A stretch of DNA of 64,000 nt from positions 35,458-99,457 of the forward strand of contig CADCUM010000027.1 in assembly GCA_902805885.1 (NCBI GenBank), given 5' to 3'. The notes beneath the pieces were generated by a model. The model was given only the letters and a program-made list of their open reading frames with translations. It was not told where the DNA came from and ran no database searches. Positions within the stretch are counted from its first letter, which is position 1; each line of letters starts with the position of its first letter. Origin of the DNA: an uncultured Nocardioides sp. Lineage in GTDB: Bacteria > Actinomycetota > Actinomycetes > Propionibacteriales > Nocardioidaceae. The position numbers and the translations under genes were made by a program. This document shows, in pieces, positions 1-64,000 of the stretch.

Positions 1-469
1 GCACCTGGAGGTCCAGCTGCCCCTCGGCCTCGCCGTCGACCAGCATCTCGGCCAGGTCGGCGGTGTTCGTGAGGTTGCCGTTGTGGGCGAGCGCGATCGA
101 GCCGGTCGCGGTCGGGTGGAACGTCGGCTGCGCGTTGTGCCAGGTGCTGGCGCCGGTCGTGGAGTAGCGGCAGTGACCGACGGCGAGGTGCCCCTTGAGG
201 GACTCCAGGGTCGACTCGTCGAAGACCTGCGAGACCAGGCCCATGTCCTTGTAGACCAGGATCTGACGGCCGTTGCTGACGGCGATGCCGGCCGACTCCT
301 GACCCCGGTGCTGCAGGGCGTAGAGGCCGAAGTACGTCAGCTTCGAGACGTCCTCGCCGGGCGCCCAGACGCCGAAGACGCCGCAGGCGTCCTGCGGGCC
401 CTGGTCGTGGGGGTCGATCGCTGCGGTGAGCCGACCGTCTCCGGTCCGCCTGCTCATCGGCTGGGGCAC
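1..469 (-). CDS. purF: amidophosphoribosyltransferase (5' part; runs off the window)
   Basis: Manual minus-strand translation gives PQDACGVFGVW...LYALQHRGQESAGI...GHCRYST...LAHNGNLTN (Ntn glutamine amidotransferase motifs); GTG at 469 lies 7 nt after a TAGACT -10 (alternative ATG at 457). Confidence 0.95.
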   Translation of the reverse strand, partial: MPQPMSRRTGDGRLTAAIDPHDQGPQDACGVFGVWAPGEDVSKLTYFGLYALQHRGQESAGIAVSNGRQILVYKDMGLVSQVFDESTLESLKGHLAVGHCRYSTTGASTWHNAQPTFHPTATGSIALAHNGNLTNTADLAEMLVDGEAEGQLDLQV

Positions 470-544
470 ACCGAGCAGTCTAGGGGCGTACGACGTCCCG
501 CGAGGCATCGCGGTCGAACGCCGATCAGCAGGCGCGCCGACTCG

Positions 545-1885
545 TCAGAGGGAGCCGAGGTTGCGCAGCAGCAGCGCCTCGGCCAGCACGACCTTCTCGA
601 ACTCCGCGAGGTGGAGACCCTCGTTCGCGCCGTGCGCACGGGTGTCGGGGTCCTCCACACCCGTCACGAGCACGCTCGCCCGGGGGAAGGCCTCGAGGAA
701 CTCGGCGATGAAGGGGATCGACCCGCCCACGCCCATGTCGATCGGCTCGGTGCCGTCCCAGGCCTCGGCGAACGCGGCCCGCGCGGCGTCGTACGCCGGT
801 CCGGTGGCGTCGATCTGGGTGGCCTCGCCGGTGTCGACGAGCTCCGTCGCGAGGGTGGCGCCCCACGGCACGTGCTGCTCGAGGTGACGCTGGAGGCAGG
901 CGACGGCGTTGGCAGTGGTGTCGCCGGGCGCGATGCGCAGGCTGATCCGGCAGCGGGCCGCGGGGACGAGGGTGTTGGAGGCGCCCTCGACCTTGGGCGC
1001 GTCGAAGCCGGTGATGGACAGCGCCGGCTTGGTCCACAGCCGCTCGACGGTGGAGCCCGACCCGATCCACTGCACGTCGGCGGTGGCGCCCGACTCGGCG
1101 CGGAGCCGCTCCTCCGGGTAGTCGACGTCGGCCGCGGGGCGGGACGACAGACCCTCGATGACGACGTTGCCCTCGTCGTCGTGCAGGCGCTCGACGAGGC
1201 GGCTCAGCGTCATGATCGCGTCCGGCACGAGCCCGCCCCACATGCCGCTGTGCACGGCGTGGGTGAGGGTGCGGACCTCGACGTCCATCCGCACGAGGCC
1301 GCGCAGGCTGGTGGTCAGCGCCGGCTCGCCGATGTCCCAGTTGCCGGAGTCGGCGATGACGATGACGTCGGCCTCGAGGCGCGCCTTGTGGGCGTCGAGC
1401 AGGTCGACGAGGGTGTCGGACCCGACCTCCTCCTCGCCCTCGATGAACATCACGAGGTTGACCGGCAGGTCGTCGCCGAAGATGCGCGCCGCGCCGAGGT
1501 GGGCGGCGATGCCGGCCTTGTCGTCGGCGGAGCCCCGGGCGTAGAGGCGGCCGTCCCGCTCGGTGGGCTCCCACGGCGGGGAGTCCCAGTCGGCGTGGTC
1601 GTTCTCGGGCTGGACGTCGTGGTGGGCGTAGAGCAGCACCGTCGGCGCGCCCTCCGGTCCGGCCTTCTTCGCGATGACGGCCGGCGGGGCGCCGTCGTAC
1701 GCCCGGACGACCTCGGCCTCGAAGCCCTCCGCCGCGAAGAGGTCCTGCACGGCCACGGCGCACCGCTCCACCTCGGCCGCCCGGGCCGGGTCGGCCGAGA
1801 CGGACTGGATGCGGACGAGGTCCTCGAGGTCGCTGCGGATGCCGGGGAGGACCCCGGCCAGGCGGGCGCGGATGTCGACGGTCAT
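545..1885 (-). CDS. M20 family dipeptidase/metallopeptidase
   Basis: YAHHDVQP, ARGSADDKAG, EGEEE, HSG and GGSIP motifs; ATG at 1885 is 7 nt after TAGGGT. Confidence 0.9.
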   Translation of the reverse strand: MTVDIRARLAGVLPGIRSDLEDLVRIQSVSADPARAAEVERCAVAVQDLFAAEGFEAEVVRAYDGAPPAVIAKKAGPEGAPTVLLYAHHDVQPENDHADWDSPPWEPTERDGRLYARGSADDKAGIAAHLGAARIFGDDLPVNLVMFIEGEEEVGSDTLVDLLDAHKARLEADVIVIADSGNWDIGEPALTTSLRGLVRMDVEVRTLTHAVHSGMWGGLVPDAIMTLSRLVERLHDDEGNVVIEGLSSRPAADVDYPEERLRAESGATADVQWIGSGSTVERLWTKPALSITGFDAPKVEGASNTLVPAARCRISLRIAPGDTTANAVACLQRHLEQHVPWGATLATELVDTGEATQIDATGPAYDAARAAFAEAWDGTEPIDMGVGGSIPFIAEFLEAFPRASVLVTGVEDPDTRAHGANEGLHLAEFEKVVLAEALLLRNLGSL

Positions 1886-1895
1886 GGGCGCCACC

Positions 1896-2717
1896 CTAGG
1901 TGCGCTGCCGGCGCTCCTCCATGTCGGCCCGGGCGCTGCTGCGCTGCTCCATGTTCAGCTGCCGCTCTGTCTCGACGAAGCCCAGGCGGCGGTAGACCCG
2001 GATGGCCTCGTCCTCGGTGTCCGCCACGATCACCAGGGTGCGGACACCGAGGTCCTCGAGTGCGTGACGGCCCGCGGCGTGCACGACCGCTGCGGCCAGG
2101 CCCCGGCGGCGGTGCTCCGGGTGGGTCTCCACGCTCTGGAACCGGGCCACGCCCTCCTCGGTGCGGAAGACCGCGGCGGTGCTGACGACCTCCCCGTCCA
2201 CCAGCGCGCCGAACCGCTCGCCCCGGCCCGCGGTCACCAGGGCCTGCTCCTGCGCGTTGCGGCGGCGGGCGAAGGCCATCGCGGTGTCGAGGTCGGCGCC
2301 CGGGTCGAGGGCGTGGCTCAGCCTCGCGCGGCTCTCCCAGTCCTCCTCGGACACCAGGCGCCGGACCTCGGCGTCCACCGCTCGTGCGGCCGTCAGGTCG
2401 CCGGCGGTCATCACGGCGGAGACGTCGACGGACAGTCCGGCCGCCTCGAACGCGGCCCGGGACTCCTCGGTCAGGTCGGCGGTGTCGATGCCGATGCTGA
2501 CGTGCCGGGCGTCGGGGAACTCGGTGTGGAAGGCCCCGATCACCTCCCGCTCGCCGCCCAGCGCCGGCGGCTCCGCCAGCAGGAGGAAGTTGCCCCAGTA
2601 GTAGGTCGGGTTGTCGGGGGTCCGGATGACGAGGTGGGTGCCCCGGTCCTCGACCACGCTGCCGCTCGCGGTGAGCAGGGCGAGGTCGGTCCGGAAGCCG
2701 AGGGAGCGCACGTCCAT
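1896..2717 (-). CDS. GNAT family N-acetyltransferase
   Basis: VETHPEHRRRGLA acetyl-CoA motif and AIRVYRRLGF. Confidence 0.85.
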   Translation of the reverse strand: MDVRSLGFRTDLALLTASGSVVEDRGTHLVIRTPDNPTYYWGNFLLLAEPPALGGEREVIGAFHTEFPDARHVSIGIDTADLTEESRAAFEAAGLSVDVSAVMTAGDLTAARAVDAEVRRLVSEEDWESRARLSHALDPGADLDTAMAFARRRNAQEQALVTAGRGERFGALVDGEVVSTAAVFRTEEGVARFQSVETHPEHRRRGLAAAVVHAAGRHALEDLGVRTLVIVADTEDEAIRVYRRLGFVETERQLNMEQRSSARADMEERRQRT

Positions 2718-2753
2718 GGGACGGAGGCTAGCGAGGGCTCGGCGCCGGGGGTC

Positions 2754-3095
2754 TCATGCCTCGGTCAGCGGCAGGTACGGCGAGAGGTCCGTGCGCTCGC
2801 CACTGGCCACGACCAGGCCCGAGGCGACCGCGTCGTGCCACGCCGTACGACCGGTCGCCAGGTCCAGCCAGGTGGCGGGGTCGGTCTCCACGACCGCCGG
2901 GGGCGTGCCGCGGGTGTGCCGCACGCCCGGGACGACCTGGGCGGCGGCGTACGGCGGGACCCGCACCTCCACCGACGCGCCGGGAGCACGCTCGGCGAGG
3001 ACCGCGAGGTAGTGCTTGACGAGCGCGCGGGTGTCGCCCAGCGAGGTCGCCTCGGCCAGATCGGCAGCGGAGAGGGCGCGGAGTCGGACGGGCAC
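2754..3095 (-). CDS. sterol carrier (SCP2-like) family protein
   Basis: PGASVEVRVPPYAAAQ...HTRGTPPAVVETD...ASGERTDLS motifs; usual neighbour of purF/purL in actinomycetes. Confidence 0.8.
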   Translation of the reverse strand: MPVRLRALSAADLAEATSLGDTRALVKHYLAVLAERAPGASVEVRVPPYAAAQVVPGVRHTRGTPPAVVETDPATWLDLATGRTAWHDAVASGLVVASGERTDLSPYLPLTEA

Positions 3096-3151
3096 CGGGG
3101 CAGGCTAGTCCGAACGGGTGGGCGAGGTAGCCCGAAAGAACCACCAGGGTC

Positions 3152-3180
3152 TTGTCAGTGGCCTCCGTCACATCTAAGTT
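3152..3180 (+). promoter_or_regulatory. sigmaA-type promoter of the aminopeptidase gene
   Basis: TTGTCA-17 nt-TAAGTT, 48 nt upstream of ATG 3229. Confidence 0.55.
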
Positions 3181-3228
3181 CACCCGGTGCCCTCGATCCG
3201 ATCCAGGGCCCATTCCCGAGGAGAACAG

Positions 3229-4797
3229 ATGAACCACACCCTGCGCAGGAGCTCGCGGTCCACCCGTACCGCGTTCCTGGCCACGGTCTCGACGGCAGCG
3301 CTCGCCACCGCAGCGCTGTCCGTCCCGGCCGCCAACGGCGACACCCCGACCTCGCCCACCGACGAGCTGCGCGACCGAGTCACGGTCGCCGGCGTCATGG
3401 AGCACGTCCAGGCCTTCCAGGACATCGCCGACGCCAACGGCGGCACCCGTGCCTCCGGCACGCCCGGCTACGCCGCGTCCCGCGACTACGTCGTGAACAG
3501 GCTGCGCGCCGCGGGCTACAGCCCGACCGTCCAGGAGTTCGAGTTCCCGTTCTACCGCCAGCTCGAGCCGGGCGTCTTCGAGCAGACCGCGCCCACGCAG
3601 CGCACCTTCGTCGACGGCACCGACTTCGCGCTGATGACCTACTCCGGGTCCGGCGACGTCACCGCGCCCGTCCAGGCCGTCGACCTCAACCTGGCCGGCA
3701 CCTCCACGAGCGGCTGCGAGGCCAGCGACTTCACCGGCTTCACGGCCGGCAACATCGCGCTCATCCGCCGCGGCACGTGCTCGTTCGGCCAGAAGGTCAC
3801 CAACGCCCAGGCCGCCGGCGCAGCCGCCGTCATCGTGATGAACACCGCCCCGGGCAGCGCCGCGTTCGCCGGGACGCTCGGCGGCCCCGTCGCCACGGTC
3901 CCCGCCATCGGCACCAGCTACGCGATCGGCGAGTCGCTCGCGTCGGGCGCCACCGCCCGCGTCAAGACGGTGACCGAGTCGGCGATCCGCAAGACGTGGA
4001 ACATCCACGCGGAGGGCAAGGCCGTCAAGAAGGGCGCCACGACCGTGGTTCAGTCCGGCGCCCACCTCGACAGCGTCGTCGCCGGTCCGGGAGAGAACGA
4101 CAACGTCTCCGGCTCCGCCGCCCTCCTCGAGGTCGCCGAGCAGATGTCCGGGCGCAGGACCAAGAACCGGATCCGCTACTCGTGGTGGGCCGCTGAGGAG
4201 CTGGGCCTGCTCGGTTCGAGGCACTACATCAACGACCTCGCGACCAACAGCCCGGACAAGCTGGCCCAGATCGAGCTCTACCTCAACTTCGACATGATCG
4301 GCTCGCCCAACTACGGCCTGTTCGTCTATGACGGCGACAACTCCGCCTTCCCCGTCGGTCCCGGCGCCGCCCTGGGTCCGCAGGGGTCGGCCCAGATCGA
4401 GAAGATGTTCCACGACTACTTCGCGTCCCAGGGGCTGCCGTCGGCCGAGACTCCGTTCAGCGGCCGCAGCGACTACGGACCGTTCATCGAGAAGGGCATC
4501 CCCGCGGGCGGTCTCTTCACGGGCGCCGAGGGCATCAAGACCGAGTCCCAGGCCGCGCTCTTCGGCGGCCAGGCCGGCGTCGCGTACGACGTCTGCTACC
4601 ACCAGGCGTGCGACACCGTGAACAACGTCAACCGCGATGCCATCGACGCCAACTCCGACGCCATGGCCCACGCCGTCCTGACCTACGCCACGAGCCTGGA
4701 GTCGGTCATGGAGCCGGTCACCGGTGACGTCCACGGTGACGGCACCCCCAGCGGTGGCGGTCTGCACGACCACGAGCACGAGGAGCCCAGCAACTGA
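3229..4797 (+). CDS. secreted M28 aminopeptidase with PA domain
   Basis: Signal peptide; PA domain (IALIRRGTCSFGQK); GAHLDSV, GENDNVSG, AEELGLLGS, GRSDY and CYHQACD motifs. Confidence 0.9.
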   Translation: MNHTLRRSSRSTRTAFLATVSTAALATAALSVPAANGDTPTSPTDELRDRVTVAGVMEHVQAFQDIADANGGTRASGTPGYAASRDYVVNRLRAAGYSPTVQEFEFPFYRQLEPGVFEQTAPTQRTFVDGTDFALMTYSGSGDVTAPVQAVDLNLAGTSTSGCEASDFTGFTAGNIALIRRGTCSFGQKVTNAQAAGAAAVIVMNTAPGSAAFAGTLGGPVATVPAIGTSYAIGESLASGATARVKTVTESAIRKTWNIHAEGKAVKKGATTVVQSGAHLDSVVAGPGENDNVSGSAALLEVAEQMSGRRTKNRIRYSWWAAEELGLLGSRHYINDLATNSPDKLAQIELYLNFDMIGSPNYGLFVYDGDNSAFPVGPGAALGPQGSAQIEKMFHDYFASQGLPSAETPFSGRSDYGPFIEKGIPAGGLFTGAEGIKTESQAALFGGQAGVAYDVCYHQACDTVNNVNRDAIDANSDAMAHAVLTYATSLESVMEPVTGDVHGDGTPSGGGLHDHEHEEPSN

Positions 4798-4820
4798 TCG
4801 ACGCTCCACCGCACCACTGG

Positions 4821-4852
4821 CGAAGGGCCCCCGCTCCGGCGGGGGCCCTTCG
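4821..4852. terminator. hairpin terminator between convergent genes
   Basis: Perfect 14-bp stem cgaagggcccccgc/gcgggggcccttcg with 4-nt loop. Confidence 0.75.
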
Positions 4853-4880
4853 TCGTCCGCGAGTGCCTGTCGAGACCCGC

Positions 4881-5768
4881 TCAGGCGATGCCGTCGAGCA
4901 CCTCGACCACGGCAGCCCAGGCCTCCGTCGGCGGCTCGATCACCGCGAAGTGCCCGCCGGTCACCTCGACCAGGGTCGCCTCACCGCCTGCCTCCGTGGC
5001 CGCTGCGACGTAGCGCCGGGCCTGGCTGAACGGCACGGTGTCGTCGTCGACGGCGTGCACCGCCCACACCGGCGCGTCGAGGGGGACCTGCGAGATCGGG
5101 TCGGCGCGCTCGTACGCCGTCGCGTCGGGGTCGCTCCCGAGGAACGCCAGCGCCGCACCACCCCCGAGGTCCTCGGCGACCGCCGCGTGCAGGTCGAGCA
5201 CGCCCGCCTGGCTGACCACGTGGGTCACCGCGGGGCCACCGGTCCACGGCTCGAAGCGGCCTCGGGCGGCCGCCCAGGTGGCGAGGTGCCCGCCGGCGGA
5301 GTGGCCGAGGGTGACCACGACCCCCGTGGCGAGGTCCTCGACCACGCCGATCGCCGCGTGGACGTCGTCCAGGGTCGCGGGGTACCCACCGCCGTTGCCC
5401 ACGCGGCGGTACTCCACGTTGGCGGTGGTCCAGCCGCGGCGGGCGAGGTCCACGGCCAGCGGGGCGCCGTACTCAGCGCCGTACTGCGCCTTCCAGAACC
5501 CCCCGTGGACGACCACCACGAGGCCACGGCTCGTCCCTGCCGGGCGGTGGACGTCGACCCACTGGCTCGGGTCGGGACCGTAGGTCCGGCGCTCGACCCC
5601 ACCCTCGGCTGGGCTCTCGGCTCCACGGTCGACGTCGGGCTCGGCGACGTCGGGCTCGGCTCCGTCCACGGGCTCCTCCTCGGGACCGCCGGGTCGTCCG
5701 CACGCCGCCAGCGGGGTGGCCGCCGCAGCCACGAGCAGCGCCCGGCGACGCGCCCGCGGGATGTCCAT
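4881..5768 (-). CDS. alpha/beta hydrolase (esterase/lipase), probable Tat lipoprotein
   Basis: HGGFW oxyanion motif, GHSAGG nucleophile, D..VP and GGH; N-terminal RRRALL...LAAC. Confidence 0.85.
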   Translation of the reverse strand: MDIPRARRRALLVAAAATPLAACGRPGGPEEEPVDGAEPDVAEPDVDRGAESPAEGGVERRTYGPDPSQWVDVHRPAGTSRGLVVVVHGGFWKAQYGAEYGAPLAVDLARRGWTTANVEYRRVGNGGGYPATLDDVHAAIGVVEDLATGVVVTLGHSAGGHLATWAAARGRFEPWTGGPAVTHVVSQAGVLDLHAAVAEDLGGGAALAFLGSDPDATAYERADPISQVPLDAPVWAVHAVDDDTVPFSQARRYVAAATEAGGEATLVEVTGGHFAVIEPPTEAWAAVVEVLDGIA

Positions 5769-5804
5769 GCACCCGACCCTAGGCTGCGGCCCTCGCGTGG
5801 CGGG

Positions 5805-8114
5805 TCAGGAGCCGAGTGCCGCCGGCAGCGTCGCGCGCCAGGCCTCCATCGCGTCGGCCACGGGGAGCTCGAGCTGGTCCTCGACCACGATGGCGCCGCC
5901 GCCGGTGTGTCCCAGGCGGGTCAGGGGCACGCCGTGGCGCTCGGCGAGCGCGACCAGCGTCTCCTCGTGCTCCTGGGTCGCCGTGACGAGCACCCGGGCG
6001 GTCGACTCGGAGAACAGGGCCACGAACGGGTCGCCGCCGGCGACCTCGCCGACCGAGACCGAGACACCGACGCCGTGCCGGAGGCAGGACTCGGCCAGGG
6101 CCTGTGCCAGGCCGCCGTCGGAGAGGTCATGGGCACTCGTGAGGACCGTCTCGGCTGCGGCCTCCTGGAGCAGCTCGGCCAGCGCCTGCTCGGCGCGGAG
6201 GTCGACGCGCGGGGGCACACCGCCGAGGTGCCCGTGGACGACGTGCGCCCACTCGGACCCCGAGAGCTCGTCGCGGGTCTCCCCCAGCAGGAAGACCGTG
6301 TCCCCCTCGCCGGCGAAGCCGGTCGGCGTACGGCGCGTGACGTCCTCGATCACGCCGAGCACCGCGACCACCGGCGTCGGGAGGATGGCCGTCTCACCGG
6401 TCTGGTTGTAGAGGCTGACGTTGCCGCCGGTGACCGGGATGCCGAGCTCGAGGCATGCGTCCTTGAGCCCGCGGCACGCCTCCGCGAACTGCCACATCAC
6501 GTCGGGGTCCTCCGGGGACCCGAAGTTGAGGCAGTCGGACACCGCCACCGGCCGCGCTCCGCCGGTGGCGACGTTGCGGAAGGACTCGGCGAGCGCGAGC
6601 TGGGCGCCGGCGTAGGGGTCGAGCTTGGCGAAGCGGCCGTTGCAGTCGGTCGACACCGCCACCCCGAGGCCGCTCTCGGCGTCGACGCGCACCATCCCCG
6701 AGTCGGACGGCTGGGCCAGCACGGTGTTGCCCTGGACGTAGCGGTCGTACTGGTCGGTGATCCACGACTTGTCGCAGAGGTTGGGGCTCGCGACCATGCG
6801 GAGCAGCGTCGCGCGCAGCTCGTCCCCGGTGGTCGGACGCGGCAGCGACCGCGCGTCGTCGGACTGGAGGTCGTCCTGCCACGACGGTCGCGCGTAGGGG
6901 CGGTGGTAGGTCGGGCCGTCGTGGGCGACCGAGCGGGGCGGTACGTCGACGACGCGCTCCCCGTGCCAGTCGATCTGGAGCCGCCCGGTGTCGGTGACCT
7001 CGCCGACGACGACCGCCTCGACGTCCCACCGGGCGCAGATCTCCATGAAGACGTCGACGTCGGCGGGCTCGACGACCGCCATCATCCGCTCCTGCGACTC
7101 GCTCATCAGGATCTCCTCCGGCGCGAGGGTGGAGTCCCGCAGCGGCACCCGGTCGAGCTCGACGTGCATGCCTCCGTCACCCGCGGAGGCCAGCTCCGAC
7201 GTCGCGCACGACAACCCCGCACCACCGAGGTCCTGGATGCCGGCGATCACCCCGGCAGCGAAGAGCTGGAGGGTGCACTCGATCAGGAGCTTCTCCATGA
7301 ACGGGTCGCCGACCTGCACGCTGGGGCGCTTCGCGGGACCTCCCTGCCCGTCCACCCCGGCGTCGAAGGTCTCGCTCGCGAGCACGGAGACCCCGCCGAT
7401 GCCGTCCCCGCCGGTGCGGGCGCCGTACAGGACCACCTTGTTCCCCACCCCGGAGGCCTTCGCGAGGTGGAGGTCCTCGTGGCGCAGCACGCCCACGCAG
7501 AGGGCGTTGACGAGCGGGTTGCCCGCGTAGGTCTCGTCGAAGACCGCTTCGCCACCGATGTTGGGCAGCCCGAGGCAGTTCCCGTAGCCACCGACGCCCG
7601 CGACGATCCCGGGAAGGACCCGGCCGGTGTCAGGCGCGTCGAGGGGGCCGAAGCGCAGGGGGTCCATCACCGCGACGGGGCGGGCGCCCATCGCCAGGAT
7701 GTCGCGGACGATGCCGCCGACACCCGTCGCCGCGCCCTGGTAGGGCTCGACGAACGACGGATGGTTGTGGCTCTCCACCTTGAACGTCACGGCGTAGCCC
7801 TGGCCGATGTCGATGACCCCGGCGTTCTCCCCGATGCCGGCGAGCATCGCGCCCACGGGGGTCTCCTGGGGGATCTCGCCGAACTGCTTGAGGTGCACCT
7901 TGGTGGACTTGTAGGAGCAGTGCTCGCTCCACATCACGGAGTACATCGCCAGCTCGGAGCTGGTGGGGCGACGGCCGAGGATCTCGCGGATGCCGGCGTA
8001 CTCGTCGGCCTTGAGCCCGAGGTCCGCCCACGGCTGCTCCCGCTCGGCGTCCGCGGCCGCCCCGGCGACCGTGTCGAGGCGAGCTCCGGACCGGGCGGCA
8101 GTCGTGTCTGGCAC
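5805..8114 (-). CDS. purL: phosphoribosylformylglycinamidine synthase subunit PurL
   Basis: [32 protein letters not shown] and LNFGSPE motifs; GTG 8114 is 7 nt after TAGATT. Confidence 0.97.
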
Positions 8115-8127
8115 GACGCAGAATCTA

Positions 8128-9375
8128 CTAGCGACGACCGGGCCCGTCCTCGTCGGGCGCGACCCGGCCCTCCTCGCCCGCAGCCGGGGGCGTCCGGTCG
8201 CGCGCTCCCTCCCGCTGGGCACGTCGCGCCGCCCGCTCCGCCTGCCGCTCGGCGATCAGCTTGCGCTTGGCCTCGCGGGCCTCCTCCTTCTCGCGAGCCA
8301 GGCGTGCGGCGCGGTCCTCCGGCGACTCCAGCTGGGGACGCAACGGCTTCCCGCCCCGCGGTCCGGACGACCCCCCGGAGCGACCGGTGCCCGAGGGCCC
8401 GCCCGAGCGCCCTCCGACCCCGGACGTGCCCGCTCCGCCGGGCCGGCCGAGGGCGCCGCCGCGCATCGCGGCGCCGGCTGCCATGCCCCCCATGGGGGCC
8501 ATTCCCGTCCCTGCTGACGGCGCCTGGGGGTCCGGCTTCCGCCCCCGTCGAGCAGCCGCTCGGCCGGCCAGCCCCGTTCCGGCCGCCAGCGCCGCGGCGG
8601 AGAGCCCGGTGAGGTCGGGGGCGGAGAAGGACACCGGCGCGAGGGCGGGGAGGACGGGGGTGCCGGCCGCACCGGCGACACCCGCTCCACCCACGCCCGG
8701 TCCACCGGCAGCGGCGCCGGCCACCGACGTGGAGCCGGGGGCTCCCGATGCCGTGCCCAGCCCCGAGGTGAGGCCCCAGGTCCCGCCGTCACCGGGACCG
8801 AGGAGGCTCTCGCCCAGGTCCCCGACCGCGCTCGCGACGCCGACGGGCCACTCGCCGCCCACCATCTGGACCAGCTCGCTGCGCACGGTGGTGACCTCCA
8901 TCCGTGCGTTGCGCAACCGGGCGGACTCGGCGTCGAGCTGGAGATCGAGGCGGCTGCGGATCGCCTCGGCCGCCCCGGTGGCGCTGCGGACCAGCTCCTC
9001 GTCAGCGGGCGTCGCCGGTCGGAGCACCAGCACCTGCTGGCTCCCGATCAGCTCGTGGGGCACGACGGCGACCGGGCCCCAGGCGCGGTCCAGCTCCTCC
9101 TGGGCCGTGGTCATCAGCCCCGCGAGCGCGGTCAGGGAGCTCCCGATGTGGGCGGCCACCGTCGTGAACGTGTCGATCTGCTGGACCAGCCGCCGGCGCT
9201 GGTCCTCGAAGCTCTCGGCCGCCTCCGACTCCCAGCCCTGGTCGAGCGCGTGCCGGGCCGCGGCCACGATGTCGTCGGCCGTCCTCGACAGCCCGGCCGA
9301 GATCCGGCCCCACTGGCGGGCCCCCTCCTCGAGCGGCCGGACGTCGGCTCGCAGCTGCCACAGGTGCGGGATCAT
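8128..9375 (-). CDS. WXG100-like N-terminal domain protein with Gly/Ala/Pro-rich region and charged C-terminal helix (putative T7SS substrate)
   Basis: MIPHLWQL...[18 protein letters not shown] helical hairpin (W-x-S variant of WxG); MAPMGGM Gly-rich linker as in PPE/EspB-like proteins; ATG overlaps the upstream TGA. Confidence 0.65.
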
Positions 9376-9737
9376 CCGCCGTGCCCCTCTCCTGCGTGTC
9401 CGGGCTCGTCCCAGCCGCCGTGCCGTCCCCGGCCCGCAGCGGCACGGTCGATCTCGAACGCCACCGCCTCGTCGGCCTGCGAGACGTCCCGGGCGGAGTC
9501 GATCAGGGCGGCCACGCCGCCTTCGAGCGCGTGTGCCAGGCCCCACACCACCTCGTCGGCGGAGTCCAGGGCCTCGGCATACGCCTGGGCCACCCCGCTC
9601 ACGGCCGTGCCCTCGCCGAGGTGGCCGCCGGCGGCGCGCAGGCCGACCGACGCCTCCGTCCACTCGATGACCAGCCGCTGGACGGCTTCGTCGCAGCGGC
9701 CGGCGAGCTCGACGACCCGGTGCGGGTCGACGCGCAT
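9372..9737 (-). CDS. small helical ESX/EspC-like protein
   Basis: 121 aa; MRVDP start and C-terminal LIDSARDVSQADEAVA resemble small type VII secretion targets; translationally coupled to the next gene. Confidence 0.6.
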   Translation of the reverse strand: MRVDPHRVVELAGRCDEAVQRLVIEWTEASVGLRAAGGHLGEGTAVSGVAQAYAEALDSADEVVWGLAHALEGGVAALIDSARDVSQADEAVAFEIDRAAAGRGRHGGWDEPGHAGEGHGG

Positions 9738-9948
9738 GGACCGGTTCCCACGAGGTGCGCTCACCTCCTTCCGATACCCGGCTGCCCGTCGGCCAAACCC
9801 CGTCCACAGGCGGGCTGCCCAAAATCCCGGCGGTGTCCGGTTTCGCACGGTCCTCGACGGGGAATCTGCGTCGTGTCCCCCTCGCAGGAACCCCCTCGGC
9901 ACCCACTCGGACGACGCCTGCGAGAACACCGCACCACCAGGAGGCCCG

Positions 9949-11103
9949 ATGTCCGCTGTGATGACCGTCGACCTGTCCGAGCTGGACGCGTGGTCCACCC
10001 AGGTCGACCGCGCCAGCGACGACCTGCGCGGGATCGCCCGCAACGGCGCCTCCGGCCTGACCCAGAGCGACTTCGGGCCGATCCTCGAGGTGCTGATGGG
10101 CTCCTACAACGCTCTCCTCCCCCAGGTGAACGAGACGCTGGAGCAGGACGCGGTCCGGATGAAGGACCACGCCGAGGCGCTCAAGGCGACGTCCCGCGAC
10201 TTCACGCTCACCGAGTCGGGGGTGGTCGCCCGCCACCAAGCCCGCAGCGTCGACGGCCGCGACGGGTCGAGCGCGTTCTTCGACGTCGCCGACACGGCCA
10301 TCCGCCGGGCACGGCCCACGGAGTCGGAGCTGCCGCGGGTGAGCTTCGGCTTCCCGTACGACACGGTGTGCGACCTGGTCCGGATGCTCACCGGCTTCGA
10401 CATCCGCGCCGAGCTGGCCGAGAAGATCGGGGGCGACGTGGTGGGCGCCTCGACCCAGGGCTCGTGCTTCGGCAACCTCGGCGGCTCGATGCGCAACGTC
10501 TCGCGCAACCTCGAGAGCGGCGCCGGGACCGTCACCTCGAGCTGGTCCGGCACAGCCTCCGACGCGGCCCTCTCCCAGATGGGCCAGTGGGTCGGCATGC
10601 TCGACACCCAGGCCGGCAAGCTCGTGCAGATGGGCCAGAACATGATCACGGTCTGCAAGGACGCGTGGCAGACGGCCAAGGCCGTCGTCGAGTGCATCAG
10701 GTCGGCCGTGCAGACCGTGTCCTCCGCGCTGGCGACGATGAGCATCCCCGGCGTGGGCTGGGCCCGCGTCGTCAAGGCCGTCTACGACGCCTTCCAGGCG
10801 GTGATGAAGGCCTTCAACGCGATCAAGAAGTTCATCAACATCCTCAAGCAGCTCAAGCAGTACGTCGAGATCGTCAAGACCTTCTTCGACACCGGCAAGC
10901 TCCCCTCCTCGACGCCCTCCGGACCCACCGCGACGGGCACTCCGGGCAGCACGACGCGCGACCCGAGGTCCGTCGAGACCCCGACCGTCGGGAAGCCCTC
11001 GGCTCCCCCCGCCGCCCCGCGGCCGCCGTCGTCAGCCCCGCCGACCGCGACCCCGCCGTTCGTGGCGCCCTCGGTCGCGACCCCGCCGTACGTCGCCCGG
11101 TGA
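9949..11103 (+). CDS. EspC-like + WXG100/EspA-like fusion protein with Pro-rich tail (putative T7SS substrate)
   Basis: AGGAGG RBS; first ~95 aa helical, ending ALKATSRDFTLTE; second domain with SSWSGTASDA (WxG); amphipathic Lys-rich helix; Pro/Thr tail. Confidence 0.65.
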   Translation: MSAVMTVDLSELDAWSTQVDRASDDLRGIARNGASGLTQSDFGPILEVLMGSYNALLPQVNETLEQDAVRMKDHAEALKATSRDFTLTESGVVARHQARSVDGRDGSSAFFDVADTAIRRARPTESELPRVSFGFPYDTVCDLVRMLTGFDIRAELAEKIGGDVVGASTQGSCFGNLGGSMRNVSRNLESGAGTVTSSWSGTASDAALSQMGQWVGMLDTQAGKLVQMGQNMITVCKDAWQTAKAVVECIRSAVQTVSSALATMSIPGVGWARVVKAVYDAFQAVMKAFNAIKKFINILKQLKQYVEIVKTFFDTGKLPSSTPSGPTATGTPGSTTRDPRSVETPTVGKPSAPPAAPRPPSSAPPTATPPFVAPSVATPPYVAR

Positions 11104-11111
11104 CGCCGGCG

Positions 11112-11516
11112 ATGAGCGAGGAGCTGCGCAGCGAGGCAGAGGTCCTGGCCGCCTTCGAGGCGGCGCGGGCCGAGCTCGCCGCGAGCCACGTCGAGCTGCA
11201 GGAGGCGATCGACGACCTCAACTCGCGCCCCCTGCTCACCGACGAGGAGCGGGAGAAGCTCGAGGAGCAGGCCGAGTCGGGCGCCCTGGGCGAGGACATG
11301 AGGACGCTGGTGGGCAAGATCCGCGACGGGGAGGACACCTGGGAGGCGGTCTTCGCGGGCGAGTCCCCCAACGGCGCCCTGCTGCAGGGTCACCTGACCA
11401 CCCAGCTCGAGGAGCACCTCGAGGACATCCAGCTCGCCTGGGAGGACCTCCTGGACGAGGAGGAGGCCCAGGGCAACTACCTCGGGCCCGACGGCCCACG
11501 GCACGCGGCCCCGTGA
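11112..11516 (+). CDS. acidic helical hypothetical protein
   Basis: 134 aa, Glu/Asp/Leu-rich, typical high-GC3 codons; directly follows the WXG gene (alternative GTG at 11100 overlaps its stop). Confidence 0.7.
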   Translation: MSEELRSEAEVLAAFEAARAELAASHVELQEAIDDLNSRPLLTDEEREKLEEQAESGALGEDMRTLVGKIRDGEDTWEAVFAGESPNGALLQGHLTTQLEEHLEDIQLAWEDLLDEEEAQGNYLGPDGPRHAAP

Positions 11517-11525
11517 CCGACCGGC

Positions 11526-11579
11526 AACTACACCGAGGTAGTTCGGCCGAACCCCTGTGACTCGTGTGACTGCTGTGGT
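11526..11579. promoter_or_regulatory. palindrome plus 9-bp-period direct repeats upstream of the cell-wall hydrolase
   Basis: AACTAC-N6-GTAGTT (11526-11543); TGTGAC, TGTGAC, TGTGGT at 11556, 11565, 11574. Confidence 0.5.
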
Positions 11580-11590
11580 TCAGTTCCGCC

Positions 11591-13009
11591 ATGCCCAGTC
11601 CGGCCCCCCGCCCGCTCCGCACCTTCGCCGCCGCCCTCGCCCTGACGCTCGTCCCGGCGAGCGGGGTCGCGACGAACGCCGCCGGCGCGGCCGACCGGGA
11701 CTCCGCCCGATCCTCGGGCCACGGGGCCGCTCGGTCCGCCGCGGCCCCTGCCGGACGGCTCGCCAGCGCGCGCCAGGTCGCCCTCGCCACGCCGGGTGAC
11801 TTCACCGGCTACGGCTTCGACCAGTGCCTCGCGCCCACCCAGCAGGCGATGGACGCCTGGTGGAAGCACTCTCCGTTCTCAGCGGTCGGCATCTACATCT
11901 CCGGCGACTCCCGCGCCTGCCGCGTGCAGCCCCAGCTGAGCCCCACCTGGGTCGCCACGCAGGTCGCCCGCGGCTGGCGCCTGCTGCCCATCGCGCTCGG
12001 CCCCCAGGCCTCGTGCCAGCCCCGCTTCCCCCGCTACGACGACGACTTCAGGATCAGCCCCCAGCCGGCGGGCGGGTACGCCGCCGCAGCCCGCCAGGGC
12101 ACCGCCGAGGCCGACAAGAACGCCGCCGACGCGGCGGCGTACGGCATCGGCCCGGGCAGCACGCTGTGGTACGACCTCGAGGGCTTCGACCTGACCAACA
12201 CGCACTGCCGCGAGTCGGCCCTGGTCTTCACCAGCAGCTGGGTCACCCGGATCAAGCAGCTCGGCTACGTCGCCGGCTTCTACTCCAGCGCCAGCTCCGG
12301 GATCAAGATGCTCGACGACGCGCGACGGCTGCGGCCGGGCCGGTTCGCCCTGCCCGACCGCATCTGGATCGCCCGCTGGGACGGCGCGGCCAACACGTCC
12401 ACGACGTACATCCCGGAGGACGGATGGCGCCCGGGCGGCCGGATGAAGCAGTACCGCGGCGGGCATGACGAGACCTGGGGCGGCGTCACGATCAACATCG
12501 ACAGCAACTGGCTCGAGCTCGGCGCCGGGTCCGTCCCCGTCCCGGAGGCGCGCTGCCCCGGGGTGCGGCTCGGCTACTGGAAGTACCCCACCCTCGCCCC
12601 CGGCTCCGCCCGGGCGACCCGGGTCAAGGTGCTCCAGTGCCTGCTGACCGAGCAGGGGACCTACAGCGGTCCCGTCGACGGCACGTACGGCGCGGCCACC
12701 GTCGCCGCGGCCCGTGCGTGGCAGTCGAGGCGCCGGTTCACGCCCATCGACCGCTTCGAGCAGCGCCACTGGATCGCCCTGCTGGCTGCCGGCACGAAGG
12801 GCGTGGTCAAGCGCGGCTCCACCGGCGAGGGCGTCCACCGCCTGCAGCGGGCGCTGAACGCCGCCGGTGCCGGCCGGTTCCGCGCCTCCGGCGTGTTCGA
12901 CGCCAGGACCGAGCAGGCCGTCCGCACCTACCAGGCCCGGCTCCGGCTCCCCGCGTCCGGCGTGGCCACCCGCCAGACCTGGGCGCGCTTGCAGCAGGGC
13001 AAGGGCTGA
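11591..13009 (+). CDS. secreted DUF1906 (Rv2525c-like) glycoside hydrolase with two peptidoglycan-binding domains
   Basis: Signal peptide; GYGFDQC, AVGIYISG, WYDLEG and KQYRGGHDETWGGVTINID; C-terminal DGTYGAATVAA and GVFDARTEQAVRTYQ PG-binding repeats. Confidence 0.85.
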   Translation: MPSPAPRPLRTFAAALALTLVPASGVATNAAGAADRDSARSSGHGAARSAAAPAGRLASARQVALATPGDFTGYGFDQCLAPTQQAMDAWWKHSPFSAVGIYISGDSRACRVQPQLSPTWVATQVARGWRLLPIALGPQASCQPRFPRYDDDFRISPQPAGGYAAAARQGTAEADKNAADAAAYGIGPGSTLWYDLEGFDLTNTHCRESALVFTSSWVTRIKQLGYVAGFYSSASSGIKMLDDARRLRPGRFALPDRIWIARWDGAANTSTTYIPEDGWRPGGRMKQYRGGHDETWGGVTINIDSNWLELGAGSVPVPEARCPGVRLGYWKYPTLAPGSARATRVKVLQCLLTEQGTYSGPVDGTYGAATVAAARAWQSRRRFTPIDRFEQRHWIALLAAGTKGVVKRGSTGEGVHRLQRALNAAGAGRFRASGVFDARTEQAVRTYQARLRLPASGVATRQTWARLQQGKG

Positions 13010-13029
13010 CGGCCCGCCGCTCGTGCAGG

Positions 13030-13051
13030 AGTCCCCGCACATGCGGGGACT
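13030..13051. terminator. hairpin between convergent genes
   Basis: agtccccgca/tgcggggact inverted repeat. Confidence 0.55.
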
Positions 13052-13069
13052 TCGACAGACCCGAGGGGT

Positions 13070-13513
13070 TCAGGCGGGTGGGCCGAGCAGCAGCGCCAGC
13101 GCGGTCAGAGCGACGACCGCGACGGCTGCCGCCACCAGGCCCTGCCCGGGGCGGCGCACCAGCCACGACACGACCCGCTCGACCAGGGACGCAGGAGCCT
13201 CCGAGCGGAGCCGCCACCGCTCGGCGAGCAGGCCGGAGCGGTCGGCGTACCGCTCGAAGGGGAGGGTGGCGAACGGCGGCACGGCGGCGACCAGGCCCAG
13301 CAGGAGCCTCCCCACCGACCAGCGCTGGTCGACGGCCACCACGACCGCTGCGACGCAGTAGGCGATGAACACCACCCCGTGGACCATGCCGAACACCCGG
13401 ACGCCGAGCTCGGTCGTCTCGGTGACGTACTTGAGGAACATCCCACCCAGCAGCAGCGCCCAGGTGACCGCCTCGGCGCGGGCGACGAGCCGGAACAGCC
13501 TCCGCGGGCTCAC
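13070..13513 (-). CDS. DUF3817 membrane protein
   Basis: FRLVARAEAVTW...GMFLKY...HGVVFIAY...PPFATLPFE. Confidence 0.8.
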   Translation of the reverse strand: MSPRRLFRLVARAEAVTWALLLGGMFLKYVTETTELGVRVFGMVHGVVFIAYCVAAVVVAVDQRWSVGRLLLGLVAAVPPFATLPFERYADRSGLLAERWRLRSEAPASLVERVVSWLVRRPGQGLVAAAVAVVALTALALLLGPPA

Positions 13514-13532
13514 CGCGCGGTCAGGCAGGCGC

Positions 13533-14201
13533 TCATGCGAACGCGGTCTCGACGAGCGAGGTGAAGAACCCCAGTCCGTCGGTGCCCGGGCCCGTGAGCT
13601 CCTCCACGGCGTGCTCGGGGTGCGGCATGAGTCCGACGACGTTGCCGCGGTCGTTGGAGACGCCGGCGATGTCGCGCAGCGAGCCGTTGGGGTTGCCGTC
13701 GAGGTAGCGGGCGACGACCAGCCCCTCGCCCTCGAGGCGGTCGAGGGTCGCCTCGTCCGCGACGAAGCCGCCCTCGCCGTTCTTGAGCACGATCGTCACC
13801 TCCTGGCCCTCGTCGTACGACGACGTCCAGGGGGTGTCGGTCCGCTCGATCCGCAGCCGCTGGTCGACGCAGTTGAACTTGCGGTGGTCGTTGCGGATCA
13901 GCGCACCGGGGAGCAGGTGGGACTCGCACAGGACCTGGAACCCGTTGCAGATCCCGAGCACCGGGACGCCGCGACCTGCAGCCTCGACGACGGCGGTCAT
14001 CACGGGCGCGAAGCGCGAGATGGCGCCGGCGCGGAGGTAGTCGCCGTAGGAGAAGCCGCCCGGCAGGACGATCGCGTCGACACCGCGCAGGTCCTCGTCG
14101 CCGTGCCAGAGCGCGACGGCCTGGTGGCCGCCGAGGGTGACCGCCCGACGGGCGTCGACGTCGTCGAGCGAGCCCGGGAAGGTGACGACCCCGACCTTCA
14201 T
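13533..14201 (-). CDS. purQ: phosphoribosylformylglycinamidine synthase subunit PurQ
   Basis: [17 protein letters not shown] and MPHPE motifs. Confidence 0.97.
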
Positions 14202-14482
14202 CAGCGACCCGCCTCCTGGGCGACCTCGGCCACGGTGCGCTCCTCGGTGTGGACCTCGAAGTCCTCGATCACGGGGTTCGCGAGCAGCGTCCCGGCGATC
14301 CGCTCGACCTCGGCGAGCAGCTCGGGAGTGGCCTCGCCCTCGACCTCGAGCTCGAAGCGCTTGCCCTGCCGCACGTCCACCACGCCGGTGAAGCCGAGGC
14401 GGGGCAGGGCGCCGTGCACCGCCTTGCCCTGCGGGTCGAGGATCTCGGGCTTGGGCATGACGTCGACGACGTAACGAGCCAC
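14201..14482 (-). CDS. purS: phosphoribosylformylglycinamidine synthase subunit PurS
   Basis: [22 protein letters not shown] and LLANPVIE; AGGAG RBS before GTG 14482. Confidence 0.95.
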
Positions 14483-14637
14483 GGGGCGCACTCCTGGGTG
14501 TGGGGCCTGAGCCTGGTCCGGCGGGGCCAGTCTAGGAGGCCGCGGATCGCCGCCCACCACCGGCGGTGGCTCATGGACGGTCCCCGCCGGGGGTACCGAC
14601 GCGGCAGGTCAGGGCCGGCGAGGATCGGAGGGGCGCG

Positions 14638-15489
14638 ATGATCCGCATCGGCATCTCCGGCTGGCGCTACGCGCCCTGGCGCGGCGTGTTCTACCCGAAG
14701 GGCCTGGCCCAGCGACGCGAGCTGGAGTACGCCGCGGGGCGGATGACGTCGATCGAGGTCAACGGCTCGTTCTACTCGCTCCAGCGACCCTCGAGCTACC
14801 GGGCGTGGGCCGAGGCCGTCCCGGAGGACTTCCTCTTCGCGGTCAAGGGGCCCCGCTTCGTCACCCACATGAAGAAGCTCGTCGACGTCGACGCCCCGCT
14901 CGCCAACTTCTACGCCTCGGGAGTGCTCTCCCTCGGCGACCGCCTCGGGCCCTTCCTCTGGCAGCTCCCGCCGAACCTCGGGTTCCACCCCGACCGCCTG
15001 GCCGCCTTCTTCGACCTGCTGCCGCGCCGTACGACGGAGGCGGCCGACCTCGCCGCCAGGCTGCACCAGCCGGAGCGCCTCAAGGAGGGCCCCGACACGT
15101 CCACGCCGGTCGACCGGCCCCTGCGCCACGTCCTGGAGGTGCGGCACCACACGTTCCGCACGGCCGAGTTCTGCGCGCTGCTGAAGGCTCACGACATCGG
15201 CATGGTGGTCGCGGACTCGGCCGGGACCTGGCCGATGTTCGACGAGGTGACGAGCGACCTCGTCTACGTCCGCCTGCACGGCGACGAGGAGCTCTATGCG
15301 AGCGGGTACGGCGACGCCGCCCTGGACCGGTGGGCCGACAAGATCCGCGGGTGGGACGCGGCCGGTCTCGACGTGCTCGTCTACTTCGACAACGACATCA
15401 AGGTGCACGCGCCGTTCGACGCCATCGCCCTGCTGGAGCGCCTGGGGCTGGCACCGGGGGCCGCGAGCCTCGAGGGCCGCCCCACCTAG
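14638..15489 (+). CDS. DUF72 domain protein
   Basis: IGISGWRY, IEVNGSFY, LWQLPP, YVRLHG and YFDND. Confidence 0.9.
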   Translation: MIRIGISGWRYAPWRGVFYPKGLAQRRELEYAAGRMTSIEVNGSFYSLQRPSSYRAWAEAVPEDFLFAVKGPRFVTHMKKLVDVDAPLANFYASGVLSLGDRLGPFLWQLPPNLGFHPDRLAAFFDLLPRRTTEAADLAARLHQPERLKEGPDTSTPVDRPLRHVLEVRHHTFRTAEFCALLKAHDIGMVVADSAGTWPMFDEVTSDLVYVRLHGDEELYASGYGDAALDRWADKIRGWDAAGLDVLVYFDNDIKVHAPFDAIALLERLGLAPGAASLEGRPT

Positions 15490-15550
15490 GTCCGGGGACC
15501 CGGGGTCTCGTGACGATCGCTGCGCGACCTCTCGACCATCGGTGCCGGCG

Positions 15551-15733
15551 TCACGTACGGCGCGCGGCCACCACCACCAGCGCGACCCCGAGCCCGGCCA
15601 CGAGCGGGCCGATGATCGCCCAGGCCTGCACGTCGGTCATCGGGCTGCCCTCGAGGTAGCCCAGGCCCTGCGCGGTCCAGACGGCGCCGATGAGGACGAG
15701 CGCCACGCCGAGGGCGACGAAGAGGGATCGCAT
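15551..15733 (-). CDS. small two-TM membrane protein
   Basis: MRSLFVALGVALVLIGAVWTAQGLGYLEGSPM...; start overlaps the CoA ligase stop. Confidence 0.75.
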   Translation of the reverse strand: MRSLFVALGVALVLIGAVWTAQGLGYLEGSPMTDVQAWAIIGPLVAGLGVALVVVAARRT

Positions 15734-17310
15734 CAGCGCAGCTCGCGCTTGAGGATCTTGCCCGTCGCGGTCATCGGCAGGGACTCCACGACCTCGACCG
15801 TGCGGGGGTACTTGTGCCCGGCCATCTGCTCCTTCGCCCACGCGACGAGGTCCTCGCCCGTCGTGGTCGCGCCGTCGCCCAGGATCACGACCGCCTTGAC
15901 CTCCTCGCCGAGGCTGTCGTGGGGCACCCCGATCACGGCGGCCAGCGACACGTCGGGGTGCGTCATCAGGACCTCCTCGACCTCGCGGGGGTACACGTTG
16001 TAGCCGCCACGGATGATCATGTCCTTGGACCGGTCGACGATGTAGTACCAGCCGTCGGCGTCCTTGCGGGCCAGGTCGCCCGAGCGGAACCAGCCGTCGA
16101 CGATCGCCTCGGCCGTCTCGTCCGGGCGGCCGTGGTACCCCTTCATGATGTTGGGTCCCTTGATCGCGATCTCGCCGACGACGTCCTCGTCGTCGCCCTC
16201 GCCGACAGGGAGGTCGCGGCGCACGCCGGGCTCGGGGTCGATGAGCTTCATCTCGACGCCGGGGATCGGCTTGCCGATCGAGCCGACGCGCACCGGCTCG
16301 CCCCACACCGAGAAGCTGGCGACGGGCGAGGTCTCGGAGAGGCCGTAGCCCTCGAGGATCGTGACGCCGAAGCGCCGTTCGAACTCCTTGTGCACCTCCA
16401 CCGGCAGCGCCGAGCCGCCGGCGACCGCGACCCGCATGCGGGCGGCGAGCCCCGCCACGTCGACCCCGGAGTCGTCGAGGGCGCCGAGCAGGCCCCAGTA
16501 CATCGTCGGGACGCCGGCGAAGAAGGTGACGTCCTCGCGGTCCATGAGAGCCAGCGCCTGCTCGGCGTCGAAGCGCGGCAGCAGCACGATCGTGCCGCCG
16601 AAGGCGAAGCCCGCGTTCATGATCACCGTCTGCCCGAACGAGTGGAAGAGCGGCAGCACGCACAGCAGCGTGTCCGGGCGCTCGGCGTCCGCGTCGAAGA
16701 GCACGTCGCTGGCCATCGCGTTGGACAGCATGTTGCGGTGCATCAGCTCGGCGCCCTTGGGCTGGCCGGTGGTGCCGGAGGTGTAGAGGACGACCGCGGT
16801 GTCGTCGTCGTCCACCTCGACCGTCTCGTACGTCGGCGGCTGCCCGGCGAGGGCCTGGCCCAGGGTCTCGGTGCCCTCGATCGGCGACGGGGCGGCCGGG
16901 TCGGCGGTGACGACGAAGAAGTGCTCGCAGCCCTCCGCCTGCTGGAAGCCCGCGTGCCCCTCCTCCCCGATGGGCAGCTCGGGGGTGCCCTGGAAGCAGA
17001 AGTACGCCGTCGCGTCGCTGTCGTCGAGGTGGTAGGCGACCTCGCGTCCCTTGAGCAGCACGTTGAGGGGTACGACGGTCGCGCCGGCCTTGAGGATGCC
17101 GTGGTAGACGATCGGGAACCACGGGATGTTGGGACAGCTCAGGGCCACCTTGTCGCCGCGGCCGATGCCGCGCGACGCCAGCAGGCCGGCGACCTGGTTG
17201 GCCGCCCCGTCCACCTGCGCGTAGGTCAGCCGGGTCTCCCCCAGCACCAGCGCCGTCCGGTCGGGATGGGCCGCAGCGGAGCGCTCGAGCACGGACGCGA
17301 GATTCGTCAT
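15733..17310 (-). CDS. long-chain fatty acid--CoA ligase
   Basis: YTSGTTGQPKG, EGYGLSETSP, SGDL and TATGKILK adenylation motifs. Confidence 0.92.
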   Translation of the reverse strand: MTNLASVLERSAAAHPDRTALVLGETRLTYAQVDGAANQVAGLLASRGIGRGDKVALSCPNIPWFPIVYHGILKAGATVVPLNVLLKGREVAYHLDDSDATAYFCFQGTPELPIGEEGHAGFQQAEGCEHFFVVTADPAAPSPIEGTETLGQALAGQPPTYETVEVDDDDTAVVLYTSGTTGQPKGAELMHRNMLSNAMASDVLFDADAERPDTLLCVLPLFHSFGQTVIMNAGFAFGGTIVLLPRFDAEQALALMDREDVTFFAGVPTMYWGLLGALDDSGVDVAGLAARMRVAVAGGSALPVEVHKEFERRFGVTILEGYGLSETSPVASFSVWGEPVRVGSIGKPIPGVEMKLIDPEPGVRRDLPVGEGDDEDVVGEIAIKGPNIMKGYHGRPDETAEAIVDGWFRSGDLARKDADGWYYIVDRSKDMIIRGGYNVYPREVEEVLMTHPDVSLAAVIGVPHDSLGEEVKAVVILGDGATTTGEDLVAWAKEQMAGHKYPRTVEVVESLPMTATGKILKRELR

Positions 17311-17322
17311 GCATCCAACCTA

Positions 17323-17355
17323 CTGAGCCCGGTGACGCACGTCACCGGTGCTCAG
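17323..17355. promoter_or_regulatory. palindrome with CRP/GlxR-like core (or terminator hairpin) upstream of the CoA ligase
   Basis: GTGA-cgcacg-TCAC (17332-17345) inside the longer inverted repeat ctgagc-ccggtgacg/cgtcaccgg-t-gctcag. Confidence 0.45.
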
Positions 17356-17783
17356 CCGCGCCGGGACAGGACGCGGGAGGCCCGCCTCAGGTCCGACGCG
17401 ACCGCCGTCGACGCCAGCAGACCGGCCGCGGTCGCCGCGACCACCCAGGGCCCGGCGCCGTTGACCTCGCCCTCGGCGCGCACCCGGCAGCCGCCCGGCG
17501 TCTCGGTGAACCGCAGGGTCAAGGTGGCGGTCACGCCGCGCCACGTGCCCCGCTCCGTCCAGACCTTGTAGGGCACGAGCTCCGTGGTCTCCATGTGGGG
17601 GCGGACGCCGACCGAGGTCGTCTCCCGCCACGCCTGCCCCAGGTGGGGCTCCTCGTCGGCGGGCACCTCGACGGAGCGCAGCGAGGACTGCCACTCCGGC
17701 CGGTTGCGGGGGTCGCAGAGGTAGCGGAAGGCGACCTCGGCGGGGACGGTCATCTCGACCGTCGTCGCGAAGGGGCGGCTCAT
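17352..17783 (-). CDS. SRPBCC (polyketide cyclase/dehydrase-like) family protein
   Basis: [18 protein letters not shown] signature; overlaps the purC stop. Confidence 0.8.
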
Positions 17784-18679
17784 CGGAAGGTCTCGCCCGT
17801 CAGGCGCTCGTAGGCCTCGACGTAGCGGGCCCGGGTGCGCTCGACCACCTCGTCCGGCAGCGGCGGCGGCGCCTCCCCCGACGTGCGGTCCCAGCCGGAC
17901 TCCGCGGACGTCAGCCAGTTGCGGACGACCTGCTTGTCGTACGACGCCTGCGTCCGCCCGGGCTGCCAGTCGTCGGCCGGCCAGAAGCGCGAGCTGTCGG
18001 GCGTGAGCACCTCGTCGGCCAGGACCGTGGTCCCGTCGGGCCGGCGTCCGAACTCCAGCTTGGTGTCGGCCAGGATGATGCCCCGCTCGCGGGCGATCCC
18101 GTGCGCCTTGCCGTAGACCTCCATCGTGAGCATCCGCAGCTCGGCCGCGGCGTCGTCACCGACCTCCTCGACGACCGCCTCGTAGTCGACGTTCTCGTCG
18201 TGGTCCCCCACCGCGGCCTTGGTCGCCGGCGTGAAGATCGGCTCCGGTAGCCGTGACCCGTCCTGCAGCCCGGCGGGGAGCGGGATCCCGCACACCTCAC
18301 CCGTGCGCTGGTAGTCGAGGAGCCCCGTCCCCGTGAGGTAGCCCCGCGCCACGCACTCCACGGGGAACATCTCGAGTGCCTCGCAGACGACGGCGCGCCC
18401 CTTGACCTCGGCCGGCACGTCGGTGGAGACGAGGTGGTTCCGGACCAGTCCGGAGAGCTGCTCGAACCACCACAGCGACATCCGGGTGAGGAGCTCTCCC
18501 TTGTCCGGGATCGTCGTCCCCAGCACGAAGTCGTACGCCGAGATCCGGTCGCTGGCGACCATGAGCAGCTGCCCTGCGTGCGGGCCGGTGTCGAGGCGGT
18601 AGAGGTCTCGCACCTTGCCCGAGTGGAGGTGGGTGGCTCCGTCGAGCACCGGGGCGGCGGGGATGTTGGGGTCCGGCAC
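17780..18679 (-). CDS. purC: phosphoribosylaminoimidazolesuccinocarboxamide synthase
   Basis: [32 protein letters not shown] and [12 protein letters not shown]. Confidence 0.97.
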
Positions 18680-18688
18680 GCGCTGAGC

Positions 18689-19285
18689 CTAGCGGCGCAG
18701 CCACCAGGCCATCCGCCGTGTGACCCACGGCAGGAAGACGTACGTCATCAGCGGCGTCATCACGGTGGTGACGAGGACGACGCGCGGCACCAGGTGCCAG
18801 TCGCCGATCGTGTGCGACGCCACCCAGTTGGCCGTCAGGCTCAGCGGCAGGAAGACCATGAAGATCACGACCATCTGCTTCCACCGCGGCGGCGCGGGGG
18901 CCTGCTGCACCATCGCCCGGGCCGTCGACTCGACGGTCGCGGGCTCGTCGAACCAGCCCTCGATCCCCGTACGGCGCTCGACCCGCGTCTCCTCGATCTG
19001 CCCCTGCGCCGCCTCGAGCCACCACGCCCGCTGGGGCGAGGCCTCCCACGCGGCCAGGGACTCGGCGTCGGCGAACCGGTAGAGCATGTGCCACTCCGGC
19101 GAGTCCTCGCTCGGCCGGACCCAGCCGGACCCGAGGAAGCCCTCGAACCGCTCCGCCAGGGACGTGCCGGCCTGCACCCAGGCGAGCATCTCCGTCGTCC
19201 GCGACGGGTCGACGTGACGGGTCACCGACACCGTGACCGGGGCGGTGCCGAGCGTGTCGAGGGGAGGGCGGACGGGTGCGGACAT
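18689..19285 (-). CDS. antibiotic biosynthesis monooxygenase-like protein with C-terminal TM pair
   Basis: FEGFLG, WEASPQR, TGIEGWF, PPRWKQ and PLMTYVFLP. Confidence 0.8.
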   Translation of the reverse strand: MSAPVRPPLDTLGTAPVTVSVTRHVDPSRTTEMLAWVQAGTSLAERFEGFLGSGWVRPSEDSPEWHMLYRFADAESLAAWEASPQRAWWLEAAQGQIEETRVERRTGIEGWFDEPATVESTARAMVQQAPAPPRWKQMVVIFMVFLPLSLTANWVASHTIGDWHLVPRVVLVTTVMTPLMTYVFLPWVTRRMAWWLRR

Positions 19286-19345
19286 GTCCCCATTCTCCGC
19301 CCCAGGACGCCCGCGGCGAAGCCGGCGACGACGGGATCTGTGACA

Positions 19346-19414
19346 CACCCCCTAGGGGGTGGACATCACCCCCAGGGAGGGCATCGCCCATCCGGACGCG
19401 GGTACAGCTGCGAA
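19346..19414 (+). promoter_or_regulatory. 16-bp palindrome and SigK-like ECF promoter
   Basis: CACCCCCTAGGGGGTG (19346-19361); CCATCC-N16-GCGAA (19388-19414). Confidence 0.45.
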
Positions 19415-19467
19415 GACACCACATGGGCCAACCCCGGTCCAGCCCTCCCATCGCAAGGAGAACCGTC

Positions 19468-20103
19468 ATGAACATCCTCATGAAGGCTGCAGCAACCCTC
19501 AGCACCGCCGCCCTGATCGGCACCGGCGTCGCCGGCAGCGCGAACGCCATGGTGGCGCGCGACGGCACCGAGACGTTCGGCCGCATCATCGCCCTCAACA
19601 ACTCAGGCGTCCAGGGCAGTGCGGAAGCCATCGTCCAGGGGCGTCGGGTGACCTTCGACGTGGACACGCGCAAGGTGCTCAGGAACATGCCGCACGCGCA
19701 GCACATCCACTTCGGCGCCAAGGCGCGGCACGAGTGCCCCGAGGCGTTCGACGACAAGAACGGTGACAACCAGCTCACCACCACCGACGGCAACGCTGCC
19801 TATGGTCCCATCAGGATCTCGATGACGACCAAGGGCGACACCAGCCCCAAGAGCGGCCTCGCCGTCACCCGGTTCCCGACCGCTCCCCGCGGCTCGTTCA
19901 CGTACAACCGCACGGTCCGGACCTCCAAGGGCGTGGCTGCCGCGATCCGTCGTGGCGAAGGCGTCTACGTCGTGCACGGTGTCGACTACAACGGCAACGG
20001 CAAGTACGACTTCAAGGGCAACGGCAAGAGCGAGCTCGACCCCAAGCTGCCCTCCGAGGCGACCGACCCGGCCGGCTGCACCGTGCTGCGGGTCCAGCGC
20101 TGA
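19468..20103 (+). CDS. secreted His-motif protein (CHRD/Cu-SOD-like fold suspected)
   Basis: AAGGAG RBS; signal peptide; PHAQHIH, YVVHGVDYNGNGKYD and EATDPAGC. Confidence 0.7.
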   Translation: MNILMKAAATLSTAALIGTGVAGSANAMVARDGTETFGRIIALNNSGVQGSAEAIVQGRRVTFDVDTRKVLRNMPHAQHIHFGAKARHECPEAFDDKNGDNQLTTTDGNAAYGPIRISMTTKGDTSPKSGLAVTRFPTAPRGSFTYNRTVRTSKGVAAAIRRGEGVYVVHGVDYNGNGKYDFKGNGKSELDPKLPSEATDPAGCTVLRVQR

Positions 20104-20115
20104 TCCACCGCACCG

Positions 20116-20146
20116 CCTGATCGATCGCAGGACCTGATCGATCGCA
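20116..20146. repeat. 14-bp direct repeat
   Basis: cctgatcgatcgca at 20116 and 20133. Confidence 0.7.
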
Positions 20147-20157
20147 CCGTGTGACCC

Positions 20158-20196
20158 GAGGGTCCCGGCCGCCACGTCGTGGCGGTCGGGACCCTC
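20158..20196. terminator. hairpin terminator between convergent genes
   Basis: 18-bp stem gagggtcccggccgccac/gtggcggtcgggaccctc (one G-U pair). Confidence 0.75.
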
Positions 20197-20202
20197 TCCA
20201 CG

Positions 20203-21225
20203 TCACGGGCAGCCCAGGCCGCCCCGGTAGCCCTCCGGCACACGGCCGGCCCGTACCTCGTCGGCGTACTCCCAGATCACCTCGGGGTAGTCGCCCTCGG
20301 CGTTCATCTGGTGGAGGACCTCCCACCGGCGGCTGTCGGCCAGCGCGCCGGCGGCACGCCTCATGCCCTCGTCGTCGCCGCTCTTCCTCGCGGCGGCGAA
20401 GAGGTCGAGCCACTCACAGGCGACCGCGCCGCTGACCCTGGCCCCCAGCTGGTAGGGGTCCTTCTCCTCGATGGCGGGCATCTCGAAGCCGGCTGGTACG
20501 GCGATGCCCCCCATCATCGCGGCGACCTCGGCGTCCTGCTCGGACGTGGTCACGAACTCTTCGGGGAGGGTGGCCTCGAATCCGGCCTCGTCGGTCCAGG
20601 CGAGCTGGTCGAGGAGCTCGAGGTAGGCCGACCTGCCCATCCCGTCCCCGCGCACCTCGGGGAACACCGTGCCGGTGACCGTCCCGATCGCCGTGTGGTC
20701 GGTGGCGGAGTACGGCCACATCAGGGCGTCCGTCCCCAGCAGCTGCACCGGCGTACCCGGGTCCACGTCCGGGGCGCCGATCCGGCGCCGGTCCTCGACG
20801 TAGCCGGTGTGGGCCCGGGCCGGCCGGAGATGGACCGCCAGGCTGGCGTCCCCCTTGTCGTACTGCACCTCGCGCTCGCCGTAGGAGTCGGCGACGTACG
20901 TCACCGTCCAGCCGTCCGCCTCCAGGACGACCCAGTCCCGCGAGGCCGGGACCGTCGGGGAGGCGGACGCCGAGGAGGACGACGCCGGTGCCCCGGCCTC
21001 CCGGGCCCCGTCGCCGCGGGTGAGCAGGTAGGACGGGACGACCAGCAGCCCCGCGACGGTGGCGGCTGCGGCGACCGGCACCAGCCAGCGGCGACGGCCG
21101 GGCGTCCCCGTGTCGGGGCGGGGTCGGTCGAGGACGGGTGTGGACATGATCTCCTCCAGGAGCTCGGCCCGAGCCGTGGAGAGGGGCAGGTCGGCGACCG
21201 CGTCGTCGTGGAGCCTGGGGTTCAT
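20203..21225 (-). CDS. putative single-pass membrane anti-sigma factor
   Basis: Short cytoplasmic N-terminus (ARAELLEEIM), RRRW followed by a TM, extracytoplasmic domain; coupled to the ECF sigma by an ATGA overlap. Confidence 0.7.
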   Translation of the reverse strand: MNPRLHDDAVADLPLSTARAELLEEIMSTPVLDRPRPDTGTPGRRRWLVPVAAAATVAGLLVVPSYLLTRGDGAREAGAPASSSSASASPTVPASRDWVVLEADGWTVTYVADSYGEREVQYDKGDASLAVHLRPARAHTGYVEDRRRIGAPDVDPGTPVQLLGTDALMWPYSATDHTAIGTVTGTVFPEVRGDGMGRSAYLELLDQLAWTDEAGFEATLPEEFVTTSEQDAEVAAMMGGIAVPAGFEMPAIEEKDPYQLGARVSGAVACEWLDLFAAARKSGDDEGMRRAAGALADSRRWEVLHQMNAEGDYPEVIWEYADEVRAGRVPEGYRGGLGCP

Positions 21226-21800
21226 CGGTCCTCCTCTCGGTCCGGGGTGGGGTGCTTTCCCGGGATGTGTCCGGGTGGGGGCAGATCGTTGCCGAGCAGG
21301 TCCCGCAGGCGGGCGCGGGCCCGCGAGAGGCGCGGCCGCACGACCGCGGCCGGCAGACCGAGGACCTCGGCGATCTCCCGGGGTTCCAGGCCCTCCCACA
21401 GGTGGAGCCGCAGGACCTCCTCGTCGCGGGCGCTCAGCCGCCCCATCGCCTCGTCGACCACGTGGTCCTGTACCACCCGGTCGCTGACGTCGGGGACGAC
21501 GACGGCCAGGTCATGGCGCAACCGCTCCCCGAGCCTGCGCCGGCGCAGCTCCCCTCGTCGCTGGTTGGCCAGCACGCGGCGCGCCACGCCGTACAGCCAG
21601 GGCAGGGCGTCCGGCCCGGGCGGGACGTGGTGGAGCCGGCGCCAGGCGACGAGGAAGCTCTCGCTCACGACGTCGGCGGCGTCCTCGGGCCGGCTGGTCC
21701 GCCGCAGCGCGTAGCCCAGCACGGCATCGAAGTGGGCGCCGTAGAGCGCGCGGAACGCCTCCTCGCGCTCGCGCGTGCGCGTGTCCCCCGTGACAGTCAT
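21222..21800 (-). CDS. ECF RNA polymerase sigma factor
   Basis: AADVVSESFLVAWRR and WLYGVARRVLAN (region 2); EGLEPREIAEVLG (region 4). Confidence 0.92.
   Translation of the reverse strand: MTVTGDTRTREREEAFRALYGAHFDAVLGYALRRTSRPEDAADVVSESFLVAWRRLHHVPPGPDALPWLYGVARRVLANQRRGELRRRRLGERLRHDLAVVVPDVSDRVVQDHVVDEAMGRLSARDEEVLRLHLWEGLEPREIAEVLGLPAAVVRPRLSRARARLRDLLGNDLPPPGHIPGKHPTPDREEDR
21266..21292 (-). promoter_or_regulatory. internal copy of the ECF promoter motif upstream of the anti-sigma gene
   Basis: GCAACGATC-N9-CCGGACACA on the minus strand, arms identical to 21809-21835. Confidence 0.65.
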
Positions 21801-21808
21801 GACTCCCT

Positions 21809-21835
21809 TGTGTCCGGCTCCCCCGCGATCGTTGC
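21809..21835 (-). promoter_or_regulatory. putative autoregulatory ECF promoter
   Basis: GCAACGATC-N9-CCGGACACA, 8 nt upstream of the sigma ATG. Confidence 0.65.
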
Positions 21836-21881
21836 AGCCCGACCGGAACTCTTCGCCGTCCCGTCCCGTCCCGGCTGGCGG

Positions 21882-23300
21882 CTAGAGGATCGCGCCGGGC
21901 ACGTACGACGCCGCGCCGGGGTGCCGCTCGGCGAGCCCCTCGACGGCCCGGACGACCGAGCGCACCTGGGCGACGGCGGCGCCGGTGAACTCGATCGGGT
22001 CGGCGACCAACGCCTCGATCTGCTCGCGGGTCAGCCCGAGCCGCTCGTCCGCGGCGAGCTTGACGAACACGTCGTTCTCGGCCTGCCCGGCCCGCATCGC
22101 CAGCGCGGTGCCGACGGCCGCCTCCTTGATCGCCTCGTGGGCCGCCTCCCGGCCCACGCCGTTGCGGACGGCCGCCATCAGGACCTTGGTGGTGGTCAGG
22201 AACGGCAGGTAGCGGTCGAGCTCACGCTGGACCACCGCGGGGAACGCGCCGAACTCGTCGAGCACGGTCAGGAAGGTCTGGAAGAGGCCGTCGGCGGCGA
22301 AGAACGCGTCGGGCAGCGCCACCCGCCGGACGACGGAGTCGGAGACGTCGCCCTCGTTCCACTGGTCGCCCGCGAGCTCGCCCACCATGGAGACGTGACC
22401 GCGGAGGATGACGGCGAGGCCGTTCACGCGCTCGCAGGAGCGGCTGTTCATCTTGTGGGGCATCGCCGACGAGCCGACCTGGCCCTCCTGGAACCCCTCG
22501 GTCACCAGCTCGTTGCCCGCCATCAGGCGGATCGTCGTGGCGAGGTTGGACGGCCCGGAGACCAGCTGGGCCAGCGCCGTGACGACGTCGTAGTCCAGCG
22601 AGCGCGGATAGACCTGCCCCACGCTGGTCAGCACCCGGTCGAAGCCGAGGTGCGCCGCCACGCGCTGCTCGAGCTCCTCGAGCCGGGACGCGTCGCCGTC
22701 GAGGAGGTCGAGCATGTCCTGGGCGGTGCCCATCGGGCCCTTGATCCCGCGCAGGGGGTATCGGGCGATCAGCTCCTCGACCCGTTGGACGCCGACGAGC
22801 ATCTCGTCGGCGACCGTGGCGAAGCGCTTCCCCAGGGTCGTCGCCTGCGCGGCGACGTTGTGGGATCGCCCGGCCATCACGGTGACCTCGTGCTGGGCGG
22901 CCAGCCTCGCCAGGCGGACCAGCGCCGCGACGGCACGGTCGCGGACGAGCTCCAGCGAGCGTCGTACCTGGAGCTGCTCGACGTTCTCGGTGAGGTCGCG
23001 CGAGGTCATCCCCTTGTGGATGTGCTCGTGGCCGGCGAGCCCGCAGAACTCCTCGATCCGCGCCTTCACGTCGTGACGGGTGACCCTCTCCCGCGTTGCG
23101 ATCGACCCCAGGTCGACCCGGTCGAGGATCCGCTCGTAGTCCTCGACGACGCCGTCGGGCACATCGACACCGAGGTCGCGCTGGGCCTTCAGCACCGCGA
23201 GCCAGAGCTGACGCTCGAGGACGACCTTGTGCTCGGGGGACCAGATGCGCGCCAGGTCGGCGCCGGCGTAGCGGGTGGCCAGGACGTTGGGGACGGTCAC
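21882..23300 (-). CDS. purB: adenylosuccinate lyase
   Basis: TRHDVKA, MAGRSHNVAAQ and GSSAMPHKMN signature. Confidence 0.97.
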   Translation of the reverse strand: MTVPNVLATRYAGADLARIWSPEHKVVLERQLWLAVLKAQRDLGVDVPDGVVEDYERILDRVDLGSIATRERVTRHDVKARIEEFCGLAGHEHIHKGMTSRDLTENVEQLQVRRSLELVRDRAVAALVRLARLAAQHEVTVMAGRSHNVAAQATTLGKRFATVADEMLVGVQRVEELIARYPLRGIKGPMGTAQDMLDLLDGDASRLEELEQRVAAHLGFDRVLTSVGQVYPRSLDYDVVTALAQLVSGPSNLATTIRLMAGNELVTEGFQEGQVGSSAMPHKMNSRSCERVNGLAVILRGHVSMVGELAGDQWNEGDVSDSVVRRVALPDAFFAADGLFQTFLTVLDEFGAFPAVVQRELDRYLPFLTTTKVLMAAVRNGVGREAAHEAIKEAAVGTALAMRAGQAENDVFVKLAADERLGLTREQIEALVADPIEFTGAAVAQVRSVVRAVEGLAERHPGAASYVPGAIL

Positions 23301-23342
23301 GCCGCAGATCATCCCACCGTTGGGTCGGCGGGGCGGCGCCGG

Positions 23343-23945
23343 TCAGCAGTCCTGGCGCGTGCCTGCCTGGCTCCGGCCGGGAGCCACGAGCCGGCGGACG
23401 GCCTCCACCACCGAGGCCCTGCGCCGCGCGCGCGAGTTGTTGCGTCCGGACGGTGTGAACTCCGGCGGCACGGACGTCCACGCGGTCGCCAGCGTGACGA
23501 CCAGCGGGAGCAGCACGTCCGGCGCGAAGGCGTCCGTCACGGTCCCGGCACGCTGGGCCGCGCGGATGCCGGCGAGCTTGGCGGCGTTGGCCTCGACGAT
23601 GGCCGCGACCGGCTCGTCGCCCGGCGAGCGCTCCAGGCGGTACCACGTCACCAGGCGGGCGAAGTCCGGTGCGGCCTCGAACTGGTCGAAGATCCGGCCC
23701 GCCGAGCCGGGCAGGTCCGTCGGGTCGAAGGACTCGTCCGCGACGGACGCCTGCACGAAGCGGGAGAAGACGGCGTCGAAGAGACCGTCCTTGCTGCCGA
23801 AGTAGTGGTAGATCTGCGCCTTGTTCGCCGACGCCGCCGCGGCGATGCGATCCACGCGCGCACCGGCGATGCCGCGCTCGGCGAACTCCGCGGTGGCGGC
23901 GTCCAGCAGGCGCTCCCGGGTGGCGTCGGCGTCTCGTGGGGACAT
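23343..23945 (-). CDS. TetR family transcriptional regulator
   Basis: GARVDRIAAAASANKAQIYHYFGSKDGL HTH. Confidence 0.92.
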   Translation of the reverse strand: MSPRDADATRERLLDAATAEFAERGIAGARVDRIAAAASANKAQIYHYFGSKDGLFDAVFSRFVQASVADESFDPTDLPGSAGRIFDQFEAAPDFARLVTWYRLERSPGDEPVAAIVEANAAKLAGIRAAQRAGTVTDAFAPDVLLPLVVTLATAWTSVPPEFTPSGRNNSRARRRASVVEAVRRLVAPGRSQAGTRQDC

Positions 23946-23958
23946 GACGTCAGCGTAG

Positions 23959-24021
23959 CAACTAACCGGATAGTTGACATACCGCACAGAGGGCTCCAGA
24001 CTTCTAACCAACCAGTTAGAA
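23959..24021. promoter_or_regulatory. two TetR-type operators in the divergent promoter
   Basis: CAACTA-N6-TAGTTG (23959-23976) and TTCTAAC-N6-GTTAGAA (24002-24021). Confidence 0.7.
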
Positions 24022-24037
24022 ACTACGAGGAGCACTC

Positions 24038-24862
24038 ATGACCACCACCCGCATCGCGCTCGTCACCGGCGCCTCCGCCGGCATCGGCGCCGCAACGGCC
24101 CGGCGCCTCGCCCGCGCGGGCTTCACCGTCTACGGCGCCGCCCGCCGCACCGACCGGCTCGCCGAGCTCGCTGACGACGGCGTGATCGCCCTGGCGATGG
24201 ACGTGACGGACGACGAGTCGCTGCAGGCCGGTGTCGCGCGGATCCTGGCCCAGCACGGCCGCATCGACGTGCTGGTCAACAACGCCGGCTACGGGTCGTA
24301 CGGCGCGGTCGAGGACGTCCCGCTCGAGGAGGCCAGGCGCCAGTTCGACGTCAACGTCTTCGGGCTCGCGCGGCTGACGCAGCTCGTGCTGCCGGCGATG
24401 CGCGAGCAGGGGTCCGGGCGCATCGTCAACGTGACGTCGATGGGCGGGAAGATGGCGACCGCGTTCGGCGGGTGGTACCACGCGACGAAGTTCGCCGTGG
24501 AGGGGCTCAGCGACTCCCTGCGCCAGGAGGTGGCGCCGTACGGCGTCGACGTCGTGGTCGTCGAGCCCGGCGCGATCCGCACCGAGTGGGGCGGCATCGC
24601 CGCCGAGAGCCTCGTCGCGCGGTCCGGTGACGGGGCGTACGGCGAGCGCGCCCGACGAGCCAGCGCCACCCTCCACTCGCCGCGGGCCGAGCGCCTGCAG
24701 TCCAGCCCCGAGGTGGTCGCCAAGGCCATCACCCGGGCGGCGACCGCGCGCCGTCCGCGGACCCGCTACGCGGTCGGCGCCGGCGCGAAGCCGGTCATCG
24801 CGGCCCGCAAGGTGCTGCCCGACCGGGCGTTCGACCTGGCGGCGCGCCAGCTGATGGGCTGA
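24038..24862 (+). CDS. short-chain dehydrogenase/reductase
   Basis: TGASAGIG, NNAGYG and YHATK. Confidence 0.92.
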   Translation: MTTTRIALVTGASAGIGAATARRLARAGFTVYGAARRTDRLAELADDGVIALAMDVTDDESLQAGVARILAQHGRIDVLVNNAGYGSYGAVEDVPLEEARRQFDVNVFGLARLTQLVLPAMREQGSGRIVNVTSMGGKMATAFGGWYHATKFAVEGLSDSLRQEVAPYGVDVVVVEPGAIRTEWGGIAAESLVARSGDGAYGERARRASATLHSPRAERLQSSPEVVAKAITRAATARRPRTRYAVGAGAKPVIAARKVLPDRAFDLAARQLMG

Positions 24863-24876
24863 CCCCCGCCCGGGGC

Positions 24877-24985
24877 GTAGTTCAGGGCGGAACGGTCAGT
24901 CCGGCACGTCCATGACGGCCGTTCTGCCCTGAACTACCCCGGCATGGACGGCGGGGCAGCCGGCATGGACGGCGGGGCAGCCGGC
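24877..24985. repeat. long inverted repeat (REP/terminator-like) plus 21-bp tandem repeat
   Basis: 21-bp arms 24877-24897 and 24917-24937; ccggcatggacggcggggcag twice at 24939 and 24960. Confidence 0.75.
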
Positions 24986-24989
24986 GCGG

Positions 24990-25535
24990 TCAGCCCGTCG
25001 GCGACCAGTCGTCCCAGGGGGCCCACCAGCGCTCGTCCCGCTCGAGCAGGTCCGCCATGCCGGCGGCCGCGCGCAGGACGTGCAGCATCTCGTCCAGCGT
25101 GATGCGCCCGGAGTCCAGGCTCGGAGCGAGGTCGTCCACGTCCTTCCAGCGCCAGTCGCCGTCCGGCGGGATCACGACGTCGAGCTGGAGGTCGTTGACG
25201 TCCACGCCGTCGGACCGCCGGACGTACGGCGTCTCGAAGTTGACGTACCAGAACCGGAAGCCGGAGGCGTCGAAGAACTTCCAGACGGAGTACCAGTCGC
25301 CGGGCCGGCGGAGCTTGAGCACCGTCATGCCTCGCCAGGCGTCGAGGTGACCCCACGGATGGGGCACCGGGTGCGGCGGGAAGGTCATCGGGCTGCCGTC
25401 CTGCTGCACCGTCGCGAGCACCCCGTCGTCGCTGTCGACCACCTCGTGCCACCGAGCCCACTCGGCGTCGTGCAACACCTCTCGGACCGTGAGGGACGTC
25501 CCCGCCGCGAAGGCGACCTGCTCACGCACGCGCAC
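24990..25535 (-). CDS. DUF402 domain protein
   Basis: WYVNFETP, DLQLDVVI and WKDVDDL. Confidence 0.8.
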   Translation of the reverse strand: MRVREQVAFAAGTSLTVREVLHDAEWARWHEVVDSDDGVLATVQQDGSPMTFPPHPVPHPWGHLDAWRGMTVLKLRRPGDWYSVWKFFDASGFRFWYVNFETPYVRRSDGVDVNDLQLDVVIPPDGDWRWKDVDDLAPSLDSGRITLDEMLHVLRAAAGMADLLERDERWWAPWDDWSPTG

Positions 25536-26783
25536 CGGCCCCCTCGACGACGCCGAGCGGCTCGGCGGCGATGTCGCGGCGCCACTGCGCTCCCGCGAAG
25601 CTGATCATCGCGACGCCCTCGTAGGCCTTCGCGCGCGCGTCCGCGACGTCCGTGCCGACCGCGCGGACGGCGAGCACCCGCCCACCGGCGGTGACGAGCC
25701 GGTGGTCGGTGAGAGCCGTCCCGGCGTGGACGACATCGACCTCGCGGTCGCCGTCGAGGGTCTCCGCACCGACGACGGGGTCACCGGTCCGGGAGGAGGC
25801 GGGGTAGCCCGCGCTCGCCATCACCACGCTGACGGCGGCGCCGTCCGCGAACGCCGGCACGGGCACGGCCGAGACGTCGCCGTCGGCCGCCGCCTCCAGC
25901 AACGGACCGAGCGGCGAGACCAGCAGCGCGAGGACCGGTTGCACGTCGGGGTCGCCGAAGCGGCAGTTGAACTCGATCACCCGAGGACCGGCCGCGGTCA
26001 GCGCGAGGCCGACGTAGAGGCAGCCCACGAACGGGGTCCCGCGACGGCGCATCTCGTCCAGGGTCGGCTGCACGACGCTCTCGAGCACGGTCGCGGCCAG
26101 GTCGGGCGGGGCCCACGGCAGCGGGGAGTAGGCGCCCATTCCTCCCGTGTTCGGCCCGCGGCCGCCGTCGAGCAGCCGCTTGAAGTCCTGGGCGGGCTGC
26201 AGTGCCCGGGCCGTGGTCCCGTCGCAGACCGCGAAGAGCGAGACCTCCGGACCGTCGAGGAACTCCTCGACCACCACCCGGTCGCACGACGCGGCGTGGG
26301 CGAGCGCCTCGTCGCGGTCACGCGTCACCACGACGCCCTTCCCGGCCGCCAGCGCGTCGTCCTTGACGACGTACGGCGCCCCGAACGCGTCGAGCGCGGC
26401 AGCGACCTCCTCCGGCGTGGTGCACGTGCGCGACCCCGCCGTCGGCACCCCGGCGGCGGCCATCACCTCCTTGGCGAAGGCCTTGGAGCCCTCGAGGCGC
26501 GCCGCCTCGCGGGACGGCCCGAAGCAGGCGATCCCCGCCTCCCGCACCGCGTCGGCGACCCCGGCGACCAGTGGGGCCTCCGGACCCACCACGACCAGCC
26601 GGGCGCCGATGGCGGCTGCGAGCGCGGCGACCCCGGGGCCGTCCATCGGGTCGACCTCGTGGAGCGTCGCGGCGGCCGCCATCCCGGGGTTGCCCGGCGC
26701 CGCGTGGACCTCGACGTCGCCGTCACGGGCCAGCGCCAGGACCAGCGCGTGCTCCCGTCCGCCGCTCCCGACGACCAGGATCC

Positions 26784-26787
<4 letters not shown>
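25522..26787 (-). CDS. purD: phosphoribosylamine--glycine ligase
   Basis: [30 protein letters not shown] and EFNCRFGDP. Confidence 0.97.
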
Positions 26788-28073
<1,286 letters not shown>

Positions 28074-28233
28074 CTCAGCCCTCCTCGCACGGTTGTGCAA
28101 CGACTCAGCCCCAGCGCTCGCGCGGCCGGGGCTCTTGCGGCGTCACGCTATCGCACCCGGGCAGGCTCGCCCCACGAGCACCGCGGACGCGGAACACGCC
28201 CGCGGAGCGGGGGAGGGGCTACTGTCCCGCCTT

Positions 28234-29187
28234 GTGGATCCCATGCTCGTCATCACCAACGCCGACGCGGGGCCGGCCGACGAGGAGACCCTCGAGGCGG
28301 CCCTGGACATCCTGCGCAAGGCGGGCTCGGTCGAGGTCGCCGCGACCTCCAACCCGGGCGAGCTCGACGGTGTGCTGCACCGGGCCGGCAGCCGGCTGAT
28401 CGTCGTCGCCGGCGGGGACGGCAGCCTCCACGCGGTCGTCGCGGCGCTCCACCGGCGCAACGAGCTCAAGGCCCGCACCCTCGCGCTGCTGCCGATGGGC
28501 ACCGGCAACGACTTCGCCCGCGGCAACGACATCCCCCTCGACACCTGCGAGGCGGCGCGACTGGTGCTGCGCGGCTCGCCCCGACCGGTGGACCTGATCG
28601 TCGACGACACCGGGTCCGTGGTCGTCAACAACGTGCACGTGGGGGTCGGCGCCCAGGCCAGCCGCAAGGGCCACAGGTGGAAGGAGCGCCTCCACGGGGT
28701 GGGGGTGGGAAAGGTCAACCTCGGCAAGCTCGGCTACCCGATCGGCGCGATGCTGTCGGCCTTCGCACCGCCGCACTGGCGACTGCGGGTCGAGCTCGAC
28801 GGCAAGGTCGTCAACGACCTCAACCAGCCGGTGCTCATGGTCTCGATCGGCAACGGCGGCAACGTCGGCGGCGGCACGGAGCTCAACCCCGATGCCGACA
28901 CCGAGGACGGCGTGCTCGACGTGATGATCAGCCGAGCGGCGGGCGTGGGCGCACGCTTCGGCTTCGTCGCGCGCCTGCGCAAGGGCGAGCACGAGCAGCG
29001 CGAGGACGTCTTCTCCTCGCGTGGCCGCACGGTGACCGTCAGCGGCGAGGAGTTCTGGATGTCGGCGGACGGGGAGATCTCCGGACCCGAGCGCAACCGC
29101 ACGTGGCGCGTCGAGCCCGCGGCGTACGCCATGGTGCTGCCGCGACCCGAGCCGGTCGCAGGCACCGAGCGCGGCGGCGGCGACTAG
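28234..29187 (+). CDS. diacylglycerol kinase family lipid kinase
   Basis: AGGDGS, PMGTGNDFAR, GNGGNVGGG and ADGE. Confidence 0.88.
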   Translation: MDPMLVITNADAGPADEETLEAALDILRKAGSVEVAATSNPGELDGVLHRAGSRLIVVAGGDGSLHAVVAALHRRNELKARTLALLPMGTGNDFARGNDIPLDTCEAARLVLRGSPRPVDLIVDDTGSVVVNNVHVGVGAQASRKGHRWKERLHGVGVGKVNLGKLGYPIGAMLSAFAPPHWRLRVELDGKVVNDLNQPVLMVSIGNGGNVGGGTELNPDADTEDGVLDVMISRAAGVGARFGFVARLRKGEHEQREDVFSSRGRTVTVSGEEFWMSADGEISGPERNRTWRVEPAAYAMVLPRPEPVAGTERGGGD

Positions 29188-29897
29188 GCCGGAGCGAGGC
29201 TCGGCGCGGGCTCCAGCGCCAGGTCGACCAGCAGCGAGGCGTGGGCGACGGCGGAGTCCACCACCGGGAGCGGCGCGTGCTCGGCGCCGACGAGGAGGCC
29301 GATCTCGGTGCACGCCAGCACGACGGCGTCGGCTCCGCGGGACCGGAGGTCGCGCATGACGTCGACGTACGCCGCGCGCGAGGAGTCGAGGAAGACGCCC
29401 TTGGTGATCTCCTCGAACACGACGCGGTCGACGAGCTCGCGACCCGCCTCGTCCGGCACGACGACCCCGATCCCGTGCTCGGCCAGCCGGTCGGCGTAGA
29501 ACGTCTCCTCCATCACCCACCGCGCGCCGAGGAGCCCCAGCGTCGACCAGCCCTCGCGCTTCGCGACGACGGCGACGGCGTCGGCGATGTGGACGGCGGG
29601 CACGCTGACGGCGGCCTCCAGGGCGGGGAAGTTCTTGTGCATGAGGTTCGTGCACAGTCCGACGAGCTCGGCCCCGCCCGCCTCGCAGCGACGCGCGGCA
29701 TCGGCGAGCAGGGCGGCGGACGCGGCCCAGTCGCCGCGCTCCTGGCAGTCGCGGATCTCGGCGAAGTCGAGGGACTGCAGCGAGATGCGGGCCGACGCGT
29801 GGCCGCCGAGGCGGGCAGCGACCTGCTCGTTGATCAGCCGGTAGTAGGTGGCGGTCGAGTGCCAGGACATGCCGCCGACGAGCCCGATGGTCCTCAT
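29184..29897 (-). CDS. aspartate/glutamate racemase family protein
   Basis: GLVGGMSWHST, LCTNLMH and LACTEI (two-Cys racemase). Confidence 0.9.
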   Translation of the reverse strand: MRTIGLVGGMSWHSTATYYRLINEQVAARLGGHASARISLQSLDFAEIRDCQERGDWAASAALLADAARRCEAGGAELVGLCTNLMHKNFPALEAAVSVPAVHIADAVAVVAKREGWSTLGLLGARWVMEETFYADRLAEHGIGVVVPDEAGRELVDRVVFEEITKGVFLDSSRAAYVDVMRDLRSRGADAVVLACTEIGLLVGAEHAPLPVVDSAVAHASLLVDLALEPAPSLAPA

Positions 29898-29968
29898 GCC
29901 CCCAGGGTGCGCGTGTCGAGGGTCCAAGGGAATCCTCGATCTTCTACGACGGGGCATAACCTGGACCT

Positions 29969-30883
29969 ATGGCCCTGGACGTACGGCGGACGCTGATCTT
30001 CCGCGGCGTGGCGCGGGCGGGATCGATCAGCGCGGCCGCCCGGGAGCTGGGCTGGACGCAGCCCGCCGTCAGCCAGCACCTCGCCGCCCTCGAGCGCGAG
30101 GCGGGCGGCCCGCTGCTCCTGCGTGGGCCGGGCGGCGTCACCCTCACCGAGGCGGGAGAGGCGCTGCTGAGGCGGGCCGACGTCGTCGCGGCCGAGCTGC
30201 ACGCGGCGGGAGAGGAGCTCGCGGCCCTGCACCAGCTGCGCGCCGGCCGCGTCCGCCTGGTCGCCTTCCCGTCGGCTGCGGCCACCCTCGTGCCTGACGT
30301 CCTGACCTCGCTCGCGCTGGGGCATCCCGAGCTCGAGGTGGGGCTGGAGGAGGCCGAGCCGCCGGAGGCCCTCGCGGCGGTCGCCGCCGGCGACGTCGAC
30401 CTCGCCCTGGTGTTCGGCCACGACGGCCCGCCGCAGGGCCTCGGGGGACTCACCTGGCGCCTGCTGGTCGACGAGCCCGTCCACCTCGTCGTCCCGGTCG
30501 AGTCCGGCCGGCCCGCGCCGACCGACCTGGCCGCCCTGGCCGACGAGGACTGGATCGGCGGGTGCGTGAGGTGTCGCACGCACCTCGTGGACTGCTGCGC
30601 GGGGGCCGGCTTCGTCCCGCGCGTGCGGCACACCACCGACGACTACGTCGTCGTGCAGAACCTCGTCGCCCGGGGACTGGGGGTGACCGTGCTCCCCGAG
30701 TCGGCCCTCCGGGCCTACCACCACCCCGGGGTCCGGGTCGTGCCGCTGCGCAGCCTGGGCCGACGCCACATCGGCATCGCCCACCGGCCGGGCGCCGAGA
30801 ACGTCCCGGCGACGGCGGCACTCGTCGCCCAGCTGGTCACGGAGGTAGCCGGCGAGGTCGCCGGCGAGGTGGGCGGCGACTAG
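29969..30883 (+). CDS. LysR family transcriptional regulator
   Basis: GSISAAARELGWTQPAVSQH HTH; divergent from the racemase. Confidence 0.92.
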   Translation: MALDVRRTLIFRGVARAGSISAAARELGWTQPAVSQHLAALEREAGGPLLLRGPGGVTLTEAGEALLRRADVVAAELHAAGEELAALHQLRAGRVRLVAFPSAAATLVPDVLTSLALGHPELEVGLEEAEPPEALAAVAAGDVDLALVFGHDGPPQGLGGLTWRLLVDEPVHLVVPVESGRPAPTDLAALADEDWIGGCVRCRTHLVDCCAGAGFVPRVRHTTDDYVVVQNLVARGLGVTVLPESALRAYHHPGVRVVPLRSLGRRHIGIAHRPGAENVPATAALVAQLVTEVAGEVAGEVGGD

Positions 30884-31869
30884 ATCCAGCCCCGCCGCGA
30901 CGCCTCCACACCAGCCTGGAACCGGGTGTCGACGCCGAGGTCCTCCATCAGTGAGGCGATGCGGCGCCGCACCGTGCGCAGGCTGATGCCGAGCCTGCGG
31001 GCGATGAGCTCGTCGGTGTAGCCCGCCACCAGCTGCTCGAGCAGGAACTGCCGCAGGTCGGGCCGCGCCTCGCCCCCGTCGAGCCGGGGCACCGGTGCCG
31101 CGCGCGACCACAGGGACTCGAACCACATCGTCAGCAGCGTCACCAGCGCCCGCTGCCGGACGTGGATGCGGGGCTCGTCGGCGGTGCCGAGCGGCTCGGG
31201 CAGCACCGCGTGCGACTGACCGAGGATGAACATCCGGGTCGGCAGCTCGGACATCACCCGGATCTGCTCGCCGAGCCGGGCCCGGGCCTGCAGCGCCTCC
31301 GGCGCCTCCGAGAGGGCGCGGACGGGGTAGATCGCACGGGAGCGTCGACCGGTCGCCATCGCCTCGGCCAGCACGGCGGCCACGGCGGCCTCGCGAGGCA
31401 TGGCCCAGGCATCAGGGCGCAGCCACAGCATGTCTCCGCGGCTGGTGCGGATCATCTGGCCGAGCAGCTCCAGCGGGTTGCCGCCCGTGCTGAGCTCGCC
31501 GTCGAGCGGCCGGACGTCGGTGAGGTCCCGCTCGGAGGGGCGGGTGGACGCGGCGACGAGGTGGGGCACGGCGATCGCCAGCTCCCGGAGGCGCTGCGAC
31601 GAGGTCGCCGCGAGCCGCGCCTCGCGCTGCACGAGCTCGGCGACGGCCTCGGCCAGCACCGGCACCTCCACCCGGTCGTCGACCAGGCGCACGAGCCCCA
31701 GATGCAGCAACGGCTCCAGCCCGCGAACGAGCTCCTCGGGGGTTCCCCGCAGGATGCGGGCCGCCTCGTCGACCGTGTGCCCGGACGCAGGCGGGAGGGC
31801 GAAGTAGAGGCGTTCGGTGTTCCGATCCAGACCGAGGGCGTTCAGGACGGACGAGGTGTCAGCTGCCAT
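30880..31869 (-). CDS. TrmB-like/LuxR-HTH transcriptional regulator
   Basis: N-terminal wHTH-like segment; C-terminal GYTDELIARRLGISLRTVRRRI...TRFQAG. Confidence 0.8.
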   Translation of the reverse strand: MAADTSSVLNALGLDRNTERLYFALPPASGHTVDEAARILRGTPEELVRGLEPLLHLGLVRLVDDRVEVPVLAEAVAELVQREARLAATSSQRLRELAIAVPHLVAASTRPSERDLTDVRPLDGELSTGGNPLELLGQMIRTSRGDMLWLRPDAWAMPREAAVAAVLAEAMATGRRSRAIYPVRALSEAPEALQARARLGEQIRVMSELPTRMFILGQSHAVLPEPLGTADEPRIHVRQRALVTLLTMWFESLWSRAAPVPRLDGGEARPDLRQFLLEQLVAGYTDELIARRLGISLRTVRRRIASLMEDLGVDTRFQAGVEASRRGWI

Positions 31870-31870
31870 C

Positions 31871-31922
31871 GTGGCATTTTAGTGCCACCGGCACTCGCGA
31901 TCCATGTGGCAGCGATCGGCCA
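31871..31922. promoter_or_regulatory. paired TGGCA-N6-TGCCA operators
   Basis: gTGGCAttttagTGCCAc (31871-31888) and TGGCAgcgatcGGCCA (31907-31922), immediately upstream of the regulator. Confidence 0.55.
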
Positions 31923-32065
31923 TCCCATAATTGGAGCATCCGGTCCGCCAGGGGGATGGGCCGGACCAGCTCAGCAGTGAGCTCGAGCGTCGGAGTCGCC
32001 GCAGGGGACGGCTCCGGCGCTCTACTGCATTTCTGGCCCGGATCCACGGCCGATAGCCTGCGCCC

Positions 32066-33772
32066 ATGGCGCGAGGCGGACAGCAGGGCGATCCCATCGA
32101 CTGGGTGACGCGGGCGGCGGACGACGCCGTACGGCACGCCGGCGAGGGCAAGCCGGTGACCGTGTCCTCGGGTGCATCGCCCTCGGGACCGGTCCACCTG
32201 GGCAACCTGCGGGAGTTCCTCACCACCCACTTCGTGGCCGACGAGCTGCGGCGCCGGGGCATCGAGGTCACCCACCTGCACGTGTGGGACGACTACGACC
32301 GCTTCCGCAAGGTCCCCGCGGGCGTGCCCGCCGAGTGGGTCGAGCACATCGGCCGCCCGCTCACCGCCGTCCCCGACCCGTGGGAGTGCCACGGCTCCTG
32401 GTCCGACCACTTCAAGGAGCCGCTGCAGCGCGCGCTCGCCGACCTCGGCGTGGAGATGACCGAGATCTCCCAGACGGAGCTCTACCGGTCCGGGACCTAC
32501 CGCGAGAAGGTCCTGGTCGCCGTGCGCGAGCGGCACCGGATCGAGGAGGTGCTGGCGCGTCACCGCACCAGGAAGCCCGTCGCCGCCGCCGAGCCGGCCA
32601 CCGAGATCGACGCCCAGGAGGCCGCGGCGCTCGCCGACTCGGTCGCCGCCGACGACGAGGCGGCCTCGGGTCCGGGCGACCTCGCGCGCTTCCCCTACAA
32701 GCCCTACTGCCGCGGGTGCGGCCGCGACACCGTCACCGTCACGTCGTACGACGACGAGACCACCGACCTCGCCTACACGTGCGAGTGCGGGACCACCGCC
32801 GTGACCAACCTCGCCACCGAGGACGAGGGCAAGCTCGTGTGGAAGGTCGACTGGCCGATGCGCTGGGCGCACTACCACGTCGACTTCGAGGCGGCCGGGG
32901 CCGACCACGCGACGCCCGGCTCCTCCTTCACCGTCGGGCACGAGCTCGTCGAGTCGATCTTCGCGATGCCGAGGCCGGCCTGGTTCGGCTACGGGTTCGT
33001 GGGCTTCGCGGGGATCCAGAAGATGTCCTCCTCCGCGGGCGGCGTGCCCACCGCGGCCGACGCGCTGCAGGTGCTCGAGGCGCCGATCCTGCGCTGGCTC
33101 TACGTCCGACGCTCGCCCAAGCAGGTCTTCACCGTCGACTTCGGTGCCGAGGTGGTGCGGCTGTACGACGAGTGGGACGCCCTGGGCCGCAAGGCCGCCG
33201 ACCCCGCCAAGCGGGACCTGGCGGTGCTGGCGCACGAGCGGGCCTCGGCCGTGGCCGCGGGTCCGCTCCCCGCCTCACCCGTGGCCGTCCCGTTCCGCAC
33301 CCTCTCCTCGGTCGCGGACGTGACGGCCGGGTCCGCCGAGCTGATCAGCCGGGTCGTGGGCGACCTCGGCTACCCCCACGACTCGGTCGACGACCTCCAG
33401 CCCCGGCTGGGCCGGGCCATGGCGTGGACCGCCTCGCTCCCCGCCGACCAGCGCACCACGGTCCGCGACACCCCCGACACCGAGCGGCTCGCCTCGCTGT
33501 CGGAGGACGAGGAGCTGTGGCTGCGGATCTTCCTCGACCGGCTGCCGGACTCGATGGACCTCGACGAGGTCACGGCGATCGTCTACGGCACCCCCAAGGT
33601 CGCCCGTGGGCTGGGCGTCGACGACCCGCCGACCGACCAGGTGAAGGCCGACCAGAAGCAGTTCTTCGGGCTGCTCTACCACCTGCTGGTCGCCAAGGAG
33701 CGTGGCCCACGGCTGCCCACCCTCATCGTGGCGCTGGGCGCCGAGAAGGTCCGCACGCTACTCGGGGCTTGA
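32066..33772 (+). CDS. lysS: lysine--tRNA ligase, class I
   Basis: SGASPSGPVHLGNLRE (HIGH-like), WKVDWPMRW, KMSSS and GPRL. Confidence 0.93.
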   Translation: MARGGQQGDPIDWVTRAADDAVRHAGEGKPVTVSSGASPSGPVHLGNLREFLTTHFVADELRRRGIEVTHLHVWDDYDRFRKVPAGVPAEWVEHIGRPLTAVPDPWECHGSWSDHFKEPLQRALADLGVEMTEISQTELYRSGTYREKVLVAVRERHRIEEVLARHRTRKPVAAAEPATEIDAQEAAALADSVAADDEAASGPGDLARFPYKPYCRGCGRDTVTVTSYDDETTDLAYTCECGTTAVTNLATEDEGKLVWKVDWPMRWAHYHVDFEAAGADHATPGSSFTVGHELVESIFAMPRPAWFGYGFVGFAGIQKMSSSAGGVPTAADALQVLEAPILRWLYVRRSPKQVFTVDFGAEVVRLYDEWDALGRKAADPAKRDLAVLAHERASAVAAGPLPASPVAVPFRTLSSVADVTAGSAELISRVVGDLGYPHDSVDDLQPRLGRAMAWTASLPADQRTTVRDTPDTERLASLSEDEELWLRIFLDRLPDSMDLDEVTAIVYGTPKVARGLGVDDPPTDQVKADQKQFFGLLYHLLVAKERGPRLPTLIVALGAEKVRTLLGA

Positions 33773-33787
33773 TCGCGCGCTCGGCGA

Positions 33788-34249
33788 TCAGCGCATGGCG
33801 ACGGGGCCGCCGAGGTAGCGCTCGAGGTCTCCTCGTACGGCGTCGCTGAGCGGCCAGGCCGCCCCGGCGCGCGAGTCCCACAGCACGTTGACGCACTCCC
33901 AGGCCACGGCCGGGTGCCCGCCGTCCTCGACCCGGATCTCGGCGGCGACGGTGAACGACGACCGGCCGATGCGGGACACCCACAGCGTCGCCAGGAACGG
34001 CTGGTAGGGCACGAACCGCATCTCGGCGTGGTAGGTGATGGCCTGCGACGCGACCAGCTCCGACACCCCGTCGTCCACCCGGTGCAGCAGCCCGGTGGCT
34101 CCCTCCGGCAGGCCCGGGAGGTGGGCGAACCGGAAGAACTCCAGCCGCGCCTCGTCGAGCACCCGCACCGCCTCGACGTTGTCGACGTGCCCGGCGAGGT
34201 TGATGTCGCGGTAGCGCGCCTGGATCTCGGTCGTGAAGGTCTCACCCAC
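33788..34249 (-). CDS. acyl-CoA thioesterase (4HBT-like)
   Basis: RYRDINLAGHVDN...DEAR and RIGRSSF. Confidence 0.85.
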   Translation of the reverse strand: MGETFTTEIQARYRDINLAGHVDNVEAVRVLDEARLEFFRFAHLPGLPEGATGLLHRVDDGVSELVASQAITYHAEMRFVPYQPFLATLWVSRIGRSSFTVAAEIRVEDGGHPAVAWECVNVLWDSRAGAAWPLSDAVRGDLERYLGGPVAMR

Positions 34250-34312
34250 GGAGGGGAGTCTGCAGGAGCGCCCGTGCGTGGGCGGGAGCGCCCCACCTCG
34301 TAGGGTCGACCC

Positions 34313-34735
34313 ATGAGCTCCTTCGGCGACCTGATGGCCGGTCCCCCGCCCACCCACCTGCCCGCCGACCCCGCCGAGGAGGCGCTGACCGCGGGCCAGG
34401 CGCCCGCTGACGTCGTACGGCGGCACCCGGGGTCCCCCGCAGCCTGGGCCGCGCTGGCCGGCCAGGCCAAGGAGCAGGGCGCCGACGACGTGACCGTCTA
34501 CGCCTACGCCCGGGTGGGGTACCACCGCTCGCTCGACAACCTGCGCCGCAACGGCTGGAAGGGCCACGGTCCGGTGCCGTGGTCCCACGAGCCCAACCGG
34601 GGCTTCCTCCGGTCGCTGGCCCTGCTGGCCCTGGCGGCCCGCGACATCGGCGAGACCGAGGAGTGGGAGCGCTGCTCCAGCTTCCTCCGCGACTCGAGCG
34701 CCGAGGCGGCGGACGAGCTGCTGGGCGGCGCCTGA
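34313..34735 (+). CDS. DUF3151 domain protein
   Basis: YAYARVGYHRSLDNLRRNGWKGHGPVPWSHEPNRGFLR. Confidence 0.85.
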   Translation: MSSFGDLMAGPPPTHLPADPAEEALTAGQAPADVVRRHPGSPAAWAALAGQAKEQGADDVTVYAYARVGYHRSLDNLRRNGWKGHGPVPWSHEPNRGFLRSLALLALAARDIGETEEWERCSSFLRDSSAEAADELLGGA

Positions 34736-34838
34736 CCGCTCGGCGGCCCGACCGCCCGTCGCGCCAGACCGACCGCTCGTCGCAGCAGTGCTGCGGCAGG
34801 GCCCGCGACCTCAGGCGCAGTCACGATAATCCCGACAC

Positions 34839-35156
34839 ATGACACTCGGGTCGACGTCCTCGTCCATGCCGCCCGGCCCTCCCCGCCACGAGCAGGGGCC
34901 GCCGCCCACCGACAAGGGCAAGATGGCGCTGGCCGCCGTCCTGCTGGTGATCCCGATCATCGCGCTGATGTGGGTGCCGTCCTACACCCGCGCCGAGCCG
35001 GAGCTCCTCGGGTTCCCGTTCTTCTTCTGGTACCAGTTCCTCTGGGTCTTCATCTGCTCGGCGCTCACCTGGACCGCCTACAAGCTCACCCTCGCCGCCC
35101 GCCCCCGGCGCGGTGACGCCGGGCGCGACGACGACACCCGGGGCGGCGACCGATGA
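34839..35156 (+). CDS. DUF3311 small membrane protein (solute symporter partner)
   Basis: PELLGFPFFFWYQFLW; overlaps the symporter start. Confidence 0.85.
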   Translation: MTLGSTSSSMPPGPPRHEQGPPPTDKGKMALAAVLLVIPIIALMWVPSYTRAEPELLGFPFFFWYQFLWVFICSALTWTAYKLTLAARPRRGDAGRDDDTRGGDR

Positions 35157-36859
35157 GCGCGCAGGTGACCGTGCTGGCGGCCGACGCCGGTGTCAACGGC
35201 GTGGCGCTCGCGGTGCTGATCGTCCTCTTCGCCATCGTGACGGTGGCGGGCTTCATGGCGTCGCGCTTCAAGCGCGCCGAGTCGCTCGACAACCTCGACG
35301 AGTGGGGGCTGGGCGGGCGGAAGTTCGGCACGTGGATCACGTGGTTCCTGCTGGGCGGCGACCTCTACACGGCGTACACCTTCGTCGCCGTGCCGGCAGC
35401 GATGTTCGCGACCGGCGCGGTGGCCGGCTTCTTCGCCGTGCCCTACACGATCATCCTCTACCCGATCATCTTCATCTTCATGGCGCGGCTGTGGTCGGTG
35501 AGCCACCGCCACGGCTACGTCACCACCGCGGACTTCGTCCGTGGCCGGTACGACGACCGGGCGCTGTCGCTGACCGTGGCCGTGGTCGGCATCGTCGCGA
35601 CGATGCCCTACATCGCGCTGCAGCTCATCGGCATCGAGGCCGTGCTCGAGGTCGCGGGCCTCGGCGGCGGTGACAACATCATCGCCAAGGACGCCCCGCT
35701 CTTCATCGCCTTCGCCCTGCTCGCGGCCTACACCTACTCCAGCGGCCTGCGCGCCCCGGCCGTGATCGCGTTCGTCAAGGACATCCTGATCTACCTCGTC
35801 ATCATCGTGGCGATCGTCTACCTGCCCGGCCAGGTCGGCGGGTGGGACAACATCTTCCAGTCCGCCCAGGACAAGATGGCCACGACCAACGAGGCGACCG
35901 GCAAGCCCACCGGGGCCTTCATCCCCGGCACCGGCTTCGCGTGGGCCTACGCCACCCTGGCGCTCGGCTCGGCGCTGGCCCTGTTCATGTACCCCCACTC
36001 GATCACGGCGTCGCTGTCGTCCAACAGCCGCAACACGATCCGGCGCAACGCGGCGATCCTGCCGGCGTACTCCTTCGTGCTGGGCCTGCTGGCCCTCCTC
36101 GGCTGGGTCGCCATCGCGGCCGGCACGCAGCCGATCGGCCTGGACGGGGAGCCCAACGCCCAGCTGGTGATCCCCCAGCTGTTCGAGGACATGTTCCCGG
36201 CCTGGTTCGCGGGCGTGGCCTTCGCCGCGATCGCCATCGGAGCCCTCGTCCCCGCGGCCATCATGTCCATCGCCGCCGCCAACACGTTCAGCCGCAACAT
36301 CTACAAGGAGTGGCTCAACAAGGACGCCACCCCGGCCCAGGAGGCCAAGGTCTCCAAGCTGATGTCGCTGGTCGTCAAGGCCTTCGCGCTGATCTTCGTG
36401 CTGACCCTGGACAAGCAGAACGCCATCAACTTCCAGCTGCTCGGCGGCATCTGGATGCTGCAGGCGTTCCCGGTCATCGTCTTCAGCCTCTTCACCCGGT
36501 GGTTCCACCGCTGGGCGCTGCTCGCCGGGATGGTCGCCGGCCTCGCCGACGGCACCATCGAGGCCTACAACGTGATCAACCCGGTCACCGGCAAGCACTT
36601 CGGCGGCTCGCTCCACCCGCTCCCCGGCATCGAGGACATGGGCTACATCGCCATGACGGCGTTCGCGCTCAACCTGGTCGTGACCGTCCTGGTCACGGTG
36701 GTCCTCAACGCGCTGAAGGTGTCCAACGGCCGCGACGAGACGATCCCGTTCGACTACTTCGCCGACGCCGACGACCCGCGCGTGCAGAAGACGCTCCCGG
36801 CGTACGACGCGCCGCACGACGAGCTCGCCAACGACCCCGGGACACCCCGGCCCAGTTGA
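35153..36859 (+). CDS. mctP: sodium:solute symporter, MctP-type monocarboxylate permease
   Basis: EWGLGGRKFG, GGDLYTAYTF, PYIALQL and ALFMYPH; many TM helices. Confidence 0.8.
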   Translation: MSAQVTVLAADAGVNGVALAVLIVLFAIVTVAGFMASRFKRAESLDNLDEWGLGGRKFGTWITWFLLGGDLYTAYTFVAVPAAMFATGAVAGFFAVPYTIILYPIIFIFMARLWSVSHRHGYVTTADFVRGRYDDRALSLTVAVVGIVATMPYIALQLIGIEAVLEVAGLGGGDNIIAKDAPLFIAFALLAAYTYSSGLRAPAVIAFVKDILIYLVIIVAIVYLPGQVGGWDNIFQSAQDKMATTNEATGKPTGAFIPGTGFAWAYATLALGSALALFMYPHSITASLSSNSRNTIRRNAAILPAYSFVLGLLALLGWVAIAAGTQPIGLDGEPNAQLVIPQLFEDMFPAWFAGVAFAAIAIGALVPAAIMSIAAANTFSRNIYKEWLNKDATPAQEAKVSKLMSLVVKAFALIFVLTLDKQNAINFQLLGGIWMLQAFPVIVFSLFTRWFHRWALLAGMVAGLADGTIEAYNVINPVTGKHFGGSLHPLPGIEDMGYIAMTAFALNLVVTVLVTVVLNALKVSNGRDETIPFDYFADADDPRVQKTLPAYDAPHDELANDPGTPRPS

Positions 36860-36956
36860 TGTTTCACCCTTCGGGGGCGTTACCTGCGGCACATCCGCGC
36901 GTTAGACCTGTGACGCGGCGACGCAACGCCGCGGATCACGCACCCGGAGGAAACTC

Positions 36957-39074
36957 ATGCGCACACGCTCGTCCCGGTACCGCCAGGCCACCGCTCTGGC
37001 CGCACTCGCGATGGGAGCGGCGGCCCTGACCGTCCCGACCGCCGCCCAGGGCAACATCGTCGGCAACACCACCGCCGACGTCTTCGCCCCCCAGCTCGTC
37101 ACCGTCGACACCCCGACGCGGGCGGACAAGACCCGCCTGCAGACGCTCGGCCTCGACCTGACCGAGCACGCCGGCCACGACTACATCGAGGTCGTCCTGC
37201 ACGCGGCCGCCGACCAGGAGGCGCTGCGCGCCGCCGGCTTCACCTACGACGTGCGCATCCCCGACCTGCTCCGCCGCCAGGGCGAGATCAACCAGATCGA
37301 CGAGCTCTTCGCTGCGACCACCCTGCGTACGGCGCTCCCCTCCGGGCGTGACGCCTACCGCACGCTGGCCGACTTCAACGCCGAGATGAAGGCGATGGCG
37401 GCCAACAACCCCGGCCTCGTCAAGCTCCTCGAGATGCCGGAGAAGACCCTCGACGGCCGGACGGTCTACGGCGTCGAGATCGCCAAGAACGTCGCCGCCA
37501 AGGACGGCCGCCCGACGTTCGCGATGTTCGGCGTGCACCACGCCCGTGAGTGGCCCTCCGGCGAGCACGCCATGGAGTTCGCCGTCGACCTGGTCAACGG
37601 CGCGCGCGCCGGGAACCCCCGCATCACCAGCCTCCTGGAGCGCGGCCGCATGGTCGTCGTGCCCGTGGTGAACGCCGACGGCTTCCACCTCTCCCGCACC
37701 GACGGCGCGCTGGTCGACCTGCGCGAGACCGACGGCGGCGGCACCGTGACGATCCTCGGCACCCCCGGCAACGCCTACAAGCGCAAGAACTGCCGCGTCG
37801 TGGACGGTCAGGACACCCCCGACGGCACCTGCGCAGCGTTCAGCGCGACCAGCCCCGGCGGCTTCCTCGTCGGCACCGACCCCAACCGCAACTACGGCGG
37901 GTTCTGGGGCGGTCCGGGCGCCTCGGACCTGTTCGCCGACCCGACCTACCGCGGCGCCGGCCCGTTCTCGGAGCCGGAGACCCGCAACGTCCGCCACCTG
38001 ATCTCCACCCGGCAGGTGACGATGATGATCTCCAACCACACCTTCTCCAACCTGGTGCTGCGCCCCAACGGCGTGAACCCGACGACCATCGGCTTCGACG
38101 GTCTCCCCGTGGGTGACGCTCCCGACGAGCAGGCCATGAAGGAGGTCGGGGCCAGGATGACGGCCAACAACGGCTACGCCAACATCCACGGCTGGGAGCT
38201 CTACGACACCACCGGCACCACCGAGGACTGGTCCTACAACGCCACCGGCGGCTACGGCTTCACCTTCGAGATCGGCCCGAACGAGTTCCACCCGCCGTTC
38301 GCGCAGGTCGTCGACGAGTACGTCGGCGCGGGCGAGTACGCCGGCAAGGGCAACCGCGAGGCCTACCTCGTCGCCTTCGAGGAGGCCGTCAGCCGCACCA
38401 GCCACGCGGTGATCTCCGGCCGTGCGCCGCTCGGTGCGACGCTCCGGCTGCGCAAGGAGTTCGTGACCCCGACCTGGAGCCCGGAGAACAACTTCACGGA
38501 CACGCTCGAGACGACGATGGTGACCAACAGCAAGAACTTCGTCTGGGACATCAACCAGTCGACCCGCCCCGTCGTCCAGTCCCGGCTGGTCAAGCTCCTC
38601 TCGGAGGAGCCCACCCGTGAGGAGACCTTCACCGGCACGGCCGCCCCGGCGAGCTCGGTGGACCACGAGTTCGTGGTGACCGAGACCGACCAGGACATCA
38701 TGCAGGTCGACCTCGACTGGCCGACCCCGGACGACCTGGACCTCGAGGTCTACCGCAAGAACGCCGACGGCTCCCTCACCGAGGTCGGCAGCTCGGGCAA
38801 CTTCGTGGGCGACAAGGAGAAGGTGACGATCAACGCGCCGACGCCCGGCACGTACGTCATCCGCGTCATCAACTTCGCGTCCGTCACGCCGACCTACACC
38901 GCCACCGCGGGGCTGTACGACGCCACCGAGCAGATGACGCCCCCGCAGGTCGAGTCGTGGACCCTCACCTGTGAGAAGAACGGCACCGTCCTGCAGACGG
39001 CGTCGATCGTGGTCGACCGCGGCCAGCAGGTCAGCATGGACCTCAAGGAGTGCGTCCGCCGCTGGGGTCGCTGA
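36957..39074 (+). CDS. secreted M14 zinc carboxypeptidase with C-terminal PPC-like domain
   Basis: Signal peptide; HHAREW, RKN, DPNRNY, PFSEPET and FTFE; DLDLEVY in the C-terminal beta domain. Confidence 0.88.
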   Translation: MRTRSSRYRQATALAALAMGAAALTVPTAAQGNIVGNTTADVFAPQLVTVDTPTRADKTRLQTLGLDLTEHAGHDYIEVVLHAAADQEALRAAGFTYDVRIPDLLRRQGEINQIDELFAATTLRTALPSGRDAYRTLADFNAEMKAMAANNPGLVKLLEMPEKTLDGRTVYGVEIAKNVAAKDGRPTFAMFGVHHAREWPSGEHAMEFAVDLVNGARAGNPRITSLLERGRMVVVPVVNADGFHLSRTDGALVDLRETDGGGTVTILGTPGNAYKRKNCRVVDGQDTPDGTCAAFSATSPGGFLVGTDPNRNYGGFWGGPGASDLFADPTYRGAGPFSEPETRNVRHLISTRQVTMMISNHTFSNLVLRPNGVNPTTIGFDGLPVGDAPDEQAMKEVGARMTANNGYANIHGWELYDTTGTTEDWSYNATGGYGFTFEIGPNEFHPPFAQVVDEYVGAGEYAGKGNREAYLVAFEEAVSRTSHAVISGRAPLGATLRLRKEFVTPTWSPENNFTDTLETTMVTNSKNFVWDINQSTRPVVQSRLVKLLSEEPTREETFTGTAAPASSVDHEFVVTETDQDIMQVDLDWPTPDDLDLEVYRKNADGSLTEVGSSGNFVGDKEKVTINAPTPGTYVIRVINFASVTPTYTATAGLYDATEQMTPPQVESWTLTCEKNGTVLQTASIVVDRGQQVSMDLKECVRRWGR

Positions 39075-39086
39075 CCCCACACAGCA

Positions 39087-39121
39087 CGACGCCCGCCTCC
39101 CCACGGGGGAGGCGGGCGTCG
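39087..39121. terminator. hairpin terminator between convergent genes
   Basis: 15-bp stem cgacgcccgcctccc/gggaggcgggcgtcg. Confidence 0.75.
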
Positions 39122-39143
39122 CTGCGTGTGCGACCAGACGAGG

Positions 39144-40178
39144 TCAGACGCCGATCGTCGTGCCGGCGGAGCGGAGGTTCTCGCAGGCCTCGACGATGCG
39201 CTCGGCCATGCCGGCCTCGGCGGCCTTGCCCCAGGCACGCGGGTCGTAGGCCTTCTTGTTGCCGACCTCACCGTCGACCTTGAGCACGCCGTCGTAGTTG
39301 GCGAGCATGTGGCCCGCGACCGGGCGGGTGAAGGCGTACTGCGTGTCGGTGTCGACGTTCATCTTCACCACGCCGTAGTCGACGGCCGCGCCGATCTCCT
39401 CCGCGGTCGAGCCGGAGCCACCGTGGAAGACGAGGTCGAAGGGGCGCGCCCCCTCCTCGAGCCCGAGCTCGGCGACGACGGCCTCCTGGGCGGACTTGAG
39501 GATCTCGGGGCGCAGCTTGACGTTGCCGGGCTTGTAGACACCGTGGACGTTGCCGAAGGTCAGCGCCGCGAGGTAGCGGCCCTTCTCACCGGTGCCGAGG
39601 GCACGAACCGTGGCGAGGGCGTCCTCGGGGGTGGTGTAGAGCTGGTCGTTGATCTCGTTGGCGACACCGTCCTCCTCGCCGCCGACGACGCCGATCTCGA
39701 CCTCGAGGATGATGTGCGCCGCCGCGCACTTGGCGAGCAGCTCCTCGGCGATCTGGAGGTTCTCCTCCAGCGGCACCGCGGAGCCGTCCCACATGTGCGA
39801 CTGGAAGAGCGGGGCCTCGCCGCGGGCGACCCGCTCGGCGGAGATGTCGAGGAGCGGGCGGACGAAGCCGTCGAGCTTGTCCTGGGGGCAGTGGTCGGTG
39901 TGCAGCGCGATGTTGACGGGGTAGTTCTTGGCCACCTCGGCGGCGTAGGCGGCGAAGGCCACCGAACCGGTCACCATGTTCTTCACCGTCGGGCCGGAGA
40001 GGTACTCCGCGCCACCGGTGGAGATCTGGATGATGCCGTCGGAGCCGGCGTCGGCGAAGCCCTTGAGGGCGGCGTTGAGCGTCTGGGACGAGGACACGTT
40101 GATGGCCGGGAAGGCGAAGGACTTCTCCTTGGCCGCGTCCAGCATCTGTGCGTAGACCTCGGGGGTGGCGATGGGCAT
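39144..40178 (-). CDS. fbaA: class II fructose-bisphosphate aldolase
   Basis: LHTDHC, SHMWDGS, FGNVHGVY and FHGGSG. Confidence 0.96.
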   Translation of the reverse strand: MPIATPEVYAQMLDAAKEKSFAFPAINVSSSQTLNAALKGFADAGSDGIIQISTGGAEYLSGPTVKNMVTGSVAFAAYAAEVAKNYPVNIALHTDHCPQDKLDGFVRPLLDISAERVARGEAPLFQSHMWDGSAVPLEENLQIAEELLAKCAAAHIILEVEIGVVGGEEDGVANEINDQLYTTPEDALATVRALGTGEKGRYLAALTFGNVHGVYKPGNVKLRPEILKSAQEAVVAELGLEEGARPFDLVFHGGSGSTAEEIGAAVDYGVVKMNVDTDTQYAFTRPVAGHMLANYDGVLKVDGEVGNKKAYDPRAWGKAAEAGMAERIVEACENLRSAGTTIGV

Positions 40179-40325
40179 GCAGGTGTCTCCTCGATCGCGG
40201 TTGCAGCGGCCGTTCCACCCTAGTGGCTACTGCGCGGTCGGAAGCTCCTCGACCGCGTGACAACGATCCGTCCGCGCGCTCCGTGTTCACCGTGACAGGC
40301 TCGACCCACGGGGGAAGGACCCAGC

Positions 40326-40928
40326 ATGGACACCGACATCGACTGGCACCACGAGATCGACGACGCGATCGGCTGCGCACCGGATCGACCGGTCACCGAG
40401 CTGCTGACCACGGGACGGCGCGCCGTACGCCGTCGGCGACTCGCCTCGGCGACCGCCGGCCTGGCCGCGGCGACGCTGATCGGCGGAGCGACGTGGGCGA
40501 TGGCGCCCGGGACTGCCGAGGGACCTGGTGAGGGCCCCGGTGACTCCCTGGTCGCCACGCAGCCGACGGTGCCGGCCGAGACGCCGAGCGCCACGCCGAC
40601 GTCCGCCGCGCTGCCCCCCGACCAGTGGCTGCGCCTCGCGCCCGACGGCGAGATCGTGCCCGACCACCCGAGCGTCGAGATCGTCCGGACGACCGTGAGG
40701 CTGCCGACGAAGCAGGGGCCCGGCAACGGCGACGGTCGGGTCGTCACGTTCAGCCCGAGCGACGACTACGAGGGTCACGTCCACCTCCGGGTCGGCGGCG
40801 AGGACAAGTTCCTCTCCTTCTGGAAGACCGGCTCCGACCTCGCCGTGGTGCCCGACCAGGAGGACCTCCGCGGAGTCACCGACTTCCAGCAGTGGACCGA
40901 GCTCCAGGAAGAGAAGGACCCTCGGTGA
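40326..40928 (+). CDS. putative membrane anti-sigma factor
   Basis: LLTTGRRAVRRRR followed by one TM; its stop overlaps the sigma GTG. Confidence 0.65.
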   Translation: MDTDIDWHHEIDDAIGCAPDRPVTELLTTGRRAVRRRRLASATAGLAAATLIGGATWAMAPGTAEGPGEGPGDSLVATQPTVPAETPSATPTSAALPPDQWLRLAPDGEIVPDHPSVEIVRTTVRLPTKQGPGNGDGRVVTFSPSDDYEGHVHLRVGGEDKFLSFWKTGSDLAVVPDQEDLRGVTDFQQWTELQEEKDPR

Positions 40929-41413
40929 GGCGTGCGGAACGCGAGGCCGCGTTCACGGACTTCGTGGCGGCCCGGCAGGGCCACCTGCGCCGGGTGGCGT
41001 ACGCGCTCACCGGCGACTGGCACCGGGGGGAGGACCTCCTGCAGACCGCCCTGACGAAGCTGTACGTCGCGTGGCCGCGGATCGAGCACGAGGGGAACGA
41101 GGAGGCCTACGTCCGCCGCATCATGGTGCGCGCGAACATCGACGAGTCGCGGCGTCCCTGGCGGCGCGAACGGTCGAGCGAGGACCTCGCGGACGGGCCG
41201 GCGGCGGAGGGGACGTCGTACGAGGACCGCTCGGCGCTCTTCGAGGCCCTCCAGGAGCTGCCGGAGATGCAGCGCAAGGTGGTGGTGCTGCGCCACTGGC
41301 TCGGGCTGTCCGTGCGGGAGACGGCGGCCGAGCTGGGGATCGGCGAGGGCACCGTGAAGAGCCACAGCCACCGCGGCCTGAGCGCGCTGGAGGGAACGCT
41401 CGCCCGGCGGTGA
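40925..41413 (+). CDS. SigE-family ECF sigma factor
   Basis: GDWHRGEDLLQTALTKLY and GLSVRETAAELGIGEGTVKS. Confidence 0.9.
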   Translation: MRRAEREAAFTDFVAARQGHLRRVAYALTGDWHRGEDLLQTALTKLYVAWPRIEHEGNEEAYVRRIMVRANIDESRRPWRRERSSEDLADGPAAEGTSYEDRSALFEALQELPEMQRKVVVLRHWLGLSVRETAAELGIGEGTVKSHSHRGLSALEGTLARR

Positions 41414-41494
41414 CGAGGCACCGCGGGAGGGCTGCCCTGCGACGACCGCCACCCGGGGGCTGACAAGGTGTCGCACTGGCCCTAGGTTCCCCGC

Positions 41495-42256
41495 ATGACC
41501 TCTCGACTCGCTCTCGGTGCGGCGACCGTCGCCCTGCTCGCCACGACCCTGACCGGTCCCGCCTCCACCGCCGCAGCCGCCTCGCGTGCTGCTGCTGCCG
41601 CCGACCCGCTCGCCGGCGCACCGACGGTCGGGCAGTGCTCCGACATGAGCCGGCGCGAGCTCCAGCGGAACAGCTTCACCGAGGCCCCCGTCGACTGCGC
41701 CGGCCCGAACACCGCCGAGGTCGTGGCGGTGCCGGTGCTCCCCGACAAGGTCTCGTACAAGCGCATCGGCCGGATCACGCGCATCGCGATGAAGGCGTGC
41801 ATGCCCGTCATCGAGGACCGCCTCGGGACCAGCACGCTGCGGGTGCGGATTACGGCGTACTCGCTGGGCTTCTTCCTCCCCACCACGTCGCAGCGGGCGG
41901 CGGGAGCCCGGTGGGTGCGGTGCGACCTGGTCCGCTACGGCGGAGGGCGCCTGCTCCCGCTGCCGGAGACGCTCGCCGTGGGCACCTTCCCGTTCTCCGA
42001 CACCGCCGCTCGGTGCCTGGTCGGCAGGAAGCGCTTCATCACCGCGTGCTCCGAGCGCCACACCTACCGCGCCTCGTCGGCGGTCAAGGTCCGCGCGGAG
42101 CGCTTCCCCTCCCGGGAGGGGTGGCTGCGGCTCGCCGCCCGGGCCTGCCCGCGCAGGGTCAGCACGCCCCGCAGCTTCTGGGCGACCTGGTCGAGCAAGG
42201 CCGCGTGGTCGACGGGCGACCGCGCCATCGTCTGCTACTCCCGCACCCGCCGCTGA
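41495..42256 (+). CDS. secreted Cys-rich septum-formation-like family protein
   Basis: Signal peptide; PVDC...AEV, GARWVRC, ACSERH and WSTGDRAIVCY (duplicated Cys module). Confidence 0.7.
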   Translation: MTSRLALGAATVALLATTLTGPASTAAAASRAAAAADPLAGAPTVGQCSDMSRRELQRNSFTEAPVDCAGPNTAEVVAVPVLPDKVSYKRIGRITRIAMKACMPVIEDRLGTSTLRVRITAYSLGFFLPTTSQRAAGARWVRCDLVRYGGGRLLPLPETLAVGTFPFSDTAARCLVGRKRFITACSERHTYRASSAVKVRAERFPSREGWLRLAARACPRRVSTPRSFWATWSSKAAWSTGDRAIVCYSRTRR

Positions 42257-42271
42257 GGGACCCCGCGACGG

Positions 42272-42958
42272 TCAGCCGCGCCAGGCGTCGTCCCCCGACA
42301 GGTCGGCGTGCTCGCGCACCCAGGCGTGCATGGCGATCGCGGCGGCCGAGCTCGCGTTGATCGAGCGGGTGGAGCCGAACTGCGCGATGGAGAACGTCCC
42401 GTCGCACACCTCGCGCGCGCCGGCCGAGAGCCCGGGCCCCTCCTGGCCGAAGAGGAAGCACACACGGCGGGGCAGCTGCATCGTCTCGAGGTGGGACGAG
42501 CCGGGCAGGTTGTCGATCCCCAGCAGCCCGACCGGCCCGCCGGTCTCCGGGGCCAGCCCGCGGAGGTACGACGCCAGCGCGGGCACGTCCTCGTGGTGCC
42601 GCACGTGCTGGTAGCGGTCGGTGACCATCGCGCCACGGCGGTTCCAGCGCCGGTTGCCGACGATGTGGACCTCCGCGGCGAGGAACGCGTTGGCGGTCCG
42701 CACGATCGTGCCGATGTTGAAGTCGTGCTGCCAGTTCTCGATGGCCACGTGGAAGTCGTGGCGACGGGTGTCGAGGTCGGCCACGATCGCCTCGAGCGAC
42801 CAGTAGCGATAGCGGTCGACGACGTTGCGGCGGTCGCCGTCGCGGAGCAGCTCGGCGTCGTACCTCGCGTCGTCCGGCCACTCCCCCTCCCAGGGGCCGA
42901 CGCCGACCTCCCCGGGGCCGTGGGGCATCGGGTCGTACGGCGCGCGCTGCTCGGGCAT
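42272..42958 (-). CDS. TrmH/SpoU family RNA methyltransferase
   Basis: NIGTIVRTANAF, FGQEGPGL and RSINAS. Confidence 0.9.
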   Translation of the reverse strand: MPEQRAPYDPMPHGPGEVGVGPWEGEWPDDARYDAELLRDGDRRNVVDRYRYWSLEAIVADLDTRRHDFHVAIENWQHDFNIGTIVRTANAFLAAEVHIVGNRRWNRRGAMVTDRYQHVRHHEDVPALASYLRGLAPETGGPVGLLGIDNLPGSSHLETMQLPRRVCFLFGQEGPGLSAGAREVCDGTFSIAQFGSTRSINASSAAAIAMHAWVREHADLSGDDAWRG

Positions 42959-42986
42959 GCCAGCACCCTAGGCAACCCCCGTTAGG

Positions 42987-43739
42987 GTGAGGCGCGTGAG
43001 CGCCCTCCTGGACCCGACCCTCATCGTCCAGCCCCTGCTGCTGGGGATCGAGTGGATGGACCCCAACTGGCTGCTGGACCGGTTCGGGACCGAGCTCTTC
43101 TGGATCAGCCTGCTGATCGTCTTCGTCGAGTGCGGCCTGTTCTTCCCGATCCTGCCCGGCGACACCCTGCTCTTCGCGCTCGGCCTCTTCATCGCCACCG
43201 AGCAGCTCGACCTCGTCCCCGGCCCGGCCCTCGCCGAGATGCTCGTCGTGATGGCGGCGCTGGTGGCGGCCGCGTTCCTCGGCAACGTCGTGGGCTACGA
43301 GATCGGTCGCAAGCTCGGCCCGCCCCTCTACGAGCGCGAGGGACGGATCATCAAGCGCAAGTACTTCGACCAGACCGAGGCGTTCTTCGACAAGCACGGC
43401 AACAAGGCGCTCGTGATCGGCCGGTTCGTGCCGTTCGTGCGGACCTACATCACCGTCGTCGCCGGTGTCACCCGGATGGAGCGCCACCGCTTCCTGCTGT
43501 GGAGCCTGATCGGTGCGGTGCTGTGGGTGGCGTCGATCTGCCTCCTCGGCTTCTTCCTCGGCGACGCGTTCCCGGGCCTGGGCAAGAGCATCGACAAGCT
43601 CGTCCTGGTCATCCTGGCGTTCTCGGTGATCCCGATCATCGTGGAGTGGTGGCGGCACAAGCGCACCCACGCCCCCGGTGCCGAGATCGGGACCCACGAC
43701 GGCGGGCCCGACCGCGACATCGCCGGCCGCGACGTGTGA
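42987..43739 (+). CDS. DedA/VTT family membrane protein
   Basis: VFVECGLFFPILPGDTLLF and GRFVPFVRT. Confidence 0.9.
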   Translation: MRRVSALLDPTLIVQPLLLGIEWMDPNWLLDRFGTELFWISLLIVFVECGLFFPILPGDTLLFALGLFIATEQLDLVPGPALAEMLVVMAALVAAAFLGNVVGYEIGRKLGPPLYEREGRIIKRKYFDQTEAFFDKHGNKALVIGRFVPFVRTYITVVAGVTRMERHRFLLWSLIGAVLWVASICLLGFFLGDAFPGLGKSIDKLVLVILAFSVIPIIVEWWRHKRTHAPGAEIGTHDGGPDRDIAGRDV

Positions 43740-43775
43740 GCCGACGCCGGCTCGACGGGGTCAGCGGCGCCCGGG

Positions 43776-44303
43776 TCAGCGGTGGACGGCGTCCAGGTCG
43801 GCTCGGGTGAGGACGGAGCGGACCTCGAGCCCGACGTCGGCGAGCGGGTCCTCGTCGACCGGCGAGCGGTCGATGGCGCAGACCACGACCTCGACGACGG
43901 CGCCCGCGGCGCGCAGGGCCCTCGTGGCGTCACGGACGGCGCCGCCGGTCGTGATGACGTCCTCGATCAGCGTCACCCGCCGGCCTGCCACGTCCGGCCC
44001 CTCGGCGAGCTTGCAGGTGCCGTACTCCTTGGCCTGCTTGCGCACGAACAGTGCCGGCAGGCCCGTCCTGGCCGACACCATGGTGGCGATCGGGATGCCG
44101 CCCAGCTCGAGGCCGCCGAGCAGCTCGGTGTCCTCCGGGAGCAGGTCGAGCATGCGGGTGGCGACCCGGTCGAGGAGGTCGGGCTGCGCCTCGAAGAGGT
44201 ACTTGTCGAAGTAGGTGTCGGCCACCTGCCCGGACCGCAGGACGAACTCCCCGGTCAGCCGGCAGGCACCGTCGATGTCACGGGCGAGCGTCTCGTCAAC
44301 CAC
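43776..44303 (-). CDS. pyrE: orotate phosphoribosyltransferase
   Basis: GEFVLRSG, YFDKY, RKQAKEYG and IEDVITTGG PRT motif. Confidence 0.88.
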   Translation of the reverse strand: MVDETLARDIDGACRLTGEFVLRSGQVADTYFDKYLFEAQPDLLDRVATRMLDLLPEDTELLGGLELGGIPIATMVSARTGLPALFVRKQAKEYGTCKLAEGPDVAGRRVTLIEDVITTGGAVRDATRALRAAGAVVEVVVCAIDRSPVDEDPLADVGLEVRSVLTRADLDAVHR

Positions 44304-44342
44304 GCCCGGCAGCCTAGCGACCGACGACCTAGGCTCGTCGGC

Positions 44343-45545
44343 ATGCCTGCGCCCACGCCCGCCCCCACGCCCACCGTGCTGTCGGCCCGCGTCGCGTCCA
44401 TCGCACCGACGGTGTTCTCGGAGATGTCGGCCCTCGCGGTGCGGACCGGCGCGCTCAACCTCGGGCAGGGGTTCCCCGACGTCGACGGTCCGCCGTCGGT
44501 GGTCGCGGCGGCGGTGGCGGCGCTCGAGGGCGGAGCCAACCAGTACTCCCCCGGCATCGGCGTCCCGGCCCTGCGCCAGGCGATCGCACGCCACCAGCAG
44601 CGCCACTACGGGCTCGAGCTGGACCCCGACACCGAGGTGGTGGTGACCACCGGGTGCACCGAGGCGATCGCCGCAGCCCTCCTGGGACTGGTGGATCCCG
44701 GCGACGAGGTGGTGGTGCTGGAGCCCTACTACGACTCCTACGTCGCGATGCTGACGATGTGCGGCGCCGTACGACGTCCGGTGACCCTGCGCGCGCCGCA
44801 CTTCCGGCTCGACCCCGACGAGCTCCGTGCGGCCGTCACACCGCGCACCCGCCTCGTCCTGCTCAACAGCCCGCACAACCCCACGGGCACCGTGCTGACC
44901 CGCGAGGAGCTCCAGGCGGTCGCCGACGTCGCGATCGAGCACGACCTGGTCGTGGTCACCGACGAGGTGTACGAGCACCTCGTCTTCGACGACGCCCTCT
45001 CGGCCGAGGGGCACGTCCCGATCGCCACGCTGCCCGGGATGCGCGAGCGGACGCTCACCCTGTCGAGTGCCGGCAAGAGCTACTCGTTCACCGGCTGGAA
45101 GGTCGGGTGGGCCACCGGGCCCGCCCACCTCGTGCAGGCCGTGATGGCCGCCAAGACGTGGCTGACCTTCACCTCCGGCGCCCCGCTCCAGCCGGCGGTC
45201 GCCCACGCGCTCGACCACGAGCCGGACTGGCCGGCGGCACTGGCCGCGACCCTGCAGGAGCGCCGCGACCTGCTGTGCGCCGGCCTGGAGGCCGCCGGGC
45301 TCACGCCACGGGTGCCGGAGGGGACCTACTTCGCCACCACCGACGTCTCCCACCTCGGCTGGGCGGACGGCCGCGCGTTCTGCCTCGCGCTGCCGGAGGT
45401 CGCGGGGGTCGTGGCGATCCCGACCCAGGGGTTCTACGACGACGCGGAGGCCGGGCGGAACCTGGTGCGGTGGGCGTTCTGCAAGGAGCCGGAGGTCATC
45501 GGCGAGGCCGTACGACGCCTCGCCGCCGCCGACCTGGCGCGCTGA
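44343..45545 (+). CDS. PLP-dependent class I/II aminotransferase (DapC-like)
   Basis: NLGQGFPD, NSPHNPTG, DEVYEHL and SSAGKSYSFTGWKVG. Confidence 0.9.
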   Translation: MPAPTPAPTPTVLSARVASIAPTVFSEMSALAVRTGALNLGQGFPDVDGPPSVVAAAVAALEGGANQYSPGIGVPALRQAIARHQQRHYGLELDPDTEVVVTTGCTEAIAAALLGLVDPGDEVVVLEPYYDSYVAMLTMCGAVRRPVTLRAPHFRLDPDELRAAVTPRTRLVLLNSPHNPTGTVLTREELQAVADVAIEHDLVVVTDEVYEHLVFDDALSAEGHVPIATLPGMRERTLTLSSAGKSYSFTGWKVGWATGPAHLVQAVMAAKTWLTFTSGAPLQPAVAHALDHEPDWPAALAATLQERRDLLCAGLEAAGLTPRVPEGTYFATTDVSHLGWADGRAFCLALPEVAGVVAIPTQGFYDDAEAGRNLVRWAFCKEPEVIGEAVRRLAAADLAR

Positions 45546-45550
45546 CCGGG

Positions 45551-46405
45551 TCAGCCGCCGTAGGGCGATCCCGGGTGGGCGCCGCCGTAGGAGGCCTGGC
45601 CCTTGCGCGCGAACCACTCCTTCGCGCCGCCGACGAACAGCAGCACGATCACGGCCACGGCCGGCACCAGCGTGATGACGCCGGCACCGCCGGCGAAGAC
45701 GGCGACCAGCGACAGCAGCGCCGTCAGGGCGCACGAGATGATCAGCAGGGTCCGGGCGACGTTGGAGCGACGCAGCACGAGCACGCCCAGCAGCAGGTTG
45801 AGTGCGGACCAGATCGCGAGGCCGAGGAAGAGCGCTCCCGTGACGCCGATGATGAAGTCCACGGACACCCCGGAGTCCTCGAAGCTCGGGTCGGACCGGA
45901 CCGCGTCGGCCATGAAGTCCTCGCCCAGGAAGACCGCGAGCGCCAGGCCGAGGTAGAGCAGCGTGCCCAGCACGCCGAGGACGATGGTGATCCATCCCGC
46001 CGCCGTGACGGTCCCGGGCCGGGTGTCGCCGCGGGTGTCGTACCCCGTGTCGTAGGGACCCGAGCCGTAGGCCGGCTGCTGCGGCTGGCCGTAGGGCTGC
46101 GGAGACTGGCCGTACGGCGACGACTGCCCGTAGTGGGGGGCCTGGCCGTAGGACGACTCCTGGCCGTAGGGCGGCGGCGCCTCCCCGTGCTGCGGTGCCT
46201 GCCCGTACGGCTGCGCCTGGCCCTGGTCCTGCGACGACTCGCCGTAGGAGGGCGGCGGGTAGCCGGTCGAGCCGCCGCTCTCACGGCTGGAGGAGTCGTC
46301 AGCGGAGTGCTGCTCGGAGGAGGGGGGCACCGGCTGCCCGTAGGGGTTCGTGGGCGGTTCGGAGCCGTGGGAGCTGTCCGACGGCCGCTGCTCGTTCTCG
46401 TTCAT
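45551..46405 (-). CDS. membrane protein with YGQ-repeat disordered N-terminus
   Basis: PYGQ repeats followed by a 4-TM module RPGTVTAAG...AKEWF. Confidence 0.75.
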   Translation of the reverse strand: MNENEQRPSDSSHGSEPPTNPYGQPVPPSSEQHSADDSSSRESGGSTGYPPPSYGESSQDQGQAQPYGQAPQHGEAPPPYGQESSYGQAPHYGQSSPYGQSPQPYGQPQQPAYGSGPYDTGYDTRGDTRPGTVTAAGWITIVLGVLGTLLYLGLALAVFLGEDFMADAVRSDPSFEDSGVSVDFIIGVTGALFLGLAIWSALNLLLGVLVLRRSNVARTLLIISCALTALLSLVAVFAGGAGVITLVPAVAVIVLLFVGGAKEWFARKGQASYGGAHPGSPYGG

Positions 46406-46440
46406 GGCGCCATTCCACCATGCGCGAGCGACGGCGAGGC

Positions 46441-47586
46441 TCAGCCGCGTCGGGGAGTGCTGCCCCTGCGGCACCACTCCCGGGACTCCGGACGACGCAG
46501 CAGCACGAGCGTGGCCATCGCCGCGACGGCCGGCACCAGAGCCGGCAGGCCCCCGGGGGCGACCGCCAGGACGAGGCACGTGCCGAAGGTGAAGGCGGCG
46601 GTCACCATCAGCGCCCACCGCGCCCAGTCCCGCCCGACGAGGACGAAGCCCGCGAAGGTCAGGGCGAGCGCGCACAGCAGCAGGCTGGCACCGCCGATGA
46701 CGTAGGTGCCCGTGCGCAGCTGGTCAGCGGTGATCTCCCGGGCCAGCTCCGGCTCCTGCCGCGCCATCTCGTCGAGCAGCAGCTCGGACGACGTCCCGAC
46801 CAGGGCCAGGCTCAGCAGCGCCAGCGCGCCGACGAGCACGCTCATGACGATCGTGAGCACCGCGGCCGTCACCACGGACCGTGGCCGCTCGTCGGGGGCG
46901 GGGCCCCAGGTGTGCGGATGGACGGCGGACCGTTCGTGGGGCGGCGCCATCGTCGAGCCGAACGGTCTCGCCTGCGGCGCGGGCCGGGGGTGCTGGGCGC
47001 CCGGCTGCTCGGGTCCCCGCTGCCCAGGGCCGGCATGGTCCGCCGGCGACCCGCCGACCGGCGTGGACGGAGGCGGCGGCCACGAGGCCGGGCGGTCCTG
47101 GTCGCCCAGCGCCTGCGCCTGCCGGGCCTGCGACTGGCGGGGCTGCGGCGGGGTCCAGCTGCCGGTGGCGAACCACTCGCGCGCCGGCGAGAGCCACAGC
47201 ATGGTCGTGGCCGCGGCGACGAACGACGGGGTGAGCGGGTCGACGAACACACCGGCGACGAGGAGGGGGACGGCGAGCACGGAGAGCGCCAGCCGGGCCG
47301 AGGTGTCGCGGCGCAGGACGTACCAGCCCAGGATCGCGGTGGCGGCCGCGCAGCCCGCGGCGACGAGGGTCGCGCCGTGCAGGACGCCGATCGCCTCCTC
47401 GACGGTCAGCCCGAGGCCCTCGCCGGGCGGGCTGGCGAGGAACCGCTCGATCCCCTCCCGGCTCTCCAGCGAGCGCACCGTGGCCAGGCGGCTCCAGGCG
47501 GTCAGCACGACCAGGATCGACCCCACCAGGACGACGGTGCCCGCCACGGTCACCTGGAACGGGCGTGTGGTCGTCGGCTGGGTCAC
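46441..47586 (-). CDS. membrane protein with two 4-TM modules
   Basis: RPFQVTVAG...PAREWF, Pro-rich linker, RPRSVVTAA...PESREWC. Confidence 0.75.
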   Translation of the reverse strand: MTQPTTTRPFQVTVAGTVVLVGSILVVLTAWSRLATVRSLESREGIERFLASPPGEGLGLTVEEAIGVLHGATLVAAGCAAATAILGWYVLRRDTSARLALSVLAVPLLVAGVFVDPLTPSFVAAATTMLWLSPAREWFATGSWTPPQPRQSQARQAQALGDQDRPASWPPPPSTPVGGSPADHAGPGQRGPEQPGAQHPRPAPQARPFGSTMAPPHERSAVHPHTWGPAPDERPRSVVTAAVLTIVMSVLVGALALLSLALVGTSSELLLDEMARQEPELAREITADQLRTGTYVIGGASLLLCALALTFAGFVLVGRDWARWALMVTAAFTFGTCLVLAVAPGGLPALVPAVAAMATLVLLRRPESREWCRRGSTPRRG

Positions 47587-47624
47587 GGGAGCAGTCTCTC
47601 AACCCGTTGGTGAGCCGAGCGACC

Positions 47625-47640
47625 TCAGGGTGGACCCCGA
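47625..47640. promoter_or_regulatory. imperfect palindrome upstream of the ABC exporter
   Basis: TCAGGG-tgga-CCCCGA plus further CAGGG copies at 47649 and 47661. Confidence 0.35.
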
Positions 47641-47722
47641 GAGGGTTCCAGGGTCCGCACCAGGGGTGCAGCACGCACGTCCCCGATGTGCGCGGGGGTC
47701 CCGGCGCGGGAGCGTTGCACCC

Positions 47723-48619
47723 ATGATCACCGTCGAGTCACTCACCAAGCAGTACGGCGGCTTCACCGCCGTCGACGACGTCACCTTCACCGCGGAGGCG
47801 GGTCGCGTCACCGGCTTCCTCGGCCCCAACGGCGCCGGGAAGTCCACCACCATGCGGATCATGGTCGGCCTGACCCGACCCAGCTCCGGAACGGTCCGCG
47901 TCACCGGCCGTGACTACCACGACCTCGTCAACCCCGGCCTGGAGGTCGGCGTCCTGCTGGACGCCTCGGCCCAGCACGCCGGGCGGACCGGCCGCGAGAT
48001 CCTCACCATCGCCCAGCAGACGATGGGCCTGCCGAGGACCAGCGTCGCCGAGACGCTCGGCCGCGTCGGGCTGACCGAGTCCGAGGCCGGCCGCCGGGTG
48101 CGCGACTACTCCCTCGGCATGCGCCAGCGCCTCGGCATCGCCACCGCCCTGATCGGCGACCCCGAGGTCCTGATCCTCGACGAGCCCGCCAACGGCCTCG
48201 ACCCGGCGGGCATCCGCTGGATGCGCGACCTGCTCCGCGGGTTCGCCGACCAGGGCGGCACGGTGCTGCTGTCCTCGCACCTGCTGCACGAGATCGAGGT
48301 CATCGCCGACGACCTCGTCGTCATCGGCCAGGGCCGCATCGTGGCGCAGGGCACCAAGAAGAGCCTGCTGGCCGCCGCCGGCACCCTCGTCCGCACCGAC
48401 CAGCCCGACACGCTCGCCCGCGCCCTGCACGAGGCCGGTGTCGTGACCACCCCCGTCGACGGCGGCCTCCGGGTCGACGCCGAGCCCGAGCTCGTGGGCG
48501 AGGCGGCGCTGCGCGCCGCCGTACCCCTGCGAGAGCTGCGCGCCGCCGATGGCGCCGGCCTGGAGGAGATGTTCCTCGAGCTCACCGCCGAGACCGCCCG
48601 TGAAGGAGCAGCAGCATGA
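47723..48619 (+). CDS. ABC transporter ATP-binding protein
   Basis: GPNGAGKST, YSLGMRQR, LILDEP and SSH. Confidence 0.95.
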   Translation: MITVESLTKQYGGFTAVDDVTFTAEAGRVTGFLGPNGAGKSTTMRIMVGLTRPSSGTVRVTGRDYHDLVNPGLEVGVLLDASAQHAGRTGREILTIAQQTMGLPRTSVAETLGRVGLTESEAGRRVRDYSLGMRQRLGIATALIGDPEVLILDEPANGLDPAGIRWMRDLLRGFADQGGTVLLSSHLLHEIEVIADDLVVIGQGRIVAQGTKKSLLAAAGTLVRTDQPDTLARALHEAGVVTTPVDGGLRVDAEPELVGEAALRAAVPLRELRAADGAGLEEMFLELTAETAREGAAA

Positions 48620-49452
48620 GCACCGCCGTCATCACCCCCGCCGGTACGCCGGCACCCGAGGCCGCCGCCGGGACCGCCCCGGCACGCCGGGCCCGGACCA
48701 TCACGCCCATCCCCACCACGCGGCTGATGAAGGTCGAGCTGCGCAAGATGTTCGACACCCGTGCGGGCTTCTGGCTGATGGCCAGCGTCGGCATCCTCTC
48801 GGTGCTTGCCACGGCCGCCGTGATCGCGTGGGCCCCGGACTCCGCGATCGACCAGGAGACCTTCTCCACCGCGATCGGCATGCCGCTGTCGGTGATCCTG
48901 CCGATCATCGGGCTGCTGTCGATCACGAGCGAGTACAGCCAGCGCACCGGACTGACGACGTACACCCTGGTCCCCTGGCGCGGCCGCGTCGTGCTGGCCA
49001 AGCTGCTGGTGACGATCGGCATCGGCGTGGTGTCCATGTTCGTCGCCCTCGGCGTCGGTGCGGCCGGCAACCTGCTCGGCTCGACGATCACCGGCCTCGA
49101 CCCGGTGTGGAACATCTCCGTCGAGGAGTTCACCAACATCGTCATCGCCAACGTGCTCGGCATGCTCATCGGCTTCATGCTCGGGGTCGTGCTGCGCAGC
49201 TCGGCGGCAGCGGTCGTGGGCTACTTCGTCTACTCCCTGGTGCTGCCCGGCGCGCTCGCCGCCCTGGCCGCCTTCCAGGAGTGGTTCCGCGACCTGCAGC
49301 CCTGGGTCGACGTCAACTACGCGCTCGCCGCCCTCTTCGACGACGGCGTCACCGCGGAGCAGTGGCAGCAGATCGGGGTCACCACCCTGGTCTGGCTCTG
49401 GATCCCGCTGGCCCTCGGCCTGCGCAGGGTGCTGCGCGCCGAGGTGAAGTAG
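48616..49452 (+). CDS. ABC-2 type transporter permease
   Basis: VELRKMFDTR and SEYSQRT; about six TMs; ATGA coupling. Confidence 0.88.
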   Translation: MSTAVITPAGTPAPEAAAGTAPARRARTITPIPTTRLMKVELRKMFDTRAGFWLMASVGILSVLATAAVIAWAPDSAIDQETFSTAIGMPLSVILPIIGLLSITSEYSQRTGLTTYTLVPWRGRVVLAKLLVTIGIGVVSMFVALGVGAAGNLLGSTITGLDPVWNISVEEFTNIVIANVLGMLIGFMLGVVLRSSAAAVVGYFVYSLVLPGALAALAAFQEWFRDLQPWVDVNYALAALFDDGVTAEQWQQIGVTTLVWLWIPLALGLRRVLRAEVK

Positions 49453-49464
49453 CCGGCGGAGGAG

Positions 49465-49500
49465 CAGCAGCCGCCCGGTCGGGGGACCGGGCGGCTGTTG
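49465..49500. terminator. hairpin terminator between convergent genes
   Basis: 16-bp stem cagcagccgcccggtc/gaccgggcggctgttg. Confidence 0.75.
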
Positions 49501-49513
49501 TCGTGGGTGCGGG

Positions 49514-50326
49514 TCAGGGCAGCTCGACGAACTGGCTCAGGAACTGGCGCGCCCAGGGCGTGTCCACTCGGTAGGTCTTGTCCGTGGCCTTGCACATCGC
49601 GTCCCCGGTCACGGTGATCGAGACCACGAGACCGTTGAGGAAGTGCGGGCCGCCTGAGTCGCCGTAGCAGGTGCCGCCGTTGCCGGTGGACGGGTTCATG
49701 GACAAGGTCACCCACGCCTTGGTCACGGAGAGGAGCTCCTGGTCCGCCTTCTCCCGCCGCCAGCCAGCTTCGAAACCTTGAGGCCCTTGGCGGATGCTGC
49801 TGCGCACCGTCCCGTAGCCCACGGCTGTGAACGTCTCGTCGCGCAGACCCGTGCGGTCGAGGGTGTGAGCAGGAGCCAGAGGTGCAGGCTCGACGTCGGT
49901 GACGGCCGCGTCGAGGAGGAAGACCGCGATGTCGTAGGTGTTGTTCGCCCGGTGTCCGTACAGCGGGTGGGTGACGGGCGTACCCGAGAGGAGATCCACG
50001 TCGTCGACGAGCCCGTCGCGGTCTGCGTCGATGACCTCGTCCAACGTGAAGTGGACGGCGGTGATCGAGTCGGGAAGGCCGGCGAAGCAGTGGCTTGCCG
50101 ACAGGACGACGTCTTCAGCGATGAGGGTTCCGGTGCAGAGCTGGAAGAGGAGGGTGTCGCCCGTCTCGGGGTCGATGGACTCTCCGATGAAGGAGCCGAC
50201 GTTGGGATGCTCGCCCTCGTCGGGCACTCCGAACGTGATGGCCTGAGCGGACGTCTGAGTTCCTGCTACCAGGCCGGCGACCAGTGCGGTGAGGGTGGCG
50301 ACGACCAGTGGGAGTCTGCTGCGCAT
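49514..50326 (-). CDS. secreted trypsin-like (S1) serine protease
   Basis: Signal peptide; CTGTLI, SASHC, YDIAV and CYGDSGGP. Confidence 0.9.
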   Translation of the reverse strand: MRSRLPLVVATLTALVAGLVAGTQTSAQAITFGVPDEGEHPNVGSFIGESIDPETGDTLLFQLCTGTLIAEDVVLSASHCFAGLPDSITAVHFTLDEVIDADRDGLVDDVDLLSGTPVTHPLYGHRANNTYDIAVFLLDAAVTDVEPAPLAPAHTLDRTGLRDETFTAVGYGTVRSSIRQGPQGFEAGWRREKADQELLSVTKAWVTLSMNPSTGNGGTCYGDSGGPHFLNGLVVSITVTGDAMCKATDKTYRVDTPWARQFLSQFVELP

Positions 50327-50961
50327 GAGCGGTCCAGGTGTGATGGTGGGAGGCCGGGGGACCTTCTCAGGAGAGCAGCGTCAGCGGCCCGTGTCCATGC
50401 AGCGATGTGCTAGATCTCGGGTTCGAAACCTTCCCTAGTGCCGCTCCGTCGTCACCTGCTCCCGTCGCAACTGGGCGAAGAGTTGACCCCCTCGCGGAGG
50501 CGCACGCGCCCCCAGCGGGACAGCCTCAAGAACGGCGCAAGCCCTCAGCGAGGGCGTCGACTTCACTCGTGCGCCCGACGCCCACGCCGGCCTCCCCCGC
50601 CGTGTGGGCGTTGCATGTCGGTACCTTCGTGCCGGCGTACGCGCTCCGTGCCAGGCCGTCCTACGGACTTGACCGAAGATGTCCGGTTCGTGGGTGGCAG
50701 GCGCCCGACGCTTCTCCATAGCGTGTCGGAGATGGCGAGGTCGCCTGCGAGCGTCGGTGCCACCGATGGGCGCCGTTGCTCGCTGCCGACGTGCCGCTGA
50801 CTACGAAGCCGCTCTCACGTAGATCCTCGCCAGCCGGTCCTACGCCTGAGGCAGAACATGAGCCCGACGCACTGTCGTCGTGGCTCCCAGCCACTCCCGG
50901 CCATGCCGGCCGTCCCCGTCCGGTCGGACGCTGCGATCCCGTTCTCGGAGAAGGACCCACC

Positions 50962-51456
50962 ATGAGCCGACCCGCTCGCGCCATCCCCATCGTCGTGCTG
51001 AGTGCTGCACTGCTGGCGCCGCTGCCCCCCGCCACAGCCGAGCCGCCCACGCCCGTCGACCCGACGCCGGAGGTGCTCGCGGCCGGGGAGGCGTGCCAGT
51101 TCGCCATCTCCGTGACGTCGACCGGCAAGGTAGGCGGCATCGACCTGCCCAACAACCCTCGGTTCTTCGCCATCGCGCCGTCCCCGGGGTTGAAGCTGAC
51201 CGTCACGAACCTCGACGAGCCAGCCAACACGGTCGAGGTCAATGCCACCGGCGCTTTCCGCTACGTGGCGCTCGCCGGCGGCGGGACCGTGATCCGGGCG
51301 AGCGGCCACAACCTCCTGTACGCGCTGCCCGGAATCGGTGCGACCGCGCTGGCCACGACCGGTCCGGTCACCATCACCATCTCCGCCGACGGAGAGCCGA
51401 CGGCCATCGATGTGAGCCGGGCACGCGTGCGGGACCTCTGTGCGGAGCTGTCATGA
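50962..51456 (+). CDS. secreted hypothetical protein
   Basis: AAGGA RBS; signal peptide; AGEACQF...DLCAELS Cys pair. Confidence 0.7.
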   Translation: MSRPARAIPIVVLSAALLAPLPPATAEPPTPVDPTPEVLAAGEACQFAISVTSTGKVGGIDLPNNPRFFAIAPSPGLKLTVTNLDEPANTVEVNATGAFRYVALAGGGTVIRASGHNLLYALPGIGATALATTGPVTITISADGEPTAIDVSRARVRDLCAELS

Positions 51457-51493
51457 CCCGTGTGAACACCTGCACCGAGAGGGAGACGAAGGG

Positions 51494-52237
51494 ATGCCCA
51501 TGAAGATGCTCCTCGTCGGGGCCGGAATGGCGACGGCAGTGGCAGTCCTGTCGCTTGCTCCTGTGTCGGGTGCTGCCGCCCCGGTCGGAGCGCCATCGTC
51601 CGGCGCGGCACTGTGCTTCGGCCTGGTTCCGACTGTTGTGGGGACCGACGGAGCCGACACGCTTGTCGGCGATCCCGCCGTCGTCGACGTCATCCACGGG
51701 GGTGCGGGCAACGACACGATCCTCGGAGTCGGCGACCAGGACTGGCCCGGTGGGTCCGGCGACATCCTGTGCGGCGGCCCCGGCGATGACCGGGTCATGG
51801 GCTCTGCCGGGCCCGACAGGATCAGCGGCGGCGGCGGGAACGACTTCGTCGACGGCTGGGGGTCGGACGACCGCATCCGAGGTGGGTGGGGAGACGACAG
51901 GTTGAGGGACTTCTCCTGCGCGGACTGTGACGCCGGCGACGACGTCATGAGTGGTGGGGCGGGGAACGACCACATCTCCGGTGCGTTCGGGAACGACAGA
52001 CTGTCCGGACAAGGCGGAGACGACGACCTCGTCGACCAGGAGTGCAGCGAGACCTACCTGTCAGGTGGCACCGGCGACGACTCCTTCCGCTCCGTGGGCT
52101 CCTCGCTCTATCCCGAATGGACCTGTGAGGGCGTGGCCGACCGTGTCGTGGGAGGCGATGACGTCGACGAGGCGACGGTCAACCGGTCCGACATCGTGGA
52201 GATGGTCGAGCTCGTCACACTCCCACCGCCGTCCTGA
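51494..52237 (+). CDS. secreted hemolysin-type calcium-binding repeat protein
   Basis: Signal peptide; repeated GGxGxD nonapeptides (GGAGND, GGPGDD, GGGGND, GGTGDD). Confidence 0.85.
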   Translation: MPMKMLLVGAGMATAVAVLSLAPVSGAAAPVGAPSSGAALCFGLVPTVVGTDGADTLVGDPAVVDVIHGGAGNDTILGVGDQDWPGGSGDILCGGPGDDRVMGSAGPDRISGGGGNDFVDGWGSDDRIRGGWGDDRLRDFSCADCDAGDDVMSGGAGNDHISGAFGNDRLSGQGGDDDLVDQECSETYLSGGTGDDSFRSVGSSLYPEWTCEGVADRVVGGDDVDEATVNRSDIVEMVELVTLPPPS

Positions 52238-52292
52238 GCCCGACCCACGACGTACACCCTGTTGTCGCGTGCGTACGCGCCTGGCTTCCTCC

Positions 52293-52484
52293 TCAGCCGG
52301 CGGAGCCCACGCTGAGGGCGGTGATCCGCTCCGTCGAGACGTAGTTGGCGGCGGCGCCGAAGCACGAGAGCGTCACGTCGGTCGTCGACGAGGTGCTGAA
52401 CACGATCCGGTTGTACATCAGCTCGTACGCGTAGCCGGGCCCGGCGTTGGTGACGAGCTGCTCGTCGGGGTGGCGTGACAGCAT
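52293..52484 (-). pseudogene. probable 3' gene fragment
   Basis: High-GC3, protein-like 63 codons (YELMYNRIVFSTSSTTDVTLSCFG...ITALSVG) with no RBS; abuts the divergent gene start 7 nt away. Confidence 0.4.
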
Positions 52485-52490
52485 CTGTCC

Positions 52491-53024
52491 ATGACCGGGC
52501 GAGCCCTCCTCGATGCCGAGGCCGAGCGACTCCGCCGAGCCCCGTTCACCTACGGCGACGTCGGCTCCACGCGCACCGGCACGTTGCCGGACGGATACGG
52601 GCACCTGCAGCGCAGCACGGTCGTCGGCTCCGGGACAGCGCGCTTCGAACGCGCCGCGCAGGCCGTGCTCGGGTGGGACATGCATCGCCGGGCCGGGCTG
52701 CGCGTACGACCCTCGGACGAGCAGGTCGTCCAGGACGCGGTCGCTGTCGTTCGAGTGGGCGTGGGGCGTCTCGGCTTGGACGCCCCGGTGCGGGTGGTCT
52801 ACGTCATCGACGAAGCGCAGCGTCAGGGGTTCGCCTACGGCACCCTTCCCGGACACCCCGAGAGTGGCGAGGAAGCCTTCGTGGTGGAGCAGCACGAGGA
52901 CGGCACCGTCACCTTCGCCATCACCGCCTTCTCCCGCCCAGCCACCCTGCTCGCTCGGCTCGGGGGTCCGGTGGGTCGCGCAGTCCAGTCCCGAGTCACG
53001 GACCGGTACCTGAGGGCGGTCTGA
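52491..53024 (+). CDS. DUF1990 family protein
   Basis: FTYGDVGST, GFAYGTLPGHPESGEEAF and AFSRP. Confidence 0.88.
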   Translation: MTGRALLDAEAERLRRAPFTYGDVGSTRTGTLPDGYGHLQRSTVVGSGTARFERAAQAVLGWDMHRRAGLRVRPSDEQVVQDAVAVVRVGVGRLGLDAPVRVVYVIDEAQRQGFAYGTLPGHPESGEEAFVVEQHEDGTVTFAITAFSRPATLLARLGGPVGRAVQSRVTDRYLRAV

Positions 53025-53054
53025 CCCGTCCGCTCGGCAATGTCCTGCTCGCCG

Positions 53055-53312
53055 CTACCCGCTGGTGAGCCGCTCGATCAGCGAGAACACGCCCACCAGC
53101 AGCACGACGGACACCGTGAGGACGACGAGGTACGCGGCCAGGCCGGCTTCGAAGCGTGTCGACCCGCCGTCGCCGTCGTAGTAGTTGCGCGAGGCCTCGA
53201 GGGCGTCCGGGTCCCCTGCCCGCAGCTTGGCGTCGTACTCCTCGGCCAACGCCTGCATGGCGGCGTCACGTGCAGCTGCGCGGTCCCGACGTCTCGACAG
53301 CCAACCCCGCAT
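53055..53312 (-). CDS. small C-terminally anchored membrane protein
   Basis: TACGAT -10 7 nt before ATG; single C-terminal TM. Confidence 0.55.
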   Translation of the reverse strand: MRGWLSRRRDRAAARDAAMQALAEEYDAKLRAGDPDALEASRNYYDGDGGSTRFEAGLAAYLVVLTVSVVLLVGVFSLIERLTSG

Positions 53313-53354
53313 GCCGGGCATCGTAGAGCGCTGCGCCTCGGCGCGGGTGGAGCT

Positions 53355-54164
53355 TCAGCCGCGCTCCTCGGCGATGCTGTTGCCACCGTCGACCAGGAGG
53401 CACTGGCCCGTCACGAACGACGACCCCGGCGTGCACAGGAAGGCGATGGCGGCCGCGACCTCGTCGGGCGTGGCGCTCCGCCCGACAGGGGTGCGGCGGC
53501 CCTGGACCACCTCGTCGGCCGTCTGGCTGCCGGTCGCGATCCAGCCGGGCGCCACGGCGTTGGCCGTCACACCGTCGGCGGCGTAGTCGAGCCCCACGGA
53601 CCGCGCGAGACCGACCATGCCCGCCTTCGCCGCGGCGTACGCCGCCTCGTCGCGCATCGCCATGACCGGGCCGGTCACCGAGGCGACCATCACGACACGG
53701 CCCCACCCCAGCTGTCGCATGCCGGGCAGGACGGCTCGGGTGGCCAGGAACGCGGTGTCGAGGTTCCGAGCCAGCGAGCCTCGCCACTGCGGGTAGGAGA
53801 GGTCGCCCGCCGGTCCGGACTCCGTCGCGTCGCCGGACGGACCGGGGAGAGCCGGCGCACTCACGCTGGTCATGCCCGCGTTGTTCACCAGGACCGAAGG
53901 CGGACCGAGCACGTCGACCACCCGCGCGTGTGCGTCGCGCACCTGCTCCTCGTCGGTGAGGTCCGCCACCACGCCCACCGCTCGTACGCCCTCGTGCTCC
54001 AGCTCCGCAGCCCGGTCGAGGGCGCGGACCGAGGTGGCCGCCACGGCGACGTCCGCCCCGAGAGCCCCGAGCAGCCGCGCCGTCGCGAGCCCGATCCCGT
54101 CCGGGGCACCAGCTCCCGTGACCCATGCGACCCGGCCCTTGAGGCTGAAGGGAGCTGGCAGCAT
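53355..54164 (-). CDS. SDR family oxidoreductase (FabG-like)
   Basis: TGAGAPDGIG, NNAG, YAAAK and NAVAPG. Confidence 0.9.
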   Translation of the reverse strand: MLPAPFSLKGRVAWVTGAGAPDGIGLATARLLGALGADVAVAATSVRALDRAAELEHEGVRAVGVVADLTDEEQVRDAHARVVDVLGPPSVLVNNAGMTSVSAPALPGPSGDATESGPAGDLSYPQWRGSLARNLDTAFLATRAVLPGMRQLGWGRVVMVASVTGPVMAMRDEAAYAAAKAGMVGLARSVGLDYAADGVTANAVAPGWIATGSQTADEVVQGRRTPVGRSATPDEVAAAIAFLCTPGSSFVTGQCLLVDGGNSIAEERG

Positions 54165-54195
54165 GCGCGAACCTTCGTGTCCTGCCGGCGTCGGG

Positions 54196-56634
54196 TCAAG
54201 CACCGCGTCCGCGGGCGCGCACCATCCGCAGCACCTCTTCGGACCGCTCGGTGAGCGCGCCGACCACGACGGGCGCCGCCTTCTCCGCCGCGACCGCGCG
54301 GGCTCGGGCCACCCACGCCTCGTCGATCGCGAACACCGGCAGGAGGCCGTCGGTGAGTGCCAGGCCGGGGACCATCCCGCCCTCGTGGAGGGTGGGCAGC
54401 GCCTCGAGGTAGCGCTCGGCGTACGGCGCCAGCACGTCGTCCTGCCCGGGCCGCCAGAAGGCTGTCCCGACCGTGCGGGCGGTCTGGATGGGAACGGTGC
54501 GCTCCACCACCGCGGTCCACGCCTCCTCCTTGGCCTCGGCGGAGGGTGAGCTCGCCCGCACGCAGAGCGCGCGGACCCAGGCGTCGGGATCGGGGTCGCG
54601 GTCCTGGAGGGCCGCCACCGCACCGGCGTCCACGTCGCCGAGCTCGGCCCGGCGCTGGAGGACGTACCACTGCAGGTCGAGGTCGTCGCCGGCCTGCTCG
54701 CGCAGCGCGTCGAGGTCCTCGTCGCCCGTCGCGGTCCGGGCCAGGGTGCGCAGCGCCGAGTGCCGTGACACGCCTGCGTCCACCATCCGACGTGCCGCGG
54801 CCGCCACCTCCGCCTCGAGGGCGACGCGCTGCGACTCCGGAGCCCACCGCTGGGCGGCGGCGAGGGCGAGACCCAGGCACGGCTCCGCGACCGTCTCCAC
54901 CGTCTCCACCGACAGCACGTCGGTCAACGCGCCGACGGCCTCGGCGGCGGTGGCCTCGGCGTTGGCGAGCATGTCCCACACGGTCGCCATCGCGACGGCG
55001 CGGGTCAGCGTCGTCGGAAGACCCGAGGGGCGGCCGATCAGCACGGCGCGCCCGTCGGCGTCGGGTCGGGTGGTGGCGAAGGTGGTGTCGTCGTGGTTGA
55101 CCAGGTAGAGGTCGGCCTCGGGCAGCCCCTCGACGGGGGTGCGCTCGCCGGCCACCTCCACGACGGCGGAGCCCACCTCCTCGAGCACATCACCCGCGCG
55201 GCGGTAGGCACCGACGCCCACGACCTGCGGGTGGGGGGCACCGTGGGCGCCGGCGGCGGTGAGCACCAGGCCCTCGTCGGTGTCCTCGATGCCCAGCCGG
55301 TCGACGCCCGCGGTCTCCAGCCACGCCGTACGCCACGGCTGGAGGTCGCGACCGCTGGCGCGCTCGAGGGAGCCGACCAGGTCGTCCAGGGTGGTGTTGC
55401 CCCAGGCGTGCTCGGCGAAGTAGCCGGTCATGCCCGCGCAGAACGTCTCCTCGCCGACGTAGTGCATCAGCTGCTTGAGCACCGCCGCGCCCTTGGGATA
55501 GGTGATGGCGTCGAAGATCGACTCGGCGTCGGCCACGGTCGGCACCGGCTGCCGGATCGGGTGCGAGCTGGGTCCCTGGTCGGCGAGGTAGGCGTCCAGC
55601 TTCTCCCCCACCAGGTTGTTGGCGGCGGTGTCGCCGTAGACCGTGGCCCGCTCAGCCGCCCACATGCAGGCGAACTGGGCGAACGCCTCGTTGAGCCAGA
55701 GGTCGTCCCACCAGCGCATGGTGACGATGTTGCCGAACCACATGTGCGCCATCTCGTGCAGCAGCACGTTGGCGAAGAACTGCCACTCGCTGGTGGTCGG
55801 CTCGTGCCTGCGCAGGATGGAGTCGGCCCACGTGACGCAGCCGTAGTTCTCCATCGCGCCGCCGAACTCGGGCAGGAACACCTGGTCGTACGAGCGCTGC
55901 GGGAAGGGCATGCCGAAGCGCTCGCCGAAGAACTCCAGGCCCTGCGCGGTGAGCGTGAACAGCTGCTCGGCGTCTCGCTCGAGCGCGGAGGCCAGGGTCC
56001 GGCGGGCGTAGAGCCCGAGGTCGTAGCCACCGGCCTGACGGCGGAGCTCGGCGAACGGGCCGGCCACCACCACCGGGTTGTACGTCGAGAGCGGCGGGGT
56101 GGCCTCGAACGTCCACCGCCGCCCGCCGTCGACGTCCTCGACCACCGGGTCGCCGGAGTTGCTCACGACGGTCCAGGCCGCCGGCGCGGTGACCGTGAAG
56201 GCGTGCGGCGCCTTGAGGTCGGGCTGGTCGAAGCAGGCCCAGGCGTAGCGCGCCTCGTCGGGCTCGAACGTGGTCCACAGGTAGACGTTGTCGTCGCCGG
56301 GGTCGACGGCTCGGTGCACCCCGCGCCCGTGCGTGGTGTCGCTCTGCACGGTGGCCACCACCAGCTCGTTCTCCTCGGCGAGGTCGGCCAACACGATCCG
56401 GCCCTCCTCGGCCGCGGGCAGCGGCTCGCCGTTCAACGTGGCCGACTCCACCTCCGCGCAGCAGTCGACGAACGTCGACGCCCCTGGGGTGCCCGTGAAG
56501 CGGACCGTGCTGACGGCGCGGAAGGCGGGGCCGTCGACGAGGCCGGTGAGATCGATGGCGATGTCGTAGGAGGTGACCGACAGCAGCGCCGCGCGCTGGA
56601 CGGCCTCCTCCTGCCGAAGACTGCGGACGGGCAC
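54196..56634 (-). CDS. pepN: aminopeptidase N (M1)
   Basis: FDQPDLKA, GAMEN, HEMAHMWFG...WLNE and ITYPKGA. Confidence 0.93.
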   Translation of the reverse strand: MPVRSLRQEEAVQRAALLSVTSYDIAIDLTGLVDGPAFRAVSTVRFTGTPGASTFVDCCAEVESATLNGEPLPAAEEGRIVLADLAEENELVVATVQSDTTHGRGVHRAVDPGDDNVYLWTTFEPDEARYAWACFDQPDLKAPHAFTVTAPAAWTVVSNSGDPVVEDVDGGRRWTFEATPPLSTYNPVVVAGPFAELRRQAGGYDLGLYARRTLASALERDAEQLFTLTAQGLEFFGERFGMPFPQRSYDQVFLPEFGGAMENYGCVTWADSILRRHEPTTSEWQFFANVLLHEMAHMWFGNIVTMRWWDDLWLNEAFAQFACMWAAERATVYGDTAANNLVGEKLDAYLADQGPSSHPIRQPVPTVADAESIFDAITYPKGAAVLKQLMHYVGEETFCAGMTGYFAEHAWGNTTLDDLVGSLERASGRDLQPWRTAWLETAGVDRLGIEDTDEGLVLTAAGAHGAPHPQVVGVGAYRRAGDVLEEVGSAVVEVAGERTPVEGLPEADLYLVNHDDTTFATTRPDADGRAVLIGRPSGLPTTLTRAVAMATVWDMLANAEATAAEAVGALTDVLSVETVETVAEPCLGLALAAAQRWAPESQRVALEAEVAAAARRMVDAGVSRHSALRTLARTATGDEDLDALREQAGDDLDLQWYVLQRRAELGDVDAGAVAALQDRDPDPDAWVRALCVRASSPSAEAKEEAWTAVVERTVPIQTARTVGTAFWRPGQDDVLAPYAERYLEALPTLHEGGMVPGLALTDGLLPVFAIDEAWVARARAVAAEKAAPVVVGALTERSEEVLRMVRARGRGA

Positions 56635-56839
56635 GGGCGTGGTCCTCGCTCGAGGTCAGGTGCTGCGGACGACGCCCCGGACGAGCGACTCGTGCAGCCT
56701 AGGCGAGGGGGTCCACCTGGGCACCGCCCCGTGGGAGGTCTTGTCGCGGTCGGGTGGCACGGGCGGGGGCGTGTGCGACGGATGGCGCAGAAGGGGGCCG
56801 GTGCTCTGCGTAGGGCGGACCGAGCGGAGGACTAAGCCC

Positions 56840-56859
56840 ATTCCGCCGCCTGTCGGCGC
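56840..56859 (+). repeat. intergenic motif, copy 1
   Basis: attccgccgcctgtcggcgc; 17/19 identical to 58305-58323. Confidence 0.6.
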
Positions 56860-56988
56860 GGCTCGAACATCCGGACGTGCCGGTGCGCTCACGTACCGCG
56901 CTTCTTGTCGCGTCCCACCTGGCCACGCTCGCCTGCGCGCCGACCTCGGCGGAATCGGACGTCCTACAACCTGACGTATCGTCGATGG

Positions 56989-57609
56989 ATGGACCCTCCA
57001 GAGCGGTTCCACCGCGTCCAACATGAGTCGTTGGAGCTGGGCTCGCCACGCGGGCTGACTTGGAAGGTCCACTCGGCCTGGCGACGTCGGGGTGCCGTCA
57101 TCCTCTCGGCACTGGTCGGTGTTGCCGGCGGTGCCGCGGCGGTCCTGACGTGGGAAGGGCGGTACGACGATCGACCATCCGAGAGCCAGCGGTCGGCCCG
57201 TACTGCGGCCCAGGAGACCCCGGTGAGGCTGGTGCTGGGCGGCGTGTCGTCAGGGGCGCCTCGAGGCGGCTACCTGTCCGTCGAGGCTGTGCTGCTGCAC
57301 GACCGGGGAACAGGCACTGCGACAGTGAGGCGGATCCATCGGCCCGGCACGAGCCTTTCGATCCGAGTTCCTGAGCTACCGGTGACGCTCTCCGCCAACC
57401 ATCCCTACGAGCGAGTGCACGTCCGCATAGCCCCCCGAGACTGTGTGCTCGCGACCGTGTGGACCCCAAGCGCCCAGCCGCTGACGCTCAGCTGGGAGGA
57501 CGAGCACGGAACCCTTCGATCGGGCATCGGCGGCGACCATGATGCCCCCATCGAGTTGTCGCTGATCCGGCACATGAGTGCCGTCTGTGATGACCCACCC
57601 GAGCAGTGA
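56989..57609 (+). CDS. membrane-anchored hypothetical protein
   Basis: RRRG followed by a TM, then a beta-rich domain with two Cys; atypical codons. Confidence 0.65.
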   Translation: MDPPERFHRVQHESLELGSPRGLTWKVHSAWRRRGAVILSALVGVAGGAAAVLTWEGRYDDRPSESQRSARTAAQETPVRLVLGGVSSGAPRGGYLSVEAVLLHDRGTGTATVRRIHRPGTSLSIRVPELPVTLSANHPYERVHVRIAPRDCVLATVWTPSAQPLTLSWEDEHGTLRSGIGGDHDAPIELSLIRHMSAVCDDPPEQ

Positions 57610-57712
57610 GCCGGCCCGAGCCGAACCGAACAGCGTCGCCGACGTCCGCAGTGGCGACGGCGACGTCCGTCGGAGGGTGGGATGTATCGGCCGTTGCTGC
57701 GGCTGGAAGTGA

Positions 57713-57736
57713 GTGCGTCGTACCGCCGCACGTCGG
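57713..57736 (+). repeat. intergenic motif, copy 2
   Basis: gtgcgtcgtaccgccgcacgtcgg; 20/24 identical to 58297-58320. Confidence 0.65.
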
Positions 57737-57860
57737 ACATCCGGAAGGGCCTCCCTCTGTTTCGAGAAGGCCGGAGCTCCGGCGGCGATGAGCGTGGTCG
57801 ACGTCGGATACGTTGAGCATGACGTCCCTCGATCGGCTCGGAGCTTCGGAAGGCGGTGAC

Positions 57861-58265
57861 ATGGAGCGCGTGACCGGCATCGGCGGCTTCTTCTTCAAGA
57901 CGAGCGACCCGGACCGCAGCGCAGCGTGGTACGCGAAGCACTTGGGAGTCGAACCGCCTCCGCCTTCATACGAGACGTCTTCGTGGTGGCAGGAGTCAGG
58001 TCCCACTGTGTTTGCCGGGATGCCGATGGGTTCCGACCACTTCGACGGCGCGGAGCGTTCATGGTCGATCAATTTCCGAGTTGCCGACCTCGACAAGATG
58101 GTCGACCAACTGCGTAGGGCAGGGGTAGAGGTCGACGTGGACCCCGAGGAATACCCCAACGGCCGGTTCGCGAACCTTCGCGACCCAGACGGCAACGGCG
58201 TTCAGCTCTGGCAGGCTGCCGGAGCCGACGCCACGGGTCCCGTCTCGCGCGCAGCGCTCGACTGA
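57861..58265 (+). CDS. VOC/glyoxalase family protein
   Basis: MERVTGIGGFFF, INFRVADLD and GRFANLRDPDGNGVQLW. Confidence 0.9.
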   Translation: MERVTGIGGFFFKTSDPDRSAAWYAKHLGVEPPPPSYETSSWWQESGPTVFAGMPMGSDHFDGAERSWSINFRVADLDKMVDQLRRAGVEVDVDPEEYPNGRFANLRDPDGNGVQLWQAAGADATGPVSRAALD

Positions 58266-58296
58266 GTGCCCATGGACGGCTCAACTGCCGCGATGG

Positions 58297-58323
58297 GTGC
58301 GTCTTACCGCCGCCTGTCCGCGC
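58297..58323 (+). repeat. intergenic motif, copy 3
   Basis: gtgcgtcttaccgccgcctgtccgcgc. Confidence 0.65.
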
Positions 58324-58378
58324 CCGCCAGTATCGGATCCCTCGCTGTGGGGGTCGTCGGCCAGATGCGGTTTCGAAC

Positions 58379-58681
58379 GTGACCAACGGCTCGGTTGACG
58401 ACCTACTCCGATTGCTGGCCGATGCGGTGAAGCTTCTGGAAGGGTCCGGCGAGGAGCACTGGGCGGCTTCGCTGCGACACGACCTGGACCGCCTGACTCG
58501 GGGCGACGGGTACGCGGTCGATCACCTTCTGAATGGATACGGCGGAATGGGCAGCATCAACGACGTGGTGATCAGCCCGCACAACGGTCACGGAGCCAGC
58601 GAAGACGACGGCGAGGTGGCCACCGCTCGGTTGCGAACGCTGCTCAGCACGATCTACGACAACGCGAAGGACCTGCGGTAA
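58379..58681 (+). CDS. small helical protein with GGMGS.ND motif (DUF6966-like)
   Basis: GEEHWA...YGGMGSINDVVI. Confidence 0.7.
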   Translation: MTNGSVDDLLRLLADAVKLLEGSGEEHWAASLRHDLDRLTRGDGYAVDHLLNGYGGMGSINDVVISPHNGHGASEDDGEVATARLRTLLSTIYDNAKDLR

Positions 58682-58771
58682 CCATCGGATCGGCCACGAT
58701 GCGGGGGTTGTCCAGGTCCGTCTTGTCGCCGCGTTTGCACCCCTCGCCCTGCCCACGACCCGGTCGACCCC

Positions 58772-60256
58772 TCAGGACGCGTCGAGGTCCAGCCCTGCGT
58801 CGGTGTAGTAGATCTCCACGCCGTCCGACGCGGCGCCTGCCATGAGGTCGCCCTGACCACGGGTCAACCGGTGCGTGCCGCGGTGGTCGACGAGGTACGC
58901 CTGGCCGTGCGGGGTGCGCCAGAGATGGCGTCCTGGTCCGACCACCACGCAGCGGTAGCCGCCGCGGGTCTTCCAACGATGGTGTCGGCGGCGCAGCGGG
59001 CCACTGTTGTGGGGCCCGGTCTGGCCGGGTGGGCCGCCCTTGTCCGGCGGGACGTAGGGCCGGACGTGGTCGAAGTCGACGGCGTTCCGGGTCGCGGTGC
59101 GAGGGCTGTAGGGGAAGACGTCTCCGCCGGTCTGGGTCCAGACGTGGTCCTTGACGACCTCGGGGTGCTCGTAGGCGTCGGCCCGGCGCCGCATCGCGAG
59201 GTCGAGGACCGGGGTGACGGTGACGTCGGCGTGGCCGAGGACCTCGTGGAGCTGGGCGACCGGGACGGGGCCGACACCCTCGACGCGGGCGAGCCCGACA
59301 CCCGACCGCAGGGCGGCGTCGGTGACGTGGACGAACAGCTGGCCACGCCCGCGCAGGCCCGCGAGCCGGCGAGCGGGCAACGCGCAGAGACGCGTGACCG
59401 TGTCGCTCAGGTGGTCCGGCGCCCAGGCCGGCTGGACGGGAGCGTCGGTCTCCGGGTCGACCTCGGGCCGGGTGTGCTCGAGCAGCAGCCGGAGCAGGTC
59501 GACCGGCCGGGCCAGCCAGCCGAAGGCCAGCGAGCGGAGCTCGTCGCGGTTGTGGCTCAGTCGAAGCGGTCGCCCGTCGACTCCGGGCTCGTCGGCGAGG
59601 ATGTCGGCGACCCGGTCGACCATCGCGTCGACCCAGGCGGCGTCGCCGGCCGTGATGCGGCTGATCACGCACCGGTAGCCGAACTCGTCGGCACGCGAGA
59701 GGGTCACGTAGCGCTCGTGGCGGGATCGTTCCCGCTCCGCTGCATGGGTCTGGGGGTCGGCCTCGACGACCTTCGCCCGGGCGATCTCCAGCACCGTCGA
59801 GGGGGAGTGCCCGCCGATCGCACGCGCCACCGCGGCGTCCACCACCGGCACCACCTCCGACAGCAGCCCCCGGGAGAGCACGGCGACCTTGCGGGCCACC
59901 CACGGCTCGCACTCACCGGACCGCACGATCGCCCACGTGCGGGGCAGGCGGTGGGCCAGGTCGAGGGCGTCGGCGACCAGGGCTCGCGTCGTCATCGCAT
60001 GCGTCTCACGCGCCATCGCCAGCTCCGGCACGGCGTACTCGCGCACCTCCGGCGTCCCGTCCCCACCCGGGGTCACCATCGGGTCCCGCTCGTCAGCGGG
60101 ACGACCGTGCACGACCGCCCACTGCAACGCCAGCTCCAGCTCGGCCACCTCCGCCAGACGACGCGCCCGGAGCGCTGCGGTCGCTGCGGCCAACAGGCCC
60201 GACGCGGCGAGCTCGTCGACCGCCGGCTGTGGCAGGTCGCGAGAGGCAGCGGGCAT
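58772..60256 (-). CDS. DUF222 (13E12-like) / HNH endonuclease-like protein
   Basis: [24 protein letters not shown] and DAYEHP; C-terminal DFDH...[12 protein letters not shown]...WRTPHG. Confidence 0.85.
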
Positions 60257-60261
60257 GCCTC

Positions 60262-60290
60262 ATTCTATCGAACACCTGTTCGATCGACAA
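60262..60290 (-). promoter_or_regulatory. LexA (SOS) box inside a leaderless promoter
   Basis: TCGAACacctGTTCGA (60268-60283) between TTGTCG (-35) and TAGAAT (-10); ATG 5 nt after the -10. Confidence 0.85.
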
Positions 60291-60562
60291 GGCGGTACAA
60301 ACGCGTGTGCACACCGCGACCGGCCGCCATCCGCGTTGCTCGGGCCGGCGTCACGACGCACGGCTCGGACCACTCCGACCCACCCGCCAGCGCCAGGACC
60401 CGCCGGGGCGTCGCCACCGAGACGTCCTCACTCGCCCCGAGCGCGCCTCCCCCGACCGGCCACGCCGCCCGAGGCGGAGCGCTCCGCCGTACCCACCCGG
60501 ACGGCCGTTCCACGTCCGGAGGCGAGACAGTATGTTCGCCGCACACACCTCGGAGGCAGACC

Positions 60563-61434
60563 ATGGACGAGCTCGACCAGCAGACGGTGCCGGTCTTCTT
60601 CCTCTCCGACTCCACCGGCATCAGCGCCGAGATCATGGGCAACGCGCTGCTCATCCAGTTCCCCGACCTGCGCTTCGACCGCACGCTGATCCCGTTCATC
60701 AACAGCGTCGAGGAGGCCCGCGGCGTGGTCGCGCAGCTCGACGAGGCGATGGACGGACCGGTCCCCCCGCTGGTGTTCACCACCGCCGCCGACGACGTCG
60801 TGCGCCAGGAGCTGCTCAAGACCCGCGCCACGATCATCGACTTCTTCGAGATGCACATGTCCAAGGTCGAGGCGGTGCTCGGCCGCGCCGGCGTGCGGCA
60901 GAGCGCCCGGCTGCACGGCGTCGGCGACATGGTCCGCTACAACCAGCGGATGGCCGCGATCGAGTTCACGATCGAGCACGACGACGGCCAGAGCCTGCGC
61001 GCGCTCGAGAAGGCCGACGTGATCCTGCTCGCGCCCTCGCGGTGCGGCAAGACGCCGACGAGCATGTACCTCGCGCTCCAGCACGGCCTCTTCGTCGCCA
61101 ACTACCCCCTCGTCGAGGAGGACCTCGACTCCGAGCACCTGCCCGCCCCGGTGGCGCCGTACGCCGCCCGCTGCTTCGGCCTGTCCAGCACCGTCGAGCG
61201 GCTCAGCCGCGTGCGCGACCAGCGCCGGCCGGGATCGCGGTACTCGTCGGCCGACCAGTGCCGCTGGGAGCTGCGGCGCGCCGCCGAGCTCTACCGCGCC
61301 CACCGCATCCCCACCATCGACTCCTCGGCGAAGTCCGTCGAGGAGATCTCCGCCCTCATCCTGCAGACGCTCAAGCACGACGCCCGGTCGGACCGACCCC
61401 GGTCGCGACGCCGGCCCCACGAAGGGACACCCGC

Positions 61435-61438
<4 letters not shown>
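60563..61438 (+). CDS. ppsR: PEP synthase regulatory protein (kinase/pyrophosphorylase)
   Basis: [34 protein letters not shown] and SVEE. Confidence 0.9.
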
Positions 61439-63843
<2,405 letters not shown>

Positions 63844-63857
63844 GCCGGGCTGCCGCC

Positions 63858-64000
63858 GTGCCATCCGTCGTGCCCCCGGACGTGCTGCTGGTCGGCTGCG
63901 GCGACCTCGGCTCGGCGGTCGGGCTCCGGCTGGCCGGCCTGGGCCACGGCGTCGTCGCCCTGCGCCGCGACGCCGCCAAGGTCCCGGCCCCGCTCCGCGG
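63858..64000 (+). CDS. NAD-dependent epimerase/SDR (5' part; runs off the window)
   Basis: Manual translation [17 protein letters not shown]...VVALRR (Rossmann GxGxxG). Confidence 0.7.

Follow-up and report, generated by a model that had tools for sequence, protein, structure and literature searches.

Co-oriented arrays of a ~28-bp site, linked to a small tyrosine recombinase, point to a possible gene-cassette system in Nocardioides and related Actinomycetota

The stretch of DNA analysed here (the window) comprises 64,000 nucleotides from an uncultured Nocardioides sp. (contig CADCUM010000027.1) and carries, between pepN and a DUF222 gene, three small genes on the + strand. The first (56905..57609, with a start at 56905, 56986 or 57024) encodes a small membrane-type protein without a Pfam family, the second (57862..58265, alternative start 57819) a VOC/glyoxalase-family enzyme (Pfam Glyoxalase, 3.3e-11), and the third (58379..58681) a DUF6966 protein (Pfam DUF6966, 4e-17). 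A preliminary description of the region had called these genes foreign-looking, and their GC3 values of 0.66–0.80 (the second gene having 0.66), against 0.95 for pepN, bear this out; the array as a whole has a GC content of 66.7%, compared with 72.2% for the window.

Each of these genes follows one copy of a short motif, here termed box A, whose consensus of ~28 bp consists of a left arm (TGCGTCaTwCC), a centre (GCCGCc) and a right arm (TGTCGGcgcg). Three copies in the window are clear and share one orientation (T0 at 56834, 57714 and 58298); all are on the + strand, where the preliminary description had placed them, and a decayed fourth copy lies at 58717. Site 1 (56834..56861, +) forms the left end of the array and has the box A centre (GCCGCC) and right part (TGTCGGCGCGG) only, its left arm (AAGCCCATTCC) being the recurrent variant xxCCCATTCC. 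Site 2 (57714..57741, +) reads TGCGTCGTACC GCCGCA CGTCGGACATC, and site 3 (58298..58325, +) reads TGCGTCTTACC GCCGCC TGTCCGCGCCC. The decayed site 4 (58717..58744, +), at the right end of the array, comes directly after gene 3 and 28 nt before the stop codon of the convergent DUF222 gene; it has kept TCCGTCTTGTC GCCGCG, thereby meeting the left-arm-plus-centre pattern at one mismatch, and its right arm is unrelated. The right arm of box A is variable in general and its symmetry with the left arm is weak, and its conservation is over-stated, since most loci were retrieved with patterns that include it. A looser second box, box B (approximately CCGGAtCTGCCGAtGAGcG), often lies ~20 nt 3' of box A and is present after many copies elsewhere. 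In the window it occurs at 56867..56890 (+, acatCCGGAcgTGCCGgTGcGCtc) after site 1, at 57781..57797 (+, ggcGGCGATGAGCGTGG) after site 2, where it is displaced by ~35 nt, and in a weak form at 58331..58351 (+, tatCGGATCcctcgctgtgg) after site 3. The string 'acatccgga' that had been noticed behind the first two copies was confirmed and forms part of box B; an instance also lies at 57737-57745, by site 2.

A degenerate pattern built from the three copies themselves gave three matches in the 64-kb window, where 0.12 were expected, and none of 100 shuffled windows contained three or more. Because this pattern was derived from the copies it detects, the independent support for the motif is a scan of the 3.1-Mb genome, which returned only two other strong copies (and one weak one), located among small genes at the start of contig C30, with the PWM score falling from 26.7 to 19.7 below them. 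Homology to relatives across pepN ends at window 56650-56709, at least 125 nt before site 1, and the island's left edge thus does not fall exactly on a site; to the right of this end, no synteny was found in relatives. For cassettes 2 and 3, the 400 genomes searched yielded distant homologs only, without sites.

Box A is not confined to this locus. At up to two mismatches, matches occur in 82 of 121 Nocardioides genomes, partly by chance; those within the genus are about four times as numerous as in a reversed-pattern control (from a table summed by eye), and the left arm and centre alone gave 264 sites in 944 kb, compared with 53 in the reversed control. The motif is additionally found in Marmoricola, Aeromicrobium, Terrabacter, Pedococcus and Jiangellaceae, in a patchy phyletic pattern and invariably within low-GC3 accessory DNA. 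Matches in other phyla and in viral contigs were attributed to chance or to coding sequence, the reverse complement encoding the P-loop PTGGGKT. Neighbouring sites within 10 kb of each other share the same strand in 45 of 46 pairs (P ~7e-13), at a median spacing of 1.65 kb. The longest array noted (in G137) comprises ~18 sites over ~86 kb, all on one strand, and ~13 sites are spread over 5 loci in G085, a complete genome. The units between sites mostly measure 0.4–3 kb, some holding several genes. Further copies had been anticipated to cluster in variable regions of related genomes, and they do so in large number, in low-GC3 DNA and co-oriented.

The genes between sites face either way: the coding strand downstream of box A is + in 19 cases and − in 28, and in one locus (L199) the gene runs against the site in five of six one-gene units. 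Box A is accordingly not a promoter or leader. The preliminary description had proposed one motif before each gene, which applies to the window and fails as a general rule; its view that the motif fits a recombination site better than a promoter held, since neither the distance to gene starts nor the gene strand is fixed relative to the motif. We therefore consider it highly improbable that box A is a regulatory element of acquired genes, be it an operator, an alternative-sigma promoter, a 5' leader or the start of a small uORF (..ASFRRLSA..). Such a role would fit the window, where all three copies stand upstream of co-oriented genes and where copies 2 and 3 also allow a reading as short ORFs whose ends reach or overlap the start of the following gene; in L022 the array comes after an ECF sigma gene, and the variant box A in front of the recombinase gene described below could serve as an autoregulatory operator. 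However, the strand of the flanking genes is unrelated to the site, the distance to their starts varies, no Rfam family matches, and the co-orientation of sites irrespective of gene strand would be left unexplained. Several specific versions were also examined and rejected. As a protein-coding motif, box A has invariant third positions (CGC CGC, never CGG; GCG, never GCC) and many copies without a start codon, so that selection does not act on the peptide. For an RNA element, Rfam gave no match, the minimum-energy folds differ among copies and the helix between boxes A and B is without covariation. The spacing misfits PafBC-type, sigma-28-like and ECF-type promoters or operators, and box A shows no relation to gene strand; the ECF promoter motif of the window itself differs from box A. 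A tRNA- or tmRNA-derived repeat was likewise dismissed, as no box A has a tRNA-like Rfam match, and the sole tRNA that Rfam found, in L022, is 6 kb distant.

Comparison with a metagenome contig (L223) placed a joint inside the motif. Positions 56844-57704 of the window match positions 1236-2137 of that contig at 83%, and the homology begins at position 10 of box A, i.e. at the centre of site 1; the left arms and the DNA before them show no relation, and the two contexts have different neighbours. The contig encodes an 84%-identical cassette 1 protein flanked by its own box A sites, and its box B is conserved with that of site 1, which travels with cassette 1. In another locus (L227), an 80% DNA homolog of cassette 1 is followed by a box A site. 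Other mosaic joints have the same character: L023 and L152 have only the right half of box A and 160 nt downstream in common, while L063 and L136, as well as L092 and L113, share the upstream gene and box A and diverge immediately afterwards. A breakpoint of gene gain or loss within the motif, as the preliminary description had envisaged, is thus present for cassette 1 itself. Ends of HSPs are enriched ~2.5-fold near sites, many of these ends being gene ends. Public biocrust and soil metagenome contigs aligned to the window, all of them short, showed no joints at sites and were uninformative in this respect. Neither excised circles nor empty sites were seen, and recombination was not caught directly.

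Joints of this kind could also arise if box A were an element independent of any recombinase (structural, REP-like or protein-binding) and units were exchanged by homologous or illegitimate recombination at 23–28 nt of identity, a reading that we regard as improbable. It draws on the placement of joints, which is no finer than 'within the invariant part' of box A, on the modest enrichment of HSP ends and on the imperfect inverted repeat that boxes A and B form together. Their helix is 79% paired, with an alifold energy of −1.7 kcal/mol and no covariation beyond that of shuffles to support a hairpin. Strict co-orientation across whole contigs is predicted by conservative site-specific insertion and unexpected otherwise, and a recombinase gene with a cognate site at fixed distance also argues against a passive element, as does the lack of any Y1/HUH (RAYT-type) gene in six genomes. 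A HUH/RAYT enzyme was rejected as a candidate in its own right, PF01797 not being found in G000 and five other site-bearing genomes, three of which are 99–100% complete.

The candidate enzyme is an arm-less tyrosine recombinase of ~305 aa, 80–94% identical across genera. Clustering of the proteins neighbouring box A revealed no dominant partner, and the recombinase ranked third among the clusters; it is present in 7 of ~80 motif loci and in ~22 of 120 genomes, outside prophages, as a module of ~1 kb embedded as one unit within arrays. Wherever its gene and box A were both mapped in a locus, the two have the same orientation, and in 15 of 18 cases a left-arm-plus-centre site, a variant of box A, lies at −110 to −132 of the gene, the chance of such an upstream site being ~0.007 per locus (our estimate from the control rate). 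In L210, this site is a 7-bp perfect inverted repeat (TGCGTCC...GGACGCA). The homology between L198 and L199 extends from the recombinase-upstream site to the recombinase stop codon, so the module ends at its own stop codon rather than at a site; a standard box A follows 0.9–3.5 kb 3' of the gene in at least 10 genomes. A recombinase in or beside the arrays, which the preliminary description had proposed to look for, is thus found together with its cognate variant site. Within 304 aa the protein has the Pfam domains Phage_int_SAM_1 and Phage_integrase and no arm-binding domain, and its catalytic R, K, HxxR, H and Y align with the XerD structure 1a0p; it looks active and is phage-like. It scores under the XerC/XerD equivalog cut-offs and reaches 47 bits against a cut-off of 265 with the IntI model NCBIfam TIGR02249, over residues 226–284 at the C-terminus only; classed by these models, it is neither XerC/D nor IntI. 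Identity to 'tyrosine integrase' genes of Arthrobacter and Gordonia phages is 50–52% over 95% of the length. At E ≤1e-30, no Mycobacterium phage homologs were found, Brujita itself being absent from the matches; Arthrobacter phage MidnightRain has no box A by its homologous integrase, and the plasmid collection searched gave no homolog. At the same threshold, the family comprises 2,685 clusters at 90% identity, annotated solely as 'XerD' or 'integrase'.

The gene for the ~305-aa recombinase was not found in the window genome (78% complete), so we treat the window array as recombinase-less. The preliminary description had assumed a recombinase acting in trans, and the result fits either this or a fossil array. 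Recombinase presence correlates only loosely with site counts. Some insertion sequences are known to target integron attC or dif sites, and the arrays might similarly be driven by another enzyme (host XerC/D or an unlinked recombinase), with the ~305-aa recombinase being a parasite element that targets the sites; we think this unlikely. Both the complete genome G085 and G000 contain arrays with only two tyrosine recombinases, Xer-like in both and in G085 taken to be XerC/D; the recombinase occurs in just ~20% of genomes, its module is a single embedded unit, and the 11-6-11 layout of the site is dif-like. On the other side, the recombinase's own site, always at much the same distance from the gene, has precisely the left arm and centre in common with box A, an enzyme acting on all such sites is the simplest reading, and the patchy phyletic pattern speaks against a purely host-driven process. 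Box A is also unlike the proposed actinobacterial dif, that of Frankia quoted in PMC3025954, the resemblance to its XerC arm being limited to GCCGAT in box B. The earlier hint of a XerC arm survives in the arm/centre/arm layout and the Xer-like enzyme and not in the sequence. A dif/Xer site was rejected on this dissimilarity and because a dif-like pattern was not found in G000 (78% complete). A large serine recombinase was discarded as well: G000 and G081 have none and those of G085 are >80 kb from the arrays; in G137, one lies 2 kb beyond an array.

Taken together, we propose that box A is probably the core recombination site of a family of gene cassettes moved by the small arm-less tyrosine recombinase, in line with the cassette-capture interpretation of the preliminary description, which these data support. 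In this model, (i) two recombinase-binding arms would flank a 6-bp crossover centre (TGCGTCaTwCC / GCCGCc / TGTCGGcgcg), and we infer that the ~305-aa recombinase cuts and joins box A, the crossover presumably falling within GCCGCC; (ii) a cassette would pass through a circle, and circular DNA with a box A would recombine with a resident site; (iii) each insertion would yield two hybrid sites in direct orientation, repeated insertions producing one-directional arrays; (iv) the upstream unit would own the left arm, and the downstream unit the centre, right arm, spacer and box B; (v) some units would be autonomous, carrying the recombinase gene and its own variant site 110–132 nt upstream, whereas most units have cargo only and would be moved in trans. 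The window would accordingly represent a recombinase-less array of three single-gene units (membrane protein, VOC enzyme and DUF6966 protein) closed by a decayed site. The broader proposition is that soil Actinomycetota (Nocardioidaceae, Intrasporangiaceae and others) possess an integron-analogous capture system, in which a phage-derived arm-less recombinase, very widespread in metagenomes, inserts and excises cassettes at a double-stranded site of ~28 bp, with arrays of up to ~86 kb and cassette exchange between genera; for this we see the balance as even.

Integrons are the textbook platform of gene capture. Should box A and the recombinase function in the proposed manner, a large group of soil bacteria would have a separate solution, based on a simple Cre/Xer-like enzyme and a short double-stranded site, which would explain part of the accessory-genome mosaicism in Nocardioides and its relatives. 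It would also provide a rule for delimiting cassettes of uncharacterised function in genomes and metagenomes, and genetic tools for high-GC hosts could draw on a new and compact pair of recombinase and site. The recombinase family, with its 2,685 clusters, offers a concrete and testable handle. We found no published description of box A arrays in the literature searched.

Among known systems, accretion islands such as the tycheposons of Prochlorococcus, SCC composite islands and ICE/CIME arrays likewise grow by repeated insertion at one type of site, with tandem units between direct att repeats and recombinase-less beside autonomous units. However, the box A repeat is not the 3' end of a tRNA or other gene, the enzyme is a small tyrosine rather than a large serine recombinase, and the arrays occupy many chromosomal places instead of one attB. 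The pdif modules of Acinetobacter plasmids also have ~28-bp arm/centre/arm sites that bound modules of accessory genes, and, as in other Xer-exploiting elements, no dedicated recombinase is required beside each module. In contrast to the alternating orientation of pdif sites, those of box A are co-oriented (45 of 46 pairs), and the arrays are chromosomal and linked to a dedicated non-Xer recombinase. The enzyme itself resembles simple integrases of the IntBrujita type in its length of ~300 aa, in having core-binding and catalytic domains only and in the simple core-type site adjoining its gene. In the account of PMC8138268, which cites Lunt & Hatfull 2016, a related phage integrase of this simple kind is described as arm-less, promiscuous and without directionality, and by analogy such an enzyme would suit the shuffling of cassettes. 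Unlike these phage integrases, the box A recombinase resides in cargo arrays rather than a prophage, and its ~50%-identical homologs come from Arthrobacter and Gordonia phages, membership of the Brujita subgroup itself being no more than a possibility. There are also parallels in organisation with integrons, which are reported to be all but absent from Actinobacteria, complete ones being lacking (PMC9024848). Both systems have one-directional arrays of short sites separating unrelated accessory genes, and a tyrosine recombinase gene with a special adjoining site; many box A arrays are, like CALINs, without a nearby recombinase, and, as in chromosomal integrons, arrays can be large and their cargo consists of small genes of uncharacterised function. 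In contrast to attC, box A is conserved in sequence over ~28 bp and has neither RYYYAAC/GTTRRRY ends nor hairpin covariation, in agreement with the earlier statement that the sites lack attC ends, and the enzyme fails the IntI model. Whereas integron cassettes have co-oriented genes and a site 3' of the ORF, box A units carry genes in both orientations and may hold several, and their recombinase gene lies inside the arrays, in the same direction as the sites.

Three copies of a site of about 28 bp, here termed box A (left arm, 6-bp centre and right arm), lie on the + strand where the preliminary description had located them (T0 at 56834, 57714 and 58298; sites 1 to 3), and a degenerate pattern built from them has 3 matches in the window compared with 0.12 expected. 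The array formed by the sites lies between pepN and a DUF222-like gene and consists of three single-gene cassettes; the first encodes a small membrane-type protein that belongs to no Pfam family, the second a VOC/glyoxalase enzyme and the third a DUF6966 protein. The GC3 of these genes (0.66-0.80) contrasts with that of the adjoining pepN (0.95), and the GC content of the array (66.7%) with that of the window (72.2%). The window belongs to contig C27 of an assembly that comprises 3.1 Mb with 72.7% GC and is 78%-complete. The only other strong copies in this assembly, two plus one weak, lie at the start of contig C30, also between small genes; in a whole-assembly scan, PWM scores fall sharply below the copies of the window and C30. 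In site 1 the right arm is standard and the left arm a variant; in a decayed fourth copy (58717-58744) the left arm and centre are standard and the right arm is unrelated. This is the pattern to be expected at the termini of an inserted array. Homology of the pepN region with eight relatives ends at 56650-56709, and no synteny to the right of this point was found among them. The bordering DUF222-like gene (58772-60256, - strand, 494 aa) is multicopy: a second copy (83%) lies in the same genome on contig C119 (58043-59262), copies of 65-75% occur at non-syntenic places in many relatives, and copies or fragments lie between a few hundred nt and about 5 kb away from box A sites in four genomes (G085, G115, G064 and G102).

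Alignment of copies from relatives defines a 23-nt core with sharp edges, TGCGTC-a-T-w-CCGCCGC-c-TGTCGG, followed by a weaker cgcg on its 3' side and unconserved flanks. Many copies are followed about 20 nt downstream by a looser motif, box B (CCGGAtCTGCCGAtGAGcG), which contains the acatccgga noted earlier. With up to 2 mismatches, box A matches occur in 82 of the 121 sampled genomes of the genus, the matches being roughly four times as numerous as those of a reversed-pattern control (table summed by eye), and also in records of Marmoricola, Aeromicrobium, Terrabacter, Pedococcus, Jiangellaceae and Propionicimonas. Matches in other phyla and viral contigs were rejected as chance or coding, since the reverse complement encodes a P-loop. 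In Nonomuraea, one conserved locus (L062, L074, L075, L100, L121, L130, L156, L165 and L178) has GTCCTTCCGCCGCATGTCGG within more than 80 nt of conserved sequence; this is unrelated to the arrays and may be a conserved non-coding element.

Box A sites lie in low-GC3 accessory DNA, frequently close to contig ends, with varied cargo (RHS protein, LysM proteins, TraG-like coupling protein, MFS transporters, a regulator, histidine kinase, monooxygenase, sugar epimerase and many unknowns) and a median spacing of 1.65 kb; one Nocardioides genome carries about 18 sites across about 86 kb, plus more arrays on that contig, all on one strand. Neighbouring sites share their strand in 45 of 46 pairs (P ~7e-13), whereas the coding strand downstream varies (+ in 19, - in 28), and in one array 5 of 6 one-gene units are anti-oriented to the site. 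Conservative site-specific insertion, when repeated, produces such co-orientation regardless of gene strand, and the varying strand of the downstream gene argues that box A is not a promoter, leader or terminator. All arrays of a contig share a single strand in G085:C1, G090:C1, G141:C8, G081:C1, G137:C7 and G139:C8, the first four genomes being complete. Against the mapped positions of dnaA and the rRNA operons, the top strand of box A is the lagging-strand sequence in 8 loci, not in 2 and unclear in 3, which hints at a replication-related orientation bias. In one locus (L022:224-6683, from G014:C8), a tRNA gene, an IS481-family transposase and an ECF sigma factor, the last accompanied by a 398-aa partner unassigned to any family, lie ahead of the array. 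Directly upstream of box A in L063, L136, L152, L199 and L108 lies a gene for a protein of about 95 aa without a Pfam family (ending ..DWWERGAFRER), with 5-30 nt separating its stop codon from the site.

The core translates in one frame as ..ASFRRLSA.., and a peptide reading was considered. However, synonymous third positions are invariant and many copies lack a start codon, and selection therefore acts on the DNA. Short ORFs opened in frame by sites 2 and 3 (VSASYRR.. at about 57709-57817 and MGASYRRLSA.. at about 58293-58382), of which the former stops 1-3 nt short of the ATG at 57819 and the latter overlaps the DUF6966 GTG start (GTGA), are judged a by-product. Box B forms an inverted repeat with the right half of box A (79% paired), but an RNA element was rejected, since this repeat shows no covariation and an Rfam search of box A loci gave no match to the motif.

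The strongest case for a joint comes from metagenome contig L223, which encodes a protein 84%-identical to the product of cassette 1. DNA homology spans window positions 56844-57704 and begins exactly at the box A centre. Right arm, spacer and box B are kept, and there is no relation between the left arms or the DNA upstream of them; the L223 homolog is flanked on either side by sites of its own, and its neighbours differ from those in the window. Three more pairs share either the right half of box A and downstream DNA, or the upstream gene and box A before diverging. The enrichment of HSP ends near sites is only modest (about 2.5-fold); no recombination event was seen, and the public contigs aligned to the window have no joints at the sites.

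A candidate enzyme is a tyrosine recombinase of about 305 aa, found in 7 of the roughly 80 loci selected by the motif and, within the genus, in about 22 of 120 genomes. Its copies are 80-94% identical, even between Nocardioides and Terrabacter, and conservation between loci is limited to the gene itself and some 130-170 nt in front of it. At a distance of 110-132 nt upstream from codon 1, 15 of the 18 copies have a same-strand site that combines the left arm and centre of box A (chance ~0.007 per locus, estimated from the control rate) with a right arm that differs from that of box A; in some copies this arm, TGCGGACGCA, forms a perfect 7-bp inverted repeat with TGCGTCC. In the light of these upstream sites, box A can be read as a core site of the classical kind, in which the centre GCCGCc would be preceded by a left arm of 11 bp and followed by the right arm TGTCGGcgcg; the GGCGC of the right arm is imperfectly complementary to the left-arm GCGTC. 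In at least 10 genomes, the gene is also followed at 0.9-3.5 kb by a standard box A site. At L094:5920-5990, three box A copies of 27 nt each (GTCATACCGCCGCCTGTCGGCGGCCGT) stand in tandem about 200 nt upstream of a truncated recombinase gene. No copy of the gene was found in the genome of the window or in the complete genome G085, though both hold arrays; recombinase-less arrays are either fossils, or were moved in trans during past co-residence, or are another enzyme's work.

The recombinase has core-binding and catalytic domains only, and every XerD catalytic residue aligns. It scores far under the XerC, XerD and IntI model cut-offs. Tyrosine integrases from Arthrobacter and Gordonia phages share about 50% identity with the recombinase, which belongs to a very abundant family (2,685 clusters) with generic annotations only. 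Arthrobacter phage MidnightRain encodes two tyrosine integrases (genes 38 and 42), an arm-less one of 306 aa (52% identical to the array recombinase) and one of 379 aa. We found no description of the box A and recombinase pair in the literature searched, which is not proof of novelty. By membership tests, the system is not an integron (Actinobacteria have been reported without complete integrons, PMC9024848), nor a pdif module, a tRNA-att island, an SCC-type array or a REP/RAYT element. The architecture of the recombinase is that of the arm-less 'simple' actinophage integrases, the best-studied of which is described, in a work cited in PMC8138268 (Lunt & Hatfull 2016), as directionless and promiscuous. 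In its working, the box A system would resemble, by analogy, an integron or an accretion island.
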